Below, piece after piece: positions 1 to 64,000 of a stretch of DNA of 64,000 nt (positions within the stretch are counted from its first letter, which is position 1; each line of letters starts with the position of its first letter). A program made the position numbers and the translations under genes. This stretch comes from an uncultured Candidatus Saccharibacteria bacterium (GTDB lineage: Bacteria > Patescibacteriota > Minisyncoccia > Phycocordibacterales > UBA918). Location of the stretch: the NCBI GenBank assembly GCA_964350645.1, contig CAYGJY010000002.1, forward strand, positions 246,431 to 310,430, read 5' to 3'. The notes under the pieces are model-generated. The model made no database searches and was not told the DNA's origin. It was given only the letters and a program-made list of their open reading frames with translations.

Positions 1-138
1 GTCAGTCACTCGCGAGTATCGTTGGAGATTTTAAAAAGTATGTTGACGACCCAAAGCATTATCGACCCTCACACCAGTCATTTCGGAAATAAATATGATT
101 GAAAACAAAACCAAACCTACAAAGATATCTGCCCCCGC

Positions 139-333
139 CTATATAAAATCATTACCGGCACCGAAGCAGTACCAGGCTAGGTTTCGCATCATGGTGTCAG
201 CATCCGTGTAGTGGTGGTCGCCGTTGATTTCAATATACAAGCCAGCTGAGTCTATTGAGAGGTCGATATGTTTGTGCCCATCCCACTTTTCAATTTCGAT
301 CAAATCGCAACTGTGCAATGATGAGTGAAGCAA
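139..333 (-). pseudogene. Possible DUF559/Vsr-like endonuclease-domain remnant (64 aa).
   Basis: Translation has '..YIEINGDHH..DADTMMRNLAWYCFGAG' resembling the DUF559 core (IELDGxxH ... D..R...L...G) but lacks ~50 N-terminal residues; overlaps ygjV-like stop by 44 nt. Confidence 0.25.
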
Positions 334-805
334 TAATCACAACCTGCACCAAGAGGGTCGGCATCGAATCAATCATAATAGCGTACGGCGCCCAAAGGAG
401 CGGGCCAACGTAACTCAAGATTCTGATCTGCTTTGGGTCATCGGCCCAGAGTGCAAAGGTCGAGGCGGTCACTGCTATTGCAGGCAAGAGGCTGTACCAG
501 CCTTGCCAAAAATAAAGAGAGGCTACTACAAGTATGGCAGAAAAAACATATGGCCAAAGATAATGACTTAAGGCAGGGTAGGTGGCTTTGTGACGAAAGA
601 CTAAGTTCCGCACGATCGTTGTGCCGTTGGCAAACGCTCCTGCCAGCGCACCAAGTAGTATTTGATGTGAAGCGAGTAGCACCATCCCGATAATAAGTGA
701 GGTGAGGATTTTAATCCGATCATTAAATTGATACGAAATAAAAATCGTCGCTACGGCAGCGTAGCCAAGTAGTTGTGTGAGGAGGGGAATATCACTGTCA
801 AACAT
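290..805 (-). CDS. YgjV-like polytopic inner-membrane protein (171 aa).
   Basis: Hydrophobic multi-TM ORF; clear paralog of the two tandem ORFs at 23417-24440, with shared N-terminal motif (VISQ.LVG.AF) and C-terminal 'SYWRFYIRK'. Confidence 0.5.
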   Translation of the reverse strand: MFDSDIPLLTQLLGYAAVATIFISYQFNDRIKILTSLIIGMVLLASHQILLGALAGAFANGTTIVRNLVFRHKATYPALSHYLWPYVFSAILVVASLYFWQGWYSLLPAIAVTASTFALWADDPKQIRILSYVGPLLWAPYAIMIDSMPTLLVQVVIIASLIIAQLRFDRN

Positions 806-883
806 ACAGTAATGGTATCACTTACCTCTTGCTAGTTTTTAATATAACTGTATTGTATGGAGAGAAAAAGGGGGGGGTAGCCC

Positions 884-1216
884 ATGGATAAGATTACTCG
901 ACTCTTTCGCCAGCCCGAAGAAGAAGGTCTTGACTACGATCTCCCGCATATCATCAGGGAGATTGAGGCTGCCGACATGGACAACGATGCAGCTTTTCAC
1001 GACATGATGCGTGCGTTGTATGAGGGCGAATCGGGCGAGAGCCTGATGGACCGCCTCGGAATCGCGATCTCGTTTCGTCTCTCTAATTCCACAATGGAGA
1101 GGTATGTGCAAGGTCTTTCTGCGCCACGGTACCTGAAGCGAAAGCAGGATATGCGAGACGCAATCGTGGCTGCTTTGAAACGAGCAGACGCAGATCTTCG
1201 GTCGGCGGGGCACTAG
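884..1216 (+). CDS. Hypothetical protein (110 aa).
   Basis: Intact ORF with GGGG-rich RBS region and a GGCTGC-TTCG-GCGGCC tetraloop hairpin terminator right after the stop. Confidence 0.4.
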   Translation: MDKITRLFRQPEEEGLDYDLPHIIREIEAADMDNDAAFHDMMRALYEGESGESLMDRLGIAISFRLSNSTMERYVQGLSAPRYLKRKQDMRDAIVAALKRADADLRSAGH

Positions 1217-1323
1217 GCTGCTTCGGCGGCCTTTTGCTTTGTAGATGGTGGAGAAATGTTGAACGGGCGTCGCCAGACGCCCGTTTTGCTTGCTGGTTTG
1301 GGGGATTGGGGTACACTCACTTT

Positions 1324-1965
1324 ATGAATCGTCTTGATATTCCATATGTAGGAAACTCGGGGCAAGCCTGCGCACTGGCCTGCTATACGATGGTCGCCAA
1401 GTACTTTTTTCCAGAAGTCACGTTTGAAGAAATTGGAGAGGTCTCACGTTGGAAGCAGGGGTATGCAGTATGGGAGATGCCATTCTGGAACTGGATCATG
1501 GAGCGAGGGGTTAGCGTTACCGACTATGACGTCATTGACTACCAAGCTTGGGCTGAGCAGGGTCTCTCTGGCCTAAAAAGCTCAGTCCCAGAGAAAGAGT
1601 TCATCTACTACGAGACACACACCCACAACCTAGATTCTTATACGGCAGATATTCAAGCGGCGGTACAAAATCCACATTTCACCCAACACAAACGCAACCC
1701 GACGTGGGACGATTTACTCTTCCAGTACAACAACGGCGCTGTTTGTGCTGCCGTGCTCGACGCCCGTACTCTTGATAATGCTGAAGGGTTTGATCTGCAT
1801 CAGGTTGTCGTATTAGATATAACTGACAATGAAATCACTTTCCATGACCCGAGAGGAGATGGAAAGGAACGGCCCCGTCGAACAGAAACACACGAACATT
1901 TCAAACGGGCCTGGCTGGAGGTTGTTGCTGCGCCATCGCTGTGTGCTTACAAGAGTGTTGGGTAG
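1324..1965 (+). CDS. Peptidase C39-like (papain-fold cysteine peptidase) domain protein.
   Basis: 'GNSGQACALACYTMV' (Q...C nucleophile region) and downstream 'DLHQVVVLDITDNEITFHDP' His block typical of Peptidase_C39_2; start trimmed to ATG 1324 from ORF 1234-1965. Confidence 0.5.
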   Translation: MNRLDIPYVGNSGQACALACYTMVAKYFFPEVTFEEIGEVSRWKQGYAVWEMPFWNWIMERGVSVTDYDVIDYQAWAEQGLSGLKSSVPEKEFIYYETHTHNLDSYTADIQAAVQNPHFTQHKRNPTWDDLLFQYNNGAVCAAVLDARTLDNAEGFDLHQVVVLDITDNEITFHDPRGDGKERPRRTETHEHFKRAWLEVVAAPSLCAYKSVG

Positions 1966-2030
1966 GTACTGACCGGGGCGTCGCTAGGCGCCCGTTTTGC
2001 TTGCTGGTTTTGGTGGTTGGGGTATAGTTT

Positions 2031-4418
2031 TTGAAAATGAAAATGTTTGAATTCAAAGGTATAAATTTTGAGAGCATAAAACTGAGTGTTGGTTCACTTG
2101 TTGGTGTTGGTAAAATTTTTCATAAAGAAGAGCACCAAGACAACCGGAAAATTCAACTAGAGCAAACGTCGCAAACCTACATAGCGAACCAGCTCAACCT
2201 CAGTCTTGAAGGCTTGACCCCAGAACAACAAACTGACCTCATTCAGAGTGCGTTGGGGAAAAAAGAACAGAATGACTCGGAGGTACTCGAGCCTCCAAAA
2301 GCTCAGACAACAGAGCCACTACCTCAACCAACTGAAGAAAGTGGTACTGAAAAATTCCTCAAGCAACGTTTGGAAGACTACAAAAGCAACCCTGAGTTGT
2401 TGCTTGATAGAGGTGCTTTATTGTCTGTATACACCGATCGAGAGAAGATTGGCTTTTCTGAAGAAGAGCTAGTTTTTCTTGTACAGTCTTCTATAAAAAA
2501 CGAGTTTCCCATTTGGTATTGGTCTTTCTACCAACGAGAGAACTTCGAAAGCGTCTCACCTATGTTCAAAAATGCGTATGCACATGAATCACTGAAAATA
2601 CGGTGTGGCGTGATCGAAGCTCTCACAAGTTTTTCTGACACGAGTGATGACATCATTGAATTGTGTGAGTCCGAAAGGAACCCTAAGGTTCTTGGATATG
2701 CAGCATCTGCATTTGCACGCAAAAAAGACTATCCAAGGCTTCAAAGAGTAGTGGCCAATGCACTTACTCGACGTATTGTGCCTGAGTTGACCGAGGAAGG
2801 GCGAGGACTGTTGAATAAGATCAGTATTGACCTTGGTGCGGCGGAACGACGTTTTTTGTGTGAAAAAATTGAGAATGGGTGGACTGAAGAAAAGATTTTG
2901 TCTTTAGGAATTCTTAGTACTTCTGCTGAAGAATCTGATTTGGAAACCCTTGAAAAATTTGTTGGAACATCTCTATTTATACGAGCTGAAGAGCTGGTGC
3001 TTTTGTGCATTGCAAAAATTGGTAAAACAACTAAGGCAGACAAAATTGAAAAAGAACTGCTTGAAACCAACAGGATTGAAACTTTCTATGCAGCACTTGA
3101 TGTTTTGGTGAAAATAAACTACGAGCCACTCTTTGATCAACTGCTTGAATGGCTTGGAAAAGCAGAGCGAATATCAGGAAGATTTTGGGGTGAGGTTGAT
3201 GACAGTAAAATCAAAGATAACATCCAAGACTCCTTGCTAGAGCTATTGAATGAGAAGAACTACAATAAATTTGTCGAGTATATCTTGGACAATTACGATG
3301 CTGACTATCGTGGAAACATCTGGAGCTGGCGTCATTTTTGGGTACTCAGAATGGCTTGTAAAAAGTCGGGGCTTCGCGACTTTATAAAGAAAGAAAAACG
3401 TCTCGTCGATTTTGAAAAATGGGCAGATGTAAAAGCTGAGCTGATTCAGGTGGAGGAAGTAGCGAAAGAAAGCCCCGATCAACTATTTGAAGCCGCAAAA
3501 GTCCAGACTTATAACAATAAACTTTTTATACTACGCAAGCTTTACACCCTGATCACTCCCGAGAAAGCCTTTGAAATGGCAGATCAATTTATTGAGGATC
3601 TACGCATAGACTTGAAACAACGCTTGAAAAAAGTGTCTGAGGAGGATCATCCAGAGGATGTAAAAAAGATCGCTGCAAATGATCTTGATAAATTCTTAGG
3701 TGAAAACCATTTCTTTTACCGCTTACAAAGGAAAAAGAAGAGGGGTAGACGTGCTGAAGATGAGGGCGAGAAAGATGTAGCCTTTGAGCAGCTCAGTGAA
3801 GACATTGATAAGTTCAATTACATTGAGAAAGAGTATCTCACGCACATTTTCAAAAGTGATGATAAGGTTATTCAGAAGAAACTCCTGGTTAGTATCGGGA
3901 GGCCTCATGAGTGCATATATGAGTCTCTGCAAACCTCAACGGGTGAGGTTGGTGCTCTTGAGCGCGCGCTAAATCAAGTCATCGTGTCTGACCCAAACAA
4001 GCTTCTCAAACTGAAGGCGATTGACGCGGCTTTGAGAATAGGAGTGTGTGAGAGAGCAGAATTACATTTGAAGACTCTTGAAATACTTGTGAACTCTAGG
4101 ACAATAGCTAAGGCACCACGAGGTGAAGATTATGATACTTGGTTTACGGGCGAGTTGACTTACGGCTGGGCAGTCAACACATTGAGTAAATTTGGTGATG
4201 TTATTGATTTCCCACTGATAAAAGAAGCTGAGAATCGTGAGAAAGTTATTTCACGCAGTTACCGACACTATGGTAGTTATCAAGATATTAGTGTTTTTGG
4301 TGAATTACTAGATTTGACTGAAATACTCGAAGACCCTGAGGATAAAGGAAACACTTTCTCTACTCTTGAGGATCTTGATTATAGATGGTCGAAAAAGATT
4401 TTGGGCATAGAAGATTGA
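2031..4418 (+). CDS. Large hypothetical protein (795 aa) with HEAT/PBS-lyase-like repeats; AT-rich.
   Basis: Long intact ORF; repeated 'E.NPKV...AA.AL' helical-repeat segments; noticeably lower GC than neighbouring core genes. Confidence 0.5.
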   Translation: MKMKMFEFKGINFESIKLSVGSLVGVGKIFHKEEHQDNRKIQLEQTSQTYIANQLNLSLEGLTPEQQTDLIQSALGKKEQNDSEVLEPPKAQTTEPLPQPTEESGTEKFLKQRLEDYKSNPELLLDRGALLSVYTDREKIGFSEEELVFLVQSSIKNEFPIWYWSFYQRENFESVSPMFKNAYAHESLKIRCGVIEALTSFSDTSDDIIELCESERNPKVLGYAASAFARKKDYPRLQRVVANALTRRIVPELTEEGRGLLNKISIDLGAAERRFLCEKIENGWTEEKILSLGILSTSAEESDLETLEKFVGTSLFIRAEELVLLCIAKIGKTTKADKIEKELLETNRIETFYAALDVLVKINYEPLFDQLLEWLGKAERISGRFWGEVDDSKIKDNIQDSLLELLNEKNYNKFVEYILDNYDADYRGNIWSWRHFWVLRMACKKSGLRDFIKKEKRLVDFEKWADVKAELIQVEEVAKESPDQLFEAAKVQTYNNKLFILRKLYTLITPEKAFEMADQFIEDLRIDLKQRLKKVSEEDHPEDVKKIAANDLDKFLGENHFFYRLQRKKKRGRRAEDEGEKDVAFEQLSEDIDKFNYIEKEYLTHIFKSDDKVIQKKLLVSIGRPHECIYESLQTSTGEVGALERALNQVIVSDPNKLLKLKAIDAALRIGVCERAELHLKTLEILVNSRTIAKAPRGEDYDTWFTGELTYGWAVNTLSKFGDVIDFPLIKEAENREKVISRSYRHYGSYQDISVFGELLDLTEILEDPEDKGNTFSTLEDLDYRWSKKILGIED

Positions 4419-4531
4419 GCCGTTAGCAGCAGAAGAAGCAAGGATAAAACAGCGTTGTGAGTGTGGTGTTTTTAGTGTTTGCTGTACTTTCGAGTTGAAA
4501 AAAATCACCAATTGACTTTTCGGAGTGATAA

Positions 4532-5110
4532 TCAATAAATCTTTTCCTTCTTCTTAAACATTTCGAGGTATTTTTCGGCGCGACGTTGCCGAGTCTCTTC
4601 TTTCTTTGCGCTCCGCAAGTTGTAGACGACTGAGTAGTGGTTGGCTTTGTTGAGGGTTTTGAAAAATGCGTAGGACTCTGGGTCTTTCTTAAGCTTCGTG
4701 ATGAACCAGGTCGGGACGGTCATGTTCTTCGGTGAGTCATACGCCGCGGCGAAGCGGCCGTCTTTCTTGGCTCGCTCGACTTCGGCGAGTCCTGGCGCTT
4801 TCATCTTTTTGTTTTTAATGAGGGTTTCTACGATCTCACGATTGATCTTTGACCAGGTGCTCCGGGGCCGACGCTTGGAGAATTTTATGAAGTAGTACTG
4901 CTCGTTGTGTTTGTTGATGAGTCCGTCGATCCAACCATAGCATAGCGCCACTTCACGCGCTTCTTCGTAGGTAAGGGAAGTAGCTCCGGTGCCTTTCTTG
5001 GCGAACTGAAGCCAGATACTGGCCGGTTGCTCAAAGTTTGACCGTAGCCACTTCGCAAAGTCAGCTTGTTTCTTGAAGTGATGAACGGCCAAGCCTTTGT
5101 GGGATTTCAT
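4532..5110 (-). CDS. YdeI/OmpD-associated family protein (DUF1801/DUF1905-like).
   Basis: 'WLQFAKKG...LTYEEAREVALCYGWIDG' N-terminal signature of the YdeI family plus lysine-rich C-terminus. Confidence 0.55.
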   Translation of the reverse strand: MKSHKGLAVHHFKKQADFAKWLRSNFEQPASIWLQFAKKGTGATSLTYEEAREVALCYGWIDGLINKHNEQYYFIKFSKRRPRSTWSKINREIVETLIKNKKMKAPGLAEVERAKKDGRFAAAYDSPKNMTVPTWFITKLKKDPESYAFFKTLNKANHYSVVYNLRSAKKEETRQRRAEKYLEMFKKKEKIY

Positions 5111-5252
5111 ACAGGTATTGTACCAATCTAGGTGGCTATGTATCTATGTTTATACTTCAAACATTCATCATAAAATTAGTAAAATTTATGTTGAAAACAG
5201 AACGACCACCAGAGGCGGTCGCCTGCAGGTGGTCTTGATGTGGTTTGCGCTC

Positions 5253-5486
5253 TTACCGGCGCTTTACCTTACGCGCTCTTTTGAGCTTTTTCTTCAGCTT
5301 CTTCCGCGCTCCCTCGTCGCCTTTGAGGCCCTCCGCTTCCGTAAGCAGTTCGAGAACCTGGCCCTCCAGATCTTGAAGGTCGCACGCCAGGGCATAGAGG
5401 CCCAGGCCTACCTTGTCAGGAATAGCGTTGATGCGATTCCAGAATTCCTCTGACTTCTCGCCAGAGTAAACCGTCCGGGCTTTCAT
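5253..5486 (-). CDS. Small basic hypothetical protein (77 aa).
   Basis: ORF trimmed to ATG preceded by AGGAGAA SD (revcomp of 5487-5500); lysine/arginine-rich C-terminus; hairpin terminator downstream (5195-5235). Confidence 0.4.
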   Translation of the reverse strand: MKARTVYSGEKSEEFWNRINAIPDKVGLGLYALACDLQDLEGQVLELLTEAEGLKGDEGARKKLKKKLKRARKVKRR

Positions 5487-5664
5487 GTGTTTTCTCCTTG
5501 CCGGTGTTTGTATGGGTCTTATACCACATGAATAATACCTTGTCACTATTAAGGAAAACGGGGTCAGCCACTATTTACTCAATACAAAAATGCAATTCAG
5601 AAATCTTTTAGCTGAAATGGACTGTAAAAACTTCAAGAGCTAATTCTTTTGGTATGATTAACCT

Positions 5665-6090
5665 ATGTCCAAATCTGCACATAAAACAGTGCCACGCAAA
5701 GTGTCGGTGACAGAATATATCAAATCGTTGCCGGCGGCAGAGCAAAAAGATGCCAAAGCATTATTAAAGCTTTTTAAAACGGTTACCACTATGAAGCCCG
5801 TCATGTGGGGAAACATGATTGGCTTTGGTTCCTACCACTACAAATACGACTCAGGCCGGGAAGGAGATTTTTTTGCCACTGGCTTTGCGCTTCGTAAAAG
5901 CGGGCCGACGATTTATATCATGCCTGGGTATCAGGACTACGGTGCGATTCTCAAAGATCTAGGTCCACACAAGTTAGGGAAGTCATGTCTGTATCTCAAG
6001 ACTCTTGATGAAATTGACCTCAAGGTACTGAAGAAATTAATTAAAACTGGCCTCAAAGATTTACGAAAAGTGTATCCGGTGAAGAAATAA
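5665..6090 (+). CDS. DUF1801 (YdhG-like) domain protein.
   Basis: 141 aa ORF with typical DUF1801 layout ('VTEYIKSLP...ALLKLFK...'); carries the shared upstream motif (5612-5639). Confidence 0.55.
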   Translation: MSKSAHKTVPRKVSVTEYIKSLPAAEQKDAKALLKLFKTVTTMKPVMWGNMIGFGSYHYKYDSGREGDFFATGFALRKSGPTIYIMPGYQDYGAILKDLGPHKLGKSCLYLKTLDEIDLKVLKKLIKTGLKDLRKVYPVKK

Positions 6091-6207
6091 AAAACTGACT
6101 CCATTGAGTCGGTTTTTTGTGTGGAGCAATCAGTAGAAATACACAGTGCATGTGAAGTTATAAACAGGTACCTTGCATTGCATAGTACCTTATGATAATA
6201 TTCTGCT

Positions 6208-6582
6208 ATGACTGATTCATCAGCAAAAGAAGAAAATAAATATAATGTCGAGAACGCCCAGTCACAGATGCGCAAAGGATTTCTAGAATTTCCGGTTCTG
6301 CTCATCATTGCAGCGAAGGCGACCTATGCCCCTGATATTCTCAAGCAACTTAAGAAAGCCAACTTGCTTGTAGTCGAGGGCACGCTCTATCCGCTCTTGT
6401 CACGTTTGAAGCGGTTCGCGCTTGTCGAATACGAGTGGCAGGAAAGTAAGAGTGGGCCACCGCGCAAAATGTATTCCATCACTCCCGAAGGGAAGGAGGT
6501 GCTAGCTCAACTTGAAGGGTCGTGGCAGTCGCTCGATGAATCAATGACCATGCTTATTAAGAAATCAGACACTAAGAAGTAA
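6208..6582 (+). CDS. PadR family transcriptional regulator.
   Basis: 'EGTLYPLLSRLKR...E..W.....RKMYSITPEGK' winged-helix PadR signature. Confidence 0.7.
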   Translation: MTDSSAKEENKYNVENAQSQMRKGFLEFPVLLIIAAKATYAPDILKQLKKANLLVVEGTLYPLLSRLKRFALVEYEWQESKSGPPRKMYSITPEGKEVLAQLEGSWQSLDESMTMLIKKSDTKK

Positions 6583-6584
6583 TT

Positions 6585-7814
6585 ATGAAAAAAGTAATCA
6601 ACATCACCCTTGGCAGTATCGTGTTTGCCATCGAGCAAGAAGCCTACGAGATTCTCGCTTCGTACTTAGAGAGTATCAAGCACAACATCGCTGACAACGA
6701 CGATGCGGCTGAAATTGTAGCCGATATCGAACGCGCCATTGCTGAAAAATTCCTCGCTCGTAAGCGAAGTGAAAAGGTGGCGGTAACAAGCGAGGATGTC
6801 TCGGTCGTTACTACAGAGATGGGTAGTCCAGCCGACTTTAGTGAAAGCGATGTGAAGGTAGGAGGTGAGAGCGACCAGGATGAAGCCCAGGCTACAACTC
6901 CACCAGTCGCACCCGAGTCAGAAACAAAAAAGCGACTATACCGCGATACTGATGACGCTATCATTGCGGGTGTAGCCTCTGGTTTGGCACGATACTTTGA
7001 TATTGATCCAGTGATTGTCCGGGTGCTATTCATCGTGGCTGTCTTCTTCAACGGGTTAGGTATATTGGCGTATATCGTTCTTTGGCTCGTCGTACCAGCT
7101 GCTGAAACAACTGCCCAAAAATACGCCATGCGTGGTGAGCGCGTGACTGTCGAGCAAATAACCGAGCGAGTAAAACGGAAAATCGGCGAGGTAGATACCG
7201 ACGCACTCAAAGATGGTGCAAAAAGTACCTGGGGTGGTCTGCGGCCAGTCTTGGTGAAGTTTTTTGAAGTAATCGGAATACTGGTCAAAGCGTCTTTGTC
7301 TGTTCTTAGGTACGTTGTTGGTTTTGCATTTTTGATCGGAGGGGCACTCTCGGTTGCAGGTATGGTGTCGGTATACAGTATTGTCCTGCTTTCAGACCGG
7401 GTGTTGCTCCCAGCAGACGCTCAGGTGGCTGTCGATACCATGCTCAGTAGTGCTCTGGGAATAGTTGCTATCTCAGCTTCGTTTATCATGATGTTCGTTC
7501 CGTTTCTGGTACTGATTTTGGCTGGCGGTAGTATGGTAGCCAAGAGAAACATGTTCACCGTGTCGAAAAGCATCACCTTGGCAGTCGTGTGGATTGTGGC
7601 GGTGGTTCTCGCTGGTACGACGTCAGTGCTGCAGCTAGAAAAAGTCATGTCCATTATAGATCCAGAGGGCTTTGAGCACGGTAGCTATGAGTTACCGATC
7701 GATAGTGATTACGATCCAGCAGAACCTGACACTGCCCCAGTGCCACCAGTAGAACAAGACGTGCCGAGCGCTCCGCCGGCTAGTGACCCGATTGATTTAC
7801 CGGTGGTTCAGTAG
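6585..7814 (+). CDS. PspC-domain membrane protein (stress-responsive), translationally coupled to padR.
   Basis: 'LYRDTDDAIIAGVASGLARYFDIDPVIVRVLFIV' PspC domain followed by several TM segments; ATG 3 nt after padR stop. Confidence 0.7.
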   Translation: MKKVINITLGSIVFAIEQEAYEILASYLESIKHNIADNDDAAEIVADIERAIAEKFLARKRSEKVAVTSEDVSVVTTEMGSPADFSESDVKVGGESDQDEAQATTPPVAPESETKKRLYRDTDDAIIAGVASGLARYFDIDPVIVRVLFIVAVFFNGLGILAYIVLWLVVPAAETTAQKYAMRGERVTVEQITERVKRKIGEVDTDALKDGAKSTWGGLRPVLVKFFEVIGILVKASLSVLRYVVGFAFLIGGALSVAGMVSVYSIVLLSDRVLLPADAQVAVDTMLSSALGIVAISASFIMMFVPFLVLILAGGSMVAKRNMFTVSKSITLAVVWIVAVVLAGTTSVLQLEKVMSIIDPEGFEHGSYELPIDSDYDPAEPDTAPVPPVEQDVPSAPPASDPIDLPVVQ

Positions 7815-7888
7815 GAGAGGTGGGTGCGTTCTATGAAAACACCTGTTGGGTGTTTTTCTCGTATGTGGAGCAGTTTAACTCAAGTTAA

Positions 7889-7949
7889 AACCTCTTTGAT
7901 TGAAATGGAGTGTGCGAACTTTCTGAAGGTAGTTGATCTGTGGTAGATG
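7889..7949 (+). repeat. ~60-nt conserved element, copy A: 'aacctctttgattgaaatggagtgt...gaaggtagttgatctgtggtagatg'.
   Basis: Direct sequence match to copy B at 8988-9048 (first 25 nt identical, remainder ~80% identical) and partial match to 5612-5639. Confidence 0.8.
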
Positions 7950-7995
7950 AAAGCCTTTAGTCTGACTACTTTCAAAGGTATACTGATCAATAACT

Positions 7996-8898
7996 ATGTG
8001 GCTTTTATATACATTCGGGTATGCCTTTGCTCAAGCGCTGGTTCTCTATGTCGATGAATACTTAAGTATCAGTAATGTTGTTACTGAATCTTCTAGTTCT
8101 CATAAACGCATTGGCGCGGTTTTGATCACTTCAGCATTAGTGGGATTTTTAGGTGCACTTGGTGTGTTTCTTTATCTTGGTGATGTAACAGCAACAACAT
8201 ATGTGATGACACTCAGTCTTTTGTCAGCAATACCAATGGTTACTGTATATGCTTCTTACTTTTACCTCTTACTCAACAACCCTTCGTATTTGATTGCACC
8301 GTTTTTCCAGTTCAGCGTAGTCTGGATGTTGCTGTATGAATTAGCACTAGGTGCAACGATTACTTTAGCTGGGTTACTTGGTATTTTCCTTTTGATTTAT
8401 GGAGTGTATATGCTCGATGTTAAATCTTTACGTTGGAAAATTCCAACTCGATTGCTCATGTACATGATACCTGCAAGTCTATTGTGGGCACTCGTAGTAA
8501 TAATGACACAAGCTGCCACACAAGAGGCTTCCGCGCAGGTTGTTGTCTTTTATCAAATGCTGGGCACTGGTTTTGTTGGTCTTGCGCTTCTCTTGTTCGT
8601 AAAACCGTATCGTGAGGGGCTGGTGTTCCGAATGAAAAACCAAGGCAAGAGCTTTATTGCTGCAAGCGTGGTGAACGAACTTTTTTGGCAAATCAGTCTT
8701 TTATTTGCAGTATTGGCAATTGCTTCGGCACCACTCGTTGCTTACTTTGGTGCTGCTGGTGGTGTACACAACCTTATAGTACTTGGACTATTCTTCCTCT
8801 TTCCTCTGCACGAACGTAATAAAATCACTTGGGTGCAAGTATTGGCGATAGCATTGATTATCTTTGGTATTTTTAGTATCGAATTTTGGCGAGTATAG
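7996..8898 (+). CDS. Polytopic membrane protein, function unknown (300 aa).
   Basis: Highly hydrophobic intact ORF, ~9-10 predicted TM segments. Confidence 0.5.
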   Translation: MWLLYTFGYAFAQALVLYVDEYLSISNVVTESSSSHKRIGAVLITSALVGFLGALGVFLYLGDVTATTYVMTLSLLSAIPMVTVYASYFYLLLNNPSYLIAPFFQFSVVWMLLYELALGATITLAGLLGIFLLIYGVYMLDVKSLRWKIPTRLLMYMIPASLLWALVVIMTQAATQEASAQVVVFYQMLGTGFVGLALLLFVKPYREGLVFRMKNQGKSFIAASVVNELFWQISLLFAVLAIASAPLVAYFGAAGGVHNLIVLGLFFLFPLHERNKITWVQVLAIALIIFGIFSIEFWRV

Positions 8899-8941
8899 GT
8901 AAAAGTAAAGAAGCTTACTCTCTCGAGCAAACTTCCATATT

Positions 8942-8970
8942 CTTCTATATATTTCCATGTTTGGTGGAAG
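8942..8970 (+). repeat. Imperfect direct repeat of the ssrA (tmRNA) 3' end plus flank; att-like.
   Basis: 'cttctatatatttccatgtttggtggaag' matches 10007-10035 'cttctagatatttccatgtctggtggaga' at 26/29 positions; the latter is the tmRNA 3' terminus (revcomp UCUCCACCA). Confidence 0.6.
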
Positions 8971-8987
8971 ACTTTGTACCAAGTAAG

Positions 8988-9048
8988 AACCTCTTTGATT
9001 GAAATGGAGTGTCCTAATTTCCTTAAGGTTGTTGAGTTGTGGTAAATT
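8988..9048 (+). repeat. ~60-nt conserved element, copy B (upstream of SRPBCC gene).
   Basis: See copy A; contains plausible sigma70-like -35/-10 (tttcct-N19-taaatt). Confidence 0.8.
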
Positions 9049-9055
9049 TAAATAT

Positions 9056-9496
9056 ATGCAAAAAATGCACTTTTCAATCACAATAGACGCACCAAAGGAA
9101 AAAGTGTGGGACACCATGCTTGAAGACGCTACTTATAGAGAGTGGACTAAAATATTTGAGCCGGGATCTCACTATGAAGGAAGCTGGGAAGAAGGTTCAG
9201 AAATAAAATTTTTCTCAGCAGACGAAAAAATGGTTATGTACAGCCGTATTAAAGAGAATCGTCTTCATGAATATGTTTCTATCGAACATATCGGAATAAT
9301 AAAAGATGGTGTTCTCGATACTACCAGTGACGAAGTTAAAAAATGGGCTCCGTCATACGAAAACTACACTTTTACCACCACCGATAATGGTACTGAACTA
9401 TCAGTTGATATAGACATAAATGATGAGTACAAAACTTCGTTTGAAGAAATGTGGCCCAAAGCGCTTGAGGTTTTGAAAGCCTTAGTAGAAAAATAG
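9056..9496 (+). CDS. SRPBCC-fold protein (AHSA1/activator-of-Hsp90-ATPase-like).
   Basis: 'HFSITIDAPKEKVWDTMLEDATYREWT' START/Bet-v1-like N-terminus; start trimmed to ATG 9056. Confidence 0.6.
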   Translation: MQKMHFSITIDAPKEKVWDTMLEDATYREWTKIFEPGSHYEGSWEEGSEIKFFSADEKMVMYSRIKENRLHEYVSIEHIGIIKDGVLDTTSDEVKKWAPSYENYTFTTTDNGTELSVDIDINDEYKTSFEEMWPKALEVLKALVEK

Positions 9497-9520
9497 CACA
9501 GTTTCTCTTCAATTTAATAC

Positions 9521-9973
9521 ATGATAGAAATTAAAAAAATAACTCTAGAGGATAATTTCGACGAAATAGTTGATGCTATTAAGAATTCTTCTTGGGCTGA
9601 GAAGTCAGAAATTGATCCAAGTGACTATTCCTTCGAACATATCGAAGAATCACTGAGACAAGACGATCATCTTTTTTGCATTGCCTACCATGATGGTCAG
9701 TTCGGTGGTATGGCCTCAGCGTTTGCTCTCACGAAGCCTGATGGAGACAAGTGGTTATATGTTAATGAAGTTGATGTACCAATAGAGAAGCAAAGGAGAG
9801 GTGTTGGTACTGAGTTGATGAAGTTTCTGAAAGCAGAGGGAAAAAGACTTGGGTGTATAGAGATGTGGCTTGGTACTGAAAAGGACAATACTGCCGCGAA
9901 TGCACTCTACAATTCTTTAGAACCAACAGAGGTAGAAGAATTTGTTGGTTACACATACAAATTCAAGTTATAG
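9521..9973 (+). CDS. GNAT acetyltransferase, aminoglycoside 6'-N-acetyltransferase (AAC(6')-I)-like.
   Basis: GNAT motif A 'QRRGVGTELM' and C-terminal 'GCIEMWLGTEKDNTAANALYNSL' resembling AAC(6')-I family 'GCREMASDTSPENT...'. Stem-loop terminator 9981-10004. Confidence 0.55.
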   Translation: MIEIKKITLEDNFDEIVDAIKNSSWAEKSEIDPSDYSFEHIEESLRQDDHLFCIAYHDGQFGGMASAFALTKPDGDKWLYVNEVDVPIEKQRRGVGTELMKFLKAEGKRLGCIEMWLGTEKDNTAANALYNSLEPTEVEEFVGYTYKFKL

Positions 9974-10027
9974 ACAAGAAAACCGCCTCAAAGGCGGTTT
10001 TCTATTCTTCTAGATATTTCCATGTCT

Positions 10028-10419
10028 GGTGGAGATGGGGGTATTGAAACCCCGTCCGAATTAATCTGCCGTTGTGCGTCTACAGTGTGTAGTCGTTTCT
10101 TTGATTTAAAGTAGTGGCCTAAAGAAAAGACAAAACAATCACTACTCGAGTTGCTGCATCTTGGGCACTTGGCACAACCGACCAAGTTTCCACAGTCTGA
10201 TGTTTATTCCACCCGTACTACCTTACCAGACATGGGGTAGACGAGCGTCGTACCGGCGAGCGAGTGGTTACGCTACAGCGGGTGCGAATCCGAACGCGTT
10301 AGCGTACGGACTTGGTACAGATTTGTTTGCATCTATACGTAGCCGCCTTTTAACGAATGGCGGCCAATTTCGACACTGCACACAATGACAACAACTAACC
10401 GTCGATGCCTAGCATCCCC
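10028..10419 (-). ncRNA. ssrA: tmRNA (ssrA), ~392 nt.
   Basis: Minus-strand 5' GGGGAUGCUAGGCAUCGAC and 3' ...GGACGGGGUUUCAAUACCCCCAUCUCCACCA (tRNA-like end, acceptor pairs with 5' end); internal tag ORF GCA AAC AAA ... GCU GUA GCG UAA = ANKSVPSPYANAFGFAPAVA*; smpB adjacent. Confidence 0.75.
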
Positions 10420-10547
10420 TGCAAAGACGCGGAGCGTCTTTGCAGTTGAGTGTTATACGTAATCAAAATACTGATGACGCTTCTACTCACTGAAGTCCAA
10501 TGCGGTATGCTATCGGAACTCCATATCCTTGCAGGGGAGTATGTACA

Positions 10548-10997
10548 TTAGTTTTGACTTTTCAAAATACGATCGATGTCTCGTTTATTGTCGCGAGCCT
10601 TAAGCGCTTCACGCTTGTCGGCTTTCTTCTTACCACGACCAATACCAATTTCGAGCTTCAACTTTCGGCCCGCATTATACAATCGAATTGGCACTATTGT
10701 CAAACCAGCTTGCTCACTTTTTTCTTCGAGCTCCTTCAGTTCTTTTTTTGATAAAAGCAGCTTACGAACCCTTTCTGGCTCATAGTCTTTCGGCATGTTG
10801 GCTGGTTGATAGGGAGCAACCGAGCTGTTTACTAAGAAAGCCTCACTGCCGCGAATAAGAACGTGGGCTCCGTCGAGCTTCGCTCGGCCGGTTTTGATGG
10901 ATTTTACCTCATAGCCAGCCAGTACTAAACCCGCCTCGAAGGTGTCGAGGATCTCATAATCAAAGCGGGCCTTTTTGTTACTGATGAGGTTACTCAT
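10548..10997 (-). CDS. smpB: SsrA-binding protein SmpB.
   Basis: 'KKARFDYEIL...EAGLVLAGYEVKSIK' canonical SmpB N-terminus, 149 aa. Confidence 0.9.
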   Translation of the reverse strand: MSNLISNKKARFDYEILDTFEAGLVLAGYEVKSIKTGRAKLDGAHVLIRGSEAFLVNSSVAPYQPANMPKDYEPERVRKLLLSKKELKELEEKSEQAGLTIVPIRLYNAGRKLKLEIGIGRGKKKADKREALKARDNKRDIDRILKSQN

Positions 10998-11091
10998 GTG
11001 TCCATACTATAGTCGCTTCGAATCGTCTAAGCAAATAGGTTAGTGGTATTTCACTCGCAAAATAAAGGTATTTCTGTATAATGGCGCGACT

Positions 11092-13158
11092 ATGGATGAT
11101 AATAAAAAAACACCAGTACCAGAGAACAGTGCCGATATGCCGGAGACAGCAAAAGATTCGGCAGCGATGAAAGAATCAACTGAGAAGAAAAAACCTGATC
11201 AAAAATCGAAAGGACCAAAAATGCCAAATTTAAAAGGAAAGATGCCGGTTGGGCCGGGAAATTTTTGGAATAATATTCTCTCGACCGTGCTTTTCTTGGT
11301 GATGCTTACCGCTGTCTATACGTATGTGACTGAAAATAAAACCGTACCGGAAGAGCTCTCCGTTTCACAAATCGCTGAACAAGTAAAAGCGGGTGAGGTG
11401 AGTGAGATTATTGTCCGGGGTTCGCAACTTGAGGTGAATTACACTGATGAGACACGCAATAGTGGTGAAGCTAAAAAAGAGACCGATTCGTCAATTACTG
11501 AGACGCTGATAAATCTTGGAGTGACGACTGAACAGATTTCAACAATTACACTTGATGTTCAGAATCCGACTGGTTTCTCATATTGGTTGAGTAATCTTGC
11601 CCCGTTTATTTTTCCGTTGCTATTTTTAGGAATTATCATTTGGTTCTTCACCCGTTCAGTAAAAGGAGCTGGCATGCAGGCGTTAAACTTCGGCACTAGC
11701 AAAGCTCGGATGATTGACCCGGATGACACAGCCAACAAAGTTACCTTTAAAGATGTTGCTGGCGCCAAAGAAGCGAAGCAAGAGCTCGAAGAGATTGTGG
11801 ATTTCTTAAAGAATCCAAAGAAGTTTCTCGACATTGGAGCGGAGATCCCGAAGGGTGTGATGATGATGGGTTCGCCAGGAACCGGAAAGACACTACTCGC
11901 TCGGGCAGTCGCCGGAGAAGCCGGTGTGCCATTTTTCTCAATCTCTGGTTCAGAGTTTGTTGAGATGTTTGTGGGGGTTGGTGCGAGCCGGGTACGTGAT
12001 CTATTTCAGATGGCGAAGAAAGCTGCACCAGCGATCATCTTTGTTGATGAAATTGATGCGGTGGGACGAATCCGTGGTACTGGAATTGGTGGTGGTAATG
12101 ACGAACGAGAACAAACCCTTAACCAGATCTTGGTGGAAATGGACGGCTTTGAACCAAATGCAAAGGTAATTGTGATGGCAGCGACCAACCGACCAGACGT
12201 ACTTGATCCAGCGTTGCTTCGACCAGGTCGCTTCGACCGACGAGTCACTATTGATCTACCGGACCGTGATGATCGGGAAAAAATTCTTGAAGTACATGCC
12301 CGCAAGAAGCCACTACAGGAAGATGTGAACTTAGGAATTGTGGCTCAGCGTACACCAGGTTTTTCTGGGGCTGATTTGCAGTCACTCATGAACGAAGGAG
12401 CGATTTTAGCAGCCCGCGAAGGCCGCAAGAAGGTAGGGCAGTTTGATTTGATTCGCTCAATCGAGAAAGTGATGCTTGGTCCAGAGCGAAAGAGTCATGT
12501 GTTGTCGCGCAAAGAACGGGAAGTGACTGCCTATCATGAAGTCGGACACGCCCTGGTTGCTTCGGTATTGCCCTACGCTGACCCGGTCCAGAAAATCTCA
12601 ATCATTTCTCGGGGACGCGCTGCTGGGTATACCCTAAAGTTGCCAGACGAAGATCGTCGAATGCACACCAAGAAAGAATTTATTGATGATATTGCGATGA
12701 CACTTGGTGGGTATGTTACAGAAGAAATGGTGTTTGGTGATCTTACAACCGGCCCAAGCAACGACCTCCAAGTCGTTGCTAACCTCGCTCGGGATATGGT
12801 TACGAAGTATGGTATGAGTGAACTTGGTCCAATTGCACTTGAAGGTACGGGCGGTCGTATGATCGGTGGTGGCGTCAGTGAAGATCGTGGCTATAGTCCA
12901 CAGATTGCTAAAGCGATTGATGATGAGGTTGCAAAGTTGATTGAGGCTGGTAAGCAAACTGCTCGTGAGATTCTTGAAAAACACCGCACAGCTTTGGATT
13001 CAATTTCTAAGAAACTGGTTGAAGTGGAGACACTTGAACGAGAAGAATATGAAGCTTTACTGAAAGCTGAAGGCGTCGTGATTAAAGATTTTTACCGCGA
13101 TGAGCGAGAGAAAGAAGCAGCATTAGTAGGTGATTTGTCTAAATCAGTCGAAGTATAA
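11092..13158 (+). CDS. ftsH: ATP-dependent zinc metalloprotease FtsH.
   Basis: AAA Walker A 'GSPGTGKT', SRH region, zinc-binding 'HEVGHAL'; TM anchor near N-terminus. Terminator 13169-13196. Confidence 0.95.
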
Positions 13159-13210
13159 ATGCACACAAAAAGCCGGCGCGTAGCGCCGGCTTTTTGTGTA
13201 TTCACAAGGA

Positions 13211-13912
13211 CTAGGTGGACTGTACTTTGATATTGGTAATGAGGCCGTCTTCCATTTCAATAATTCGATCACACCCAACGGCGTATTCAGGTTCGTGGGT
13301 TACCATGACAACCGTCTGGCCAGACTCTTTATGTAGTTTTGTGATTAGGTCGATCACTTGCTGACCGGAGACACTGTCGAGGTTGGCGGTCGGTTCATCA
13401 GCAAAGAGAATCTTTGGTTTACCCGCAATCGCTCGCGCCACTGATACTCGTTGTTGCTCGCCACCAGAAAGCTCTCCTGGTAGATTTTTATATTTACCAA
13501 CTAAGCCAACTGAGTCGAGTGACGTGTCAGCAATTTTTTCAGCTTTTTCCCAGTCAATACCACGCATCAGAAGGGGCACCATGATATTCTCGCGAGCATT
13601 GAGGTCAGGCACAAGAGCATAATCTTGGAAGACATACCCAAGGGTATTAAGTCGAAAGGTGGTTCGTTCAGTTTCCGAGAGGTCACTCACGGTCACACCG
13701 TCGATAACCAAGGTGCCTTCGGTTGGAACATCGAGGACAGAGAGTTGATACATGAGGGTTGATTTACCAGCACCAGATTTACCCATGATAGCGATAAATT
13801 CACCTGCAGCGACCTCAAGATCGATACCTTTAAGAATGTGCGACTCAAGATTACCTGTGCCAAATGTTCGGTGAATGTTGTGTGCTGAAATCATCATACT
13901 ATTTGCGACCAA
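13211..13912 (-). CDS. ABC transporter ATP-binding protein (MacB/LolD-like).
   Basis: Walker A 'GKSGAGKST', signature 'LSGGEQQR', Walker B 'ILFADEPT'. Confidence 0.9.
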   Translation of the reverse strand: MVANSMMISAHNIHRTFGTGNLESHILKGIDLEVAAGEFIAIMGKSGAGKSTLMYQLSVLDVPTEGTLVIDGVTVSDLSETERTTFRLNTLGYVFQDYALVPDLNARENIMVPLLMRGIDWEKAEKIADTSLDSVGLVGKYKNLPGELSGGEQQRVSVARAIAGKPKILFADEPTANLDSVSGQQVIDLITKLHKESGQTVVMVTHEPEYAVGCDRIIEMEDGLITNIKVQST

Positions 13913-15146
13913 GGATTGAGTTAAGGGTATTTTGCCGGGCGATCATCCATGCTGGCATAAAGCCAGCAATCAGCGTGATAATAAAAAGGACGATAAATCG
14001 ATAGAAAGTACCCTCAGGATCAGCCACTAGAATGCCGTCACTAAAAGGGAACTGAATTGGGTTGTTATCGAAGTAGGGGATTAAAACCATATACGTAATA
14101 ATTGTACCTATGAGTGAACCACTCAGAGCGTAAAATGCTGCTTGGATTACATAGGCGTACTCGATTGCTCGGCGCTCGATTCCGATACCCTTGAGAATAC
14201 CAATATGTCGTCGTCGGGAAAGGGCATTGATAAAGATAATAATAAAAATAGTAATTGACGCCACCACAATACCAATTGAGCCAATAAATGTTCCTAAGAT
14301 ATTGAAGGTATTTTTAATATCCGTAATAAATTTTGGTTTACCCTCGTCGTAGGTCTGAATTTTAGCTAATTCGCCAAGGCCCCCAGCGACCATAGCTTCC
14401 TTGACGGCAGTTTCGTTAGCGTTTGGCGTGGTGCGAATGACAATTTGATCGGCGTTTCGGTCGATGCGATTAAACAAACGACGAAACTCTCGCTCAGGGA
14501 TATAGGTGTTGAGGGATACTTCGTCAACTTTAGATTGCACAATGCCTTTAATAATAAATTCTTTACTAACGGTACCTGAAGTGAGTCGAACGGTGTCGCC
14601 AACAGCGACACCGCTAATAGTCTCAAAGATGTCACCAAAGTTTTGGGCATATTCTTCAGTGTAGAGTGCACCGAGTAAGATGTACCCCTCTTCTGTTGGG
14701 TCGAGGTACTCACCGGCAATAACACTCTGAGACAGCCCACTCATGGCGTCTTCTTTCTCTGCATCAATACCAGTTACAGATACATTAGCAATGTCTCGAT
14801 CAGCCGACAGATCGCGCCGTTCCTTGTAATTGGCTTCGAGGATGCCTCCATCTGAGAAGCGTACTGAATAGGTGGCGATTTCAGGGAAAGCAGCTAGTTC
14901 ACGGACGAAGGTTTCAGTTTCGAGGATGGTATCTTCACCATCGAGTTCACTGACAATAATATCGCCAAGTGATTCGGCGCGCACTGCTCGCTCAGCTCCT
15001 TCAATTAAGCCAACCAAAATACCTGAGACGGCAATCAGATTAAGAAAGGTAAGCATCATCACAAAGATGATGAGAATGGTTGTCCAAATACTAGCGCGCT
15101 GAATTTGGCGCAGTCCCAAAAGAATACCAATGCGGAGCGAACGCAT
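13899..15146 (-). CDS. ABC transporter permease, FtsX/MacB-like with large periplasmic domain.
   Basis: N-terminal TM, long extracytoplasmic domain, C-terminal 3-TM FtsX-like bundle; overlaps ATPase gene by 14 nt. Confidence 0.8.
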   Translation of the reverse strand: MRSLRIGILLGLRQIQRASIWTTILIIFVMMLTFLNLIAVSGILVGLIEGAERAVRAESLGDIIVSELDGEDTILETETFVRELAAFPEIATYSVRFSDGGILEANYKERRDLSADRDIANVSVTGIDAEKEDAMSGLSQSVIAGEYLDPTEEGYILLGALYTEEYAQNFGDIFETISGVAVGDTVRLTSGTVSKEFIIKGIVQSKVDEVSLNTYIPEREFRRLFNRIDRNADQIVIRTTPNANETAVKEAMVAGGLGELAKIQTYDEGKPKFITDIKNTFNILGTFIGSIGIVVASITIFIIIFINALSRRRHIGILKGIGIERRAIEYAYVIQAAFYALSGSLIGTIITYMVLIPYFDNNPIQFPFSDGILVADPEGTFYRFIVLFIITLIAGFMPAWMIARQNTLNSILGRK

Positions 15147-15147
15147 G

Positions 15148-16737
15148 TTACGGAGCGACTATTGTGTCGCCTTCAGTTACACCAGTAATTTCGACAAAAC
15201 CATCATTGCCTGTGAAGATAACTTCGATTGGGACAGGTATTACAGAGTCGCTGTTAGCCTGTGGTATTAAGACACTGGCTCCGGCTTCTGTTTTAATCAA
15301 GAAGCGTTTTGGAATCCGCAACACGTCTTCAGAGCGCTCAGCGATAATGTTGATGTCTGCGTTCAGTCCTGAGCGCATCCAGGTTGGCGTGTCATCGAGC
15401 ACGATAGTAGCTTTGAAATAGGCGACACCGTCAATCTCGGTTGCGAGTGGTGAAATAAAACTTACTCGTCCTGATAGGACAGTATTGCTGGCAGCGTCAA
15501 AGATAACTTCAACTGGTTGGTCAGGAATAATCTTGGTTATATCTATTTCGGGAATACGAGCAGTGAGTTCAAAGCTGTTATTGGCAAGGAGGGTAATCAC
15601 TGGGTTAGCACCAGCTGTCTCTCCAGGTAAAATATCAACATCAGTGATTACGCCACTAAAAGGCGCAACGATAGAACGATCAGCTATTCGGGCATCGATG
15701 GCTTGGATCCGAGCACGCGCTTGGGTAACAGCGGCGTTTTTTCGGGCGAGTTCTTCACTGCGTGGGTCAGCGTTGCTTAAGCTAGCTTCTTCTTTAGCCA
15801 GGGCAAGAGAATTTTCGGCTGCTCTGATCGCCTCTTGCTGTTCAATAACTGCTAATGTGTAAGCGTTGAGGTTTGTTTGGTAGACAGCGCTTTGTTTGTT
15901 GGGGATATCAATCAGCCATACCGAGTCTCGGTAGAGTGTGTCTGGGTCAAACTGTAAAAATAAACCGCACGTCCCCATGGCGCCTGGGCTTTGGAAAAAA
16001 GCTCTGTAGTTGCCACTTTCTAAACCAGTGACACGATAAGAAAAATCGGTGAACGTGTCAGCATTATACGTAGTTATTTGATACGTGCCCTCAGTATCAC
16101 AGGTATAGGTACCTGACACGGTCGGGGCGGTGGCGGTTTCGTCTGATTCTTTAGCTCTGGAAATGAGACTTGAAGAAAGCAGAGTACGCTTGGCGTTCTC
16201 GACACGCTCGTTTGTTTCGTTGGTAATTTTGCTTAGATTTTGTTCAGCGTTACGGATGGTTTGGGTAGTAACCGCGCGGGCTTCTGCCCGTGGCCCGGCA
16301 ATCAATTCCGCTTGGTCTGCCTCGGCAGTTTGGAGAGCAGCTAAGGCATCGAGACGTTCAGCAACAAGCTCTGCTGACGCGAGGGTTGCTAACACAGCAC
16401 CACTTTCAACACTGGCACCTTCTTCAGCAAAGACTGTAGTGACGATACCTGAGACGGGGAAGGCTAGTTTGGCTGTTTGTTTCGCCTCCACCACTCCTGA
16501 GACTGAGACAATTTCGAGGACGTCGCCGCGTTCAACAAATGTAGTAACCCGTTCAACTTTTTGCCCGCTCAGAGTGGTGAAGAGTAAGGTAAGGGCAAAC
16601 CCAACCAAGATGACAGCACCAAAGATATAAAAGGAATTTGAATGAAGGATCAATCGCATCTCACCTAGTATAGCAATATCACACAGTCTCTTAGCGCTTA
16701 CCTGGTAATAAGGTATACTCGAAAGTATATGATCCAT
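15148..16737 (-). CDS. HlyD/MacA-family periplasmic adaptor (efflux/secretion). Start uncertain; M27 at 16659 is an alternative.
   Basis: Signal-anchor then coiled-coil rich region and beta-barrel/lipoyl-like C-terminus typical of membrane-fusion proteins; operon with ABC ATPase and permease. Confidence 0.75.
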   Translation of the reverse strand: MDHILSSIPYYQVSAKRLCDIAILGEMRLILHSNSFYIFGAVILVGFALTLLFTTLSGQKVERVTTFVERGDVLEIVSVSGVVEAKQTAKLAFPVSGIVTTVFAEEGASVESGAVLATLASAELVAERLDALAALQTAEADQAELIAGPRAEARAVTTQTIRNAEQNLSKITNETNERVENAKRTLLSSSLISRAKESDETATAPTVSGTYTCDTEGTYQITTYNADTFTDFSYRVTGLESGNYRAFFQSPGAMGTCGLFLQFDPDTLYRDSVWLIDIPNKQSAVYQTNLNAYTLAVIEQQEAIRAAENSLALAKEEASLSNADPRSEELARKNAAVTQARARIQAIDARIADRSIVAPFSGVITDVDILPGETAGANPVITLLANNSFELTARIPEIDITKIIPDQPVEVIFDAASNTVLSGRVSFISPLATEIDGVAYFKATIVLDDTPTWMRSGLNADINIIAERSEDVLRIPKRFLIKTEAGASVLIPQANSDSVIPVPIEVIFTGNDGFVEITGVTEGDTIVAP

Positions 16738-17793
16738 GAACCATTCTATGATCCAACCAAATCGTATTATGAGAATTATGAGGCTGGGCCGTTCGGGGCT
16801 TTTAGAGATGGCAAGTTCATTGAGCGGTCGTCACCACCGCGTGAATTTTTTCTTGGTCAACCGGTCTACACCAAGTTTGGTATTCCGGCTGGGCCGCTTC
16901 TCAATAGTAACTATGTCATAGCGGCTTTAGATAAAGGCTTTGATTTACCGATTTATAAGACAGTTCGTTCTGGCGTTCATGGCTGTCATGAGTATCCCAA
17001 TGTTCTGCCAGTTGATGTGACTGATGACCTCACACTTGAAAAAGCTGATGCTGGTTTGGTGACTAAGGAAGGGTACACTGAGCCTCTTTCGATCACGAAC
17101 TCGTTTGGTGTGCCGTCGTTTGATCCAGATGCTTGGCAGCCAGATGTCGAGAAGGCAGTAGAATATGCTAAAGACGGGCAGATAGTCGGACTTAGTTTCC
17201 AAGGAACAAAACAGGACGGTATGAGCGCTGAAGCATTTATCGCTGATTGGGTAACGACTGCTAAGTTGGCCGCTGCAACTGGCGCCCCGTACTTGGAGGC
17301 AAACTTCAGTTGTCCAAACGAAGGTACGACGGCACTCTTATGTTTTGATGTTGAGCGAGTGGGAAAGATTTCACGCGCAATTAAAGAAGCGATTGGAGAT
17401 GTACCGCTGCTGTTAAAGATTTCATATTTTCGCGAGCAAGAGCAACTTGAATCGCTAGTGAATGAAGTAGGCAAGGTAGTGCAGGGATTTTCGACAATTA
17501 ATACTATTTCGGCTGAAGTGCGCACCCCGGGAGGTGAACAGGCATTACCTGGAGAAGGGCGTTTACGTAGTGGTGTATGTGGCACCACAATCAAGTGGGC
17601 TGGCCTTGAAATGGTTGAACGGTTTGTTGCCTTGCGTGCGCTGCAGGGACTTGATTTTGTAGTTGTCGGTGTTGGTGGGGTGACTCAAGCAGAAGAGTAT
17701 ACAGAATATATTGAGGTAGGTGCTGACGCAGTGATGTCAGCAACCGGTGCAATGTGGAATCCCTTCCTTGGTGAAGAAGTCTATAAAGCCTAG
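16729..17793 (+). CDS. pyrD: Dihydroorotate dehydrogenase-like (PyrD family, class 1).
   Basis: 'FGIPAGPLLNS', 'NSFGVPSF', 'EANFSCPNEG', 'LLLKISYF' TIM-barrel DHOD motifs; upstream of pyrB-pyrC. N-terminal ~50 aa extension, so start may be overcalled. Confidence 0.7.
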   Translation: MIHEPFYDPTKSYYENYEAGPFGAFRDGKFIERSSPPREFFLGQPVYTKFGIPAGPLLNSNYVIAALDKGFDLPIYKTVRSGVHGCHEYPNVLPVDVTDDLTLEKADAGLVTKEGYTEPLSITNSFGVPSFDPDAWQPDVEKAVEYAKDGQIVGLSFQGTKQDGMSAEAFIADWVTTAKLAAATGAPYLEANFSCPNEGTTALLCFDVERVGKISRAIKEAIGDVPLLLKISYFREQEQLESLVNEVGKVVQGFSTINTISAEVRTPGGEQALPGEGRLRSGVCGTTIKWAGLEMVERFVALRALQGLDFVVVGVGGVTQAEEYTEYIEVGADAVMSATGAMWNPFLGEEVYKA

Positions 17794-17841
17794 TGCCTTG
17801 ACGCTCCCTTGGGGTAGTGTAGGATGGCATGAATTTGAGTC

Positions 17842-18849
17842 ATGGGTGAAATTATCACGAGCGAACAACACGAACAAAATCTCATCGCCATTCGCGATGG
17901 TCGGGATGTTTCATTTTTTGACCTCTATTCTATTGATCAAATGAGTGCCAGTGATTTGGCACTCATTTTTGCTATTGCGCGCGGTTTTCGCGAAGCGAAA
18001 ACCGCCAAGCTGTCCCTCTGCAAAGGCAACACGCAGATCAACTGTTTTTTTGAAGCGTCGACCCGAACCCAATCTAGTTTCGACCTTTCGGCCAAACATC
18101 TCTCAATGGATACCACCAATGTCGGTGGTGGTAGTGCAACGAAGAAAGGTGAAAGTTTCATCGATACGGTCGAAACCCTCGACGCGTACAACGTGAAAAC
18201 GATTGTGATTCGCTCAGCTGAAGCTGGGGTGTCTGAAGTGGCAGCCCGGCACGTTCGTGCGAGTGTTCTCAATGCTGGTGACGGGTGGCACGAGCATCCA
18301 ACTCAAGGTCTGCTCGATGCGCTCACGATGCTTGATTACTTTGAGTCTGAGAACTTGAACGGGCGGGTGGTGACAATCGTCGGTGACATCACACACTCAC
18401 GGGTGTTTGGTTCACTCGTCCGAGTACTAAAGAAGCTTGGTGCAACTGTGCGCGTAGCCGCACCAGCGACATTTTTGCCAACTGGCATTGAACAGTTTGG
18501 TCTGACTACCTATTACAATATTGAAGAAGCCTTGAAAGATGCCGACGTAGTCTACGCGCTACGCGTACAGGAAGAGCGCGGCGCTAAAGGCTTTATTCCA
18601 ACTTTGCGTGAATACTCCAAGACCTTTGGTATTAGTGAGAAGCGGCTCAATCTGGCGAAGCCAGACGCGATTTTGATGCACCCAGGACCAGTGATTCGCG
18701 ATATCGACGTGCACTCAGCTTTGGTGTCGCGTCATCCAAAATCGCGCATTTTGACGCAAGTCGAAAATGGCATGGCGATCCGCAAGGCACTGCTATGGAC
18801 GATGTGCCACCGCTTCGATGACAAGACGAAAGCGTCACAATTAATATAA
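17842..18849 (+). CDS. pyrB: Aspartate carbamoyltransferase catalytic subunit.
   Basis: 'STRTQSSFDLSAKHLS' (STRTR motif) and 'HPTQGLLD' (HPxQ) signatures. Confidence 0.9.
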   Translation: MGEIITSEQHEQNLIAIRDGRDVSFFDLYSIDQMSASDLALIFAIARGFREAKTAKLSLCKGNTQINCFFEASTRTQSSFDLSAKHLSMDTTNVGGGSATKKGESFIDTVETLDAYNVKTIVIRSAEAGVSEVAARHVRASVLNAGDGWHEHPTQGLLDALTMLDYFESENLNGRVVTIVGDITHSRVFGSLVRVLKKLGATVRVAAPATFLPTGIEQFGLTTYYNIEEALKDADVVYALRVQEERGAKGFIPTLREYSKTFGISEKRLNLAKPDAILMHPGPVIRDIDVHSALVSRHPKSRILTQVENGMAIRKALLWTMCHRFDDKTKASQLI

Positions 18850-18854
18850 ATACT

Positions 18855-20147
18855 ATGGCAAGCATTCTCATCAAAAACGGACAGGTAGTCGACCCGAAAA
18901 ACGGGGTTGATGCTGTGTGTGATGTGTTGGTAGTCGATGGCAAAATTGCCAAAATAGCCAAGGATATTTCCGACACAGCCGATGAGACGATTGATGCGAC
19001 TGGCCTACATGTCACACCGGGCTTGCTTGACCTCCAGGTGCACTTCCGCGAACCAGGACGAGAAGATCGCGAGACGATTCTGACTGGTTCGCGAGCTGCT
19101 TTGAAAGGGGGGGTGACCTCTGCGGTAGCGATGCCAAACACCACCCCAGAAGCTGATAACCAAGCCGTAATTGAGTTTGTGTTAAAGCGAGCCAAAGAGG
19201 TTGGTCTCATCAATATTTTCCCGACTGGTGCGATTACAAAGGGACAAGATGGTGATCGTCTTGCTGAGATGAAAGAGTTGCAGAACTCAGGAGCAGTAGC
19301 GGTGACCGATGATGGCTTTGATGTGCAAAGCCCAGCTATCTTGCGAAAAGCTATGGAATACGCCAAGACCCATGACATGCTCATCATGAGTCATTGTGAG
19401 ACCGATTCACTGACCGATGGTGGGGTGATGCACGAAGGCTGGGTATCCACCCAGCTTGGTCTTCCGGGGACACCAGCAGTGAGCGAAGACTTGGCAGTAG
19501 AGAAAAACATCATGCTCGCAAAGCTGACTGGCGCACGTTTGCACCTGTTGCATAACTCTACTACGGGCGCAACTGCAGCAATTGCCCGAGCGAAGGCTGA
19601 AGGACTGAGTAATGTGACCGCAGAAGTGTCAGTCCAGCACTTTGCCCTCACCGATGAAGAGTGTCTTTCGTACAACACCGACGCCAAGATGTATCCACCC
19701 TTGCGGGACAGCAGCCATGTCGAAGCTGTGGTAGCGGCGATTAAAGCCGGAGTGATTGATGCGCTGACGACCGATCATGCGCCGCACATCGAGCCAGACA
19801 AGTTGCTACCATTTGCCGACGCTGCCATGGGCAGCGTCGGCCTCGAAACCTTCTTTGCTGTCGGCTACACCTACTTGGTACAACCAGGGCACATTACATT
19901 TTCAGAACTGATTGCCTTAATGACTTACAAACCAGCAGAAATCATTCGCGTCGACAAAGGCTCACTTGAAGTCGGGGCTGACGCTGATATTGCCATTTTT
20001 GATACTGAAAAAGAGTGGGTGGTTGATCCAAAAGACTTTGAATCTAAAGGAAAGAACTGTGTATTTACCGGCAAGACCCTAAAGGGGAAAGCGGTCCATG
20101 CGATTGTTGGCGGGGTAGTGAAGATGAAGGCAGGGGTGATTGGCTAG
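18855..20147 (+). CDS. pyrC: Dihydroorotase (multifunctional/allantoinase-type).
   Basis: 'HVTPGLLDLQVHFREPG' metal-binding HxH region, 430 aa amidohydrolase. Confidence 0.9.
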   Translation: MASILIKNGQVVDPKNGVDAVCDVLVVDGKIAKIAKDISDTADETIDATGLHVTPGLLDLQVHFREPGREDRETILTGSRAALKGGVTSAVAMPNTTPEADNQAVIEFVLKRAKEVGLINIFPTGAITKGQDGDRLAEMKELQNSGAVAVTDDGFDVQSPAILRKAMEYAKTHDMLIMSHCETDSLTDGGVMHEGWVSTQLGLPGTPAVSEDLAVEKNIMLAKLTGARLHLLHNSTTGATAAIARAKAEGLSNVTAEVSVQHFALTDEECLSYNTDAKMYPPLRDSSHVEAVVAAIKAGVIDALTTDHAPHIEPDKLLPFADAAMGSVGLETFFAVGYTYLVQPGHITFSELIALMTYKPAEIIRVDKGSLEVGADADIAIFDTEKEWVVDPKDFESKGKNCVFTGKTLKGKAVHAIVGGVVKMKAGVIG

Positions 20148-20523
20148 ACTTTCTATTTTTTTTGAGTTAGGTTGAGATATCGGCTCGCACAGAGAAGGGA
20201 GATGACGCTGATGGATCACCATCCGAATCCTGTCCACGTGTTTGTGTACATGGACATGGAGCCCGGAAGAAAATCGGGCAGTCCTGTGAACAGATTGACC
20301 GGAGTAGGCTACTCGATTCGGCGTGCTCATGGAAAAGTTCCACACGCTGTGGCAATCTGTTCTGATCGGTCTACTGTTCGTGAGGTCGCAGAAGGGATGA
20401 TCATGGCTGATGTCAACTCTATTGTTGGCGCTGCCCGTGTGTCTGTGACCTTTCAGCAGGTCCGCTGAAGAAAATCGCCCCGCCCTGGAATGAGCCCGGG
20501 CGGGAGAGGGGAGAGATAGATAG

Positions 20524-20556
20524 TTGCCCACCATTTACCCGGTGGGTTTTGTGTTG
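20524..20556 (+). terminator. Rho-independent terminator ending a + strand transcript downstream of pyrC.
   Basis: 'gcccaccatttacccggtgggttttgtgttgttt' hairpin + U-tract on + strand only. Confidence 0.55.
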
Positions 20557-20563
20557 TTTGGTC

Positions 20564-21298
20564 TTACCAAAGTTGGCTGGCGGCGATCAAGACAGCTACG
20601 GCAAAGCCACCGCGCAGGACGAGTTTTTGAATATTTCCAGACAGTGATCCTGAGCGTTTTAAAATCAGCCCACCACAGTAGCCACCGATGATTGCCCCTG
20701 CCGCCCAGGTGAGGGCGATCGGTAGCGAAAACAAACCGGCATACATCACAACTCCGACCGATAGCGCCGTGAGTACTGTTTCTAAGAAAAGCGCATCAGC
20801 GCGAGTTTTATAAATCGCTTGATCGTCGTTTTGTTTGATCCGCAGCAAGGCAACGATGAGGAGTGATATACCAGCCCCAAAGATTCCGCCGTACGCTCCC
20901 ACTAAAAAAGTAATGGCAACGTACAATGTCGGTGGAACGAATTTTTCAATTGATTTGGCGTATTCGGTGATCAAAAATCCGATCAGGAGAATCGGCAACA
21001 CAAACGCTTGAGACATATGCACAATGCCAAAGGCACCAACCACACTCCCTAGAGCCAGTGGAATGAGTAAAAAGAGGAGGCCGCGGTAATTGATGTCATG
21101 ACGCAGCGGCAGCAGTGACGCCACGTTGCGCACCACACTACCTGGTTTGATGTTGCCAATTAAGGCGCCGAGGGTCATCTCTGGAAAGAGAATTTGAAAA
21201 ACTGGAACTGAGAAAAACATCGTGCCACCAAATACAATGGCACAGATCCCAATTGGAATCGCTGCCAAAAATAAAATGATCAGGGTTGGATCAATCAT
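20564..21298 (-). CDS. Sulfite exporter TauE/SafE family (DUF81) membrane protein.
   Basis: 244 aa, 7-8 TM, glycine-rich repeats typical of TauE/SafE. Confidence 0.7.
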   Translation of the reverse strand: MIDPTLIILFLAAIPIGICAIVFGGTMFFSVPVFQILFPEMTLGALIGNIKPGSVVRNVASLLPLRHDINYRGLLFLLIPLALGSVVGAFGIVHMSQAFVLPILLIGFLITEYAKSIEKFVPPTLYVAITFLVGAYGGIFGAGISLLIVALLRIKQNDDQAIYKTRADALFLETVLTALSVGVVMYAGLFSLPIALTWAAGAIIGGYCGGLILKRSGSLSGNIQKLVLRGGFAVAVLIAASQLW

Positions 21299-21947
21299 GG
21301 AGCAGGTGCTGGTTGTAGCCAGCGGTCACTAAGTATTCCCAAGCTGACGTCACTTCGATTGGAATGTCTTGCTCAATTTGAAAACCTCGTTTTGGGTATT
21401 CTTTGATCCGTTGCAGGTCACCGGCCATTATATTAATAACTGCTTCTCGCCTGATAGGTCCGTCGCAGTATTCATCGAAGTTCAACGGTGGTGAGGTGAG
21501 AGTTTGATTAAGTTCCGGCCAGACAATTTTTCCGGTCGCAAAGGTACGGCGTTCCATGTAGGGCTTTTGTACGATGATGGCAGAATCTATTTTGAAGCTA
21601 GAAGTCTCGGCAATTTTCTTTGAGAAACTAAAGTTTTCGGCAGTGTTATTAGCTTTCTTTTCAAGTACTATTTTTTCTTTTGGAATGCCGGCAGCAATCA
21701 TGATTTCAGCAAATACTTCCGCTTCAGTTTGTCCAGCGTGGGTATCTCGTAGCAAAGCACTATGGTGGTTGGTGCCATCTCCAGAAACAATGACAATTGG
21801 CGCTAGCTTTTTAGGCCAGAGCGTCGCCGCGTACGCGGCGACGCGGGTATCGTTAGAACAAAAAACAAAAAATGCATCTGCTGGCTTCAGCGAATGATGT
21901 AGCTGATGATAGTCCCAAATCAGTTTGATTGCTTCAGCTTCGGTCAT
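21291..21947 (-). CDS. YdcF/ElyC (DUF218) family protein.
   Basis: 'FVFCSNDTRVAAYAATLW...IVIVSGDG' DUF218 core; ORF-track start (22106) overlaps the tRNA, trimmed to ATG at 21947. Confidence 0.6.
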   Translation of the reverse strand: MTEAEAIKLIWDYHQLHHSLKPADAFFVFCSNDTRVAAYAATLWPKKLAPIVIVSGDGTNHHSALLRDTHAGQTEAEVFAEIMIAAGIPKEKIVLEKKANNTAENFSFSKKIAETSSFKIDSAIIVQKPYMERRTFATGKIVWPELNQTLTSPPLNFDEYCDGPIRREAVINIMAGDLQRIKEYPKRGFQIEQDIPIEVTSAWEYLVTAGYNQHLLHD

Positions 21948-22048
21948 GGTTACCTCTATGTTACTTCGAGTACTATTCAGCGATTTTACGTGACGCTTGC
22001 ATAGATTGAGTATAGCGTAAATTCGCGGTACAGTAATACCCAAGCCAA

Positions 22049-22121
22049 CCGCCTGTAGCTCAGTTGGTAGAGCGCGAAGCTTATACCTTCGTGGTCCCAG
22101 GTTCAAGTCCTGGCGGGCGGA
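22049..22121 (+). tRNA. tRNA with anticodon UAU (Ile, AUA-decoding type).
   Basis: Cloverleaf: acceptor CCGCCTG/CGGGCGG (T6:G wobble), D-arm TAGCTCAGTTGGTAGAGC, anticodon stem CGAAG/CTTCG with loop CTTATAC, T-arm CCAGGTTCAAGTCCTGG; Ile-like backbone. Confidence 0.7.
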
Positions 22122-22135
22122 CTAGTTTCAGTAAT

Positions 22136-23341
22136 ATGTTTATCCCAACTAAAACACAAGCAGAAGCAATTCGACAGGAGTTTGGCACACCGGTTTTTGT
22201 GTCTGATGCAGCCACGATTAGAACTAATGCTCAGAACCTGTTAGAAGCATTTGCAGATCTCAATCTAAAAATCTTCTACGCGGTTAAGGCGAACTATAAT
22301 CCGACGGTTGTGAAAACCGTCAAGGAAGCTGGGGTCTATGGTATCGACGCGGTATCAGTAAATGAGATCAAACACGTCATGAAGCTTGGTTACACGGCAG
22401 AACAAATCATCTTCACACCGAGTAATCCATCGACAGAAGAAATGAAGATGGTGGGGGAGTTGGGTGTGTTGCAAAATTTAGGTTCAATTTCTGAGCTCAA
22501 GCGTTTTGGTGAATTATTTCCGGGCGGCAAGGTGTCAGTGCGGATTTGTCCTAAAGTTGGGGCAGGGGAATTTAAGCAGGTAACGACAGGTGGTGAGTCG
22601 TCGAAGTTTGGGGTGTCGTTTGCTGATCTTGATAAAGTGGCCAAGGTTTGTAATGAAGCGAATGTCACAGTGGTAGGAATCCATAGTCATATTGGTTCTG
22701 GCTTTTATGATGCAGTGGCATTTAAATATTCAGTTGAAGCGGTACTCGATGTGGCACGCCGGTTTGGTTCGGTACAACACGTCGACTTCGGCGGCGGTTT
22801 TGGTGTGCAGTATCATATAGACAAACCAGAAATTAACTTGGCAGAATTTGCTGCTGCAATTATGGCACCGGTACAAGCGTATAAGGAAGATACAGGGATT
22901 GATCTTGAGCTTCGGATTGAACCAGGGAAATATTTGGTTTCAAACGCCGTGGCCCTCTTAGCAGAAGTGACAACGGTAAAGCAAAAAGGAGATATTACGT
23001 TTGTTGGACTGAATACAGGTTTTAATCATTTGATTCGACCAGCAATGTATAACGCGTATCACCATATTGTGAATGTAAGCGATCCTGAGGGTACTAGGAA
23101 ATGGGTTGAGGTAGTTGGAAATGTTTGCGAGACGTGCGATGTCTTTAACGGTGGAATTGAAGTGGCAGACCCGAAAGAAGGTGATGTGTTGGCAATCTTA
23201 GTCGCTGGTGGGTATGGGGCAGCAATGAGTAGCAACTATAATATGCAGTCACTGGCCGCTGAGGTGATGATTGATGGTGATGATATGAAACTCACCCGTC
23301 GCCGACAGACATTGGAAGATATCACCGCGCAGTTTATATAA
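22136..23341 (+). CDS. lysA: PLP-dependent decarboxylase of the Orn/DAP/Arg family (likely diaminopimelate decarboxylase).
   Basis: 'FYAVKANYNPTVV' PLP-lysine motif, 'GGGFGV' and C-terminal beta-domain; start trimmed to 22136 (ORF-track start overlaps tRNA). Terminator 23361-23397. Confidence 0.75.
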   Translation: MFIPTKTQAEAIRQEFGTPVFVSDAATIRTNAQNLLEAFADLNLKIFYAVKANYNPTVVKTVKEAGVYGIDAVSVNEIKHVMKLGYTAEQIIFTPSNPSTEEMKMVGELGVLQNLGSISELKRFGELFPGGKVSVRICPKVGAGEFKQVTTGGESSKFGVSFADLDKVAKVCNEANVTVVGIHSHIGSGFYDAVAFKYSVEAVLDVARRFGSVQHVDFGGGFGVQYHIDKPEINLAEFAAAIMAPVQAYKEDTGIDLELRIEPGKYLVSNAVALLAEVTTVKQKGDITFVGLNTGFNHLIRPAMYNAYHHIVNVSDPEGTRKWVEVVGNVCETCDVFNGGIEVADPKEGDVLAILVAGGYGAAMSSNYNMQSLAAEVMIDGDDMKLTRRRQTLEDITAQFI

Positions 23342-23416
23342 AGCAATGTAGTGAAGAGAAAACAGCCGGCTGTCCCGTAGGGACACCCGGCTGTTTTCTA
23401 CGCTATACTTGTATTC

Positions 23417-23923
23417 ATGCTCTCAGCTTTTGTTATTTCTCAGATTCTTGTTGGGTTTGCCTTTGTCGCGGACATTGCGTCATTCCAGTTTAAAGCTCGA
23501 AAGACTACGTTATTGCTATTTGCTTTCTCTGCCGGGGTGCTGTCAGCACATTTCTTTTTACTTGGAGCAACAACTGCCGGCTTTGTTGTGGCCGTTAGTG
23601 CCAGTCGGTTTGTTGTTTCTGCGTTTACCACCGATAAGCGATTAAAGTATTTTTTCCTCGTACTTATTCTGGCCTTAGGTATTTGGACATACGATGGCTA
23701 TGAGGATATTCTCATTACAACCGCAATGCTGTTGTCTACAATCGCTGCCTTCCATGCCAACGAAAGGCGTTTGCGAGAAATTATGATGATCACAACCACT
23801 CTAGTGATTACCCATAATTTTATTATCTTTACTCCCGGAGGAATTTTAGTTGAATCCTTCTTCCTCTCTTCTAACCTTCTCAGCTACTGGCGGTTTTATA
23901 TTCGTAAGCAGCCCGCTCAGTAA
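23417..23923 (+). CDS. YgjV-like inner-membrane protein, tandem paralog 1.
   Basis: Paralogous to 290-805 and 23931-24440 (shared motifs incl. 'LSYWRFYIRK'). Confidence 0.5.
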   Translation: MLSAFVISQILVGFAFVADIASFQFKARKTTLLLFAFSAGVLSAHFFLLGATTAGFVVAVSASRFVVSAFTTDKRLKYFFLVLILALGIWTYDGYEDILITTAMLLSTIAAFHANERRLREIMMITTTLVITHNFIIFTPGGILVESFFLSSNLLSYWRFYIRKQPAQ

Positions 23924-23930
23924 TAGCTAT

Positions 23931-24440
23931 ATGTTTTCTGCCTTTGTTATTTCGCAGCTGGTTGTCGGGATTGCGTTTGTTCTTGGGTTAAGCTCGTTTC
24001 AATTTAAAAACCGTACACATACTCTTTTGCTACTTGGTGTGGCCCAGCTATTAAATGGTCTCCACTTTTTTATTTTGGGAGCTACTACGGCTGGTTTCAT
24101 GCTGTTGTTGTCAGCAGTTCGGCTCGTTACCGGAACATATACAAAAAAACGCTGGGTGATGTTTGGTTTTATTTTTTTAGCAGTTGTAATCGGTATTCTC
24201 ACGTTTGAAAAAATATACGACGTACTGCCTGTAATTGGAGTTATCCTGGGAACCGTTGGCACATTTTGTCGAGATGACAGAAAGATGCGCTCGTTTATGT
24301 TGGGTGGTTCGACTAGTGGTATTGTATTTAACGCACTGATCTTTTCTCCAGTTGGGTTTGTGTTGGAATTATTCTACCTACTTTCAAACCTAACCAGCTA
24401 CTGGCGGTTTTATATTCGAAAAGGTGAGGTAACTAAGTGA
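23931..24440 (+). CDS. YgjV-like inner-membrane protein, tandem paralog 2.
   Basis: Start trimmed to ATG 23931 ('MFSAFVISQLVVG'), ends 'TSYWRFYIRK'. Confidence 0.5.
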   Translation: MFSAFVISQLVVGIAFVLGLSSFQFKNRTHTLLLLGVAQLLNGLHFFILGATTAGFMLLLSAVRLVTGTYTKKRWVMFGFIFLAVVIGILTFEKIYDVLPVIGVILGTVGTFCRDDRKMRSFMLGGSTSGIVFNALIFSPVGFVLELFYLLSNLTSYWRFYIRKGEVTK

Positions 24441-24442
24441 GA

Positions 24443-26611
24443 TTACTCCATATGCAACTGCTCACCAATTTGAGAGACTTTGTGGGCGATGAGGGGGAAG
24501 TCTTGGTTGAGTTTGGGGTGGTTGGTAACTAAGTTCTGTGCTTCGGTGCGGGCGGCTTCAACGAGCTTCAGGTTTTTGATCGCTTCCATGCCGAGGTCAG
24601 ACAGGCCGGACTGCTTGGCGCCATAGAGCTCACCAGAGCCACGAAACTGCAGGTCATGCTCGGCCAGTTCAAAGCCATTCTTGGCAGTGCTGAGCGCTTT
24701 CAGGCGCTCTTTGGTTTTGTCACTCTTGCTTTCCGTCACGGCAAAACAGTAGGGTTGGTGGGTTCCACGAATCACTCGACCACGCAGCTGGTGGAGTTGC
24801 GAGAGACCAAAGCGTTCGGCGCCTTCGATGATGATATTGGTGGCGTTGGGGACGTTTACGCCGACTTCCACTACTGAAGTGGCGACCAAGATATCAATCT
24901 CGTGGTTAGCAAACTGCAACATCACCGCATCTTTCTCGGCTGGTTTCATTTTGCCGTGCAAGACACCAATCTCGTAATCTTGGAAGACATCTTTTTTGAG
25001 ACGTACCGCTTCAGCTTTCACACTCTTGAGCTGAAGGGCAGTGGCTTTATCTGGGTCAGGCTCGTCGATGCGCGGACAAATGACATAGGCTTGTCGGCCG
25101 GCCGCTAGTTCGGAGCGGACATGCTCGTACATCTTTTTTTGCTGACTCGGGCCGACTATTTCAGTCTTCACTGGTTTGCGGCCGGCCGGCATCTCATCGA
25201 GCAGGGTGATATCAAGGTCGCCATAGATGGTGAGCGCTAAGGTGCGAGGAATTGGGGTGGCGGTCATTGAAAGTAAGTGTGGCATTCGAGCATCTTTCTT
25301 CGCTAGCTGCTTGCGTTGGTTGGTACCAAAGCGGTGTTGTTCGTCGATAATGACATAGGCAAGATGTTTAAATTCGACCGACTTATAAATAAGCGCGTGA
25401 GTCCCAATCAAAATCGGGATCTCGCCATTTTTCACCCACTTGAGTAGCTGGGCGCGGGAGATGTTGGTCGGCTTGGTGGGATCGACTTTGCTGGGGAACT
25501 TCTGGCAGCCCGAGCCAGTGATCAGACCAATTGAGATTGGGAGGTGATGAAAGTACTCGATAAAACTCTCGAAGTGTTGTTTGGCGAGGATCTCAGTTGG
25601 CGCCATGTAGGCGACCTGAAGATTACCCCAATCCTTGGCGTTGTCTGGCCGCGAAGTAGCGACAGCATAGGCAGTGGTAGCAGCGACAGCGGTTTTACCT
25701 GAGCCTACGTCACCTTCAAGCAAGCGACTCATGGCGTGATTACCATTGAAGTTTTTGAGGATCTCACCAATTGATTTGTCTTGACTTTTGGTGAGTGTGA
25801 AAGGGAAGCGTTCGGTAAAGGCTTCAACGTGCTCCGACGTGGTCTTAAAGCTGTAGGTACTGGCGGCATTGGCCAGCGCCCGGTTCTGGGCGTTTTGGAC
25901 TTGGATATAAAATACTTCCTCAAAGGCAAAGCGTTTGCGAGCGCTCTCGGCGTGCTCGGCTTTCTTCGGGGAGTGGATCCAGACGAGTGCAGTTTTTAAT
26001 ACGGGCAGTTTGTAGCGTTTCAAAATCTCTGCGGGAATTGGGTCATGAATTGTATCTAATATGCCTTTCTCAAAACACTTTAGTGCTGTGTGGTAAAACC
26101 ACTTACTCGTCACACCCTTAGTTTCACGATAGACCGGATAGATGGTCTCGTCGATCTCGGCGTCCGTGCCTTTAAAGATGGAGTCATGTCGATCAATCGG
26201 CAAAGCGTCGAGCTTCTCGACTTCCGGGTTGGCAATATACAGCTTGCCTTCTGAGCCAGTGACTTTCCCAGCTACTTTCACGTACATCCCGTCGCTATAC
26301 ATCTTGGCCAAGTAGGGTTGGTTAAACCACATGATCTTAATCTTAGCCGAACCATCTTCAATGTAGCCTTCAGCGATTGGGCGCTTGGTGGTCCAGGCTT
26401 TCCGGCTCTTCAAACCCGAGAGCTGACCATAGACGATCGCTTCTTGGTCTTTCTGTAAGCCGCCAACTGACTGCACATCAGAAATATCTTCGTACCGAGC
26501 GGGGAGGTGGTACAGTAAATCTTCCACCGTGGCGATCCGTAAACGCTTCAGTGCTTTCTGGTGCGGCTGGTCGATCCGAAAGTGATCGGTGAGGAGGTCG
26601 TGTGCTTGCAT
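24443..26611 (-). CDS. recG: ATP-dependent DNA helicase RecG.
   Basis: Wedge domain, Walker A 'GDVGSGKT', DEQH box 'IIDEQHRFG', helicase C-terminal motifs; start trimmed to M at 26611. Confidence 0.9.
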   Translation of the reverse strand: MQAHDLLTDHFRIDQPHQKALKRLRIATVEDLLYHLPARYEDISDVQSVGGLQKDQEAIVYGQLSGLKSRKAWTTKRPIAEGYIEDGSAKIKIMWFNQPYLAKMYSDGMYVKVAGKVTGSEGKLYIANPEVEKLDALPIDRHDSIFKGTDAEIDETIYPVYRETKGVTSKWFYHTALKCFEKGILDTIHDPIPAEILKRYKLPVLKTALVWIHSPKKAEHAESARKRFAFEEVFYIQVQNAQNRALANAASTYSFKTTSEHVEAFTERFPFTLTKSQDKSIGEILKNFNGNHAMSRLLEGDVGSGKTAVAATTAYAVATSRPDNAKDWGNLQVAYMAPTEILAKQHFESFIEYFHHLPISIGLITGSGCQKFPSKVDPTKPTNISRAQLLKWVKNGEIPILIGTHALIYKSVEFKHLAYVIIDEQHRFGTNQRKQLAKKDARMPHLLSMTATPIPRTLALTIYGDLDITLLDEMPAGRKPVKTEIVGPSQQKKMYEHVRSELAAGRQAYVICPRIDEPDPDKATALQLKSVKAEAVRLKKDVFQDYEIGVLHGKMKPAEKDAVMLQFANHEIDILVATSVVEVGVNVPNATNIIIEGAERFGLSQLHQLRGRVIRGTHQPYCFAVTESKSDKTKERLKALSTAKNGFELAEHDLQFRGSGELYGAKQSGLSDLGMEAIKNLKLVEAARTEAQNLVTNHPKLNQDFPLIAHKVSQIGEQLHME

Positions 26612-26756
26612 AGCTGCTACATGATAGCAGGAAGTAGCTGAAGAAACAGTAGGGGTGCTCGCTGTCGCTCGCACCCCATCCACCCAAAATTTGACAACCT
26701 AAAGAAACTATTACTATTCAATAAAATCTGCTTGCCAAGGCAAGAGAGAGAGTACT

Positions 26757-27080
26757 TTGGGTGGTACCGGAGGCACCAACGCCGAAGGAAACGCAATTTC
26801 CGGCCGAGGCGCCGGGAGACAAAGGAGAAGACGATGAAGACGCTTATGATGGGCCCCCAGACCGCCGCCGTTCACACCCCGGCCGACATGGGTGGCCGCG
26901 GCACGGGCTTCCCGAAGGTGATGGCGCCGGAAACCGACGGCGCCCGCGATCCCGACCGGCTTGCAGGCGCCGTCGACAAGACCGACGACACCAACGCGTC
27001 GGCGGTCTGACATCAAGTTCGCCGCCGGCTTCGGCTGGCATCGTTGCAACCAGGGGGGGGTGGCGCAGCCACCCCCAACC
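26757..27080. other. ~68% GC island in a ~45% GC context; contains a 58-aa high-GC3 ORF and GC hairpins.
   Basis: Abrupt compositional shift; ORFs open in nearly all six frames (a hallmark of high-GC DNA); hairpin gggggtggc-gca-gccaccccc at 27056-27076. Confidence 0.7.
26834..27010 (+). CDS. Small high-GC ORF (58 aa: MKTLMMGPQTAAVHTPADMGGRGTGFPKVMAPETDGARDPDRLAGAVDKTDDTNASAV).
   Basis: AGGAGA SD 5 nt upstream of ATG; ~90% G/C at codon third positions, coherent with a coding sequence from a high-GC organism; followed by GC hairpins. Confidence 0.3.
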   Translation: MKTLMMGPQTAAVHTPADMGGRGTGFPKVMAPETDGARDPDRLAGAVDKTDDTNASAV

Positions 27081-27297
27081 AACCTTGAATAGTTTGCACC
27101 TACCCATTTTGGGAAGAAAGGTGACCAGACTATCAAGGTTGCTTTTCGTTTTACTGACCAGGTATTTTTGTCCAACTAGCAAGGCATGTCCCGCTCTTAC
27201 TTTTGTGCGACTGTGTTTAACAGTACAAAAGTAAGGGGAGGCATTGCTTTTCGTTTAGAGAAGAGAATTTTTATAGTAGATAGTAGAGGGGATGATG

Positions 27298-27339
27298 GGC
27301 AGCTGGCCGGCAAAAGCAATCGCTTTTGCCGGCCAGCTG
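27298..27339. promoter_or_regulatory. Perfect 19-bp inverted repeat (gcagctggccggcaaaagc-aatc-gcttttgccggccagctgc) upstream of the malic enzyme gene.
   Basis: Read directly; 19/19 complementary arms with a 4-nt spacer. Confidence 0.6.
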
Positions 27340-27366
27340 CGTAGTGTGTATACTAGTCACTTACCT

Positions 27367-28515
27367 ATGCCAAAGAAAAAACCAGACTACAATCAGCTTG
27401 CGCTGAAGCTGCACAAAAAACTAAAAGGCAAAGTGGCGCTGCAGGTAAAGGGGTCACTAAAAACCACGACCGACTGGAGCATCATGTACACCCCTGGAGT
27501 AGCGGCAGTATCTTCATATTTGGCCAAGAAGCCACAGGACGCTCGACAGTACACCAGCAAAGGCAATACAGTCGCCGTCGTCTCTGACGGCTCAGCGGTC
27601 TTAGGACTCGGCAATATCGGCCCACTCGGTGCCTTGCCAGTGATGGAAGGGAAAGCGGCAATTTTTAAGTCGATGGCTGACGTCGACGCCTGGCCGCTCG
27701 TTTTAGGCACGCAAGACACCGAAGAGATCATTAAGACCGTGAAAGCGATCGCTCCCGGTTTTGGTGGGATCAACCTTGAGGATATCAGCGCGCCGCGCTG
27801 CTTCGAGATTGAAGAACGACTTAAAAAAGATTTAGCTATTCCGGTATTTCATGATGACCAGCACGGCACGGCGATTGTAGTCCTAGCTGGTTTGATCAAT
27901 GCGGCTAAGGTAGTAAAGAAAAAGCTAGAGACGTTGCGAGTCGTCGTGGTAGGCGCTGGCGCTGCTGGACGAGCGATTACGCTGATCCTCTTGCAAGCCG
28001 GTATTACCGATGTGGTCGTGACTGATAGCACGGGCGTGCTTCATACTGGTCGTGCGAATACTTCAGGTTATAAAAAAGATTTAGCTAAAGCGACCAACCC
28101 GCGTGGTGTGACCGGGGAAGTGCTCGACGCTGTGACTGGTGCTGATGTGATTGTTGGGGTATCAGGCCCAGGTACAATCTCACGGCATCATGTTGAGCAA
28201 ATGAATAAGGACGCAATCGTGTTTGCACTGGCAAATCCAATCCCTGAGATTAAACCAGAAGATGCGAAGGTCGCGGGCGCCGCGGTCATTGCGACTGGCC
28301 GGAGTGATTATCCGAATCAGGTCAACAACTCACTCGTGTTCCCGGGAATTTTCCGCGGTGCTCTCGATAAAGGCGTGCGGGACATTACCGATGATATGAA
28401 ATTGGCTGCTGCCAAGAAACTAGCTGCGCTGGTAAAAAATCCAACCGCCGGTGAGGTGATCCCGCACATCAGTACAAAAAACTTGGTACAAACGATTGCG
28501 AGTGCAATTAGATAA
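27367..28515 (+). CDS. NAD(P)-dependent malic enzyme (short form).
   Basis: Malic-enzyme N-terminal domain and Rossmann 'VVVGAGAAGRAI'; start trimmed to 'MPKKKPDYNQLALK' at 27367. Confidence 0.85.
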   Translation: MPKKKPDYNQLALKLHKKLKGKVALQVKGSLKTTTDWSIMYTPGVAAVSSYLAKKPQDARQYTSKGNTVAVVSDGSAVLGLGNIGPLGALPVMEGKAAIFKSMADVDAWPLVLGTQDTEEIIKTVKAIAPGFGGINLEDISAPRCFEIEERLKKDLAIPVFHDDQHGTAIVVLAGLINAAKVVKKKLETLRVVVVGAGAAGRAITLILLQAGITDVVVTDSTGVLHTGRANTSGYKKDLAKATNPRGVTGEVLDAVTGADVIVGVSGPGTISRHHVEQMNKDAIVFALANPIPEIKPEDAKVAGAAVIATGRSDYPNQVNNSLVFPGIFRGALDKGVRDITDDMKLAAAKKLAALVKNPTAGEVIPHISTKNLVQTIASAIR

Positions 28516-28529
28516 TACTATTAAATATT

Positions 28530-29012
28530 ATGGAAGAAATTAACATTCCAGAAAAAACTAGTCCTATTGCACTGGATCTATATCTTGAAACTATCTCAAA
28601 GTTTGATGAAATTAACGGGGAACTCCCACAGACTGAGCTGCACGGATTTTACTTGTGGCACGCTGTCACCGACCCAGATTTTAAGGTGGAGGGTTTTTCT
28701 ATGCTCGACACCTATCGCCATAATGTACTCGAGGGCGAGATGTCAGAGGAACGGTTTAGAGAGTGGTGTGATGACTTTAATTTGCCGTACCCTTTGTTGC
28801 CAAAGGTTAATGTCTTAACTGGAGAAGGAAAAGAATACAGCACGTGGTATCAATCTGAAACAGAGAAGCGTATTGATGCGTATGAAGCGTGGGCTGAGGA
28901 ACAAGGGATTAATACTCGCCCGGGAACAGTAATGATTTTTATAGATGCAGAAGGTAATTCGTATCGTGTAAAAACTGATGCAGACAGTCGCGGTGAGATT
29001 ATTGTAGCGTAA
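28530..29012 (+). CDS. Hypothetical protein (160 aa).
   Basis: Intact ORF; convergent with next gene; two hairpins 29022-29060 and 29092-29113 between them. Confidence 0.45.
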   Translation: MEEINIPEKTSPIALDLYLETISKFDEINGELPQTELHGFYLWHAVTDPDFKVEGFSMLDTYRHNVLEGEMSEERFREWCDDFNLPYPLLPKVNVLTGEGKEYSTWYQSETEKRIDAYEAWAEEQGINTRPGTVMIFIDAEGNSYRVKTDADSRGEIIVA

Positions 29013-29133
29013 ACACCATAACGAAACGCCCGACAATCAAGTCCGAAAGTCGGATGATTCGTCGGGCGCGGTGCCCTGGTTTTGATTTTGAGTGCGAGCG
29101 GTCGATGCCGCTCGCCGTCTCTTGCGCGACTGA

Positions 29134-29466
29134 TTATTCAGAAGCTTGCTCGGCAGCTGCTTTTCTTGCTGCCTTCTCATGTTGGGAGGCCACTTCCTCT
29201 GCATCTTTGTGAAGGCAGTGTTGATGCAGACCCGCCATAGTCATTGGAAGCAGGTCCTCGCCAGGTCCCGACAAATCTACCTTCAACTCATCAGTCAGTG
29301 CGAGAATAAGTTCCTGCGCATCGACAGGGGTGAAACCCATGCCTTCCAAAGTAGTGTCAGGACAAGAAGAAATCAGAGCTGGTTGGAAGCGCTTGAGGCC
29401 CTCAAATGCTGCACACGCTTTTGAAAACTGCATTTGAAATTGGGCGATACCCTTAGCAACGCTCAT
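29134..29466 (-). CDS. Hypothetical protein (110 aa).
   Basis: ORF trimmed to 'MSVAKG' with GGAGG SD 8 nt upstream (revcomp of 29467-29483). Confidence 0.45.
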   Translation of the reverse strand: MSVAKGIAQFQMQFSKACAAFEGLKRFQPALISSCPDTTLEGMGFTPVDAQELILALTDELKVDLSGPGEDLLPMTMAGLHQHCLHKDAEEVASQHEKAARKAAAEQASE

Positions 29467-29587
29467 TTTATTATCCTCCGTTTGGGTTGAAGCATATAAT
29501 TCCATATATACATGAGTTTAGCAATGCATTTGAACTAGAAGAGTCACCCGGTATATGCTATTCTACCAGCCACAATCAAATACATAT

Positions 29588-29674
29588 GGAGGGTTGGCTG
29601 AGTGGTCGAAAGCGCTTCACTGCTAACGAAGTAAGGGGTTAAACCCTTCAAGGGTTCGAATCCCTTACCCTCCG
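29588..29674 (+). tRNA. tRNA-Ser (anticodon GCU).
   Basis: Acceptor GGAGGGT/ACCCTCC, long variable arm GTAAGGGGTTAAACCCTTCAAG, T-arm GGGTTCGAATCCC, anticodon loop CTGCTAA; discriminator G. Confidence 0.8.
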
Positions 29675-29707
29675 CATCCTCGAGCTAGCTCGAGACATTA
29701 AATTAAT

Positions 29708-29971
29708 ATGAAAACATATATTATTTCATATGACCTAAGAAAGGTGAGAGATTACGAAGGCCTTTATGCTGCCATAAAATCTTATGGCACGTGGGCTCAC
29801 GTGCTGGAGTCTCTTTGGGCTGTTCATACTTCTAGTTCAGCAAAAGAAATTCGTGAAAATCTACTTTCTTACATGGATTCTGATGACGGTATCTTTATAG
29901 TAAAGTCTGGAGGCGAGGCTGCTTGGAGGAAGGTAATATCAAGGAATGCTTGGTTGAAGAAATATCTATAG
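29708..29971 (+). CDS. Small soluble protein (87 aa) with Cas2/VapD-like predicted beta-alpha-beta topology.
   Basis: 'KTYIISYDL' strand, then '...AAIKSYGTWAHVLESLWAV...' and C-terminal 'DSDDGIFIVK', reminiscent of the Cas2/VapD ferredoxin-like fold; similarity is pattern-level only. Confidence 0.4.
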   Translation: MKTYIISYDLRKVRDYEGLYAAIKSYGTWAHVLESLWAVHTSSSAKEIRENLLSYMDSDDGIFIVKSGGEAAWRKVISRNAWLKKYL

Positions 29972-29975
29972 AATC

Positions 29976-30377
29976 ATGGACACGAATTCTACACAACATG
30001 AATCAGAACATGATAGCAAGGTCCAAGTTAAACGTGGCAAGGTGGATTCGTTGGACGTGTACGAAGTTACAGGGGATGAGTTAGAGCTTATTGAAAGAGG
30101 TTCACCAAATTCATTATATTTAAACTTTTCAATTTTTCTTATCTCAATAGGAACAGCTTTCTTAATCACTTTGCTCACTGTAGACATTGTGCCTATCTCA
30201 AAGATGTTTATAATTTTCACTCTAGTAACCATTGTTGCATTTGTAGTGGGGGTATTCCTATTCATTCTTTGGTATAGAAATCGAAGTTCACTTTCAGGTG
30301 TATTTAGTAAAATTAAGGGACGTATGCAACCAGATTCAATTCCACCAGAATTGAGTAGTGAGACAGAGACCCCATAA
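29976..30377 (+). CDS. Small membrane protein (133 aa) with two adjacent TM helices and acidic/polar termini.
   Basis: Hydrophobic segments 'LYLNFSIFLISIGTAFLITLLTV' and 'IIFTLVTIVAFVVGVFLFILWY'; ATG 5 nt after upstream stop (operon). Confidence 0.45.
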   Translation: MDTNSTQHESEHDSKVQVKRGKVDSLDVYEVTGDELELIERGSPNSLYLNFSIFLISIGTAFLITLLTVDIVPISKMFIIFTLVTIVAFVVGVFLFILWYRNRSSLSGVFSKIKGRMQPDSIPPELSSETETP

Positions 30378-30695
30378 ATATCATATGCTCGAGACACTAT
30401 CAAATCAGAATCTGAAAATAACTAAATTGGTCAAGCAGGGCTTGGCATCACACGGTTCTAACTTGAGACAGCCCGCAAAGCAAATACTGCCGCCGCAAGG
30501 CGGTTTTGTGTTTGTGGAGGCTAAAGTAACAGTCCGGGGGACTGTTGCGTGGGATTCGAAAAGCTTTTGAGTTATTTTCAAGCTAGCGCTGAAAATAGCC
30601 AAAAGGTATACTGTCTATGTAATGGAAGAATCCCTTCCGCATCCTCAAGCTAGCACGAGACACTCTGTTTTTGCTAGTTTTGCTATAATTGATCT

Positions 30696-31814
30696 ATGAA
30701 AAAAACTATTCTTATTGTACTAGCCGGTTGTGTTGCGCTGTTCGTACTTATCGCACTAGCCGGTATGTATAAATTTAATTACCTGGCTTCGCAGCCTGGG
30801 TATGACGTCGATGGAAATAAAATTGAAGCCACCGACACCTTTGAAGTGATTGAGGTTTTAGGTCAGAGTTGCCAGACTACTAGTGACTGCGAAATTCCAG
30901 CCGAGTACGCATTGCAGTCAAATTGTCCCTATGATTCAGTATGTATAGAAAATAGCTGTGCAGTTATTTGCCCGTATCCTTTTTCTGGCAAGAGTACAGC
31001 TGGGTCTGGTTTCCAAAATGCAACATATAGTATCAATGGTGAATCAGTAGTTTTGGTTGATGGTTTTGCTGAAACAGACGCTGCCCCGGGTGCAGCTGCA
31101 AAAATAATCACACGTTATTTTGGTAACGAGGTTCGTACTGATCTCAATGATGATGGTAGAGAAGATGTAGTATTTTTGCTTACGCAAGAGACAGGTGGCA
31201 CTGGGACCTTTTTCTATGCTGTAGCAGCGCTTAATAGAGAGGGCGGTTGGGAGGGCTCCCAAGCGTTTTTCTTAGGAGACAGAATTGCGCCACAAACCAC
31301 GGAAATGAGTCAGAACCCTGATCATAAAAACGTAATTGTGTTCAATTATGCAGATCGAGAAACCAGCCAAGCAATGTCAGAACAGCCAGCAGTCGGTAAA
31401 AGTGTTTGGCTTAAGCTCGATGTAGAGTCGATGACTTTTGGTGAAGTCGCTCAAGATTTTGAAGGCGAAGCTGATCCAGATATCATGGCTCTTGATATGC
31501 AGACCTGGACGTGGGTAAAAACTCAGTACAGTAATGATATTGAATTGGTACCCAATCAGCCAAATACTTTTACTATCACGTTCAATGGTGAGGGATCAGT
31601 TTCGGCAACGACAGACTGTAACGCAATGAGTGGAACGTACGAACTGGATGGAAATCAGATTATATTTGGACCAATAGCGATGACCAAAATGTTTTGCTCA
31701 AATTCGCAGGAGCAGGAATTTGCATCCATGTTAGCTGAAGCGCACTCTTTCTTCTTTACACGAAAAGGAGAACTTATTTTTGAGTTTGATAGGGGCACCG
31801 CTACTTTCCGTTAA
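30696..31814 (+). CDS. Secreted/membrane-anchored protein with Cys-rich region and C-terminal META (HslJ-like) domain.
   Basis: N-terminal signal anchor; C-terminal 'ATTDCNAMSGTYELDGNQIIFGPIAMTKMFC' matches the META domain pattern. Confidence 0.55.
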   Translation: MKKTILIVLAGCVALFVLIALAGMYKFNYLASQPGYDVDGNKIEATDTFEVIEVLGQSCQTTSDCEIPAEYALQSNCPYDSVCIENSCAVICPYPFSGKSTAGSGFQNATYSINGESVVLVDGFAETDAAPGAAAKIITRYFGNEVRTDLNDDGREDVVFLLTQETGGTGTFFYAVAALNREGGWEGSQAFFLGDRIAPQTTEMSQNPDHKNVIVFNYADRETSQAMSEQPAVGKSVWLKLDVESMTFGEVAQDFEGEADPDIMALDMQTWTWVKTQYSNDIELVPNQPNTFTITFNGEGSVSATTDCNAMSGTYELDGNQIIFGPIAMTKMFCSNSQEQEFASMLAEAHSFFFTRKGELIFEFDRGTATFR

Positions 31815-31892
31815 AGACTAGACATATCCACAGCTATATAGCTTAAAATTGTTATACTTGTCGAGTATTTATAATTATATCCACCGATACTC

Positions 31893-32420
31893 ATGAAAAA
31901 AATTCTTTTGATCTCAGGTTCGCTACGCGCAAAATCATTTAACACAGCATTACTTCGTAGTTTTGATGCTAAGTTGGCTGGCCAGGCAGAGGTGGAGTGG
32001 GCGGATATTCAATTGCCACTTTTTAACGAAGAGCTTGAAGCGGATTTCCCAAAATCAGCTGAGGTGTTACGACAACAAATTTTAGCTGCGGATACAATTG
32101 TGATTGCAACTCCAGAATATAATCGAGGTATGACTGGTGTTCTCAAAAACGCTATCGACTGGGCGTCTCGCCCGTACGGTCAAAATGCCTGGAAGGGTAA
32201 AGAGGTGCTCGTCGTGGCAGCGGCGTACGGCATGCCGGGCGGGGCGCTCGCCCTCTATCAGGTGAAGCAAGTATTGCTCCATCTTGGTGCTCATGTGCTT
32301 GGTTCGCCAGAATTTATGGTGGCGCAAGCTCAAAATAAGTTTGATGAGACTGGGGCAATTACTGATGAGTCAACTCGAGATCACGTCACGTCGGCAGTCG
32401 CTGTCCTGCTCCAGGAATAG
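31893..32420 (+). CDS. NADPH-dependent FMN reductase family protein.
   Basis: 'KILLISGSLRAKSFNTAL' flavodoxin-like N-terminus typical of NADPH-dependent FMN reductases. Confidence 0.8.
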   Translation: MKKILLISGSLRAKSFNTALLRSFDAKLAGQAEVEWADIQLPLFNEELEADFPKSAEVLRQQILAADTIVIATPEYNRGMTGVLKNAIDWASRPYGQNAWKGKEVLVVAAAYGMPGGALALYQVKQVLLHLGAHVLGSPEFMVAQAQNKFDETGAITDESTRDHVTSAVAVLLQE

Positions 32421-32430
32421 CGTGTGAAAC

Positions 32431-32856
32431 CTATCTTTCAAGTTTTGACTGCAGATAAAAACGACTACCAATATAGGTCATGATGCTGAGACTAAGAGTA
32501 ATAAGTACGTGAGCGACTAAGAAGCGTCGGGTGAAGGTGTAGAGTTGGTTGAGTAGTTCAAAGTCGTATTCTACGATTGGCATGCCTGAAAAGAGTATTG
32601 AGCCAAGGTGGAAGCTGAAGAGATAGATGGGGATTTGCACAATCGGGTTCCAGATAATCAGCGCGAGGAAAATAGTCGGTCGGTTGATGTGAGGAAAAAG
32701 AAAAATAACTACCAATGCGAGGAGGGCACTAAAACCAAATGTCGGCAACAACGCAATAATAGTGCCGATCGCTAAACCGAGCGCCATGTGATGGGTGGTA
32801 AAGTCGCCGAGTAGTATCTTGGCCCACTCTTGCTTTAGATGACGAGTTAATTTCAT
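32431..32856 (-). CDS. DUF2062-like small membrane protein.
   Basis: 141 aa, 3-4 TM segments, N-terminal basic stretch. Confidence 0.45.
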   Translation of the reverse strand: MKLTRHLKQEWAKILLGDFTTHHMALGLAIGTIIALLPTFGFSALLALVVIFLFPHINRPTIFLALIIWNPIVQIPIYLFSFHLGSILFSGMPIVEYDFELLNQLYTFTRRFLVAHVLITLSLSIMTYIGSRFYLQSKLER

Positions 32857-32912
32857 AGGGTAACAATACCAAAGAATTATAGATTGTGTGTCTACCTTAG
32901 TCAGTTACACAA

Positions 32913-33095
32913 TTGCAAATTGAGAATATCCTGATGGTTGAAGCAATTCTAGCAGCTGCTCTGGTAGGGATTTCATCTCTAATCGGGGCTCTTTTCTTTG
33001 GAAATACTAGACGATTAATCGGTGCACAACGTTATGTGGTGCCGATGGCAGTAGGAGTGTTTTTGAGTTTGGTGTTGTTACAGGGCAGTACGTAA
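32913..33095 (+). pseudogene. Truncated duplicate of the ZIP transporter N-terminus (60 aa).
   Basis: 'SLIGALFFGNTRRLIGAQRYVVPMAVGVFLSLVL' is ~75% identical to residues 14-50 of the ZIP protein at 35633-36436, then stops. Confidence 0.5.
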
Positions 33096-33224
33096 TTTTG
33101 TAATAAGAATCTTTGGGCGTTGTAGTAAAGGGTGAGGCAGAGGTGTTATATACACGAATGACGCTGCTTCACCAACACTCCTTTGCAAAGAGTAGCACTA
33201 TTACTTATCTATTACGTACACACT

Positions 33225-33728
33225 ATGATTAAACACATTATGATCCCGGTAGCAGCATTCGCTGTTACAGTGACCGGAGCGAGCGCATTTAATAGCGACA
33301 TGCTCGAAAAACTCGATATCAATCTAACTGACACACAGATTTCTGCGCTCGAAGAAGCTCATGAATTGAAGCAAGCTGGAGCAGAGCGTGAAGACGTCAA
33401 GGCAGTAATTGAAGCGGCTGGTCTTGACCGCGACGATCTGAAAGAGATTCGCCAAAGAATGCACGAAGTCCGAAAAGAAAATCGTGCGGCAGTGAAAGCA
33501 GCAGTAGAAGCAAATGATTACAACGCATTCACTGATGTTGCTCCAGAGAAATTGACTGACGCGATTGATTCAGCAGCCGATTTTGCCAAGTTAGTAGAAG
33601 CGCATGAATTGAGAGAAGCTGGTGACAAGGAAGGGGCAAAAGAAATTATGGCTGAACTAGGAATTGAAAAGCCAGAGCGTGGCGGCCACAAGGGTGGAAT
33701 GCACGGCGAACGACCAGAACAGAACTAA
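33225..33728 (+). CDS. Secreted helical protein with duplicated 'LxxxQ / EEAHELKQAG' motifs (CpxP/ZraP/Spy-like candidate).
   Basis: Signal peptide 'MIKHIMIPVAAFAVTVTGASA'; internal repeat EEAHELKQAG / VEAHELREAG; 'LTDTQISAL' LTxxQ-like. Confidence 0.4.
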   Translation: MIKHIMIPVAAFAVTVTGASAFNSDMLEKLDINLTDTQISALEEAHELKQAGAEREDVKAVIEAAGLDRDDLKEIRQRMHEVRKENRAAVKAAVEANDYNAFTDVAPEKLTDAIDSAADFAKLVEAHELREAGDKEGAKEIMAELGIEKPERGGHKGGMHGERPEQN

Positions 33729-33852
33729 GCTCATCATCGGTGGTCCTGACTTTATAGAGGTCGGCAGTCAGCTGAGAGAGGGGACAAAAGACGCGGCCTG
33801 GCCGCGTCTTTTGTAATATTAAGCTGGCTATGGTGTAGTAGATAGTACACGT

Positions 33853-34425
33853 ATGTCTGACAATACTGATGAACGCGTTGCAGAGGCTGTGCAAGCTGGT
33901 GATGCTGAAGCATTTGGCATACTGATTGAGCGCTATGAAGCAAAACTAAAGCGGTATGCGCGGAAGTTTTTGAACTACCAGGAAGAAATCGAAGATTTGG
34001 TTCAGGATGTATTTATTAAATCTTATACAAACATTCAGTCTTTTGATTCACGACAAAGATTTTCTCCGTGGATTTACCGCATCGCACACAATGCCTTTGT
34101 AAATGAACTTAAGCGTAAGGAGCGGAGGAGCTTTATCTTCTTTGATGCTGACACGATTTTACCGCAGTTGCCAGCCAAAGAAACCACTGACAAAGCAGTG
34201 CTTGATGCTGAGTTGCAGACTGAACTTGACTCGCTGATTGTTGAGCTGCCGGCAAAATATCGTGAGGCCTTGGTCCTGCATTATTATGAAGAACTGAGTT
34301 ATCAAGAAATCAGTGAAGTGCTACAGATACCAGTGACGACAGTCGGTGTTCGTATGAGCCGCGCTCGAGACAAGCTTAAACGTAGCTATGTAGAGAAAAG
34401 AGAGCATAACAACATTAATATATGA
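33853..34425 (+). CDS. ECF-family RNA polymerase sigma factor.
   Basis: Region 2 'DLVQDVFIKSY...FSPWIYRIAHN' and region 4 'LSYQEISEVLQIPVTTVGVRMSRARDKLK'. Confidence 0.85.
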   Translation: MSDNTDERVAEAVQAGDAEAFGILIERYEAKLKRYARKFLNYQEEIEDLVQDVFIKSYTNIQSFDSRQRFSPWIYRIAHNAFVNELKRKERRSFIFFDADTILPQLPAKETTDKAVLDAELQTELDSLIVELPAKYREALVLHYYEELSYQEISEVLQIPVTTVGVRMSRARDKLKRSYVEKREHNNINI

Positions 34426-35165
34426 GTGACACCAAACACGACATTCTTACAAAAATACAATCAGGCGAGGTCGATATGAGGCCGCGCTGGCACTTTGCAC
34501 TCCGTAGCTTACTCTTGATTTTTGGGGTGCTGACGGCAGCATTGATTGTGGTCTATCTGCTCAGTTTTGTACTGTTCGCGCTGCGTCAGAGTGGGGTTGG
34601 ATTTTTCCCGCTGTATGGTTTTCGTGGTTTGAGTGTGTTTGTGATGAGTTCGCCGTGGTTGCTGATTGCTTCAGCTGGTGCTCTGGTCGTGGTCCTGCAA
34701 CTTTTGGTACACAAATATTCATTTAGTTATCGTCAACCTTTGCTGTATTCGGTTGTGGTACTGGTGGGAGTGACATTACTGGGGTCGTATATGATTGGCC
34801 AAAGTCAGTTGCATCAGCACCTTGAGAGTTTTGCCCGTGAACGTACTACCCCGGTGCTTGACCGGTTATACCGTGGCATTGATGAGCGGCAACCAGAAAA
34901 TATTATGTTTGGCACGGTGACCAGTACATCTGACACTGGTTTTGTACTAGTAACTGATCGGGGTGAAGAGTTACAGATAATTGTTTCAAAGCGCACCAGG
35001 CAGCCGCGCCGGCTAGAACACAAAGCAGGAGAGAGAGTAATTGTCTTTGGGGATCGAGACGGAGACAGGGTCGACGCGCTAGGGGTTCGTCCAGCACCAA
35101 ACGATTTTGTCCGAGGTAAACCTCGCCGTGGGGGATCAGAACAACAGCCTGTTCGAATTCAGTAA
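34422..35165 (+). CDS. Membrane protein, putative anti-sigma factor (overlaps sigma gene stop).
   Basis: 4-nt overlap with ECF sigma gene; TM helices; C-terminal extracytoplasmic domain. Confidence 0.4.
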   Translation: MSDTKHDILTKIQSGEVDMRPRWHFALRSLLLIFGVLTAALIVVYLLSFVLFALRQSGVGFFPLYGFRGLSVFVMSSPWLLIASAGALVVVLQLLVHKYSFSYRQPLLYSVVVLVGVTLLGSYMIGQSQLHQHLESFARERTTPVLDRLYRGIDERQPENIMFGTVTSTSDTGFVLVTDRGEELQIIVSKRTRQPRRLEHKAGERVIVFGDRDGDRVDALGVRPAPNDFVRGKPRRGGSEQQPVRIQ

Positions 35166-35172
35166 CTGACTA

Positions 35173-35544
35173 CTAGTTATTTTTGTGAGCTGTGCAGGTT
35201 CCTCGTACCGTCACCTCAATATCATCAATCGTAAAGTGTTCAAGTTGTAAGAGGTCTTTCATTTTTTTGTCAGCGGCTGTGAAGTGAAATACTTTGTTGC
35301 AGTCAGAACAGACCGCGTGATGGTGGGGTTCGGTCTGGTATTCGTAGGTGGTGTTGGTGCCAGAGAAATTGATTGCTTTGATCATTTTTTCTTGGACAAA
35401 TAGATCAAGGCTGCGGTAGATGGTGACGAGGTCAATATCTGGAAGGTGCTCGTGCAGCTCTTTAGCAGTGCATGTGCCGTGGTGGTTTTTGAGCTCATCG
35501 AGAATAGCTTGGCGTTTTTTTGTTAGTTTTATAGACATATGCAA
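35173..35544 (-). CDS. zur: Fur-family metalloregulator, likely Zur.
   Basis: Winged-helix N-terminus, 'HHHAVCSDCNKV' and C-terminal Cys/His metal sites; divergent from ZIP transporter with palindromic boxes between. Confidence 0.75.
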   Translation of the reverse strand: MHMSIKLTKKRQAILDELKNHHGTCTAKELHEHLPDIDLVTIYRSLDLFVQEKMIKAINFSGTNTTYEYQTEPHHHAVCSDCNKVFHFTAADKKMKDLLQLEHFTIDDIEVTVRGTCTAHKNN

Positions 35545-35598
35545 ATGACTTGCATTTTAGCATACGCTTGGTATACTGACAATTGCAAATCATTTGCA
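35539..35598. promoter_or_regulatory. Two Fur/Zur-box-like palindromes in the zur-ZIP divergent intergenic region.
   Basis: 'ATGCAAATGACTTGCAT' (35539-35555, near-palindrome) and perfect 7-1-7 palindrome 'TGCAAATCATTTGCA' (35584-35598). Confidence 0.65.
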
Positions 35599-35632
35599 CT
35601 TATTTCATTTACAATTTTAATATAGTTTAAGT

Positions 35633-36436
35633 ATGTTTGAAGCCTTGCTCGCCGCTGTTGCTGTCGCCGCCACCTCCTTGGTTGGGGCTTTGTTTTTTGG
35701 TAATACAAAAGGTCTTCATGGTGCACAGCGTTTTGTTGTCCCCGTAGCGGTTGGGGTGTTTTTGAGTCTAATTCTGTATGAGTTGATTCCAGAGACCCTG
35801 GCTCAAGCACCTGAGTATGGTGGGCTGGCGGTCGCGTTCGGATTTATTGCTTTTTATATTTTGGCTCAGGTGTTGCACCGTAGATATCATCATCTTGAAG
35901 CAGATGATTGCGATCGTAAAGGAGCGGCCATGCTGCTATTGGTTGGTGACGGTATTCATAATATTGCTGATGGTGTCATCTTAGGAGGGGCGTTTTTGAT
36001 TGATCCGACAGTAGGTATTGCAACAGCAATTGGATTGGCGCTGCACGAGATTCCTCAGGAGATAGTGGAATTTGGTGTGTTGATCCGGGCGGGGTATACC
36101 CGGACACAAGCGATGCTTCGGAACTTTATATCAGCTAGTAGTGTCATTCTTGGTACACTCCTGATCTATGGATTGTCTGAACATGCAGCAGACTATGTGT
36201 GGGTTATCACCGGTGTTGCAGCGGGTAACCTGCTCTTCTTGGCAGCGAGTGATTTGCTCCCACGGATCCACGGTAACTTAAAAAACTACGGTAGTATCTG
36301 GAATGCGTCTATCGCGATTGTAGTTGGGTTTGTGGTTATGACTGGCGTTTTGAATTGGACACACGCTGAGTTTGGTCATGGACATATTGACAGTGAGCAT
36401 GGTACGCATGATACACATGATGGTCACGACCACTAA
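35633..36436 (+). CDS. ZIP-family divalent metal (zinc) transporter, ZupT-like.
   Basis: 'HNIADGV', 'HEIPQE' metal-binding motifs; His-rich C-terminus 'HGTHDTHDGHDH'. Confidence 0.85.
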   Translation: MFEALLAAVAVAATSLVGALFFGNTKGLHGAQRFVVPVAVGVFLSLILYELIPETLAQAPEYGGLAVAFGFIAFYILAQVLHRRYHHLEADDCDRKGAAMLLLVGDGIHNIADGVILGGAFLIDPTVGIATAIGLALHEIPQEIVEFGVLIRAGYTRTQAMLRNFISASSVILGTLLIYGLSEHAADYVWVITGVAAGNLLFLAASDLLPRIHGNLKNYGSIWNASIAIVVGFVVMTGVLNWTHAEFGHGHIDSEHGTHDTHDGHDH

Positions 36437-36448
36437 AATAGTATTGCT

Positions 36449-37177
36449 ATGGAAACTACCTTTTCACTACCAACAGCAGACGACCATCGTATCTACGGAA
36501 CATGTAATTCAGTGTCTAGTTCTAAGGCGATAATTTTGGTACATGGACTAACCGGGTACCAACATGAGCAACACTACATGCGGGCTATTCCTTTTTTCAA
36601 CGCTGCTGGCTTTGATGTAGTGCGGTTTAACTTTTATAGTGATCAACCGAAAGCTCGTACACTGGCTGATTCATCAATTCCACTGCAGACAGAAGACTTG
36701 AATACTGTTATTGAGCATTTTAATCAGCAGTATGAAGAACTGTATGTGGTTGGACATAATCTGGCTGGGCCAGTTATCTTGGGAGCTGATCAGAGTTTGG
36801 TTTCAAGGCTTGTGCTTTGGGATCCAACATCAGGAGTACCTTCAGCAGAAGCCTTGGTTGCTAAAGGTTGTGTGTACGATGAGCGGATTGATCGGTATGT
36901 GTTTAATAGTATTGGACGGGATATTTTGCTTGGGCAGGCAATGGTTGATAGCTGGATTGCCGCAGCAGATGTTAATAGGTATGCAGCCATGGCTGCAAAG
37001 CCACTGAAGGTAATTTTTGCAGGTGAAGATACTAACAAAGATATCTGGATACCATATCTTGATACACTCGAAGTTGAGCATAAGTACACCATTATTGCTG
37101 GTGCAACCCATGGGTTTGTGGAAGAGGGAACACTCGAAAAACTATACGAAGAGACACTGAGTTGGATTGCGTCTTAG
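36449..37177 (+). CDS. Alpha/beta-hydrolase-fold protein with Asn in the nucleophile elbow (GHNLAG).
   Basis: 'AIILVHGL' oxyanion region and 'VVGHNLAGPV' in place of GxSxG. Confidence 0.45.
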   Translation: METTFSLPTADDHRIYGTCNSVSSSKAIILVHGLTGYQHEQHYMRAIPFFNAAGFDVVRFNFYSDQPKARTLADSSIPLQTEDLNTVIEHFNQQYEELYVVGHNLAGPVILGADQSLVSRLVLWDPTSGVPSAEALVAKGCVYDERIDRYVFNSIGRDILLGQAMVDSWIAAADVNRYAAMAAKPLKVIFAGEDTNKDIWIPYLDTLEVEHKYTIIAGATHGFVEEGTLEKLYEETLSWIAS

Positions 37178-37788
37178 TGAGCGAGGGCTAGACAGGTAAT
37201 TGAAGCGGGGCAGTGCGGCGAAAGCGCAGCTTTCGCCGCACTGAGAGTCGCACCAGTGGTGGTGACATCATCGAGTAGTAGTATGTGCTGATTTGTAATG
37301 TGTTGTGTTGGGTCTTTCGCGAGCACAAAAGCACCGTGCACATTTGTCAGTCTTTCTTTACGAGCGAGGGTTGTTTGAGGGGTCGTGTCAACCACACGAA
37401 GCAGTACATCTGTCACGATGGTTATATTTTTCAGATGGGTCATTTTTTCGGTGAGAAGTTCGATTTGGTTGTACCCACGACTACGCTTTCGTTGCTTGGA
37501 TAGAGGTATTGGTAGCACTACATAATTTTTTGTCTGTTGACGCATATAGGTATCAAGTACGGTGGATAGCATATGTATTGCTTGTGAATTGCGATGATAT
37601 TTTAATTCGTGAATACAGGCTCGAACGAGGGGGTTTTGGTAGGGTAGCAGTGCGGCAGCTTCACCAGTGTACGTCGGCTGGACATACTCAAGGAGAGCAG
37701 TGTGTGAGTACTTAGCGATGAAGGCTGCATCAGTGCGCTGGGGGAACAATGAGTCGATTATATTAGTTAGTGTTTGTTTCCAGTGCAT
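37174..37788 (-). CDS. comF: ComF-family phosphoribosyltransferase-domain protein.
   Basis: C-terminal PRTase motif 'ILLLDDVTTTGATL'; 204 aa. Confidence 0.7.
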   Translation of the reverse strand: MHWKQTLTNIIDSLFPQRTDAAFIAKYSHTALLEYVQPTYTGEAAALLPYQNPLVRACIHELKYHRNSQAIHMLSTVLDTYMRQQTKNYVVLPIPLSKQRKRSRGYNQIELLTEKMTHLKNITIVTDVLLRVVDTTPQTTLARKERLTNVHGAFVLAKDPTQHITNQHILLLDDVTTTGATLSAAKAALSPHCPASITCLALAH

Positions 37789-37825
37789 AAACTTAAAACT
37801 CTCATGTTAGAATTATGACACAATC

Positions 37826-38920
37826 ATGGCCTTTGATTTTAAGAAAATCTTTTCTTCATTAAAAAACTCTGTTCCTCAAGTCCCCAAGCGGGTGATGGGG
37901 ATTGATATTGGTTCGTCATCGATTAAGGTGGTTGAGGTAGAACAGACTGATGTGGCGCTGACTCTACGCACCTATGGTGAATTGCAACTTGGTCCTTATG
38001 CTGACAAGGACTTGGGTGAAGCTGTTACGCTTGAGCCCCAACGCCTCACTGAAGCGGTGGTTGATGTGATGCGTGAGTCAGGCGTACAAGCGACTTCAGG
38101 TGTTTTGGCGCTGCCGCTGGGAGCTAGTTTTGTGACGGTTGTGCCGATTTCAGTGACTGCAACTGAAGACATTGATTCTAAGATTAGAGTTGAAGCACGA
38201 AAGTATATTCCGGTACCACTATCTGAAGTTATTTTAGATTGGTCTGAACTCGATCAATATGGAGATAAAAATAGCCAGGTACATGAAGTATTATTGGCTG
38301 CAATTCAAAGTGAGGCATACAGGCGGTATCAAAAATTAATGAGTGATGTTGGCTTGGCTTCTGAACCAGCTGAGATAGAGCTTTTTAGTACTGTGCGCGG
38401 GATTTTTAGACCAGAAGACACCACAATTGGAATTATTGATCTTGGTGCACAAACGAGCAAACTTTACATTGCTGCTGAGGGAAATCTTGAACGTATCCAT
38501 CGCGTGTACGAAGGAGGGGCTGCGTGTACCAAACGCATCTCTAAGATGCTGTCCGTTTCTTTTAGAGAAGCTGAGATTATGAAGCGAAATTACACACCAG
38601 GTGATGCGGCCGGTGAAGATATAAAAAAAGCCTATAGCAGCACTATCGAGCGTTCGGCACAAGAATTTAAGCGAGTTATTGAACAGTATGAAGCCCGTAA
38701 AGGGGCACCGCTTGGGCGAGTAGTTATTACTGGTGGTGCGGCTGCATTCCCTGGAGTTGAAGCTCACCTAAGTGATTTATTTTCCCGAGATGTTGTTAAG
38801 GTACGACCGTTTGGCAAGTTGGCTTATCCAGCTTTTATGGAAGATACGTTACAAGAAGCTGGCTTGTCATTTGCGCCAGCGCTTGGTGCCGCTATCAGAC
38901 CTTTTTATTTAAACAACTAA
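37826..38920 (+). CDS. pilM: Type IV pilus assembly protein PilM (actin-like ATPase fold).
   Basis: 'VMGIDIGSSSIKVVEV' N-terminal actin-fold motif, 364 aa. Confidence 0.85.
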   Translation: MAFDFKKIFSSLKNSVPQVPKRVMGIDIGSSSIKVVEVEQTDVALTLRTYGELQLGPYADKDLGEAVTLEPQRLTEAVVDVMRESGVQATSGVLALPLGASFVTVVPISVTATEDIDSKIRVEARKYIPVPLSEVILDWSELDQYGDKNSQVHEVLLAAIQSEAYRRYQKLMSDVGLASEPAEIELFSTVRGIFRPEDTTIGIIDLGAQTSKLYIAAEGNLERIHRVYEGGAACTKRISKMLSVSFREAEIMKRNYTPGDAAGEDIKKAYSSTIERSAQEFKRVIEQYEARKGAPLGRVVITGGAAAFPGVEAHLSDLFSRDVVKVRPFGKLAYPAFMEDTLQEAGLSFAPALGAAIRPFYLNN

Positions 38921-38978
38921 ACTACCTGTCCACAAGGAACACGATAATGTTTTTTAGTTTCGCGTATAATTATTAGTA

Positions 38979-39725
38979 ATGGATAGTTCTCCGAGTGGAT
39001 CTTTTATACCAAAACGAAATGTGGCTCACCAACCACGCCGACCTGTTGGGAAGCGGATTTATCTGTTCAGCTATGTTGCGTACACGTTCTTTTTTGGGAC
39101 ATTACTCGGGGTGGTAGGTATTTTCTTTTTAAATCAACAAGCAGATAAAAAACTTAATGAAACCATAGCTTTAGTTAGTGTCGCACAGGCCGATTTCGAC
39201 CGGGAACAAATCAAAGAAATTACTGATATTGATGCTCGCATTCGATTGGCAAAGCAAGTACTTGATGCACATGTAACCTTACGATCAGTCTTTGCGGGAT
39301 TGGAAAGTTCGGTAGTTGAATCTGTTCAGTTTTCTTCATTTGGGTATACATATAATGATGGAGAACCAGTCAAAATAAAACTTGAAGCTTCAGCACCAGA
39401 TTTTGATACCATTCTATTCCAACGAGAAATGCTAGCTGGAAGTTTACTGTTTAGCGATGCCCAGTTCAGTGAAATAATGTATGGAACTGCCGCGAATGAG
39501 TCTGAGGATACAGAAGAAATTTCTAGTGAAGTGAGATTTGTGATTGAAGCATCTATACCAGTTGCTGATTTAGCGTATCAGCCGCTGAACCCTGAGAGGG
39601 CAGCACCAGTTATAGAAACTGAGGTGTTTGATGAAATAAATGTGGAGGGAAGTGAAGAAATTGAAGAAATTAATGAAGCAGCAGCAGAGATCAGAGCTGA
39701 TATTAGTAATCAAGAAAATCTCTAG
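38979..39725 (+). CDS. PilN-like bitopic pilus-assembly protein with acidic C-terminal tail.
   Basis: Single N-terminal TM 'IYLFSYVAYTFFFGTLLGVVGIFFL', position between pilM and pilO-like. Confidence 0.5.
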   Translation: MDSSPSGSFIPKRNVAHQPRRPVGKRIYLFSYVAYTFFFGTLLGVVGIFFLNQQADKKLNETIALVSVAQADFDREQIKEITDIDARIRLAKQVLDAHVTLRSVFAGLESSVVESVQFSSFGYTYNDGEPVKIKLEASAPDFDTILFQREMLAGSLLFSDAQFSEIMYGTAANESEDTEEISSEVRFVIEASIPVADLAYQPLNPERAAPVIETEVFDEINVEGSEEIEEINEAAAEIRADISNQENL

Positions 39726-39728
39726 TTT

Positions 39729-40307
39729 ATGGGCGCTCGAACTACAATTCAGATAGCATTGATCGTTATTTCGATCATTATTATAGCTACTTTTATTAAT
39801 CCGAAATTTCAAGTATTAAAAGCAACTCAAGACGAAACTGTGGAATATCAAGAGGCGCTTGATAATGCAAATTCATTTCAATCTGAGCTGCAACGTTTAC
39901 AGACTCAAGTTGATAGTTTTTCTGCCACTCAGTTGTCTGCTCTTGAAACGTATTTGCCTGACACTGTTGATCCAGTAGTAGTAATGCGTGACTTGGCAGC
40001 AATCGCAGAGCAAGTCGGTTTGGATGTGACTTCATTAGCAACTGCTGAGGGATTTGAATCGAGAAGTGCTAATTCAGTCGCTGCACAGGGTCAAGCATTT
40101 GAGGAGGAAAGATCATCAGTGACTCTAGCCACTACTCAAGTGAGTTTGGGTGTGATCGGAGACTATGAACAGCTTAAAAATTTTCTCAACTTTGTTGAGC
40201 AAAACAAGTACCCTCTTCGCGTGACTGCAATGAGCTTTACGGCAAGTGGAGATGTATTGTTTTCAGTCGAATTTACTATTGAAACCTATTCCTTAGCAAC
40301 ATCATAA
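39729..40307 (+). CDS. PilO-like pilus-assembly protein.
   Basis: N-terminal TM, coiled-coil 'ELQRLQTQVDSF', gene order. Confidence 0.5.
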   Translation: MGARTTIQIALIVISIIIIATFINPKFQVLKATQDETVEYQEALDNANSFQSELQRLQTQVDSFSATQLSALETYLPDTVDPVVVMRDLAAIAEQVGLDVTSLATAEGFESRSANSVAAQGQAFEEERSSVTLATTQVSLGVIGDYEQLKNFLNFVEQNKYPLRVTAMSFTASGDVLFSVEFTIETYSLATS

Positions 40308-40309
40308 CT

Positions 40310-40603
40310 ATGACACCTTTTGTAAAAAACGGCCTTATACTCCTCGGCATTCTCGTCATTGGCGGTTTGGGTTATTACTTATTCGTTCTTAATAGTGATG
40401 CTGATCTAGTCGTTTCTACGACAACTACAAATGCCGCGCAATTAGCAAGTGAACAATTCTTGCGTGAGCTCAATACTATTAAGACGGTTAATTTGTCAGG
40501 TGACTTATTTTCAGATCCGCGTTTCCTATCCTTGACTGATTTCTCAGAGCCATTGGTTGAGAAGTCAGTTGGTCGAAATAACCCTTTCTTCCTGGCGCAA
40601 TAG
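40310..40603 (+). CDS. Small bitopic membrane protein in pilus operon (PilP-like position).
   Basis: TM 'GLILLGILVIGGLGYYLFVL'; translationally coupled. Confidence 0.4.
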   Translation: MTPFVKNGLILLGILVIGGLGYYLFVLNSDADLVVSTTTTNAAQLASEQFLRELNTIKTVNLSGDLFSDPRFLSLTDFSEPLVEKSVGRNNPFFLAQ

Positions 40604-40606
40604 CGT

Positions 40607-42400
40607 ATGGATGTATTACAAAGTTTACAATCACAGCAGATCATCTCACCTGAGGTAGTTACTAAGGTTGAACAAAGAGTTGGTAAAGATGGTGAATCAT
40701 ACGAATTAGCTCTCCTGGCGGAAGGAGTTTCGTCTGATGTGTTGAGAGATTCTTTTTCGTCATATTATGGTGTGCCGAGTCATATCTTTCGAGAAGAAGA
40801 TGAAGTCACCGAGGAAATACTTTCATACATACCTGAAGATTCTGCGCGACATTATAAAATTATCCCGCTCAAAGTAGAGGATGAGGTACTTGTTGTTGGT
40901 GTCAACGACCCGGAAGATTTACAGATTCGCGAAGTTCTGAGTTTTATCAGTAGCAAACACGGTTTGCCGTATAAGTTAGTCTTCATGCTGAAGGCTGATT
41001 TGGAGAAAGCGCTGCAGGCATATGACAACTTAACCGGTGAAGTTGACGAAGCCCTCACCTCACTTGAAGATGAACTGAGTGCCAAAACAGACCCTAAATC
41101 GAAAGAAGAAGAATCAAAAGATGCCCTTGAGCACCTTAAAGAGGACGCTCCTGTTACTAAAATTGTGGCTACAATTTTACGTTATGCAGTAGACGGTGGA
41201 GCTTCTGATATTCACGTTGAACCAAATGATACTAAAGTCAAAGTTCGTTTCCGAGTAGATGGTATTTTAGCGACTAGTTTAGAATTACCAGTAAAAGTCC
41301 AATCGGCAGTGGTGGCGCGAGTAAAGATTTTGTCCTCAATGCGCCTTGATGAGAGACGTAAGCCACAAGATGGTCGATTCTCGGCGACCTTTGACGGTCG
41401 GAAGATTGACTTCCGTGTTTCAATTCTCCCGACAAATCATGGCGAAAAGATTGTGATGCGTATTTTAGATAATGTGAAGGGCGTCAGCACTTTAGCTGAT
41501 ACTGGAATTTCAGAACGCCATATCGAATCTATTCGACGAATGGTACAAGAGCCGTTTGGTATTATTTTAATCTCGGGTCCAACTGGATCTGGTAAGTCGA
41601 CTACGTTGTACGCCATGTTAGGCGAGATCGATAAACAAAGTAAAAATGTTTTGTCACTAGAAGATCCAGTTGAGTATAATATTGAAGGAGTCAGTCAATC
41701 TCAAGTACGACCAGAGATTGGGTATACGTTTGCAGCCGGGCTGCGTACGGCGCTCCGTCAAGATCCTGACGTGATTCTCGTGGGTGAGATTCGTGATAAA
41801 GAAACCGCTCAACTAGCGATTCAGGCTGCTCTTACTGGTCACTTGGTTCTATCTACTATTCACACCAACAACTCGATTGGAGTGATTCCGCGTCTTATTG
41901 ACATGGGGGTTGATCCTTATTTGATCGCTCCGACTCTGAAGCTCGCAATTGCCCAACGATTGGCTCGTCGCATTTGCCCTGGCACTGGTAAAGAAGAGTC
42001 AATTGACGGTAGTATCGAAACTATGATGAATCGCGAGTTTGAAACCCTGCCAGAGCGATATCATTCAGTCATTCCAAAATCTCGGACTGTATTGCATCCA
42101 GAACCGTCGGCGGGGTGTGCCACTGGTACTAAGGGGCGGGTAGCAGTGACGGAATTATTTGAAGTGACAACCGAAATAGAGGGTTTGATTTTACGCGGTG
42201 CGTCAGAAGAAGATATGTATCAAGCGGCTCGTAAAAATGGATTTGTGAGTATTAAAGAAGACGCTATCATTAAAGCGCTTAATCATACTATTCCGTATGA
42301 AGAAGTCAGTGTCTTCGGTACGAAGGTTGGTCAAGAAAATGTATTACAAGAAGAGTCTCCTGTCGATAACCTGCTAAAAGAAGATTCACTTGACGTATAA
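40607..42400 (+). CDS. pilB: Type IV pilus assembly ATPase PilB (GspE family).
   Basis: Walker A 'GPTGSGKSTT', Asp box, His box, tetracysteine-like region 'CPGTG...CATGTKGR'. Confidence 0.9.
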   Translation: MDVLQSLQSQQIISPEVVTKVEQRVGKDGESYELALLAEGVSSDVLRDSFSSYYGVPSHIFREEDEVTEEILSYIPEDSARHYKIIPLKVEDEVLVVGVNDPEDLQIREVLSFISSKHGLPYKLVFMLKADLEKALQAYDNLTGEVDEALTSLEDELSAKTDPKSKEEESKDALEHLKEDAPVTKIVATILRYAVDGGASDIHVEPNDTKVKVRFRVDGILATSLELPVKVQSAVVARVKILSSMRLDERRKPQDGRFSATFDGRKIDFRVSILPTNHGEKIVMRILDNVKGVSTLADTGISERHIESIRRMVQEPFGIILISGPTGSGKSTTLYAMLGEIDKQSKNVLSLEDPVEYNIEGVSQSQVRPEIGYTFAAGLRTALRQDPDVILVGEIRDKETAQLAIQAALTGHLVLSTIHTNNSIGVIPRLIDMGVDPYLIAPTLKLAIAQRLARRICPGTGKEESIDGSIETMMNREFETLPERYHSVIPKSRTVLHPEPSAGCATGTKGRVAVTELFEVTTEIEGLILRGASEEDMYQAARKNGFVSIKEDAIIKALNHTIPYEEVSVFGTKVGQENVLQEESPVDNLLKEDSLDV

Positions 42401-42409
42401 TGTATTTAT

Positions 42410-42775
42410 ATGAAACTTCTGCTCGTTGATGATGATGCCTTTTTACGTGATATGTACGCGACAAAGTTCACGGAGGCTAAACACGATGTTTCAGTAGTAA
42501 AGAGTGGCGAGGAAGCACTTATTCTGCTTGATCAGGGAGAGGCATTTGATGTGATTGTTATGGATATGGTTATGCCAGGGATTACTGGTGTAGAGTTGCT
42601 AAAGAAAATTAAAAAAATTGGAAGTGGAGAAACCGCCAAATGTGTCATTCTTTCAAATCAGGGTGAACAATCAGACATTCAGGCAGCTACAGCAGCTGGA
42701 GCGGTTGGTTATATTGTCAAAGCTGAATCTATCCCGAGTCAAGTGGTAAAAAAAATTGAAGAGTTAGCAGCATAA
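42410..42775 (+). CDS. Stand-alone CheY-like response-regulator receiver domain (PilH-like).
   Basis: 'LLLVDDDAFLR', phospho-acceptor region 'DVIVMDMVMPG', 'GYIVK'; 121 aa. Confidence 0.8.
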   Translation: MKLLLVDDDAFLRDMYATKFTEAKHDVSVVKSGEEALILLDQGEAFDVIVMDMVMPGITGVELLKKIKKIGSGETAKCVILSNQGEQSDIQAATAAGAVGYIVKAESIPSQVVKKIEELAA

Positions 42776-42784
42776 TAGTTATAT

Positions 42785-43855
42785 ATGGCAGCCGTAGATT
42801 ACAAAAAAGAACTTAATGACTTAATGGAAGTGGTGACATCAGAAGATGGTTCTGATCTACACTTCTCTGTTGGGGTACACCCAATGGTGCGAGTAGCTGG
42901 CTCGCTTATACCGTTGGTAAAAAAGCCAATTTTGACTAATGATGATATGCATGGCTTTTGTAAAGTCCTTATGACTAAAGAGCAGTATGATACATATATT
43001 GAACTTCATGAGATGGACTTCTCGTATGCATATAAAGAAGGAGTACGTTTTCGTGGTAATGGCTATTTCGAGCGAGGCAATTTATCGGTTGCGTTACGCT
43101 TGATTCCCAATGAAATTCGTACCTTTGAAGAACTCAACCTTCCGACTATCCTTGAGAGTTTCGTAATGCGGCCACAGGGGTTTTTTCTTTGTGTTGGTCC
43201 AGTTGGACAAGGTAAGTCGACAACCCTTGCAGCGATGATTGAGCTAATTAATCAAACTCGATCAGAACATATTGTAACTATTGAAGATCCAATTGAATAT
43301 ATCTTTGAACCCAAAAAGTCTCTGATTGATCAGCGAGAGGTGAAAGTTGATACTAAAGATTTTGCAACTGCACTCAATGCTGCGTTCCGGCAAGATGTCG
43401 ACGTGATTATGGTGGGGGAGATGCGTAACCCAGAAACAATCTCTACAGCAGTAACGGCAGCTGAGACCGGTCACTTGGTGCTTTCGACCTTGCACACCAA
43501 CAGTGCAGCGCAGACAATTGATCGTATTATTGACAGTTTCCCGGCTGGCCAGCAGGGCCAGATTCGTATGCAGCTCTCAACCTCATTGGCTGGTATTTTC
43601 TCGCAGCGTCTCATTCCGCGTATTTCTGGAGGCATGGTGCCTACGTATGAACTCTTGATTAACAACAGTGCCGTTGCTAACTTAATTCGCGAAAAGCGCA
43701 CTCATGAGATTCAGACATTGATTGAAACTGGTCTTGAGCAAGGTATGATTGATATGAACCGTTCGCTAGTTGATCTAGTTAAGAAAGGAGAGATTACCGT
43801 TGAGAACGCATTTGCCTATTCAATTAATCCTAAGGGTCTTGAGCGACTCATGTAA
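42785..43855 (+). CDS. pilT: Twitching motility (retraction) ATPase PilT.
   Basis: Walker A 'GPVGQGKSTT', 'AAFRQDVDVIMVGEMR', His box 'GHLVLSTLHT'. Confidence 0.9.
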   Translation: MAAVDYKKELNDLMEVVTSEDGSDLHFSVGVHPMVRVAGSLIPLVKKPILTNDDMHGFCKVLMTKEQYDTYIELHEMDFSYAYKEGVRFRGNGYFERGNLSVALRLIPNEIRTFEELNLPTILESFVMRPQGFFLCVGPVGQGKSTTLAAMIELINQTRSEHIVTIEDPIEYIFEPKKSLIDQREVKVDTKDFATALNAAFRQDVDVIMVGEMRNPETISTAVTAAETGHLVLSTLHTNSAAQTIDRIIDSFPAGQQGQIRMQLSTSLAGIFSQRLIPRISGGMVPTYELLINNSAVANLIREKRTHEIQTLIETGLEQGMIDMNRSLVDLVKKGEITVENAFAYSINPKGLERLM

Positions 43856-43857
43856 AT

Positions 43858-45066
43858 ATGATTTTTTCTTATAAGGCGATTGACCAAAATAACGCTTCTC
43901 GTGAAGGAACTGTCGAGGCAACCAACATTGACGCAGCGATTTCAACAGTACAAAAGCGAGGTTATACGGTAATTTCGATTGAACCGATTGAAGAAAAAAA
44001 AGCGTTTTATGAAATTCAGTTTGACTGGTTTCAGGGAGTTTCGAATAAAGAGGTAGTAATCCTCTCGCGGCAGCTTGCAACGTTGTTTGATGCGCAAGTT
44101 TCAGCGCTACGTATTTTCCGTTTAATGGCAGCAGAGTCTGAGAGTCCCCAGTTACGCAATGTGCTCAACACAATCGCTGATGATTTGCAGTCAGGAAGCT
44201 CAATCTCGAGAGCGCTTGCCGGTCATCCAAGTGTGTTTTCGTCTTTTTATGTCAACATGGTGAAAGCTGGTGAAGAGTCAGGTTCACTTGAACAATCATT
44301 TGCATACCTGGCAGATTATCTTGATCGGACCTATCAAATCGTTACTAAAGCACGTAACGCTCTTGTTTATCCAGCCTTTGTGGTGGGAGTGTTTGTGTTG
44401 GTGATGGGACTCATGCTCACCTTGGTTATTCCAAAGATCGCTCAGATTTTGACTGATTCAGGTCAGGAATTGCCAATTTATACCAAAATCGTAATTGGTC
44501 TGTCTTCATTTCTCTCGAACTACATTGGCCTCATATTAGTGCTCGGTTCGTTTGTTGGAGTAGGTATCTGGAAGTTTGCTCAAACCGACGTTGGTAAACG
44601 AGCTCTCGATGAGCTTAAGATTAGCGTGCCATACTTAGGCGACCTTTTCAGAAAACTCTACCTCACTCGTATTTGTGATAACTTAGCCACGATGTTGAGT
44701 AGTGGTATTTCAATGGTGCAAGCACTCGAAGTAACTGGTGAAGTGGTTGATAATGCTGTCTACAAAGAAATTATTACCAACACGCTAATTGAAGTCAAAG
44801 GTGGACGATCATTTTCAGATTCTATTTCTGCCTACCCGGAAATCCCAGGCGTATTGTCACAAATGGCTAAGGTTGGAGAAGAGACGGGTAACTTATCTGA
44901 AATTTTGACGACCTTAGCCACATTCTATCAACGTGAAGTGAATAATGCGGTGGACACTCTAATCGGACTCATTGAGCCATTAATGATTGTGATGCTTGGT
45001 CTTGGGGTTGGAACTTTGCTGGCTTCAGTTTTGATGCCTATTTACAATCTGACGAGCGCTATTTAG
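43858..45066 (+). CDS. pilC: Type IV pilus platform protein PilC (GspF family).
   Basis: Two GspF repeats, 402 aa, 3 TM. Confidence 0.9.
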   Translation: MIFSYKAIDQNNASREGTVEATNIDAAISTVQKRGYTVISIEPIEEKKAFYEIQFDWFQGVSNKEVVILSRQLATLFDAQVSALRIFRLMAAESESPQLRNVLNTIADDLQSGSSISRALAGHPSVFSSFYVNMVKAGEESGSLEQSFAYLADYLDRTYQIVTKARNALVYPAFVVGVFVLVMGLMLTLVIPKIAQILTDSGQELPIYTKIVIGLSSFLSNYIGLILVLGSFVGVGIWKFAQTDVGKRALDELKISVPYLGDLFRKLYLTRICDNLATMLSSGISMVQALEVTGEVVDNAVYKEIITNTLIEVKGGRSFSDSISAYPEIPGVLSQMAKVGEETGNLSEILTTLATFYQREVNNAVDTLIGLIEPLMIVMLGLGVGTLLASVLMPIYNLTSAI

Positions 45067-45243
45067 GAAAATAAGAAGTCCGCAAAGCGGACGGCTATAT
45101 GTCCTTAAGCATTCTTGTCCACACCTCGTCACCGTTTCATTATAGTTCTACGTATAATTATAGGTAAACCCTGTAACGTAGGGCAGTCTATCGAAGCAAA
45201 CAGCTGTGGCTTCGATGGAAATCATTAATAAATAAAAGTTTTT

Positions 45244-45708
45244 ATGACAAAACAACTATTCAAACGAGGGTTTACCCTCATCGAACTCCTGGTGGTGATT
45301 GCCATCATCGGTATCTTGGCTTCTGTTGTGCTGGCTTCTTTGAACTCCGCGCGAGACAAGGGAACTGATGCAGCGATTCAGTCTGGGGTTAATAACTTCC
45401 GAGCCCAAGCAGAAATTATTGGCCAGCAAGCCAATGGTTCAGTCAATTATGACACTGTCTGTAGTGGTACGGGTGCAGGTTCGACTGAGGCTTTGCGAAC
45501 AGATGTCGATGCAAAAAATGGAGCAACTGCTTCTAATATGTATTGTGCAGATGACCAAGACGAATGGGTATTTGCTACCCAATTGGTTGGGGCACCTGGA
45601 GATTTCATTTGTATTGACTCAACTGGAGCTTCTGGGGTTACAACTGGGGTAATCGATGCGGCTTCGACAGGCAATAACTGTGCAGCTGTGATCGCTTCAA
45701 GTCCGTAA
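45244..45708 (+). CDS. Type IV pilin (major pilin candidate).
   Basis: Class III signal '[23 protein letters not shown]' with G-1/F+1/E+5; two terminator-like hairpins downstream (45729-45756; perfect 19-bp-stem palindrome 45757-45797). Confidence 0.8.
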
Positions 45709-45806
45709 AGTTTTACGTACAAACAAAAAAAGCGCCTTTTGGCGCTTTTTTTGTTTGTACAGTATGTTCGGCGCCTGCGGCGCCGAACATACTGTACAAT
45801 TAAGCA

Positions 45807-46634
45807 ATGGAAATACCGTTCCTTTCATACTACCTCGCGTTCACTGTGTTTGTTTTTGGAGCCATTATCGGTAGTTTTTTGAATGTAGTTATATATCGTT
45901 TCCATACGGGTAAGTCCCTCAATGGCGATTCACACTGTTTGTCGTGCCTTGAGCCATTACGTTGGTTTGAATTATTTCCACTCGTATCGTATCTCTGTCT
46001 GCGAGGAAAGTGCCGTACCTGTGCCTCCTATATACCACCTCGTTATTTTGTGGTTGAACTAGCTACTGCCTTGGGATTCTTGGGTATCTACAGTCTTGGG
46101 AGCTCTTTTATAACTATGTTTTTCTTGGGGATGGTCTTGGCAGTCCTGATTGTGATTGCTGTCTATGATCTCTATCATTTTGTCATTCCCAATGAGCTTG
46201 TGCTTTTGCTTGGCGTTATTGCGGTAGCAGAATCTGGCTATCGTTTGTACGAAGGAATGGCCTATACAGCTCTACTCAATCCGGTACTCTCAGCGCTAGG
46301 GGCGTTTATGTTTTTTGCTAGCTTATGGAAATTCTCCAAAGGTCGCTGGATTGGATTTGGTGATGCCAAGTTAGCGATACCGCTCGGTTTCATGGCTGGA
46401 TTTCCGGCAGTCTTTTCACTAGTCGTTTTATCGTTTTGGATCGGGGCAGTGCTCAGTGTGGCTTTATTAGGTTTACAACAATTAAGCCACAGGGGAAAAT
46501 TATCCTTACAATTTTATGGTGCAGAACTTACAATGAAGAGTGAGATTCCGTTTGCGCCATTTCTTATCCTTGGCTTTATCCTCAGTACTATATATAGAAT
46601 TGATGTGCTGACAATAATTACGTATGTTTTTTAA
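45807..46634 (+). CDS. pilD: Prepilin peptidase PilD (A24 family).
   Basis: N-terminal tetracysteine 'CLSCLEPL...CRTCASYI', catalytic Asp region, multi-TM. Confidence 0.85.
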   Translation: MEIPFLSYYLAFTVFVFGAIIGSFLNVVIYRFHTGKSLNGDSHCLSCLEPLRWFELFPLVSYLCLRGKCRTCASYIPPRYFVVELATALGFLGIYSLGSSFITMFFLGMVLAVLIVIAVYDLYHFVIPNELVLLLGVIAVAESGYRLYEGMAYTALLNPVLSALGAFMFFASLWKFSKGRWIGFGDAKLAIPLGFMAGFPAVFSLVVLSFWIGAVLSVALLGLQQLSHRGKLSLQFYGAELTMKSEIPFAPFLILGFILSTIYRIDVLTIITYVF

Positions 46635-47244
46635 GTTGTTTAAAATTAAACGCGGTACTACGAGAGGTTTCTCTTTGATTGAAGTACTCATCACTTCTGC
46701 AATTATTGGTATTTTAACGGGAGTTGTCTTGGTACGATACAATGGCTTTAACAGTTCAGTCTTGCTTAAAAATCAAGCGTTTGAGCTGGCGCTTGCAATT
46801 CGTGAAGCTCAGGTATTTTCGGTCAGCATCAGGGGTGACGGTAGTGAATTTCGTGAAGCTTATGGTGTACATATCGATCTAACAAGTGGTCCAACTCAAA
46901 CGTACACCTTGTTCCTAGACAACGGTAGTGATGCTGAGTTATTTGATGCCAGTGATCAGATAGTTGAGACCGTGTTGATTGACTCACGTTTTGAGATACA
47001 TGATATATGCGTGACTATCGGTGGGTCAGAGCGTTGTTCGTCTGCATCAGGAAATAGTGACCCTAATTCGCTCGATGTTTCATTTAGACGACCAAACTTT
47101 GATGCACGAATTGGTGGGGTGAGAAACAGCGGTAGTAATTTTACAAGACAGGATTCAGCTAGAATCTTATTACGCAGTATCGGGATAGATTCTATAGAAC
47201 GACAGTTGGTGATTAATAGTACTGGGCAGATTACGGTAGAATAA
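46624..47244 (+). CDS. Pseudopilin / minor pilin 1.
   Basis: 'RGFSLIEVLITSAIIGIL' prepilin signal. Confidence 0.7.
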   Translation: MFFKLFKIKRGTTRGFSLIEVLITSAIIGILTGVVLVRYNGFNSSVLLKNQAFELALAIREAQVFSVSIRGDGSEFREAYGVHIDLTSGPTQTYTLFLDNGSDAELFDASDQIVETVLIDSRFEIHDICVTIGGSERCSSASGNSDPNSLDVSFRRPNFDARIGGVRNSGSNFTRQDSARILLRSIGIDSIERQLVINSTGQITVE

Positions 47245-47246
47245 AT

Positions 47247-47879
47247 ATGATGCGGCGTACTCAACAACAGCGTGGCTTTACTCTCGTAGAAATGCTCGTT
47301 TCACTTGGCCTTTTTTCAGTTGTGGCGACCATGAGTGTTGGGACACTTCTAGTGTTGATCGATGCTAATGCTCGGGCTCAGAGTATGCAGCTGGTAATGA
47401 CTAATCTCTCTTTCTCAATGGACAGTATGACTCGCGAACTTCGTACTGGTTTTAATTGGTATTGCGGAGCTGCTGATACAACTGTCGATGGTGATGATAA
47501 GCAAGATTGCTCTGTGGCCGATAACGCTGAGATGATCTCGTTGGTTGAAAGTGGTCGCAATACGACCGGGGGGTCAAACTTCGATGAGCGGCGAATTAAT
47601 TATTATTTTGATGCTGATTATTACGGTACTGGCAGAGGTGCAATTTTGCGTTTGCTTGGTCAGGGTGGGACGCCACAGCCTCTTACTGGAGGCGACATTG
47701 ACGTCGATCAATTTGAATTGGTAGTTACTGGGACAGCGGTCGGTTCAGATGGTAATAATGAGCAACCCAATGCGAGTATTTTTATTAAAGGAAAAGCAGA
47801 CGTCATCGCTGGTGGGCAAGTGGGATCCCGGGAATTTGCGTTGCAGACCACGGTAACGCAGCGTTTAATTGATTATTAA
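47247..47879 (+). CDS. Pseudopilin / minor pilin 2.
   Basis: 'RGFTLVEMLVSLGLFSVV' prepilin signal. Confidence 0.7.
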   Translation: MMRRTQQQRGFTLVEMLVSLGLFSVVATMSVGTLLVLIDANARAQSMQLVMTNLSFSMDSMTRELRTGFNWYCGAADTTVDGDDKQDCSVADNAEMISLVESGRNTTGGSNFDERRINYYFDADYYGTGRGAILRLLGQGGTPQPLTGGDIDVDQFELVVTGTAVGSDGNNEQPNASIFIKGKADVIAGGQVGSREFALQTTVTQRLIDY

Positions 47880-48485
47880 TATGAAATTGCAGACACGCAT
47901 AGATGGATATTCTTTAGTTGAAGCACTAGTGGCGATCTCGATTTTATTGATTGCAATTGTTTCTCCGATGACGATTGCGGTTCAGGGAATTAAAACGTCA
48001 AATTACGCCCTCGAGCAAAATACTGCGTTCTTTTTGGCCCAAGAAGGAATTGAGTCACTGTTTGCTTTGCGAAGTGATCATGAGCTGTTAACTTTTTATG
48101 ATTCAGGTTACTCAGGAGATTGGATTAGCAATGAACTAAATGGCTCTGGCCCTTGCGCGTTAAATAGCACTGGGGATACTTGTAGTTTTGGAGTGAGCTT
48201 TGCCGCAGACGGTACGGTTGTATTCAATCATGGGTCTAATCAGTGTTCGTCTGGCAACGAAGAGCGTTGTCGATTGTATTATGACGAGGCGGACGTACCC
48301 TCGACCTATTCACACAGCGCAGCAGGTGCGGGCGCATCCGCAAGTCAATTTATTCGAATTATCACGGTGACCTATGAGCAGCCGTATGTCGTGAGTGTCG
48401 TTTCTGAGGTCATCTGGAATTCGGTGGTCTTTGGTGGCGCAGCTCAAACGGTAACTTTAGAAACTAGTTTGTTTGATTTAAGTTT

Positions 48486-48489
<4 letters not shown>
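47869..48489 (+). CDS. Pseudopilin / minor pilin 3.
   Basis: 'DGYSLVEALVAISILLIAIV' prepilin-like signal; Cys-rich globular domain. Confidence 0.65.
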
Positions 48490-51076
<2,587 letters not shown>

Positions 51077-51101
51077 GGTTAGTGGTATCATCGTTTTTAC
51101 T

Positions 51102-51395
51102 ATGACTAAAGAAGAAGTATTGCGACTTGGTGAATTAGCTAGAATACAATTGTCAGAGGCAGAAGTGACTCAGTTTCAAAAAGAAATTGGTGATATTTTA
51201 GGCTACGTGAGTACCATCGATGATGTTGTAAAAGAAGGAGCGCTTGAGAAAAAAGTAGGGGCAGTTTTCAATGTTTTTCGCGAAGATGAAATAACCAACG
51301 AACCAGGTTCTTACACGGCTGATTTGTTAGCTGAGATGCCAGATACCGATGGAAACTATCTGCGCGTTAAAAAAATTCTAAAACAAGACGATTAA
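51102..51395 (+). CDS. gatC: Glu/Asp-tRNA amidotransferase subunit C.
   Basis: 97 aa, 'LARIQLSEAEV...' GatC pattern, immediately upstream of gatA. Confidence 0.8.
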   Translation: MTKEEVLRLGELARIQLSEAEVTQFQKEIGDILGYVSTIDDVVKEGALEKKVGAVFNVFREDEITNEPGSYTADLLAEMPDTDGNYLRVKKILKQDD

Positions 51396-51398
51396 CCT

Positions 51399-52829
51399 AT
51401 GACTATTACTGATTTACGGAAAAAGTTTTTGGATGGGTCGTATACACCGACCGACGCAGTTAATGCTACATTGGGAATTATTAAAGAGAAGGATACTGAT
51501 GTCCATGCGTATTTAGAGGTGTATGAAGATGCGGTCGAGGGAGCAAAGTTGGCCACGACAAAGTTTTCCGAGTCAGGAGCAGCTGATTTACCGCTTTTAG
51601 GGGTGCCGTTGGCTATTAAAAATAATATTTTAATTAAGGGCAAGAAAGCGACGGGGGGATCAAAAATTCTGGAAAATTATACTGCTACCTATGATGCTAC
51701 TGTCATCACTAAACTCAAAGCGGCGGGAGCAATTTTTGTCGGGGCCACCAACCTAGATGAGTTTGCTATGGGTGGCTCAACTGAAAATTCAGCTTATGGC
51801 CCAACCAAAAACCCACGTGACCTCACTCGAGTGCCAGGGGGTTCTTCTGGAGGATCAGCAGCAGCGGTGGCAATGGATTCAGTGCCAGCAGCGATTGGGA
51901 CTGATACTGGTGGTTCTATCCGCCAACCAGCCAGTTTTTGTGGTTTGGTTGGCTTCAAGCCAACTTATGGAGCGGTTTCTCGCTATGGATTGATGGCCAT
52001 GGGTTCAAGCTTTGACCAGGCAGGGCCACTTACAAATTCAGTTACTGACGCAGAACTCTTGCATGGAATTATGGCGGGTCGTGATCAAAATGATATGACC
52101 ACTATTAGTCCAGACACTTATCCAGAAGTTGTCACCAAAGATACATACACTATCGGTGTGCCACGAGATTTCCTGGCATCTGGAGTTGATGCGGCAGTGA
52201 TGAAAGAATTTGAAAAGCACCTTGAGACTATGCAGGCGGCTGGTCATGAAGTTGTTGATATCGACCTGCCACTGTTCAAAACCGGTCTAGCAGCATACTA
52301 CATTTCTATGCCTGCTGAAGTGTCATCAAACTTAGCTCGTTATGATGGTATGCGCTATGGCACCAGAATAGCGGGGGATGACCTGTTAGCAGAATATCTA
52401 CATTCACGAGGCGAAGGATTTGGCCCCGAAGTAAAGCGTCGAATCTTGATTGGTACCTACGTGTTATCTTCTGGATATTATGACGCCTATTATGGAAAGG
52501 CCGAGGCGCTTCGTCGCATGATGCGGGCAGAACTGCAGGATACTTTTGCTAAAGTCGATCTTATTACAATGCCAACAGCACCAACCCCAGCCTTCAAACT
52601 TGGGGAAATCTCAGATCCACTGGCAGCGTATGCGCAAGATATTTTTACCGTACCAGTCAATCTGACTGGAGTGCCAGCCATCTCCTTACCAGTTGGTTCG
52701 GTGTCAGCTATAACCGACAGTCAACAACCGGGAGCGGCAAAGCTACCAGTTGGGGTACAATATATAGCACCACACGCAGGTGACGCTCGACTCTTTGACC
52801 TCGGTAAAAAAGTCATGGGCGAAGCCTAG
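51399..52829 (+). CDS. gatA: Glu/Asp-tRNA amidotransferase subunit A (amidase signature).
   Basis: Amidase signature 'GGSSGGSAAAVA' and Ser-cisSer-Lys triad context. Confidence 0.9.
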   Translation: MTITDLRKKFLDGSYTPTDAVNATLGIIKEKDTDVHAYLEVYEDAVEGAKLATTKFSESGAADLPLLGVPLAIKNNILIKGKKATGGSKILENYTATYDATVITKLKAAGAIFVGATNLDEFAMGGSTENSAYGPTKNPRDLTRVPGGSSGGSAAAVAMDSVPAAIGTDTGGSIRQPASFCGLVGFKPTYGAVSRYGLMAMGSSFDQAGPLTNSVTDAELLHGIMAGRDQNDMTTISPDTYPEVVTKDTYTIGVPRDFLASGVDAAVMKEFEKHLETMQAAGHEVVDIDLPLFKTGLAAYYISMPAEVSSNLARYDGMRYGTRIAGDDLLAEYLHSRGEGFGPEVKRRILIGTYVLSSGYYDAYYGKAEALRRMMRAELQDTFAKVDLITMPTAPTPAFKLGEISDPLAAYAQDIFTVPVNLTGVPAISLPVGSVSAITDSQQPGAAKLPVGVQYIAPHAGDARLFDLGKKVMGEA

Positions 52830-52838
52830 TGGCTTTCT

Positions 52839-53441
52839 ATGCCTGACAGCAATGACATTACGTATCAAGCCTATCAAATTGATTTTGTCTTCTTAGGACG
52901 ACGCCTGTTTGATATTTTTGGTTTAGATGCACTGTCTTTTGATGCGGTACTTTCTTTTCTCAATACTGCTTGGGATATTTTTACAGTTATCTCGCTGGGC
53001 ATATCAACGCTGCTCGTGATCGGGATTATTTATGCGTATATCAGGTATAACCAAATGGGAGATTTGGAAACTGTCCAGGTTCAAACTCAAGAACGTTTGT
53101 GGGATGAATTGTATGGCAAAGACGCCACAAACAATCGCTGGGAAGATATTCAGAGTCATATTAGTACGGATAGCCCAAATGACTGGAAGTTAGCAATTAT
53201 TGAAGCCGATGTCATGCTTGAAGAAATGCTTGAGTCTGCCGGATACGCGGGTAATAGTATTGGTGATAAATTAAAAGGCGCTTCACCAAGCAACTTCCAG
53301 ACGCTTGATGCTGCCTGGAAAGCCCATCGCATTCGAAACCAGATTGCACACGGGGGTGCAGATTTTGTGTTAACTAAGAAAGTGGCTCAAGAAACCATTA
53401 CTCAATACCGGCAGGTGTTTCAGGAGTTCGGGGTGGTTTAG
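52839..53441 (+). CDS. TM-anchored protein with C-terminal HEPN-like motif 'HRIRNQIAHGG' (DUF4145/Apea-like candidate).
   Basis: TM helix 'IFTVISLGISTLLVIGIIYAYI'; C-terminal helical domain with R-N-x-x-A-H-G matching the HEPN Rx4-6H consensus. Confidence 0.4.
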   Translation: MPDSNDITYQAYQIDFVFLGRRLFDIFGLDALSFDAVLSFLNTAWDIFTVISLGISTLLVIGIIYAYIRYNQMGDLETVQVQTQERLWDELYGKDATNNRWEDIQSHISTDSPNDWKLAIIEADVMLEEMLESAGYAGNSIGDKLKGASPSNFQTLDAAWKAHRIRNQIAHGGADFVLTKKVAQETITQYRQVFQEFGVV

Positions 53442-53447
53442 TTATAT

Positions 53448-54104
53448 ATGGAAAATTTTCATAAAATTATACTTGAGTTCATCAGTAATAACGCTGGTCA
53501 GAGAATGATTATTGCAGTCGATGGTATTGATGCATCTGGTAAGTCCTGTTTTGCAAAAAAACTATATGAAACCATCGAAGCTCAGCATAAGCACACTATA
53601 CTAAGCTCAATTGATCATTTTCATAATCCTAGAATAGAGCGGTATAAAAAAGGTGTAGATTCACCGATTGGTTTCTATCAAGACTCCTTCAATCTACAGA
53701 TGTTGAAAGAAAAATTACTAAATCCATTTAAAACGGGCGAAACAATGGTCACATTAAAAGCGTTTGATTGTGATCTTGATGCACCTACCCAGACTGACCC
53801 TGTCACAGTTTTTGATGATTCTATTTTAATTTTTGAAGGAGTATTTGTTCAACGGGCTGAGCTTCGTAATTACTGGGATCTGACAATTTTTTTAGATATT
53901 ACGTTTGAAACTGCGCTAAAACGTAATATTGATCGTCAAGTTGATAAGGATAGAATTGGTTCAAAAGAGGAAATAATTAGTAGATACCAAACAAGATATC
54001 AGCCTGGTCAGCAATTATATTTCGATGAAGCAAAACCTAAAGAAAATTCAGATATCTTGATTGATAATAATGATTTTAATCAACCAATCTTGATAAGAGG
54101 TTAG
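53448..54104 (+). CDS. Uridine kinase-like P-loop nucleoside kinase; AT-rich gene.
   Basis: Walker A 'IAVDGIDASGKS', 'ILIFEGVF', 'DLTIFLDITFETALKRNIDR' collinear with Udk motifs. Confidence 0.6.
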   Translation: MENFHKIILEFISNNAGQRMIIAVDGIDASGKSCFAKKLYETIEAQHKHTILSSIDHFHNPRIERYKKGVDSPIGFYQDSFNLQMLKEKLLNPFKTGETMVTLKAFDCDLDAPTQTDPVTVFDDSILIFEGVFVQRAELRNYWDLTIFLDITFETALKRNIDRQVDKDRIGSKEEIISRYQTRYQPGQQLYFDEAKPKENSDILIDNNDFNQPILIRG

Positions 54105-54115
54105 ATTGTCAGTGG

Positions 54116-55102
54116 TTACGCTTCGTTACCAACTTTGCGAGCTCGGACAGGATTATCGAGATCAGTGCCAAGCTCTAATCCAACTGCAATCAATATCTGC
54201 CAAGTCGCGAGCAGTTGTAGGTAGGGATTAAAGTTTTCTAACTGAGGAATTTTAATAGTGGGGAAGCTGGTGTCTCGGTGACTGATAGCAATCACGCTTA
54301 GTCCAACACCATCCACAAGTACTTCTCTAATTTTTTCTTCCTCAGATTCGAACGGATCAATGACAATAACAACTTCATTTTTATCCATGACTTCTTCAAT
54401 CCCGTGTACACAGTATGTCCCTTCAAGATAGTCAGATTTTTTTCTAATTATTTCATTAGTTTTTAGAGCAGCTTCTTCGGCAACTCCGTTGTTTCTGCCA
54501 GAGAAATAGACCATATCTGCTTTCGCAATAGCTGTTACAACATCACTATCGATTGGTGTATTCAGCACCGTAGTTGCGGCGTCTGCTAAGTGCGTTAATT
54601 CAGATGCATCAATTGGATTTTCATTATATTCCCTAAATAATGAGTGATAAAACAAAGCTTGCTCAAAGACACTTTTAGTGGCGGCAGTCGCATGTTCAGA
54701 ACCACAGCTTAGGATAAATTCACCGTCGCTCAGTTCGCCAAGCTGCGTGCCTTGATGGGCAGTGAGGGCAAACTGCTGATTTGCTTTATTCATTTTGAAT
54801 AGTTCGATCACTTCTTTAGTTTTTCCAGAATTTGAAGCACCAAAGAGTGTATATGAAGATAAATCATACTCAGCTGCTTGCCGTGCTCCTTCGGTTACAA
54901 CTGCTATGTCTGGATCACTAATTTGAGCCAGATAGCGTAAGTGTTTTGCAGGGAAAATTCGCGAAGATCCCTCGCCACTTAAGAATAGCTTCTTAGTCTT
55001 TTTTAGTGACGTGAGTGGGGTGGTAAGGTCTGAGGTTGAAAATTTTTGTATAATAGTTGGAACCTCATTTGCTTCGCTGATTAAATTATAAGAGTAATTC
55101 AT
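54116..55102 (-). CDS. SIS-domain phosphosugar isomerase/aminotransferase-like protein.
   Basis: 'LFLSGEGSSR' and 'VYFSGRNNG' SIS phosphate-binding loops. Confidence 0.6.
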   Translation of the reverse strand: MNYSYNLISEANEVPTIIQKFSTSDLTTPLTSLKKTKKLFLSGEGSSRIFPAKHLRYLAQISDPDIAVVTEGARQAAEYDLSSYTLFGASNSGKTKEVIELFKMNKANQQFALTAHQGTQLGELSDGEFILSCGSEHATAATKSVFEQALFYHSLFREYNENPIDASELTHLADAATTVLNTPIDSDVVTAIAKADMVYFSGRNNGVAEEAALKTNEIIRKKSDYLEGTYCVHGIEEVMDKNEVVIVIDPFESEEEKIREVLVDGVGLSVIAISHRDTSFPTIKIPQLENFNPYLQLLATWQILIAVGLELGTDLDNPVRARKVGNEA

Positions 55103-55159
55103 TCATTTAAAATAGCAAACAAAATCCGCACAGACAAGCAGTGCGGATTTTGTAATTTG

Positions 55160-55230
55160 TTGCGGGGCCCGGACTCGAACCGGGGTCTGGAGGTTATGAG
55201 CCTCCCGAGGTACCACTCCTCTACCCCGCT
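55160..55230 (-). tRNA. tRNA-Met (CAU), initiator-like (tRNA-fMet candidate).
   Basis: Minus strand AGCGGGG...CCCCGCA-A with 1:72 mismatch, A11:U24, anticodon loop CUCAUAA, T-arm CCCGGTTCGAGTCCGGG; terminator hairpin downstream (55128-55155). Confidence 0.7.
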
Positions 55231-55337
55231 AGGGGACCGTAAAGGTACGTGAGACTATACAATATTTATATCTGTAGTGCAAATACCGCGGCGCTCTTTT
55301 TTGTAAAAAAAGAGCGCCGCGGTATACTTGCTGGTAT

Positions 55338-56018
55338 ATGCAATGCGTTATTTTAGCGGCCGGAAAGGGTTCGCGACTGAGACCTCTTACAGATGAAAAA
55401 CCAAAACCATTGGTTGAAGTATGTGGTAAACCATTACTCGATCATATAGTTGAAGCCTTTCCTTCAGCGATTAAAGAATTGATTATTGTGGTCGGCTATA
55501 AGGGAGAAATGATTCGCGACTATTGTGGTGAAACATTCCACGGCCGTCCAGTTACATACATTGAGCAAACAGAGATCAATGGGCCAGCTAAAGCACTTTG
55601 GCTCTGCAAGGGTCTCATTAAGGGTCGGTTCTTGTTCATGTTTGCTGATGATATCCATGGAGCAGATGATATGGCGAGAGCAGTGTCATATACGCGATCA
55701 ATCTTGGCAACTACTAGTCAGAACCCAGAAAGATTTGGCGTAATAGTTCGTAACCCTGACGGAACAATCGCTGAGATGGTAGAGAAACCAGCCGCGCCTT
55801 CTTCAAACCTAGTGGCGACTGGTCCGATGGTGCTTGATACACATATATTTGAATTTCCCCCAGAAGCACCAATCAACGATGAATACTTCATGCCTGAAAT
55901 TATTATGCGTTATAAAGAGCAGTATCCGATTGCTGTCGTAGAAGAACAATTGTGGTTGGCCGTTGGTTATCCAGAGGATATTGATCGAGCAGAGCAAAAG
56001 CTTTGCCCAGGAGCATAA
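55338..56018 (+). CDS. Sugar-phosphate nucleotidyltransferase (NTP_transferase) family protein, paralog 1.
   Basis: 'ILAAGKGSRLRPLT...KPLVEV' G-rich nucleotide-binding loop. Confidence 0.75.
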   Translation: MQCVILAAGKGSRLRPLTDEKPKPLVEVCGKPLLDHIVEAFPSAIKELIIVVGYKGEMIRDYCGETFHGRPVTYIEQTEINGPAKALWLCKGLIKGRFLFMFADDIHGADDMARAVSYTRSILATTSQNPERFGVIVRNPDGTIAEMVEKPAAPSSNLVATGPMVLDTHIFEFPPEAPINDEYFMPEIIMRYKEQYPIAVVEEQLWLAVGYPEDIDRAEQKLCPGA

Positions 56019-56027
56019 TCTATTTGT

Positions 56028-56726
56028 ATGCAGTGTGTATTAATTTGTGCAGGAAAGGGGACGCGCATGCGACCACTGACAGAGACGACACCAAAACCAC
56101 TAATTCCTGTGTGTGGTAAACCAGTACTTCAGCATATTATTGAAGCCCTACCACCAGAAATTGACGAACTTGTCTTAGTTGTGGGATATCTTAAAGAGCA
56201 AATTAAAGCGTATTGTGGAGATGAGTATCTAGGCAAAAGAGTTAGGTACTGCGAACAGGAAGATTTTGCTGCTGGGACTGGTGATGCGCTGTGGTGTGCA
56301 AAAGACTTGCTTCATGACACATTCCTGTTTATGTACGCTGACGATATCCATGGGGCACCGGCCCTGCAATCAATCGTTCGAGAAAAGCATGCCATGCTAG
56401 CCCAACGCTCAGATACACCAGAACGTTTTGGTGTATTGGTTCAGAACGAAGATGGGACGCTAAAAGAGATTATCGAGAAACCAGAGCATCCTCAATCAGA
56501 CTTGGTTAATGTTGGCGGTTTTTTGTTTACTGAAGCGATCTTTTCTTACTACGACACAATTCAAAAAAAAGATGATTCTTACTTAGTTGAATTGGTAGAA
56601 GCTTATGCTGCTGAGCATCCTGTTAAGGTCATTGTTCAGGATTCCTGGTTGCCGATTGGATATCCGGAACATATTGCTGCAGCAGAAGCAGTCTTGTGCC
56701 CGGATATGATTGATCAGCCGGACTAA
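56028..56726 (+). CDS. Sugar-phosphate nucleotidyltransferase family protein, tandem paralog 2.
   Basis: 'LICAGKGTRMRPLT...KPLIPV'; ~45% identical to paralog 1. Confidence 0.75.
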   Translation: MQCVLICAGKGTRMRPLTETTPKPLIPVCGKPVLQHIIEALPPEIDELVLVVGYLKEQIKAYCGDEYLGKRVRYCEQEDFAAGTGDALWCAKDLLHDTFLFMYADDIHGAPALQSIVREKHAMLAQRSDTPERFGVLVQNEDGTLKEIIEKPEHPQSDLVNVGGFLFTEAIFSYYDTIQKKDDSYLVELVEAYAAEHPVKVIVQDSWLPIGYPEHIAAAEAVLCPDMIDQPD

Positions 56727-56752
56727 ATATAGTAGTCTAGGGCACTGCAAAT

Positions 56753-56826
56753 GTCGGCGTAGCTCAGTTGGTTAGAGCGTGGGACTCATAAACCCAAGGT
56801 CGGAGGTTCGACCCCTCCCGTCGACA
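56753..56826 (+). tRNA. Elongator tRNA-Met (CAU).
   Basis: GTCGGCG-TA-GCTCAGTTGGTTAGAGC..CTCATAA..GGAGGTTCGACCCCTCC-CGTCGAC-A; D-arm identical to E. coli elongator tRNA-Met. Confidence 0.75.
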
Positions 56827-56830
56827 CAAA

Positions 56831-56870
56831 CAGCAATGACCCAGAAACAATTGTTTCTGGGTCATTGCTG
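56831..56870. terminator. Perfect 18-bp-stem hairpin between convergent tRNA genes.
   Basis: 'cagcaatgacccagaaac-aatt-gtttctgggtcattgctg' followed by ttt; a second nested palindrome at 56926-56968. Confidence 0.6.
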
Positions 56871-56964
56871 TTTGTAGGCGATGGAAAGGTTCAGAAAGCA
56901 AACTGTAGTAACAGCTTGCTTTGGCCGCGCAAACAAAAAACCCCTAAAGGGGCTCTTTTGTTTG

Positions 56965-57038
56965 CGCGGCCAAAGGGACTCGAACCCTCAACCTCCCGCG
57001 TGACAGGCGGGTGCTCTAACCAATTGAGCTATGGCCGC
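56965..57038 (-). tRNA. tRNA-Asp (GUC).
   Basis: Minus strand GCGGCCA-TA-GCTCAATTGGTTAGAGC-A-CCCGC-CTGTCAC-GCGGG-AGGTT-GAGGGTTCGAGTCCCTT-TGGCCGC-G. Confidence 0.8.
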
Positions 57039-57145
57039 AGACAACCTATATCCTCATAGGAATAAGTGAGCCAGAGTATATAGTTTTTAGACATATTTTG
57101 CAATATGATTTGCTATAATCCAGATATATCGATAACTGTATACAC

Positions 57146-57739
57146 ATGTCTGATTCAATTGAAACTTTTCCCGTTCCAGTATTTGTAGCAAAAGGTGATC
57201 TTTTAGAAAGTGAGCGAGCGTTTGAAGATCTCACAACAGCAGAGAAGATGCAACGACTTGGGGATGAGTTAGCTCGGAACTACGGTATTGTAGTGAATCC
57301 AGAACGCTATAAAGATAGTTCGGAATCAGTTAGTCCAGATGAGGAGCGTCGAGAACTCATTCGAGCGGCTTTGCATGTGGTTTTAACTGAAGTTGCACCA
57401 AAAGATAGTCATCGCACAATTGCCGGGGTTACGATTACGTTTCCTCAAGAAGGAGCGATAGTTCCTCGAGCTGATATATATCAACCAGACGTCTCCACCG
57501 AGACACAAGCCTATGCTAATTCACATCATGCGATTGTGGCGGAAGTCACTGAGCGAGTTCTGACGCCAGCGGGAAAGACTTTGGAAGAGGTAAAGCAATA
57601 TATTCTTGTGCCTGAGATTGTGGTTGACGGTCTCGATGGATCAATTATTTTTGCTGATGAAAATGATGCTGTCGATGCCAATGGCGAGGCAATCAAACAT
57701 CACACCACGTTCACAGTTTTAGAAAAAACTAATTACTAA
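57146..57739 (+). CDS. Hypothetical protein (197 aa).
   Basis: Intact ORF, acidic; no recognisable motif. Confidence 0.4.
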   Translation: MSDSIETFPVPVFVAKGDLLESERAFEDLTTAEKMQRLGDELARNYGIVVNPERYKDSSESVSPDEERRELIRAALHVVLTEVAPKDSHRTIAGVTITFPQEGAIVPRADIYQPDVSTETQAYANSHHAIVAEVTERVLTPAGKTLEEVKQYILVPEIVVDGLDGSIIFADENDAVDANGEAIKHHTTFTVLEKTNY

Positions 57740-57745
57740 CAAAGT

Positions 57746-58336
57746 ATGAAATATCTATATTTGTTCACTGGAACCTACTTGACTCTTGCCGGAGTATATT
57801 TTCTTCGCGATTTTAACTTCGAATTTGTAATTTACGTGGCTGTTATTATCGTGATATTTACGGGGGTGTTGATGACTGTACCTGCAACCCGCTTCCCATT
57901 GTGGATGTTGTGGCTACTGTCGATCTGGGGTTTGATGCATGTGCTCGGGGGTTTAGTGCAGACGCCTGATGGCGTATTGTTTGCGTATCGCATCTATCCG
58001 TTTCTAGATCTGGGTGGAGATTTTTATATCTTAAAATATGACCAAGTTGTACATGGCTATTTGTACGGGCTGGTAGCAGTGATGACCTACCACTTTCTCA
58101 GGCAGATTTTGTCAGTGCGGGAGTATACCGTCGGCGTAATATTACTTGCAGTACTTACGTCGGTCGGTATTTCGGGGCTGAATGAAATCATGGAGTTTTT
58201 GATTGCAGTGACCCTGGAACGTAACGGGGTTGGCGGATACGAGAATGCTATGCTTGATTTGATCTTTAATCTCAGTGGTGCAGTGATTGCTGCTCTTGGT
58301 TATTATTGGTATGAGAGAAAGCGATACTTATCCTAG
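57746..58336 (+). CDS. Polytopic membrane protein (DUF2238-like candidate).
   Basis: 196 aa, 5-6 TM segments. Confidence 0.45.
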   Translation: MKYLYLFTGTYLTLAGVYFLRDFNFEFVIYVAVIIVIFTGVLMTVPATRFPLWMLWLLSIWGLMHVLGGLVQTPDGVLFAYRIYPFLDLGGDFYILKYDQVVHGYLYGLVAVMTYHFLRQILSVREYTVGVILLAVLTSVGISGLNEIMEFLIAVTLERNGVGGYENAMLDLIFNLSGAVIAALGYYWYERKRYLS

Positions 58337-58371
58337 TTGTACGTGTAGATATAGTAGAAAGTTGTTTATAC

Positions 58372-58587
58372 TTGGGACATATGTTTAAAGAAAGTAACAA
58401 CCGTTGGTATTTAACCACCACCGCTATAATCTTTACGGTTATGGCAATCGCACATTTAGCAATCATCTTGTATCCAGCTCAAGCTGCCTTGTATGGCATT
58501 GAAGTGCCACTTTGGATAAATGGTGTGTTCGTGGTCCTTTCAGGATATTTGGCCACTCGCGGCTTTATGGTAGCCCATAAGCTTTAG
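58372..58587 (+). CDS. Small 2-TM membrane protein (71 aa).
   Basis: Two hydrophobic helices; weak support. Confidence 0.3.
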   Translation: MGHMFKESNNRWYLTTTAIIFTVMAIAHLAIILYPAQAALYGIEVPLWINGVFVVLSGYLATRGFMVAHKL

Positions 58588-58638
58588 GTTTATTTTTTCT
58601 ACCAGTCTGGTATGATGCCGGGGCATTAATTGTAATGC

Positions 58639-58721
58639 TGCGGCATTTGCCATCTTAGCTCAGTTGGTAGAGCGCATCCATGGTAAGGATGAGGTCAACA
58701 GTTCGATTCTGTTAGATGGCT
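58639..58721 (+). tRNA. tRNA-Thr (GGU); coordinates include discriminator.
   Basis: GCCATCT-TA-GCTCAGTTGGTAGAGC-G-CATCC-ATGGTAA-GGATG-AGGTC-AACAGTTCGATTCTGTT-AGATGGC-T; terminator 58725-58761. Confidence 0.8.
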
Positions 58722-58791
58722 CAGCACGAAAAAGCACTCCCTGCGGGAGTGCTTTTTCGTGCTATGCTTTAGAGAAATAATTATATTTTAT

Positions 58792-59541
58792 ATGAACAAA
58801 AAACTTTTAGTACTTGTAGTTGGGGTAGTTCTTGCAGTTGTTCTTGTGCTAGCACTGAAACAATCTGGTACGAGTAGTGATTCTGCCGAACAAGCTGTAC
58901 CAACTGTTCTGGCAATTGATGTGGCCGTCAGTTTTATGGACGATTGGCTTGATGCGCGCCAAGCAACAGACACCGATCCAGTACAGGCAGGATTGCTCAC
59001 GAGCGAATATTTAACGAGGGCATTTCAAGAGAAGTTAGCTGTAACTGAATTTTCTTTTGAAGAAGGCATCCAGGACCCAGTTTTGTGTCAACTGACAACC
59101 CCGAACAATATTCGTTCTAAGGTAATTGTTGATCAGCCGGAACAGGTACAAGTGTATGTCATCGCTACCAAAAATGAATCTGCTGGACAGGCAGTAGCGA
59201 CGCTGGTGATTGAAGATGGTGAATGGAAAATCAATGCGATTAAGTGTGGTTTTGGTGAAACCGGTCCAGAGATGGGAGAATATAGTTTTGAGCAAACAGG
59301 TCAGCTATTGAAGACAGTTCCACCACCACTTGATGCTAATTTTTGGTATCTAGTGTATGAAAGTGAGGGTGTCTTTGGGTACACTGCAAAACTTTTGTTT
59401 GACGATACAAGCATGTGTATTGCCGTTGATGGAACTGAGTCAGTTTGTGATCCGACTCAGTTTGTTGAAACGTCTCGCGTTATGTTACAAGGTGATATTG
59501 GTGAAGCAGGCGTGACTGTGAAGCGGATTATGATGCAGTAG
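58792..59541 (+). CDS. Secreted hypothetical protein.
   Basis: Signal peptide 'MNKKLLVLVVGVVLAVVLVLA'; start trimmed; terminator 59557-59603. Confidence 0.5.
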   Translation: MNKKLLVLVVGVVLAVVLVLALKQSGTSSDSAEQAVPTVLAIDVAVSFMDDWLDARQATDTDPVQAGLLTSEYLTRAFQEKLAVTEFSFEEGIQDPVLCQLTTPNNIRSKVIVDQPEQVQVYVIATKNESAGQAVATLVIEDGEWKINAIKCGFGETGPEMGEYSFEQTGQLLKTVPPPLDANFWYLVYESEGVFGYTAKLLFDDTSMCIAVDGTESVCDPTQFVETSRVMLQGDIGEAGVTVKRIMMQ

Positions 59542-59615
59542 CGAGAGAGGGAGAGTAACAAAACTGCCGGGAAGACACTTTGTGTCTTCCCGGCAGTTTT
59601 GTTAGACTCAATATC

Positions 59616-60089
59616 ATGACTGAAGAATCCATTCCGCTTACAATTGTTCGTTTTAGACCAGCTGATTTTGATCTGGCGGCTCTTGCTACACGTCTGACTG
59701 AATTTAAGGGAGTTGCCTCACGCACGCCGACACCCGTTACTGTCGAACAGTTACAAGCTATTGGGACCAGTGAAACAAATGTCCTCTTATTGCAAATGGC
59801 TGGTGAAATTGTTGTCGGTATGATTCATGTGGCAGTGATCTATCTTGAGGATCGAGCTCATATTGGACCAATCTGTGTTGATACCACCAACACACCTCGG
59901 GGACACGGCACGCCGCTGATGCAGGCCGCGATTGACTATGTAACAGCAAATTTTGCAGATCTGCGACGAATAGATTTAACCAATCGCCCCAGTCATGACA
60001 TTGGTGAATGGTATAAAAAATTTGGCTTCGAGCCTCGTACTGAGGCTGCGGGTGACCCAAGTACAGTCTACCGACTCTCTTTAAAATAA
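59616..60089 (+). CDS. GNAT family N-acetyltransferase.
   Basis: 'RGHGTPLMQAAIDYV' motif A; start trimmed to 'MTEESIP'. Confidence 0.6.
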   Translation: MTEESIPLTIVRFRPADFDLAALATRLTEFKGVASRTPTPVTVEQLQAIGTSETNVLLLQMAGEIVVGMIHVAVIYLEDRAHIGPICVDTTNTPRGHGTPLMQAAIDYVTANFADLRRIDLTNRPSHDIGEWYKKFGFEPRTEAAGDPSTVYRLSLK

Positions 60090-60964
60090 TGATTATTGAA
60101 ACACAAGCACGGATTGCTGAAATCGAAGCCGCGATGCTCCGGTCAGATTTTTGGAATGATTCGGGGAAAGCGCAAGCGATGATCAAAGAGCTGCAAGAGC
60201 TTAAAGATACCGCCGACGGAAAAGGTAAGTATGATCGTAACGATGCGGTGTTTACCATCGTAGCCGGCGCTGGCGGTGATGACGCTGAAGACTTCGCTCG
60301 TATGTTGGTTGAGATGTATCAGCGGTACGCTGAAGGCCGTGGGTGGGGAGTCACCATTCTTGATAGTACTACCAACGACCACAATGGCTACCGTAACATT
60401 ACTTTTCAAATTAGTGGTAAAGAAGCGTATGGCACATTGCAAAGTGAGGCTGGCGTGCATCGCTTGGTGCGCATCTCACCCTTCAATAGCAACGGCAAAC
60501 GCCAGACCTCGTTTGTATTAGTTGAAGTTTCACCTCAGGTTGATGATCTTAAAGAAATTGATTTACAGGAAGATGAGCTCGAGATTAGCTTTGCTAAATC
60601 GGGAGGAGCTGGTGGACAAAACGTCAACAAACGAGAAACAGCAGTGCGCATCGTCCACAAATCAACTAACATTGCAGTGTCAGTCTCGACCGAACGTTCA
60701 CAGCAACAAAATAGAGAAAAGGCTCTTTCACTCTTGGCAGGCCGAGTGTTTGCTTTTCGAGAAGAACAACACAAACGTGAGTTAAAAGGACTATCAGTGG
60801 AGAAATCATTGAAGATTGAATGGGGTAGCCAGATTCGATCGTACGTCCTTCATCCGTATCAGCTCGTAAAAGACCACCGGACCAACACTGAAGTGCGGGC
60901 AGTGGACGCAGTACTGGCTGGAGATATTCAGCAGTTTTTGGACACTGCCGCCAACATAGAGTAA
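60089..60964 (+). CDS. prfB: Peptide chain release factor 2, N-terminally short (291 aa), no programmed frameshift.
   Basis: 'SPF' stop-recognition tripeptide ('RISPFNS') and 'SGGAGGQNVNK' GGQ motif; TAATG overlap with upstream gene. Confidence 0.75.
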   Translation: MIIETQARIAEIEAAMLRSDFWNDSGKAQAMIKELQELKDTADGKGKYDRNDAVFTIVAGAGGDDAEDFARMLVEMYQRYAEGRGWGVTILDSTTNDHNGYRNITFQISGKEAYGTLQSEAGVHRLVRISPFNSNGKRQTSFVLVEVSPQVDDLKEIDLQEDELEISFAKSGGAGGQNVNKRETAVRIVHKSTNIAVSVSTERSQQQNREKALSLLAGRVFAFREEQHKRELKGLSVEKSLKIEWGSQIRSYVLHPYQLVKDHRTNTEVRAVDAVLAGDIQQFLDTAANIE

Positions 60965-60980
60965 AATAGTCTTCGTAGTT

Positions 60981-61664
60981 ATGATTTATTTCGATAACGT
61001 ATCGAAGCTGTACAACAGTGGAAATTCGAGTGCTATCCAGGAAGTTACTTTCCAGGTTGCACCTAAAGAATTCGTTTCAATCGTCGGTCACTCCGGCGCT
61101 GGTAAAACCACCCTACTGAAGATGCTTATCGCTGAAGATCGTCCCACCTCTGGTCAAGTGTTTTACGAATCACTCGACATCCACCAGATTCCCCGAGTGA
61201 AGTTACCGAAGTTTCGTCGCAAGATCGGCACCGTGTTTCAGGACTTCAAACTCCTCCCTCATAAGACTGCTTTTGAAAACATCGCTTTTGCGATGGAGGC
61301 TAATGGACGATCAGACGAAGAGATTGCTGAAAACGTACCACAAGCACTAGCCCTGGTTGATCTTGAAGATAAAATCTGGAATTTCCCGCATGAACTCTCT
61401 GGTGGAGAAAAACAACGCGTAGCGATTGCCCGAGCGATTGTGAATCAGCCAGACATCATCATTGCTGATGAACCAACTGGTAACCTTGATCCGATTGCCA
61501 CGTATGAGGTGGTACAAATCTTGCGTAAGATCAATGATCTCGGTACTACCGTAATCATGACGACGCACAATAAGGGTGTCATCGATGAACTCGGACGCCG
61601 AGTGATTACGATGGATGAAGGTAGAATTGTCCGCGACGATAAAGAAGGTAAATACGTTTTGTAA
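60981..61664 (+). CDS. ftsE: Cell-division ABC ATPase FtsE.
   Basis: Walker A 'GHSGAGKTT', 'LSGGEKQRVAIARA', 'IIADEPTGNLD'. Confidence 0.9.
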   Translation: MIYFDNVSKLYNSGNSSAIQEVTFQVAPKEFVSIVGHSGAGKTTLLKMLIAEDRPTSGQVFYESLDIHQIPRVKLPKFRRKIGTVFQDFKLLPHKTAFENIAFAMEANGRSDEEIAENVPQALALVDLEDKIWNFPHELSGGEKQRVAIARAIVNQPDIIIADEPTGNLDPIATYEVVQILRKINDLGTTVIMTTHNKGVIDELGRRVITMDEGRIVRDDKEGKYVL

Positions 61665-61665
61665 T

Positions 61666-62586
61666 ATGTGGACAGGATTTAAACGAATTGTTCGATCAGG
61701 ATTTATTGGGTTTTGGCGAAATGCCTTTGTTTCACTAGCAGCTATTTTTGTTATGACCGTAGCGCTATTTGTGATCGGCTCAACTATGTTACTTGACCAG
61801 CTTTTGGGTGCCTCACTCCAAAATATCCAAAGTAAGGTTGATATCAATGTGTATTTTGTTACATCGGCTGAAGAGACTGATGTGTTGGCTTTACAGACGT
61901 CACTTGAGTCCCTTCCCGAAGTGGCAGAGGTAACTTATACATCAGGCGAAGAAGCCTTAGCACTGTTTCGTGAACGGCATCGAAATGACGAAACGATCAT
62001 TCAGGGACTTGAAGAGCTCAATGAAAACCCTCTTGGGGCAACGTTGGCTGTGCGAGCGAAAGCCACCAACCAGTACGAAGGAATAGCGTCCTTCCTGAAA
62101 GAACAGCAAGAAAGTGAAAGTCCAGAGAATCCCTTGATTGATGAAGTTAACTTTGTAAAAAATAAAGAAGCCATCGACAAACTCACCTCGATTATTGAAG
62201 CAGTTGAAAGTTCAAGTCTCGTAGTTATGGTCTTTTTGATCGTTGCGGCTGTCTTGATTACCTTCAATACCATTCGTCTGGCAATCTACACCACGCGTGA
62301 AGAGATCTCAGTCATGCGTTTGGTTGGAGCTAGTAACATGTTTATTCGGGGACCGTTTATGCTCCAGGGCACCATGTACGGGCTTATCGCCGGTGTGGTA
62401 GCCTTGTTGTTGTTGTATCCAGTGTTATTGTGGATTGGTCCTGAAACTGAGCTGTTCTTTGAATTTAATTTGTTCACCTACTTTATCAATGACTTCGCCT
62501 ACATCTTTGGGGTGATCGTCGGGTCTGGTATGGTACTTGGCTTAGTCTCAAGTATCCTCGCCGTGTCACGCTATCTACGCGTGTAA
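61666..62586 (+). CDS. ftsX: Cell-division permease FtsX.
   Basis: N-terminal TM, periplasmic domain, C-terminal 3 TM; start trimmed to 'MWTGFKRIV'. Confidence 0.85.
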   Translation: MWTGFKRIVRSGFIGFWRNAFVSLAAIFVMTVALFVIGSTMLLDQLLGASLQNIQSKVDINVYFVTSAEETDVLALQTSLESLPEVAEVTYTSGEEALALFRERHRNDETIIQGLEELNENPLGATLAVRAKATNQYEGIASFLKEQQESESPENPLIDEVNFVKNKEAIDKLTSIIEAVESSSLVVMVFLIVAAVLITFNTIRLAIYTTREEISVMRLVGASNMFIRGPFMLQGTMYGLIAGVVALLLLYPVLLWIGPETELFFEFNLFTYFINDFAYIFGVIVGSGMVLGLVSSILAVSRYLRV

Positions 62587-62606
62587 TTAATCAGTAAGCC
62601 TTCAGT

Positions 62607-64000
62607 ATGAAAAAAACTAGCAAATCAAGAAAGTCGTCAACGCCGACTAAGTATCTCTTCGTAGTAGGTGGTGTTATGAGCGGTGTCGGAAAGGGTGTTG
62701 CTTCATCGTCAATGGCGAAAATTTTGCAGGGGCGCGGACTGAAGGTGACTGCGATTAAAATTGACCCTTACATCAACGTCGACGCTGGGACCATGAATCC
62801 AACTGAGCACGGCGAAGTGTTTGTCTTAAAGGATGGTCTCGAAACAGATCAAGATATGGGTAATTACGAGCGGTTCTTAGGAGAGGATCTGCCGTCAGAA
62901 AACTATATGACAACCGGGAGTGTGTATCTTTCAGTCATTGAAAAAGAGCGTAACTTAGAGTTTGGTGGTAAAAATGTTGAGGTAGTACCTGATATTCCAG
63001 AGGAGGTAATTCGAAGAATTAAGAAAGCTGGTGAGTTAGCGGGTGCAGATATAGTACTGACCGAAGTTGGGGGGACAGTTGGTGAATACCAAAATGTCCT
63101 TTTCTTGGAAGCAATCCGCATGATGAAGAGTGATACACCCGATGACATTGGTGTTGTGATGGTAAGCTACTTGCCAATTCCAGGTTCGATTGGTGAGATG
63201 AAGACTAAGTTAACTCAGACAGCGACAAGAATGCTGAACAGCGCCGGTGTGTTTGCTGATATTATTGTCGGTCGCAGCTCAGTACCAATTGACAAAAAAC
63301 GTAAAGAGAAAATTGCTAAGTTCTGCAATGTACGAGTAGAAGATGTCATCTCTGCGCCTGACGTCGAAAGTATTTACGATATTCCGCTTTCATTTGAAAA
63401 AGAACATTTGTCAGAGCGTCTCTGCTCTATGCTGCATTTGCCATGTAGTAAAAAAACTGATTTGTCAGATTGGAAGAAATTTGTATCTAAGTCAAAAAAT
63501 ACTAAAGATACAGTATCGATTGCTGTTGTTGGTAAATATTTCAGTTCTGGTGACTTTGTTTTATCGGATGTCTATATTTCTATCCTTGAATCGATTAAAT
63601 ATTCTGCCTATAAGCTTGGTCTGAAACCAGAAATACATTATTTGTCGTCAATTGAATTTGAAAATGGTAAAGACCTTAAAGAACTCAAGAAATATGATGG
63701 TGTGTTAGTGCCAGGCGGTTTTGGTAAGACGGGTATTGAAGGGAAGCTCAAGGTGATCGAATATATTCGTAAAAATAAGATTCCATATTTTGGTATCTGT
63801 TATGGTATGCAACTCGCGGTACTCGAGTATGGACGCAATGTTCTCAAGAAAAAAGATGCTAGCACTGAGGAAATTAACCCCAAGTCAGCCCACCTACTGA
63901 TTGGTGTCATGCCAGATCAGCGGGAGAAGATAGCTAACAAAGAAATGGGTGGTACGATGCGTCTCGGGCAATATCCAGCATTGCTGCAGAAGGGTACGAT
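62607..64000 (+). CDS. pyrG: CTP synthase (partial, continues past window end).
   Basis: 'GGVMSGVGKGV' N-terminal synthetase motif, 'YFGICYGMQLA' GATase catalytic Cys region. Confidence 0.9.
   Translation, partial: MKKTSKSRKSSTPTKYLFVVGGVMSGVGKGVASSSMAKILQGRGLKVTAIKIDPYINVDAGTMNPTEHGEVFVLKDGLETDQDMGNYERFLGEDLPSENYMTTGSVYLSVIEKERNLEFGGKNVEVVPDIPEEVIRRIKKAGELAGADIVLTEVGGTVGEYQNVLFLEAIRMMKSDTPDDIGVVMVSYLPIPGSIGEMKTKLTQTATRMLNSAGVFADIIVGRSSVPIDKKRKEKIAKFCNVRVEDVISAPDVESIYDIPLSFEKEHLSERLCSMLHLPCSKKTDLSDWKKFVSKSKNTKDTVSIAVVGKYFSSGDFVLSDVYISILESIKYSAYKLGLKPEIHYLSSIEFENGKDLKELKKYDGVLVPGGFGKTGIEGKLKVIEYIRKNKIPYFGICYGMQLAVLEYGRNVLKKKDASTEEINPKSAHLLIGVMPDQREKIANKEMGGTMRLGQYPALLQKGT

Follow-up and report, generated by a model that had tools for sequence, protein, structure and literature searches.

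Why should the end of a tRNA gene recur about 1 kb downstream of itself, with two small genes in between, and what do those genes do? The question arises in a window of 64,000 nucleotides (the whole stretch of DNA that was analysed) from an uncultured Candidatus Saccharibacteria bacterium. One of the two genes encodes a protein resembling Cas2. Cas2-like proteins outside CRISPR are, of course, a long-standing loose end, and this one belongs to a large cross-domain family locked to a membrane protein or to a PIN nuclease. The genomes of CPR bacteria are tiny, and little is known of how accessory genes are exchanged among them.

The islet is built from the following parts.

29588..29675, + strand: tRNA-Ser(GCU), the islet anchor (ARAGORN; Rfam RF00005, 57.1 bits)
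29658..29697, + strand: left repeat copy, the final 18 nt of tRNA-Ser plus 22 nt of flank (repeat alignment)
29679..29694, no strand: perfect palindrome CTCGAGCTAGCTCGAG, just 3' of tRNA-Ser (sequence; fold -8.4 kcal/mol, z = -3.2)
29708..29971, + strand: gene A, 87-aa stand-alone Cas2-fold protein of the phrog_1090 family (ORF; supported by profile and fold evidence)
29976..30377, + strand: gene B, 133-aa two-TM protein (ORF; structure model)
30386..30477, + strand: element E, a conserved cassette end of ~95 nt (nhmmer profile from 29 copies, E = 1.9e-21)
30387..30396, + strand: GCTCGAGACA, direct repeat of 29688-29697 and start of element E (repeat family D7)
30454..30476, + strand: tRNA 3'-end mimic within E, GGTTCTAACTTGAGACAGCCCGC (last bases vary in step with the upstream tRNA)
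30480..30515, + strand: intrinsic terminator, a hairpin with GCAA loop and T-run (-19.6 kcal/mol, z = -4.2)
30519..30627, + strand: stably folding spacer from terminator to right repeat (-43.6 kcal/mol, z = -4.2 for 30519-30645)
30628..30662, + strand: right repeat copy, GAATCCCTT, then CCGC and the 22-nt flank (repeat alignment)

The repeat and the stretch that it bounds

A first-pass annotation of this DNA had proposed that the 3' end of tRNA-Ser is duplicated, together with its flank, about 1 kb further on. The duplication is real. When 29658-29697 is aligned with 30628-30662 the local score is 25, far above chance, with 200 shuffled queries giving 12.6 +/- 1.5 and a maximum of 17. The 5-nt indel described earlier stands as the one gap in this alignment, but the three mismatches counted then become two. 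The ungapped core (29668-29697 against 30633-30662) matches at 27 of its 30 positions.

The right copy is composite. GAATCCCTT forms the 3' strand of a segment with a stable fold, in which its GAATCCC pairs with GGGATTC; a clear repetition of the tRNA end is limited here to CCGC and the 22-nt flank. Reading downstream, one meets the full tRNA, then a mimic of its end at 30454-30476, then the partial copy at 30628-30662. An Rfam scan of 29400-30800 (E <= 1) returned the tRNA only, with no match for element E or the folded spacer. The flank that holds CTCGAGCTAGCTCGAG has homologues with longer hairpins at L109, L110, L096 and L114. The view that the repeat is the mark of an insertion at the 3' end of tRNA-Ser is supported.

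The content of the insert is much as first described: the 87-aa gene, the 133-aa two-TM gene and the GNRA-loop terminator are all present. So is the excess of A and T, with a G+C content of 39.1% in the islet against 45.0% for the window, placing it in the 4th percentile among windows of the same size; the downstream neighbour of the islet is just slightly richer in G+C, at 44.6%. Conservation 3' of gene B was considered as possible coding sequence and rejected, because the reading frames there differ between the window, L002, L089 and L121. The spacer at 30519..30627 has a homologous segment in L121, there without the flank repeat; it could be what is left of a second cassette that has no genes, or a small RNA.

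As was also noted at the outset, no integrase lies in the insert. The list of its open reading frames holds none of integrase size between the repeats, because A and B take up the space. A regular expression for tyrosine-recombinase motifs, a test of low sensitivity, found nothing in the window or in the loci carrying element E, and an equally insensitive phmmer search of the same sequences with P2-like and staphylococcal phage integrases gave a best E of 0.096. An empty tRNA-Ser site, which the earlier annotation suggested seeking in relatives, was not recovered in a search guided by the META-domain gene that lies downstream and by its homologues. The nearest relatives (65-72% identity) have different neighbours; synteny around the gene is lost at 65-67% identity, and hence no clean empty site is seen. 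The search did bring up L088 and L089, and through them element E. The cargo that follows tRNA-Ser(GCU) differs, however, among L088, L110, L120 and L121.

Element E and a family of cassettes

The islet belongs to a family of Patescibacteria cassettes, each lying after a tRNA gene (Ser, Gln or Trp) and each ending in element E. This element was found in 34 metagenome loci, in nine of which a tRNA on the same strand lies 0.06-1.8 kb upstream; the cassette units themselves measure 0.6-1.8 kb. Of the earlier idea of a decayed integrative element, the insertion at a tRNA survives; the islet is not simply the remnant of a larger island but one of a set of small cassettes that share their conserved 95-nt end.

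The way in which E ends follows the tRNA before it. The terminal bases of E are CCCGC after tRNA-Ser, CCAGC after tRNA-Gln and CCCCGC after tRNA-Trp; its identity to the tRNA is limited to the last 4-5 nt of the tRNA plus flank. The end of E and its flank repeat the end of the tRNA and its flank over 15 nt in L088 and over >40 nt in L120; this repeat is weak in L110 and was not seen in L121. In the window, the mimic GGTTCTAACTTGAGACAGCCCGC equals in length the tRNA segment from GGTTC to CCGC, and is more diverged than the right repeat. The pair of GCTCGAGACA copies brackets the A-B cargo, a layout found again in L088 and L121.

E occurs in tandem copies at L091, L099, L112/L117 and L114, and at L106 it follows a tRNA with no cargo at all. 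The cargo of sister cassettes includes Abi_alpha, an AAA_15/21 ATPase and a trypsin-like protease; further cargo proteins, of unassigned function and without a Pfam match, carry Rx4-6H motifs that were spotted by eye. E was also considered as a structured RNA or an attC-like hairpin. Here, RNAalifold on 29 copies gave -4.3 kcal/mol and 0 compensatory pairs; with neither a conserved fold nor covariation, E is therefore neither of these on present evidence.

If this picture is true, gene exchange in the CPR would have a concrete mechanism open to study: mini-cassettes anchored at tRNA genes, all sharing a 95-nt end and some carrying cargo of Abi type. New defence genes could then be mined from metagenomes, in practice, by looking upstream of E.

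The Cas2-like protein, its membrane partner and their distribution

The Cas2-like fold first suggested for the 87-aa protein is supported by matches to Cas2 profiles that are weak yet consistent. Gene A falls in phrog_1090 (E = 1.5e-24). Against the Pfam profile PF09827 it scores 20.6 bits, under the gathering threshold of 23.8, and 20 of 26 members of the A family match that profile at E < 0.01 (best 7.4e-7). PADLOC 2.0 returned only Cas2 models for A (best 4.8e-5), and a profile search of the PDB returned Cas2 only. The invariant Y8-D9-L10 of A aligns with the YDI motif that ends beta-1 of Cas2. A has the ferredoxin-like Cas2 fold with its conserved Asp at the end of beta-1. A search of BFVD with the structure model of A gave generic ferredoxin/Rep-like matches only, all at E > 0.01.

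The A family is highly conserved, with a mean column identity of 59% and invariant polar residues, and its C-terminal helix and conserved tryptophans set it apart from Cas2. Its surroundings are not those of CRISPR. No array was found in the window or in 86 of the ~88 loci with A homologues, the other two having weak 3-copy repeats; neither cas1 nor any other neighbour family recurs around A-B. PGAP calls phage members of the family "CRISPR-associated endonuclease Cas2," a label that is probably misleading. A protein of 1,507 aa (P0226, with Baseplate_J) was not accepted as a genuine long form of A, since it looks like read-through in phage gene calling; other longer proteins containing A showed no domain match in their N-terminal extensions.

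Gene B starts 4 nt past the stop of A. From a disordered N-terminus its product runs through a conserved cytosolic motif (approximately residues 20-46) and a TM hairpin of two helices to a basic C-terminal tail, with the conserved sequence RGxVDSLxxYEVTxxEL in its N-terminal part. The structure model, which is moderately confident (pLDDT 66.6), shows a generic hairpin of helices. Searches of Pfam, NCBIfam, PADLOC and PHROGs with B gave nothing above noise.

The two genes travel together far beyond this genome. In 31 of 80 genome loci a B homologue starts between -22 and +13 nt from the stop of A, and the B homologues that were examined had A immediately upstream in all six independent contexts. 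A third conserved gene was not found, other neighbour families appearing in at most 2 of 32 loci. A-B is a self-contained module present in many phyla, archaea and the CPR included. The pair is not confined to the islet, and most A-B loci elsewhere have no tRNA nearby. The first-pass annotation had named the two genes at a non-tRNA locus without repeats as a refutation, and taken literally that has come about; all it shows, of course, is that the pair has several vehicles, of which the islet is one. The closest relative of the pair (84% / 64% identity) lies 31 nt past a tRNA-Gln and carries a partial E whose end resembles the end of that tRNA, and the A-B pair of L034 lies within an independent repeat, of tRNA-Val. 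Such a patchy, cross-domain distribution argues for horizontal transfer.

A is also found without B, both in genomes and in the lysogeny or moron positions of temperate phages (phiSP44-1 and R18C are examples of phages with a solo A), where no B homologue was found. Because A often occurs without B, B never without A, and B is absent from phages, the distribution points to B as the toxin. A has other partners as well: at six loci, L008 and L013 among them, it is coupled to a PIN_8 nuclease-like protein, which it precedes, and at single loci it adjoins RexA, HNH-SAVED, a TIR-like protein or HsdS. One A-B locus, in Kordia, has defence genes nearby (SduA_C, UvrD/RNase H), and some others lie amid housekeeping genes, away from anything mobile or defensive. 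This linkage of A to B or to a PIN nuclease offers a directly testable handle on the role of Cas2 outside CRISPR.

What the pair may do, and what it resembles

A-B looks like a widespread, uncharacterised pair resembling a toxin-antitoxin or abortive-infection module. The earlier suggestion of such a role, or of defence, is kept here as the best supported reading. In that reading, to which we give a probability of roughly 0.5, the islet is a tRNA-anchored cassette without integrase, and A-B a toxin-antitoxin or abortive-infection pair with B as effector and A as its controller. In this Patescibacteria (CPR) genome, the segment 29676-30662 would have entered at the 3' end of tRNA-Ser(GCU) as a small insertion that lacks an integrase. 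It belongs to a lineage-specific family of cassettes, in which tRNA end and flank are followed by cargo and then by the 95-nt element E, closing with a mimic of the 3' end of the target tRNA. A recombinase encoded elsewhere would presumably move such cassettes.

The pair itself would be an autonomous two-gene conflict module. B would be the dangerous part: small and seated in the inner membrane, it would damage or depolarise that membrane. A, a dimeric Cas2-fold protein resembling nucleases, would be made just before B from the same transcript and would restrain it, perhaps by binding the conserved cytosolic N-terminal motif of B, or alternatively by cutting the B portion of the mRNA, as GhoS does for GhoT. 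Were A lost or inactivated, through shut-off by a phage or loss of the cassette, B would be freed and the cell would arrest or die. Release of B would in this way stabilise the cassette and also abort phage infection.

Some observations count against this explanation. For an antitoxin, A shows unusually strong conservation, a feature that would fit an enzyme-sensor or a toxin too. B resembles neither GhoT nor any family in Pfam, NCBIfam, PADLOC or PHROGs. One A-B pair (L125) sits in a housekeeping context, and an integrase, an empty site and a hairpin in E were all looked for and not found.

The locus can also be read in other ways. The pair might be a sensor-effector defence system instead of a toxin-antitoxin one, with A, a Cas2-derived nuclease or nucleic-acid-binding protein, sensing a cue from the phage and switching on an effector that can be exchanged, B in some genomes and PIN_8 in others. 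This is unlikely, though it deserves to be taken seriously. The strong conservation of A and its candidate active-site residues would suit a sensor, as would alternative effectors of the kind associated with the sensors of CBASS, retron and Thoeris-like systems; the Kordia neighbours, the RexA, Cap5-like or TIR-like neighbours at single loci and the Abi-type cargo of sister cassettes all point towards defence. Yet a single domain of 87 aa leaves little room for both sensing and activation, copies of A alone in genomes and prophages would be sensors without effectors, and the asymmetry between A and B is the classic one of antidote and poison. It is more doubtful by far that A is itself the toxin, a VapD/Cas2-like nuclease, with B a membrane-anchored immunity protein or antitoxin. 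VapD-like toxins do require a conserved Asp for toxicity (PMC11980593), the equivalent residue is retained in A as D9, and BPSL1038, a solo Cas2-like protein, has DNase activity (PMC10491678). However, A very often lacks a conserved partner, in prophages as elsewhere, which would be lethal were it a constitutive toxin. The gene order (small soluble protein, then partner) and the dependence of B on A point the opposite way, and the antitoxins VapX, VapY and VapW are soluble, with no membrane partner described in PMC11980593.

Integration itself might be denied. Here, the repeat would be a local duplication or a resident structured RNA, and A-B a long-resident pair, possibly with a housekeeping function at the membrane. 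The pairing within the right copy, the L121 homologue that lacks the flank repeat, the cargo-less E at L106, the missing integrase and empty site and the housekeeping setting of L125 would all be accommodated. An RNA fold, however, leaves the 22 nt of flank identity beyond the tRNA unexplained, and the varied cargo after tRNA-Ser(GCU) at four loci, the clear repetition of tRNA end and flank in L088 and L120, the closest A-B pair at a different tRNA, the low G+C of the islet and the patchy distribution of the pair all make this account improbable.

A broader proposal joins two ideas, and is offered tentatively as a possibility. Patescibacteria may have a tRNA-anchored, integron-like cassette system, and the solo Cas2 proteins of phrog_1090 may be "hub" controllers. 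In such a system, arrays of stacked cassettes would be shuffled by a trans-acting recombinase, exchanging defence and toxin genes among minimal genomes. The phrog_1090 protein would promiscuously control effectors unrelated to one another (such as the 2TM protein and the PIN_8 nuclease), acting either as a sensor or as an enzyme antitoxin, and its orphan copies in temperate phages may serve counter-defence.

How, then, does the locus compare with what is known? As the first-pass annotation anticipated, no module can be named: PADLOC 2.0 matched the two proteins to no one system, returning nothing beyond the Cas2 models for A and no match for B. In the type V toxin-antitoxin system of E. coli, GhoS is encoded just upstream of GhoT in one operon, and GhoT has ~57 aa. 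GhoS is an endoribonuclease antitoxin and a structural homologue of Cas2, while GhoT is a membrane toxin (PMC4010927). A-B is alike in having a Cas2-like gene directly upstream of a membrane-protein gene, with a 4-nt spacer. It differs in that A has no detectable sequence relationship to GhoS, and in that B, with 133 aa and a conserved cytosolic motif, is far larger than GhoT, to which no similarity was detected. With Cas2 itself A shares the fold and the beta-1 motif (I/V)SYD(I/L) with its conserved Asp; it differs in standing apart from cas1 and CRISPR arrays and in having partners of its own, the 2TM protein or PIN_8.

The VapD proteins of VapXD, VapYD and VapWD, and BPSL1038, belong like A to the Cas2 superfamily and are found away from CRISPR loci. 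Some half of the VapD homologues stand alone (PMC11980593). The soluble partners of VapD are SH3-like (VapX, VapY) or inactive (VapW). There the toxin is the Cas2-like protein, whereas A, to judge from its distribution, would be the harmless one of its pair; A adjoins the 2TM protein or PIN_8, with none of VapX, VapY or VapW adjacent. Its identity to BPSL1038 is 10%.

As a vehicle the islet resembles integrative elements that target tRNA genes, and the islands that they build, such as the tycheposons of Prochlorococcus. These insert at tRNA 3' ends and are flanked by partial tRNA copies, and their cargo acts as "plug-in" cassettes in streamlined genomes, where later insertions displace older ones distally and leave remnants (bioRxiv 10.1101/2020.12.28.424599). 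The islet likewise lies at a tRNA 3' end with a direct repeat bounding the insert, as do its parallels L088, L120 and L034. It differs in that the units are only 0.6-1.8 kb, with no integrase or replication module found, and in that all share the terminal element E, with only 4-5 nt of tRNA identity plus flank. Cas2-like proteins have also been noted in integron cassettes (PMC3710099). E differs from the ends of these in having no attC-like imperfect palindrome or conserved hairpin, and its anchor is a tRNA gene rather than an attI beside intI, no IntI-like gene having been seen. The likeness lies in the form of the units, which are short, promoterless, of one or two genes, closed by a conserved end site of ~100 nt, set in tandem arrays and rich in toxin-like cargo.

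The islet beside tRNA-Ser

Genes A and B lie between a tRNA-Ser(GCU) gene and a repeat of that tRNA's 3' end. In window coordinates, the features are:

29588-29675, tRNA-Ser(GCU), ARAGORN and Rfam in agreement
29658-29697, left repeat copy: the last 18 nt of the tRNA and 22 nt of flank
29708-29971, + strand, ORF A, 87 aa, between the repeat copies
29976-30377, + strand, ORF B, 133 aa, between the repeat copies
30386-30477, element E, a conserved cassette end of ~95 nt, 3' of B
30480-30515, terminator with a GCAA loop (-19.6 kcal/mol, z = -4.2)
30628-30662, right repeat copy

The two repeat copies align with a single 5-nt gap and two mismatches, and 27 of 30 positions in the ungapped core are identical. 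The local score is 25, against 12.6 +/- 1.5 (maximum 17) for 200 shuffled queries. Only 4 nt separate A from B. The G+C content of the islet is 39.1%, against 45.0% window-wide, which places it at the 4th percentile among same-sized windows. Thus, alignment, ORF, fold and composition checks, together with ARAGORN and Rfam, bear out every factual element of the first-pass annotation, which had reported the tRNA, its repeated end, the two ORFs, the terminator and the low G+C.

The host belongs to the Patescibacteria (CPR), and is Parcubacteria-like. Identical proteins are encoded on an NCBI contig of 449,760 bp. The META-domain protein encoded downstream of the right repeat copy has its named relatives in Kaiserbacteria, Yonathbacteria, Parcubacteria and similar groups. 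Elsewhere, the window holds a tRNA-Ile with anticodon TAT and a minus-strand tmRNA with the tag ANKSVPSPYANAFGFAPAVA (22049-22122 and 10027-10419, respectively). A tRNA-Ile with this anticodon is probably uncommon among bacteria.

Between the terminator and the right repeat copy, a 110-nt segment folds very stably (window 30519-30645; -43.6 kcal/mol, z = -4.2, equalled by 0 of 200 shuffles). It has no match in Rfam, and could be a small RNA not yet described or another kind of cassette end. L121, a Parcubacteria-like metagenome contig, has a homologous stretch that seems by eye to retain the long hairpins with a changed sequence; this stretch recurs after the second tRNA-Ser and terminator of that contig.

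Element E and tRNA-anchored cassettes

Element E is kept in the closest A-B locus (L002), and is found upstream of META-gene homologues in two other loci (L088, L089), there behind different genes. An exact-pattern scan placed it in 34 metagenome contigs, and a profile built from 29 copies recovered 44 copies among the sequences searched. The 29-copy alignment gave no conserved RNA structure, and E has no match in Rfam. The cargo upstream of E is variable; examples are Abi_alpha, an AAA_15/AAA_21 ATPase, a trypsin-like protease, an alpha/beta hydrolase and multi-TM proteins. In several uncharacterised cargo proteins, Rx4-6H motifs can be seen by eye, without Pfam support.

Nine loci have a same-strand tRNA, for Ser, Gln or Trp, at 0.06-1.8 kb upstream of E (the window and contigs L088, L091, L096, L106, L110, L116, L120 and L121). 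The terminus of E, GGTTCTAGCTCGAGACGGCCCGC, matches the tRNA segment GGTTCGAATCCCTTACCCTCCGC in length and, in part, in sequence. Its terminal bases co-vary with the tRNA, being CCCGC for Ser, CCAGC for Gln and CCCCGC for Trp. In L088, the E-terminal CCGCC and 15 nt more are an exact repeat of the tRNA end and flank; in L120, the corresponding repeat exceeds 40 nt. In L106, E sits directly behind tRNA-Trp with no cargo at all. Two same-strand copies of E, 0.6-1.1 kb apart, occur in L091, L099, L112/L117 and L114, and these look like two-cassette arrays. A tyrosine-recombinase motif scan and phmmer with two phage integrases, both of limited sensitivity, turned up no integrase in the window or the E loci.

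In tycheposons, successive insertions shift older ones distally and leave partial tRNAs behind (bioRxiv 10.1101/2020.12.28.424599). We read the window in the order tRNA-Ser and flank, A, B, E (mimic at 30454-30476), terminator and folded 110-nt segment ending in a partial tRNA copy, flank, META gene. On this view, a single cassette precedes a second unit or remnant that has no genes. In contig L121 (oriented), a tRNA-Ser(GCT) is followed ~1.1 kb downstream, at 2393-2480, by a well-formed tRNA-Ser whose anticodon, ACT, is unusual; in between, at ~2272, is a degenerate 5' fragment of a tRNA-Ser.

Gene A, gene B and their partners

By its fold and beta-1 motif, A belongs to the Cas2 superfamily. 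It matches phrog_1090 (function unknown) at E = 1.5e-24, and Cas2 models weakly: PADLOC Cas2b at 4.8e-5 and Pfam PF09827 at 5e-4, under the gathering threshold. PF09827 matches 20 of 26 family members at E < 0.01. The invariant residues are Y8-D9-L10, S35, W37, D57 and D60, where the YDL motif lines up with the Cas2 YDI motif that bears the catalytic Asp. The family is large, with 1,868 clusters (50% identity) at E <= 1e-10 in a profile search, almost all of 87-95 aa. Array-like repeats near A homologues are weak and occur at 2 of ~88 loci; the family is not linked to CRISPR. A CRISPR Cas2 is ruled out for A because cas1 and array are lacking and the score falls under the family threshold. An A-like segment also occurs at residues 366-441 of a very long predicted protein (P0226, 1507 aa) with CBM_5_12 and Baseplate_J domains, probably a gene-calling read-through over a phage tail-gene region.

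From its disordered N-terminus, B runs through a cytosolic motif that is conserved (I.RG.VDSL..YEVT..EL..LE.GSP) and a pair of TM helices to a basic tail. Searches of Pfam, NCBIfam, PADLOC and PHROGs assign it no family. A B homologue begins -22 to +13 nt from the stop of A in 31 of 80 genome loci with an A homologue. These loci come from Bacteroidota, Gemmatimonadota, Latescibacterota, Myxococcota, Verrucomicrobiota, Nanoarchaeia, Patescibacteria and others. Searching from the B side, an A homologue stands directly upstream in every context examined (the window, L002, Kordia L003, L124, L125/L126 and L127). No further gene family occurs in more than 2 of 32 A-B neighbourhoods. The module comprises two genes and no more, and travels among unrelated contexts. 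Its closest relative (84% / 64% identity) lies 31 nt past a tRNA-Gln(CUG), with a partial E, the end of which resembles that of tRNA-Gln. The L034 locus, from an unrelated genome of high G+C, has A-B and an ATPase gene between tRNA-Val and a second copy of that tRNA's 3' end; the repeat scores 30, where the null reaches 17 at most. That islet is without an integrase; its ATPase is a 411-aa P-loop protein of unknown family (L034 8760-9995).

A also occurs alone, without B, in many genomes and in temperate phages at lysogeny or moron positions. Examples are Staphylococcus pseudintermedius phages, the P2-like R18C and P2-EC53 (Z-region), and Enterococcus phiFL2B; PGAP labels phage A genes "Cas2". 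The phage collection searched holds no B. In the P2-like phages, A lies in the variable Z/fun moron region, flanked by tail-fibre and sheath genes, and adjoins an opposite-strand 230-aa "putative lysogenic conversion protein" (R18C, L084 3483-3761; P2-EC53, L085 1718-1921, where A is without annotation).

A second recurrent two-gene architecture couples A tightly to a PIN_8 (PF18476) nuclease-like protein of ~327 aa (range ~304-340), which starts -4 to +12 nt after A in six loci (L008, L013, L024, L050, L062, L064). A PADLOC search of this protein gave no match. RexA, an HNH-SAVED (Cap5-like) protein, a TIR-like protein and HsdS each neighbour A at single loci.

Function, and comparison with known systems

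Comparative genomics and predicted structure are the basis for what follows on function. A and B apparently share one transcript. We give roughly even odds (about 0.5) to B being a membrane effector and A its Cas2-fold controller. The asymmetry of the pair, B never without A in the contexts examined and A often without B, prophages included, is a hallmark of a poison paired with its controller. The reverse assignment, A as a VapD-like toxin and B as its immunity protein, appears quite improbable. Under control by A, B would be restrained through binding of its conserved N-terminal motif or through cutting of its mRNA; the latter route we think unlikely.

A toxin-antitoxin or abortive-infection module fits the tight coupling of A and B, the alternative partner PIN_8, which can be seen as another toxin-type partner, the Abi-type sister cargo and the small mobile units. 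A sensor-effector defence system is a possible but doubtful account of the pair. That there was no insertion here and that the pair has no conflict role strikes us as quite improbable.

The nearest functional analogue of A-B is GhoS/GhoT. A is not to be placed with GhoS or VapD; its sequence supports membership in neither family, and its partners are unlike theirs. No PADLOC 2.0 model covers the pair, and limited searching of the literature found no description of it. The E cassette family is similar to tRNA-targeting integrative elements, but without a detected integrase, and is organised like integron cassettes, but without an attC-like structure or an attI/intI platform.

Follow-up and report, generated by a model that had tools for sequence, protein, structure and literature searches.

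A membrane-anchored HEPN-fold protein fixed behind gatA in Patescibacteria, with an unrelated kinase gene beside it

The gene directly downstream of gatA in the window (the whole 64,000-nt stretch of DNA analyzed here) encodes a 200-aa protein, hereafter X. The best explanation of the data, to which we assign a probability of approximately 0.6, is that X is a vertically inherited core protein of the gatCA operon, a membrane-tethered HEPN protein and likely an endoribonuclease, and that the kinase gene behind it is an unrelated insertion. X is a real membrane-anchored HEPN-fold protein of the RNase type, and it belongs to a large uncharacterised family specific to Patescibacteria (CPR), which are ultra-small bacteria. 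No description of the X family was found in the literature on HEPN proteins in Patescibacteria/CPR, on membrane-anchored HEPN proteins with SH3 domains, or on GatCAB in CPR.

Locus organization

The features of the locus are listed in Table 1. The gatA stop codon and the X start codon are separated by 9 nt, and the X stop codon and the kinase start codon by 6 nt, with X and the kinase gene on one strand. No convincing terminator was detected between gatA, X, and the kinase gene, and the counts of the promoter and terminator scans did not exceed those of shuffled controls.

Table 1. Genes and protein segments of the X locus, in positions of the window
Feature	Position	Strand	Basis or remark
gatC	51102..51395	+	ORF; Pfam GatC in orthologues of related loci; opens the conserved gatC-gatA-X unit
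gatA, amidase subunit of the tRNA-dependent amidotransferase	51399..52829	+	ORF; Pfam Amidase in orthologues
X, membrane-anchored HEPN-fold protein (200 aa; uncharacterised family)	52839..53441 (stop codon included)	+	ORF
X N-terminal ~45 residues, conserved start MPDxNDI	52839..52973	+	Alignment; predicted extracytoplasmic
X transmembrane (TM) helix, aa 46-68, followed by R69	52974..53042	+	Hydropathy and AF2
X juxtamembrane helical stalk, aa 69-92	53043..53114	+	AF2
X HEPN-fold domain, aa 100-200	53136..53438	+	
X helix-1 motif WKLAIIEAD, aa 116-124, with conserved acidic E122 and D124	53184..53210	+	
X Rx4H motif RNQIAH (R166, N167, H171), putative RNase active site	53334..53351	+	
Udk-family P-loop kinase, 218 aa	53448..54104	+	Pfam PRK; predicted AT-rich accessory insertion
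SIS-domain protein, GlmS C-terminal half-like or GlmD/NagB-II-like	54116..55102	-	Second gene of the predicted accessory insertion
tRNA-Met, 72 nt	55159..55230	-	ARAGORN on the window

X is anchored in the membrane and carries an HEPN fold

A sequence-only reading of this DNA had described a 200-aa protein with an N-terminal TM helix, and this description was confirmed. The Kyte-Doolittle 19-residue mean reached a maximum of 2.34 in the hydrophobic segment (residues ~46-68), and the AF2 model showed one continuous helix over residues 34-92, with pLDDT values of 91-96 at residues 41-60 and a drop to 56-65 over residues 71-100. The N-terminus is short and probably extracytoplasmic, and the HEPN domain would face the cytoplasm according to domain logic and the positive-inside rule. 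Two TM helices were present in 81/150 relatives; in the long members, TM1 is followed by SH3_3 repeats and then by TM2, an arrangement that would put the HEPN domain on the cytoplasmic side. Many relatives carry TM1 and SH3b-like repeats in place of the short N-terminus, and the outer part of the family is highly variable (from ~45 residues to multiple SH3b-like repeats), whereas the cytoplasmic domain is constant. X thus has the membrane-associated HEPN architecture, that is, a TM segment and an HEPN domain on the predicted cytoplasmic side. Members of 600-700 aa were also considered as GatA fusions, which was ruled out, as their N-terminal parts consist of TM1 and SH3b-like repeats.

HEPN domains are all-alpha domains of ~100-120 aa in which two alpha-hairpins build a four-helix up-down bundle and an insert frequently separates helices 2 and 3 (PMC3710099). 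Their motif is Rx4-6H, with a polar N, D, or H directly after the R, and a second conserved acidic residue lies upstream, typically within Ex3[KR] (PMC3710099). HEPN endoribonucleases are metal independent, produce 2',3'-cyclic phosphate ends, and have their active site at the dimer interface (PMC3710099). The C-terminal domain of X (aa ~100-200) shows this fold, with long helices at residues 113-134, 156-171, and 180-197 and short elements between them; the AF2 model of the domain alone had a pLDDT of 94.4, and the top six Foldseek matches were all HEPN proteins, with E-values of ~0.3. The motif is present as R166-N167-Q-I-A-H171.

The assignment to a particular HEPN family, "DUF4145/Apea-like" in the sequence-only reading, held only in part. 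With the window protein, HEPN models of Pfam gave no match at E<=1, and X did not reach the gathering thresholds of DUF4145 (PF13643), HEPN_Swt1 (PF18731), HEPN_RiboL-PSP (PF18735), or HEPN_Apea. Subthreshold matches did occur among 129 scanned family members, with DUF4145 in two (best E 6.8e-5) and also with HEPN_Swt1 in seven, HEPN_RiboL-PSP in three, and pEK499_p136 in one. Since the curated HEPN thresholds are not reached, X represents a separate family inside the superfamily. The curated libraries (Pfam, NCBIfam, and PADLOC) gave nothing significant with X, only DUF3653 noise and a weak Cas13e match (E=0.05) covering the motif region, and PDB sequence searches with the single sequence and with a profile returned TM-driven noise and no HEPN match.

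The RNxxAH motif is invariant in the clade of the window

The loose Rx4-6H pattern is uninformative alone, as it was found in 33/72 long ORFs of the window; the strict pattern R[NDH]xxxH occurred in 2/72, and RNxxAH only in X. The significance of the motif, which lies within HRIRNQIAHGG, therefore comes from its conservation in homologues and not from the occurrence of the pattern itself. R166, N167, A170, and H171 were invariant in 28/28 close homologues and in 150/150 representatives of clusters at 50% identity. H163, E122, and D124 were conserved together with RNxxAH in the cluster representatives. In helix 1, W116 was conserved in 151/151, E122 in 147/151, and D124 in 150/151 sequences, and the acidic pair stands in the context EADxxLE, not Ex3[KR]. 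In the alignment, W45 was also invariant, and the next residue was D, E, N, S, T, or L, never P.

X is locked to gatA across Patescibacteria

More than 586 homologues of X were found at the 90%-identity cluster level, and the family at 50% identity comprised 2715 clusters with E<=1e-3. It was present in >573 species genomes, all with Patescibacteria-type synteny. In the 88 related loci, the gene immediately before X was always gatA, in the same orientation (median gap 11 nt), and tblastn placed gatC ahead of gatA in nearly every case; the position of the locus was fixed across >80 species genomes. The sequence-only reading had named a conserved housekeeping protein that relatives invariably carry behind gatA as the outcome that would speak against its toxin proposal, and this is what the 88 loci revealed. 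In the reverse test starting from gatA, an X-family member came next in 40/80 metagenome loci. In one lineage (L112), whose gatB was confirmed by Pfam, the genes run gatC-gatA-X-gatB and include an overlap of 14 nt and a gap of 3 nt; no gatB was found within ~5 kb of X in Paceibacteria loci or in the 64-kb window.

Identities among related loci were 40-68% for X, 58-72% for gatA, and 49-73% for ligA; the correlation of X identity with gatA identity (r=0.35) and with ligA identity (r=0.49) was weak and is not taken as evidence of coevolution. The distribution is not of the patchy or mobile kind seen for HEPN toxin-antitoxin (TA) and abortive-infection modules, and no relatives of X were found in IMG/VR or in phage and plasmid collections. 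An adjacent partner as in such modules was likewise not found, with gatA upstream at every locus and tRNA-Met or variable genes downstream. The best reading of these sequence comparisons is that X would be a vertically inherited core gene, cotranscribed with gatC-gatA, at the operon slot that gatB normally holds. The adjacency to gatA could also be frozen synteny in streamlined genomes and not a functional link.

In distant lineages, whose gatA is 45-50% identical, the catalytic His and/or Arg was lost in 9/39 complete post-gatA orthologues. Despite the loss of Rx4H, the TM helix is still present in these orthologues, as is the helix-1 motif KLA[VI][IL]EA[DE], including KLAVIEAD, and those of L129 and L141 are more degenerate still, with architecture and position unchanged. 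The loss of Rx4H suggests that the function shared across the whole family may not need catalysis.

The kinase gene lies in a variable slot before tRNA-Met

The gene downstream of X had been described as a 218-aa Udk-like kinase of markedly low GC, and both points were supported. The protein matched the Pfam PRK/uridine kinase family PF00485 over residues 21-192 (E=9e-12; 45.6 bits versus a cut-off of 22) and has the P-loop GIDASGKS (G26-S33). The nearest PDB entries were 1rz3 (E=2e-16) and human UCK2 (E=1.4e-11), each collinear over ~190 residues. An ordinary salvage Udk, as the sequence-only reading had suggested, was not established: the kinase scored far under the cut-offs of the Udk equivalogs TIGR00235 (56.7 versus 220.3 bits) and NF004018 (57.8 versus 180), and the best NCBIfam model, PRK07667 "kinase" (E 1.4e-29), reached 103 versus a cut-off of 221. 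At 33.3%, the GC content of the gene was near the window minimum (33.2%) and well under the window average of 45.1% (sd 3.7), and only 0.08% of equally long windows were as low. The protein encoded by the SIS gene matched Pfam SIS (7e-8), and its NCBIfam matches to GlmS, GlmD, and NagB-II were all far under cut-off.

The idea that the kinase is the partner of the HEPN protein was contradicted by the comparison of loci: at the 88 related loci bearing X, the kinase was absent (0/88), and the SIS gene had no match either. Homologues of the kinase were sporadically distributed (25 found), and the three inspected lay beside NUDIX/Ham1/Gmk, EF-P, or TIM/SecG genes, never beside X. The 72-nt tRNA-Met was located downstream of X in 21/26 relatives scanned, mostly within 1 kb (tens of nt to ~2.7 kb in most relatives), and the slot between X and the tRNA gene was empty or contained other genes; in some relatives these were a recombinase gene or further accessory genes. 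From sequence context, the kinase and SIS genes appear to be an unrelated AT-rich accessory insertion in this variable slot between X and the conserved tRNA-Met. The insertion of the kinase is recent, and the comparison shows that the HEPN and kinase pair is a chance juxtaposition from an insertion beside a tRNA gene.

Comparison with known systems

The toxins of HEPN-MNT type II TA systems (e.g., SO_3166, PDB 5yep; HEPN toxin 7ae2/8xdj) share with X a single HEPN domain of ~100-130 aa with Rx4H and a polar residue, at 6-13% identity. In contrast to these toxins, X has no adjacent MNT or other antitoxin gene, is anchored in the membrane, and occupies a fixed core location after gatA instead of being patchy or mobile. 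The known membrane groups comprise DUF4145 proteins with a WP-signature TM segment, Abi2/Swt1-type domains behind a TM helix, and HEPN-2TM-Zn-ribbon proteins (Anantharaman et al. 2013, PMC3710099). The membrane-associated HEPN proteins (PMC3710099) share with X the TM segment or segments, a cytoplasmic and apparently catalytic HEPN domain, and a possible outer sensor, and the profile affinity of X to the Swt1 and DUF4145 models is weak. X differs from them in that its TM helix has no WP (W45-D46), in that it has neither a conserved globular alpha-helical N-domain nor a Zn-ribbon, and in that it is Patescibacteria specific and linked to gatCA, a genomic setting that has not been reported for these groups (PMC3710099).

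Among eukaryotic HEPN RNases, the KEN domain of Ire1/RNase L and Las1 act in core RNA processing, and X is similar in its core, vertical inheritance. Ire1 has an outer sensor, a TM helix, and an HEPN RNase activated by oligomerization, and X follows the same logic of layout by its architecture; unlike Ire1/RNase L, X has no kinase domain, and the KEN domain is circularly permuted. RNase Y is the membrane-anchored housekeeping endoribonuclease of Firmicutes and others, with KH and HD domains and a dependence on metal. Its N-terminal TM anchor, helical segment, and cytoplasmic RNase domain are arranged as in X, which differs by its HEPN fold. The downstream kinase shares its P-loop and collinearity with Udk, UCK2, and the PRK07667/1rz3 subfamily and differs from Udk in its equivalog scores and sporadic distribution.

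Discussion

In the model that we favor, X would be tethered to the membrane by its outer N-terminus, TM helix, and helical stalk, with the HEPN domain at the inner face. It probably acts as a metal-independent endoribonuclease, presumably dimeric as other HEPN enzymes are, and would cut tRNA or mRNA at the inner membrane face in a housekeeping or regulatory role tied to translation and the Gat pathway. An unregulated HEPN RNase without an antitoxin is expected to be toxic, so that some control mechanism must be assumed.

A tentative alternative, which we consider possible though on balance unlikely, is that X is a noncatalytic HEPN-like adaptor that binds RNA, a nucleotide, or a protein, for example to tether or regulate GatCAB, the transamidosome, or tRNA at the membrane; Rx4H in the clade of the window would then be ancestral baggage or serve binding, not cleavage. 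The losses of Rx4H in distant positional orthologues that retain the TM helix and helix-1 motif, the further degeneration in L129 and L141, and the embedding of X between gatA and gatB in L112 are consistent with such a role, and many HEPN domains are noncatalytic binding domains (PMC3710099). However, the motif is typically missing from noncatalytic HEPN families (PMC3710099), and the invariance of R166, N167, and H171 in the clade of the window is difficult to account for unless the catalytic triad is under selection. A related and unlikely proposal makes X the fourth component of the CPR tRNA-dependent amidotransferase system: it would anchor or regulate the GatCAB transamidosome, or serve as an RNase in the quality control of mischarged or uncharged tRNA, and through its variable outer part, signals from the envelope or from contact with a host would reach translation, which would make X a minimal bacterial analogue of Ire1.

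Toxin functions were also weighed. The TA or abortive-infection framing of the sequence-only reading was rejected, given the fixed core position, the lack of a conserved partner, and the lack of mobile relatives. A more specific form of it, a two-gene TA/Abi-like module of X as toxin and the adjacent Udk-like kinase as partner, would fit the close spacing on one strand and the weak PADLOC matches of the kinase to P-loop components (E ~1e-3), but it is extremely improbable and refuted by the comparative data: the kinase is missing from all 88 related loci with X, its three inspected homologues never adjoin X, the GC content of X (42.8%) differs sharply from that of the kinase gene (33.3%), and the kinase and SIS genes fill a slot that is empty or otherwise occupied in relatives. 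It is distinctly unlikely that X is a chromosomally fixed stress or defense toxin, that is, an antitoxin-less HEPN RNase held as an inactive membrane-bound monomer until a stimulus at the envelope or cell surface (adsorption of a phage, contact with a host, or damage to the cell wall detected by the outer part) triggers growth arrest in an Ire1-like manner. HEPN RNases are mostly effectors of conflict systems (PMC3710099), stimulus-dependent RNA degradation has been proposed for membrane-associated HEPN proteins (Anantharaman et al. 2013, PMC3710099), and the variable extracytoplasmic part and the variable slot just downstream with its recombinase or accessory genes would agree with this. However, defense genes are normally patchy and mobile, whereas X always directly follows gatA, diverges alongside the neighboring housekeeping genes, has no relatives in the phage, plasmid, and viral-contig collections, and has no PADLOC match.

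Bacterial HEPN RNases are known almost entirely as conflict effectors (TA, Abi, CRISPR accessory, or Cas13), and X, whose catalytic motif is intact, shows the behavior of a core gene: hundreds of Patescibacteria species carry it, locked to the gatC-gatA operon and inside gatCAB in one lineage, and it is anchored in the membrane with cell-wall-binding-type repeats outside in some members. Sister lineages in which the catalytic His is gone provide a natural experiment by which catalytic and noncatalytic roles could be told apart. Should X prove to be an RNase, bacteria would offer a case of an HEPN nuclease taken into housekeeping or signaling RNA metabolism, comparable to Las1 and Ire1 in eukaryotes, and one of the numerous conserved CPR genes without a known role would gain a function.

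Motif, predicted fold, and architecture of X

X, the 200-aa protein encoded right after gatA, has one strongly hydrophobic segment (residues ~46–68), which anchors it in the membrane, and contains HRIRNQIAHGG (R166, N167, and H171). The sequence-only reading had described this TM segment, the RNxxAH motif, and the AT-rich kinase gene after X correctly. The loose pattern Rx4-6H was found in 33 of the 72 long ORFs of the window and is therefore uninformative by itself; the strict form R[NDH]xxxH was found in 2 of 72. Within the window's clade, the putative Rx4H site was invariant: RNxxAH was present in 28/28 close homologues and in all 150 cluster representatives at the 50%-identity level, in which H163, W116, E122, and D124 were likewise conserved. 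The motif agrees with the definition of HEPN proteins, Rx4-6H with N, D, or H following the R (Anantharaman et al. 2013, PMC3710099). The definition also asks for a conserved acidic residue upstream, typically within Ex3[KR]; the candidates in X, E122 and D124, have the context EADxxLE.

Searches of X against Pfam, NCBIfam, and PADLOC gave no significant match, apart from a Cas13e match at E = 0.05 (residues 158–196), and PDB sequence searches gave no useful match. A Pfam scan of 129 X-family members yielded weak HEPN matches (Swt1-like, 7; RiboL-PSP, 3; DUF4145, 2, with a best E of 6.8e-5; pEK499_p136, 1). The clear answer came from structure prediction. The AF2 model of full-length X (pLDDT 81) showed a TM-plus-stalk helix (residues 34–92) followed by a helical C-terminal domain, and residues 96–200 modeled alone reached a pLDDT of 94.4 and a pTM of 0.88. 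LsoA, Las1, AbiA, and HepS were among the lower-ranked structural matches, and the six best Foldseek matches were likewise all HEPN proteins (probability up to 0.97, E-values ~0.3). On these models, we regard the predicted HEPN fold as established, and we conclude from fold and motif together that X is a predicted HEPN superfamily member outside every curated HEPN family. The three membrane-associated HEPN groups are defined by a WP-signature TM helix, an N-terminal globular domain, and a Zn-ribbon (Anantharaman et al. 2013, PMC3710099), whereas X has none of these.

Searched against 1.84 billion representatives, a profile of the C-terminal domain matched 2715 clusters with E ≤ 1e-3, of which 1625 had E ≤ 1e-10; the HEPN domain was invariably C-terminal in the matched X-family members. 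The named sources were Paceibacteria/Parcubacteria-type Patescibacteria (Pacebacteria, Kaiserbacteria, Nomurabacteria, and Taylorbacteria). Two TM segments were present in 81 of the best 150 representatives. In the long forms (300–700 aa), TM helix 1 is followed by a series of SH3b-like repeats (best Pfam SH3_3 match, 6.6e-11), TM helix 2, and the HEPN domain. Because the SH3b-type repeats sit between two TM helices, the HEPN domain would face the cytoplasm, and the acidic N terminus of X and R69 just past its TM helix are consistent with this N-out/C-in topology. Five long proteins (P0174, P0181, P0206, P0208, and P0266; 437–696 aa) carry up to approximately six repeats between the TM helices, with the rough consensus GxxGxVxxGPxxxxGxRYWxVDFxxGxDGWVxE, and the cytoplasmic part is the sole portion common to short and long forms.

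Two contigs titled "Azotimanducaceae" (L005, JBLHGD010000003.1) and "Acidimicrobiales" (L012, JBLIMJ010000032.1) had full Patescibacteria-type pilin-ligA-gatCA-X synteny and are likely mis-binned or mislabelled MAGs. The title "uncultured Candidatus Saccharibacteria", carried by many other records, may be a placeholder name.

Linkage of X to gatA

The gatA gene was immediately upstream of the X-family gene on the same strand in 88 of 88 loci (median gap, 11 nt), which comprise 80 species genomes and 8 places found via the exact protein and take in a second, more distant subfamily with other downstream neighbours; the usual order was pilins-ligA-gatC-gatA-X. In the reverse test, which started from gatA in metagenome contigs, the next gene was an X-family member in 40 of 80 loci, and where gatA was at least 53% identical to that of the window and downstream DNA was sufficient, a single locus (L105) departed from the gatA-X order. 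Of the other loci whose downstream DNA was usable, most had the classical gatA-gatB arrangement. X is absent from mobile elements, as no relatives were found in IMG/VR viral contigs, GenBank phages, or PLSDB plasmids. From these results, it follows that X is inherited vertically as a core gene of the gat operon region and is not a mobile defence gene. The earlier proposal that X is a toxin had named its own counter-outcome, a conserved protein always found after gatA, and this is what the 88 loci revealed; the toxin reading was not supported, and the HEPN call itself was upheld.

On the 212-kb contig L112, the order was ligA-gatC-gatA-X-gatB (gatB by Pfam), with X overlapping gatA by 14 nt and lying 3 nt from gatB. 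In the window, the gaps were 9 nt (gatA/X) and 6 nt (X/kinase), and a terminator scan from gatA through X to the kinase gave nothing convincing, with site counts no higher than in shuffled controls. X would be co-transcribed with gatCA. The X of L112 has 146 aa and keeps RNRLAH, without a strong TM helix. In another contig, L130, gatA and gatB are separated by genes for two small helical proteins with membrane anchors (Pfam DUF948 and YtxH); these proteins occupy the same slot and have an X-like architecture but belong to different families, and the locus had no X-family match.

Several other features of the window were recorded. A type IV pilus cluster (PilB-like T2SSE ATPase and T2SSF platform protein, along with a run of pilin-like genes) lies immediately upstream of ligA, and the pilin-ligA-gatCA-X order is kept in most relatives. 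A tRNA-Ile gene overlaps the annotated TTG start of an ornithine/DAP decarboxylase-like ORF, so the start of this ORF is probably further downstream. The tag peptide of the tmRNA is ANKSVPSPYANAFGFAPAVA.

Positions of features in the window and in related loci
Feature	Position	Remark
tmRNA gene	10027-10419	minus strand
tRNA-Ile	22049-22122	anticodon TAT
Decarboxylase-like ORF	22064-23341	
Type IV pilus cluster	40607-49022	
ligA	49055-51076	
gatC	51102-51395	after ligA
gatA	51399-52829	after gatC
X	52839-53441	200 aa, after gatA
Kinase	53448-54104	218 aa, after X
SIS-domain ORF	54116-55102	328 aa, minus strand, convergent
72-nt tRNA-Met	55159-55230	far edge of kinase/SIS slot
X-to-tRNA-Met slot	53448-55230; L001:6733-8634	variable region
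NTP-transferase genes	55338-56726	two paralogues in tandem
gatC-gatA-X-gatB operon	L112:2678-6295	
gatA-gatB slot with DUF948 and YtxH proteins	L130:3607-4315	
Divergent positional orthologues of X	L129:4299-4772; L141:1593-2096	
Rx4H His and/or Arg lost	L122, L137, L139, L143, L145, L147, L148, L160, L166	gene right after gatA

The kinase and the variable slot

On its sequence, the kinase is assigned to the Udk family of P-loop kinases (Pfam PRK, 45.6 bits, cut-off 22; P-loop GIDASGKS), and it aligns collinearly with UCK2 (E = 1.4e-11). Among solved structures, the uncharacterised 1rz3 was nearest (E = 2e-16), and the kinase scored far under the Udk equivalog cut-offs. A role in nucleoside salvage is plausible. 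The GC content of its gene was 33.3%, whereas the window averages 45.1% (sd 3.7); with a minimum of 33.2% for equal-length stretches of the 64 kb, the gene is among the most AT-rich of these.

The conserved order in relatives is X, 72-nt tRNA-Met, NTP-transferase(s), 75-nt tRNA-Met, tRNA-Asp, and tRNA-Thr, and the window has the same order except for the kinase and SIS genes between X and the 72-nt tRNA-Met. In L001, this slot holds a serine recombinase flanked by duplicated tRNA-Met genes, in L089 it holds a faint LAGLIDADG-type match, and in other relatives it spans tens of nt to ~2.7 kb. Because they fill a slot that is variable in relatives, the kinase and SIS genes are an accessory insertion next to a tRNA gene. 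Neither gene was found in any of the 88 X-bearing loci. Only 25 kinase homologues were detectable, and the three whose neighbourhoods were looked up lay in unrelated contexts (NUDIX/Ham1/Gmk/RNR, EF-P, and TIM/SecG). X and the kinase are thus not linked, and the suggested partnership was abandoned. The first NTP-transferase is unusually conserved compared with its neighbours, at up to 84% identity in some relatives whose X is 44–47% identical.

Distant orthologues and the possible function of X

X is probably an endoribonuclease, dimer-dependent and metal-independent, that would act at the membrane on a tRNA- or translation-related substrate. A substantial rival explanation is that X is a non-catalytic adaptor, possibly tied to GatCAB or tRNA. 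In lineages whose gatA is only 45–50% identical to that of the window, the next gene is still an X-family member with a TM helix, the same length, and the helix-1 motif KLA[VI][IL]EA[DE], but 9 of 39 complete distant sequences have substitutions of the catalytic His (by Y, S, E, or D) and/or Arg (by K or I), which favors an adaptor. The strict conservation of Rx4H in the window's clade, in contrast to these substitutions, argues for the endoribonuclease. Two further positional orthologues, in L129 and L141, were too divergent for the X profile. Since distant positional orthologues substitute the His and/or Arg, RNA cleavage may be dispensable for the role that all family members share.

Literature searches combining HEPN with Patescibacteria/CPR, membrane with HEPN, and GatCAB with CPR found no description of the X family. 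X therefore represents an undescribed HEPN family, whose members are core membrane proteins of CPR bacteria linked to the gat operon.
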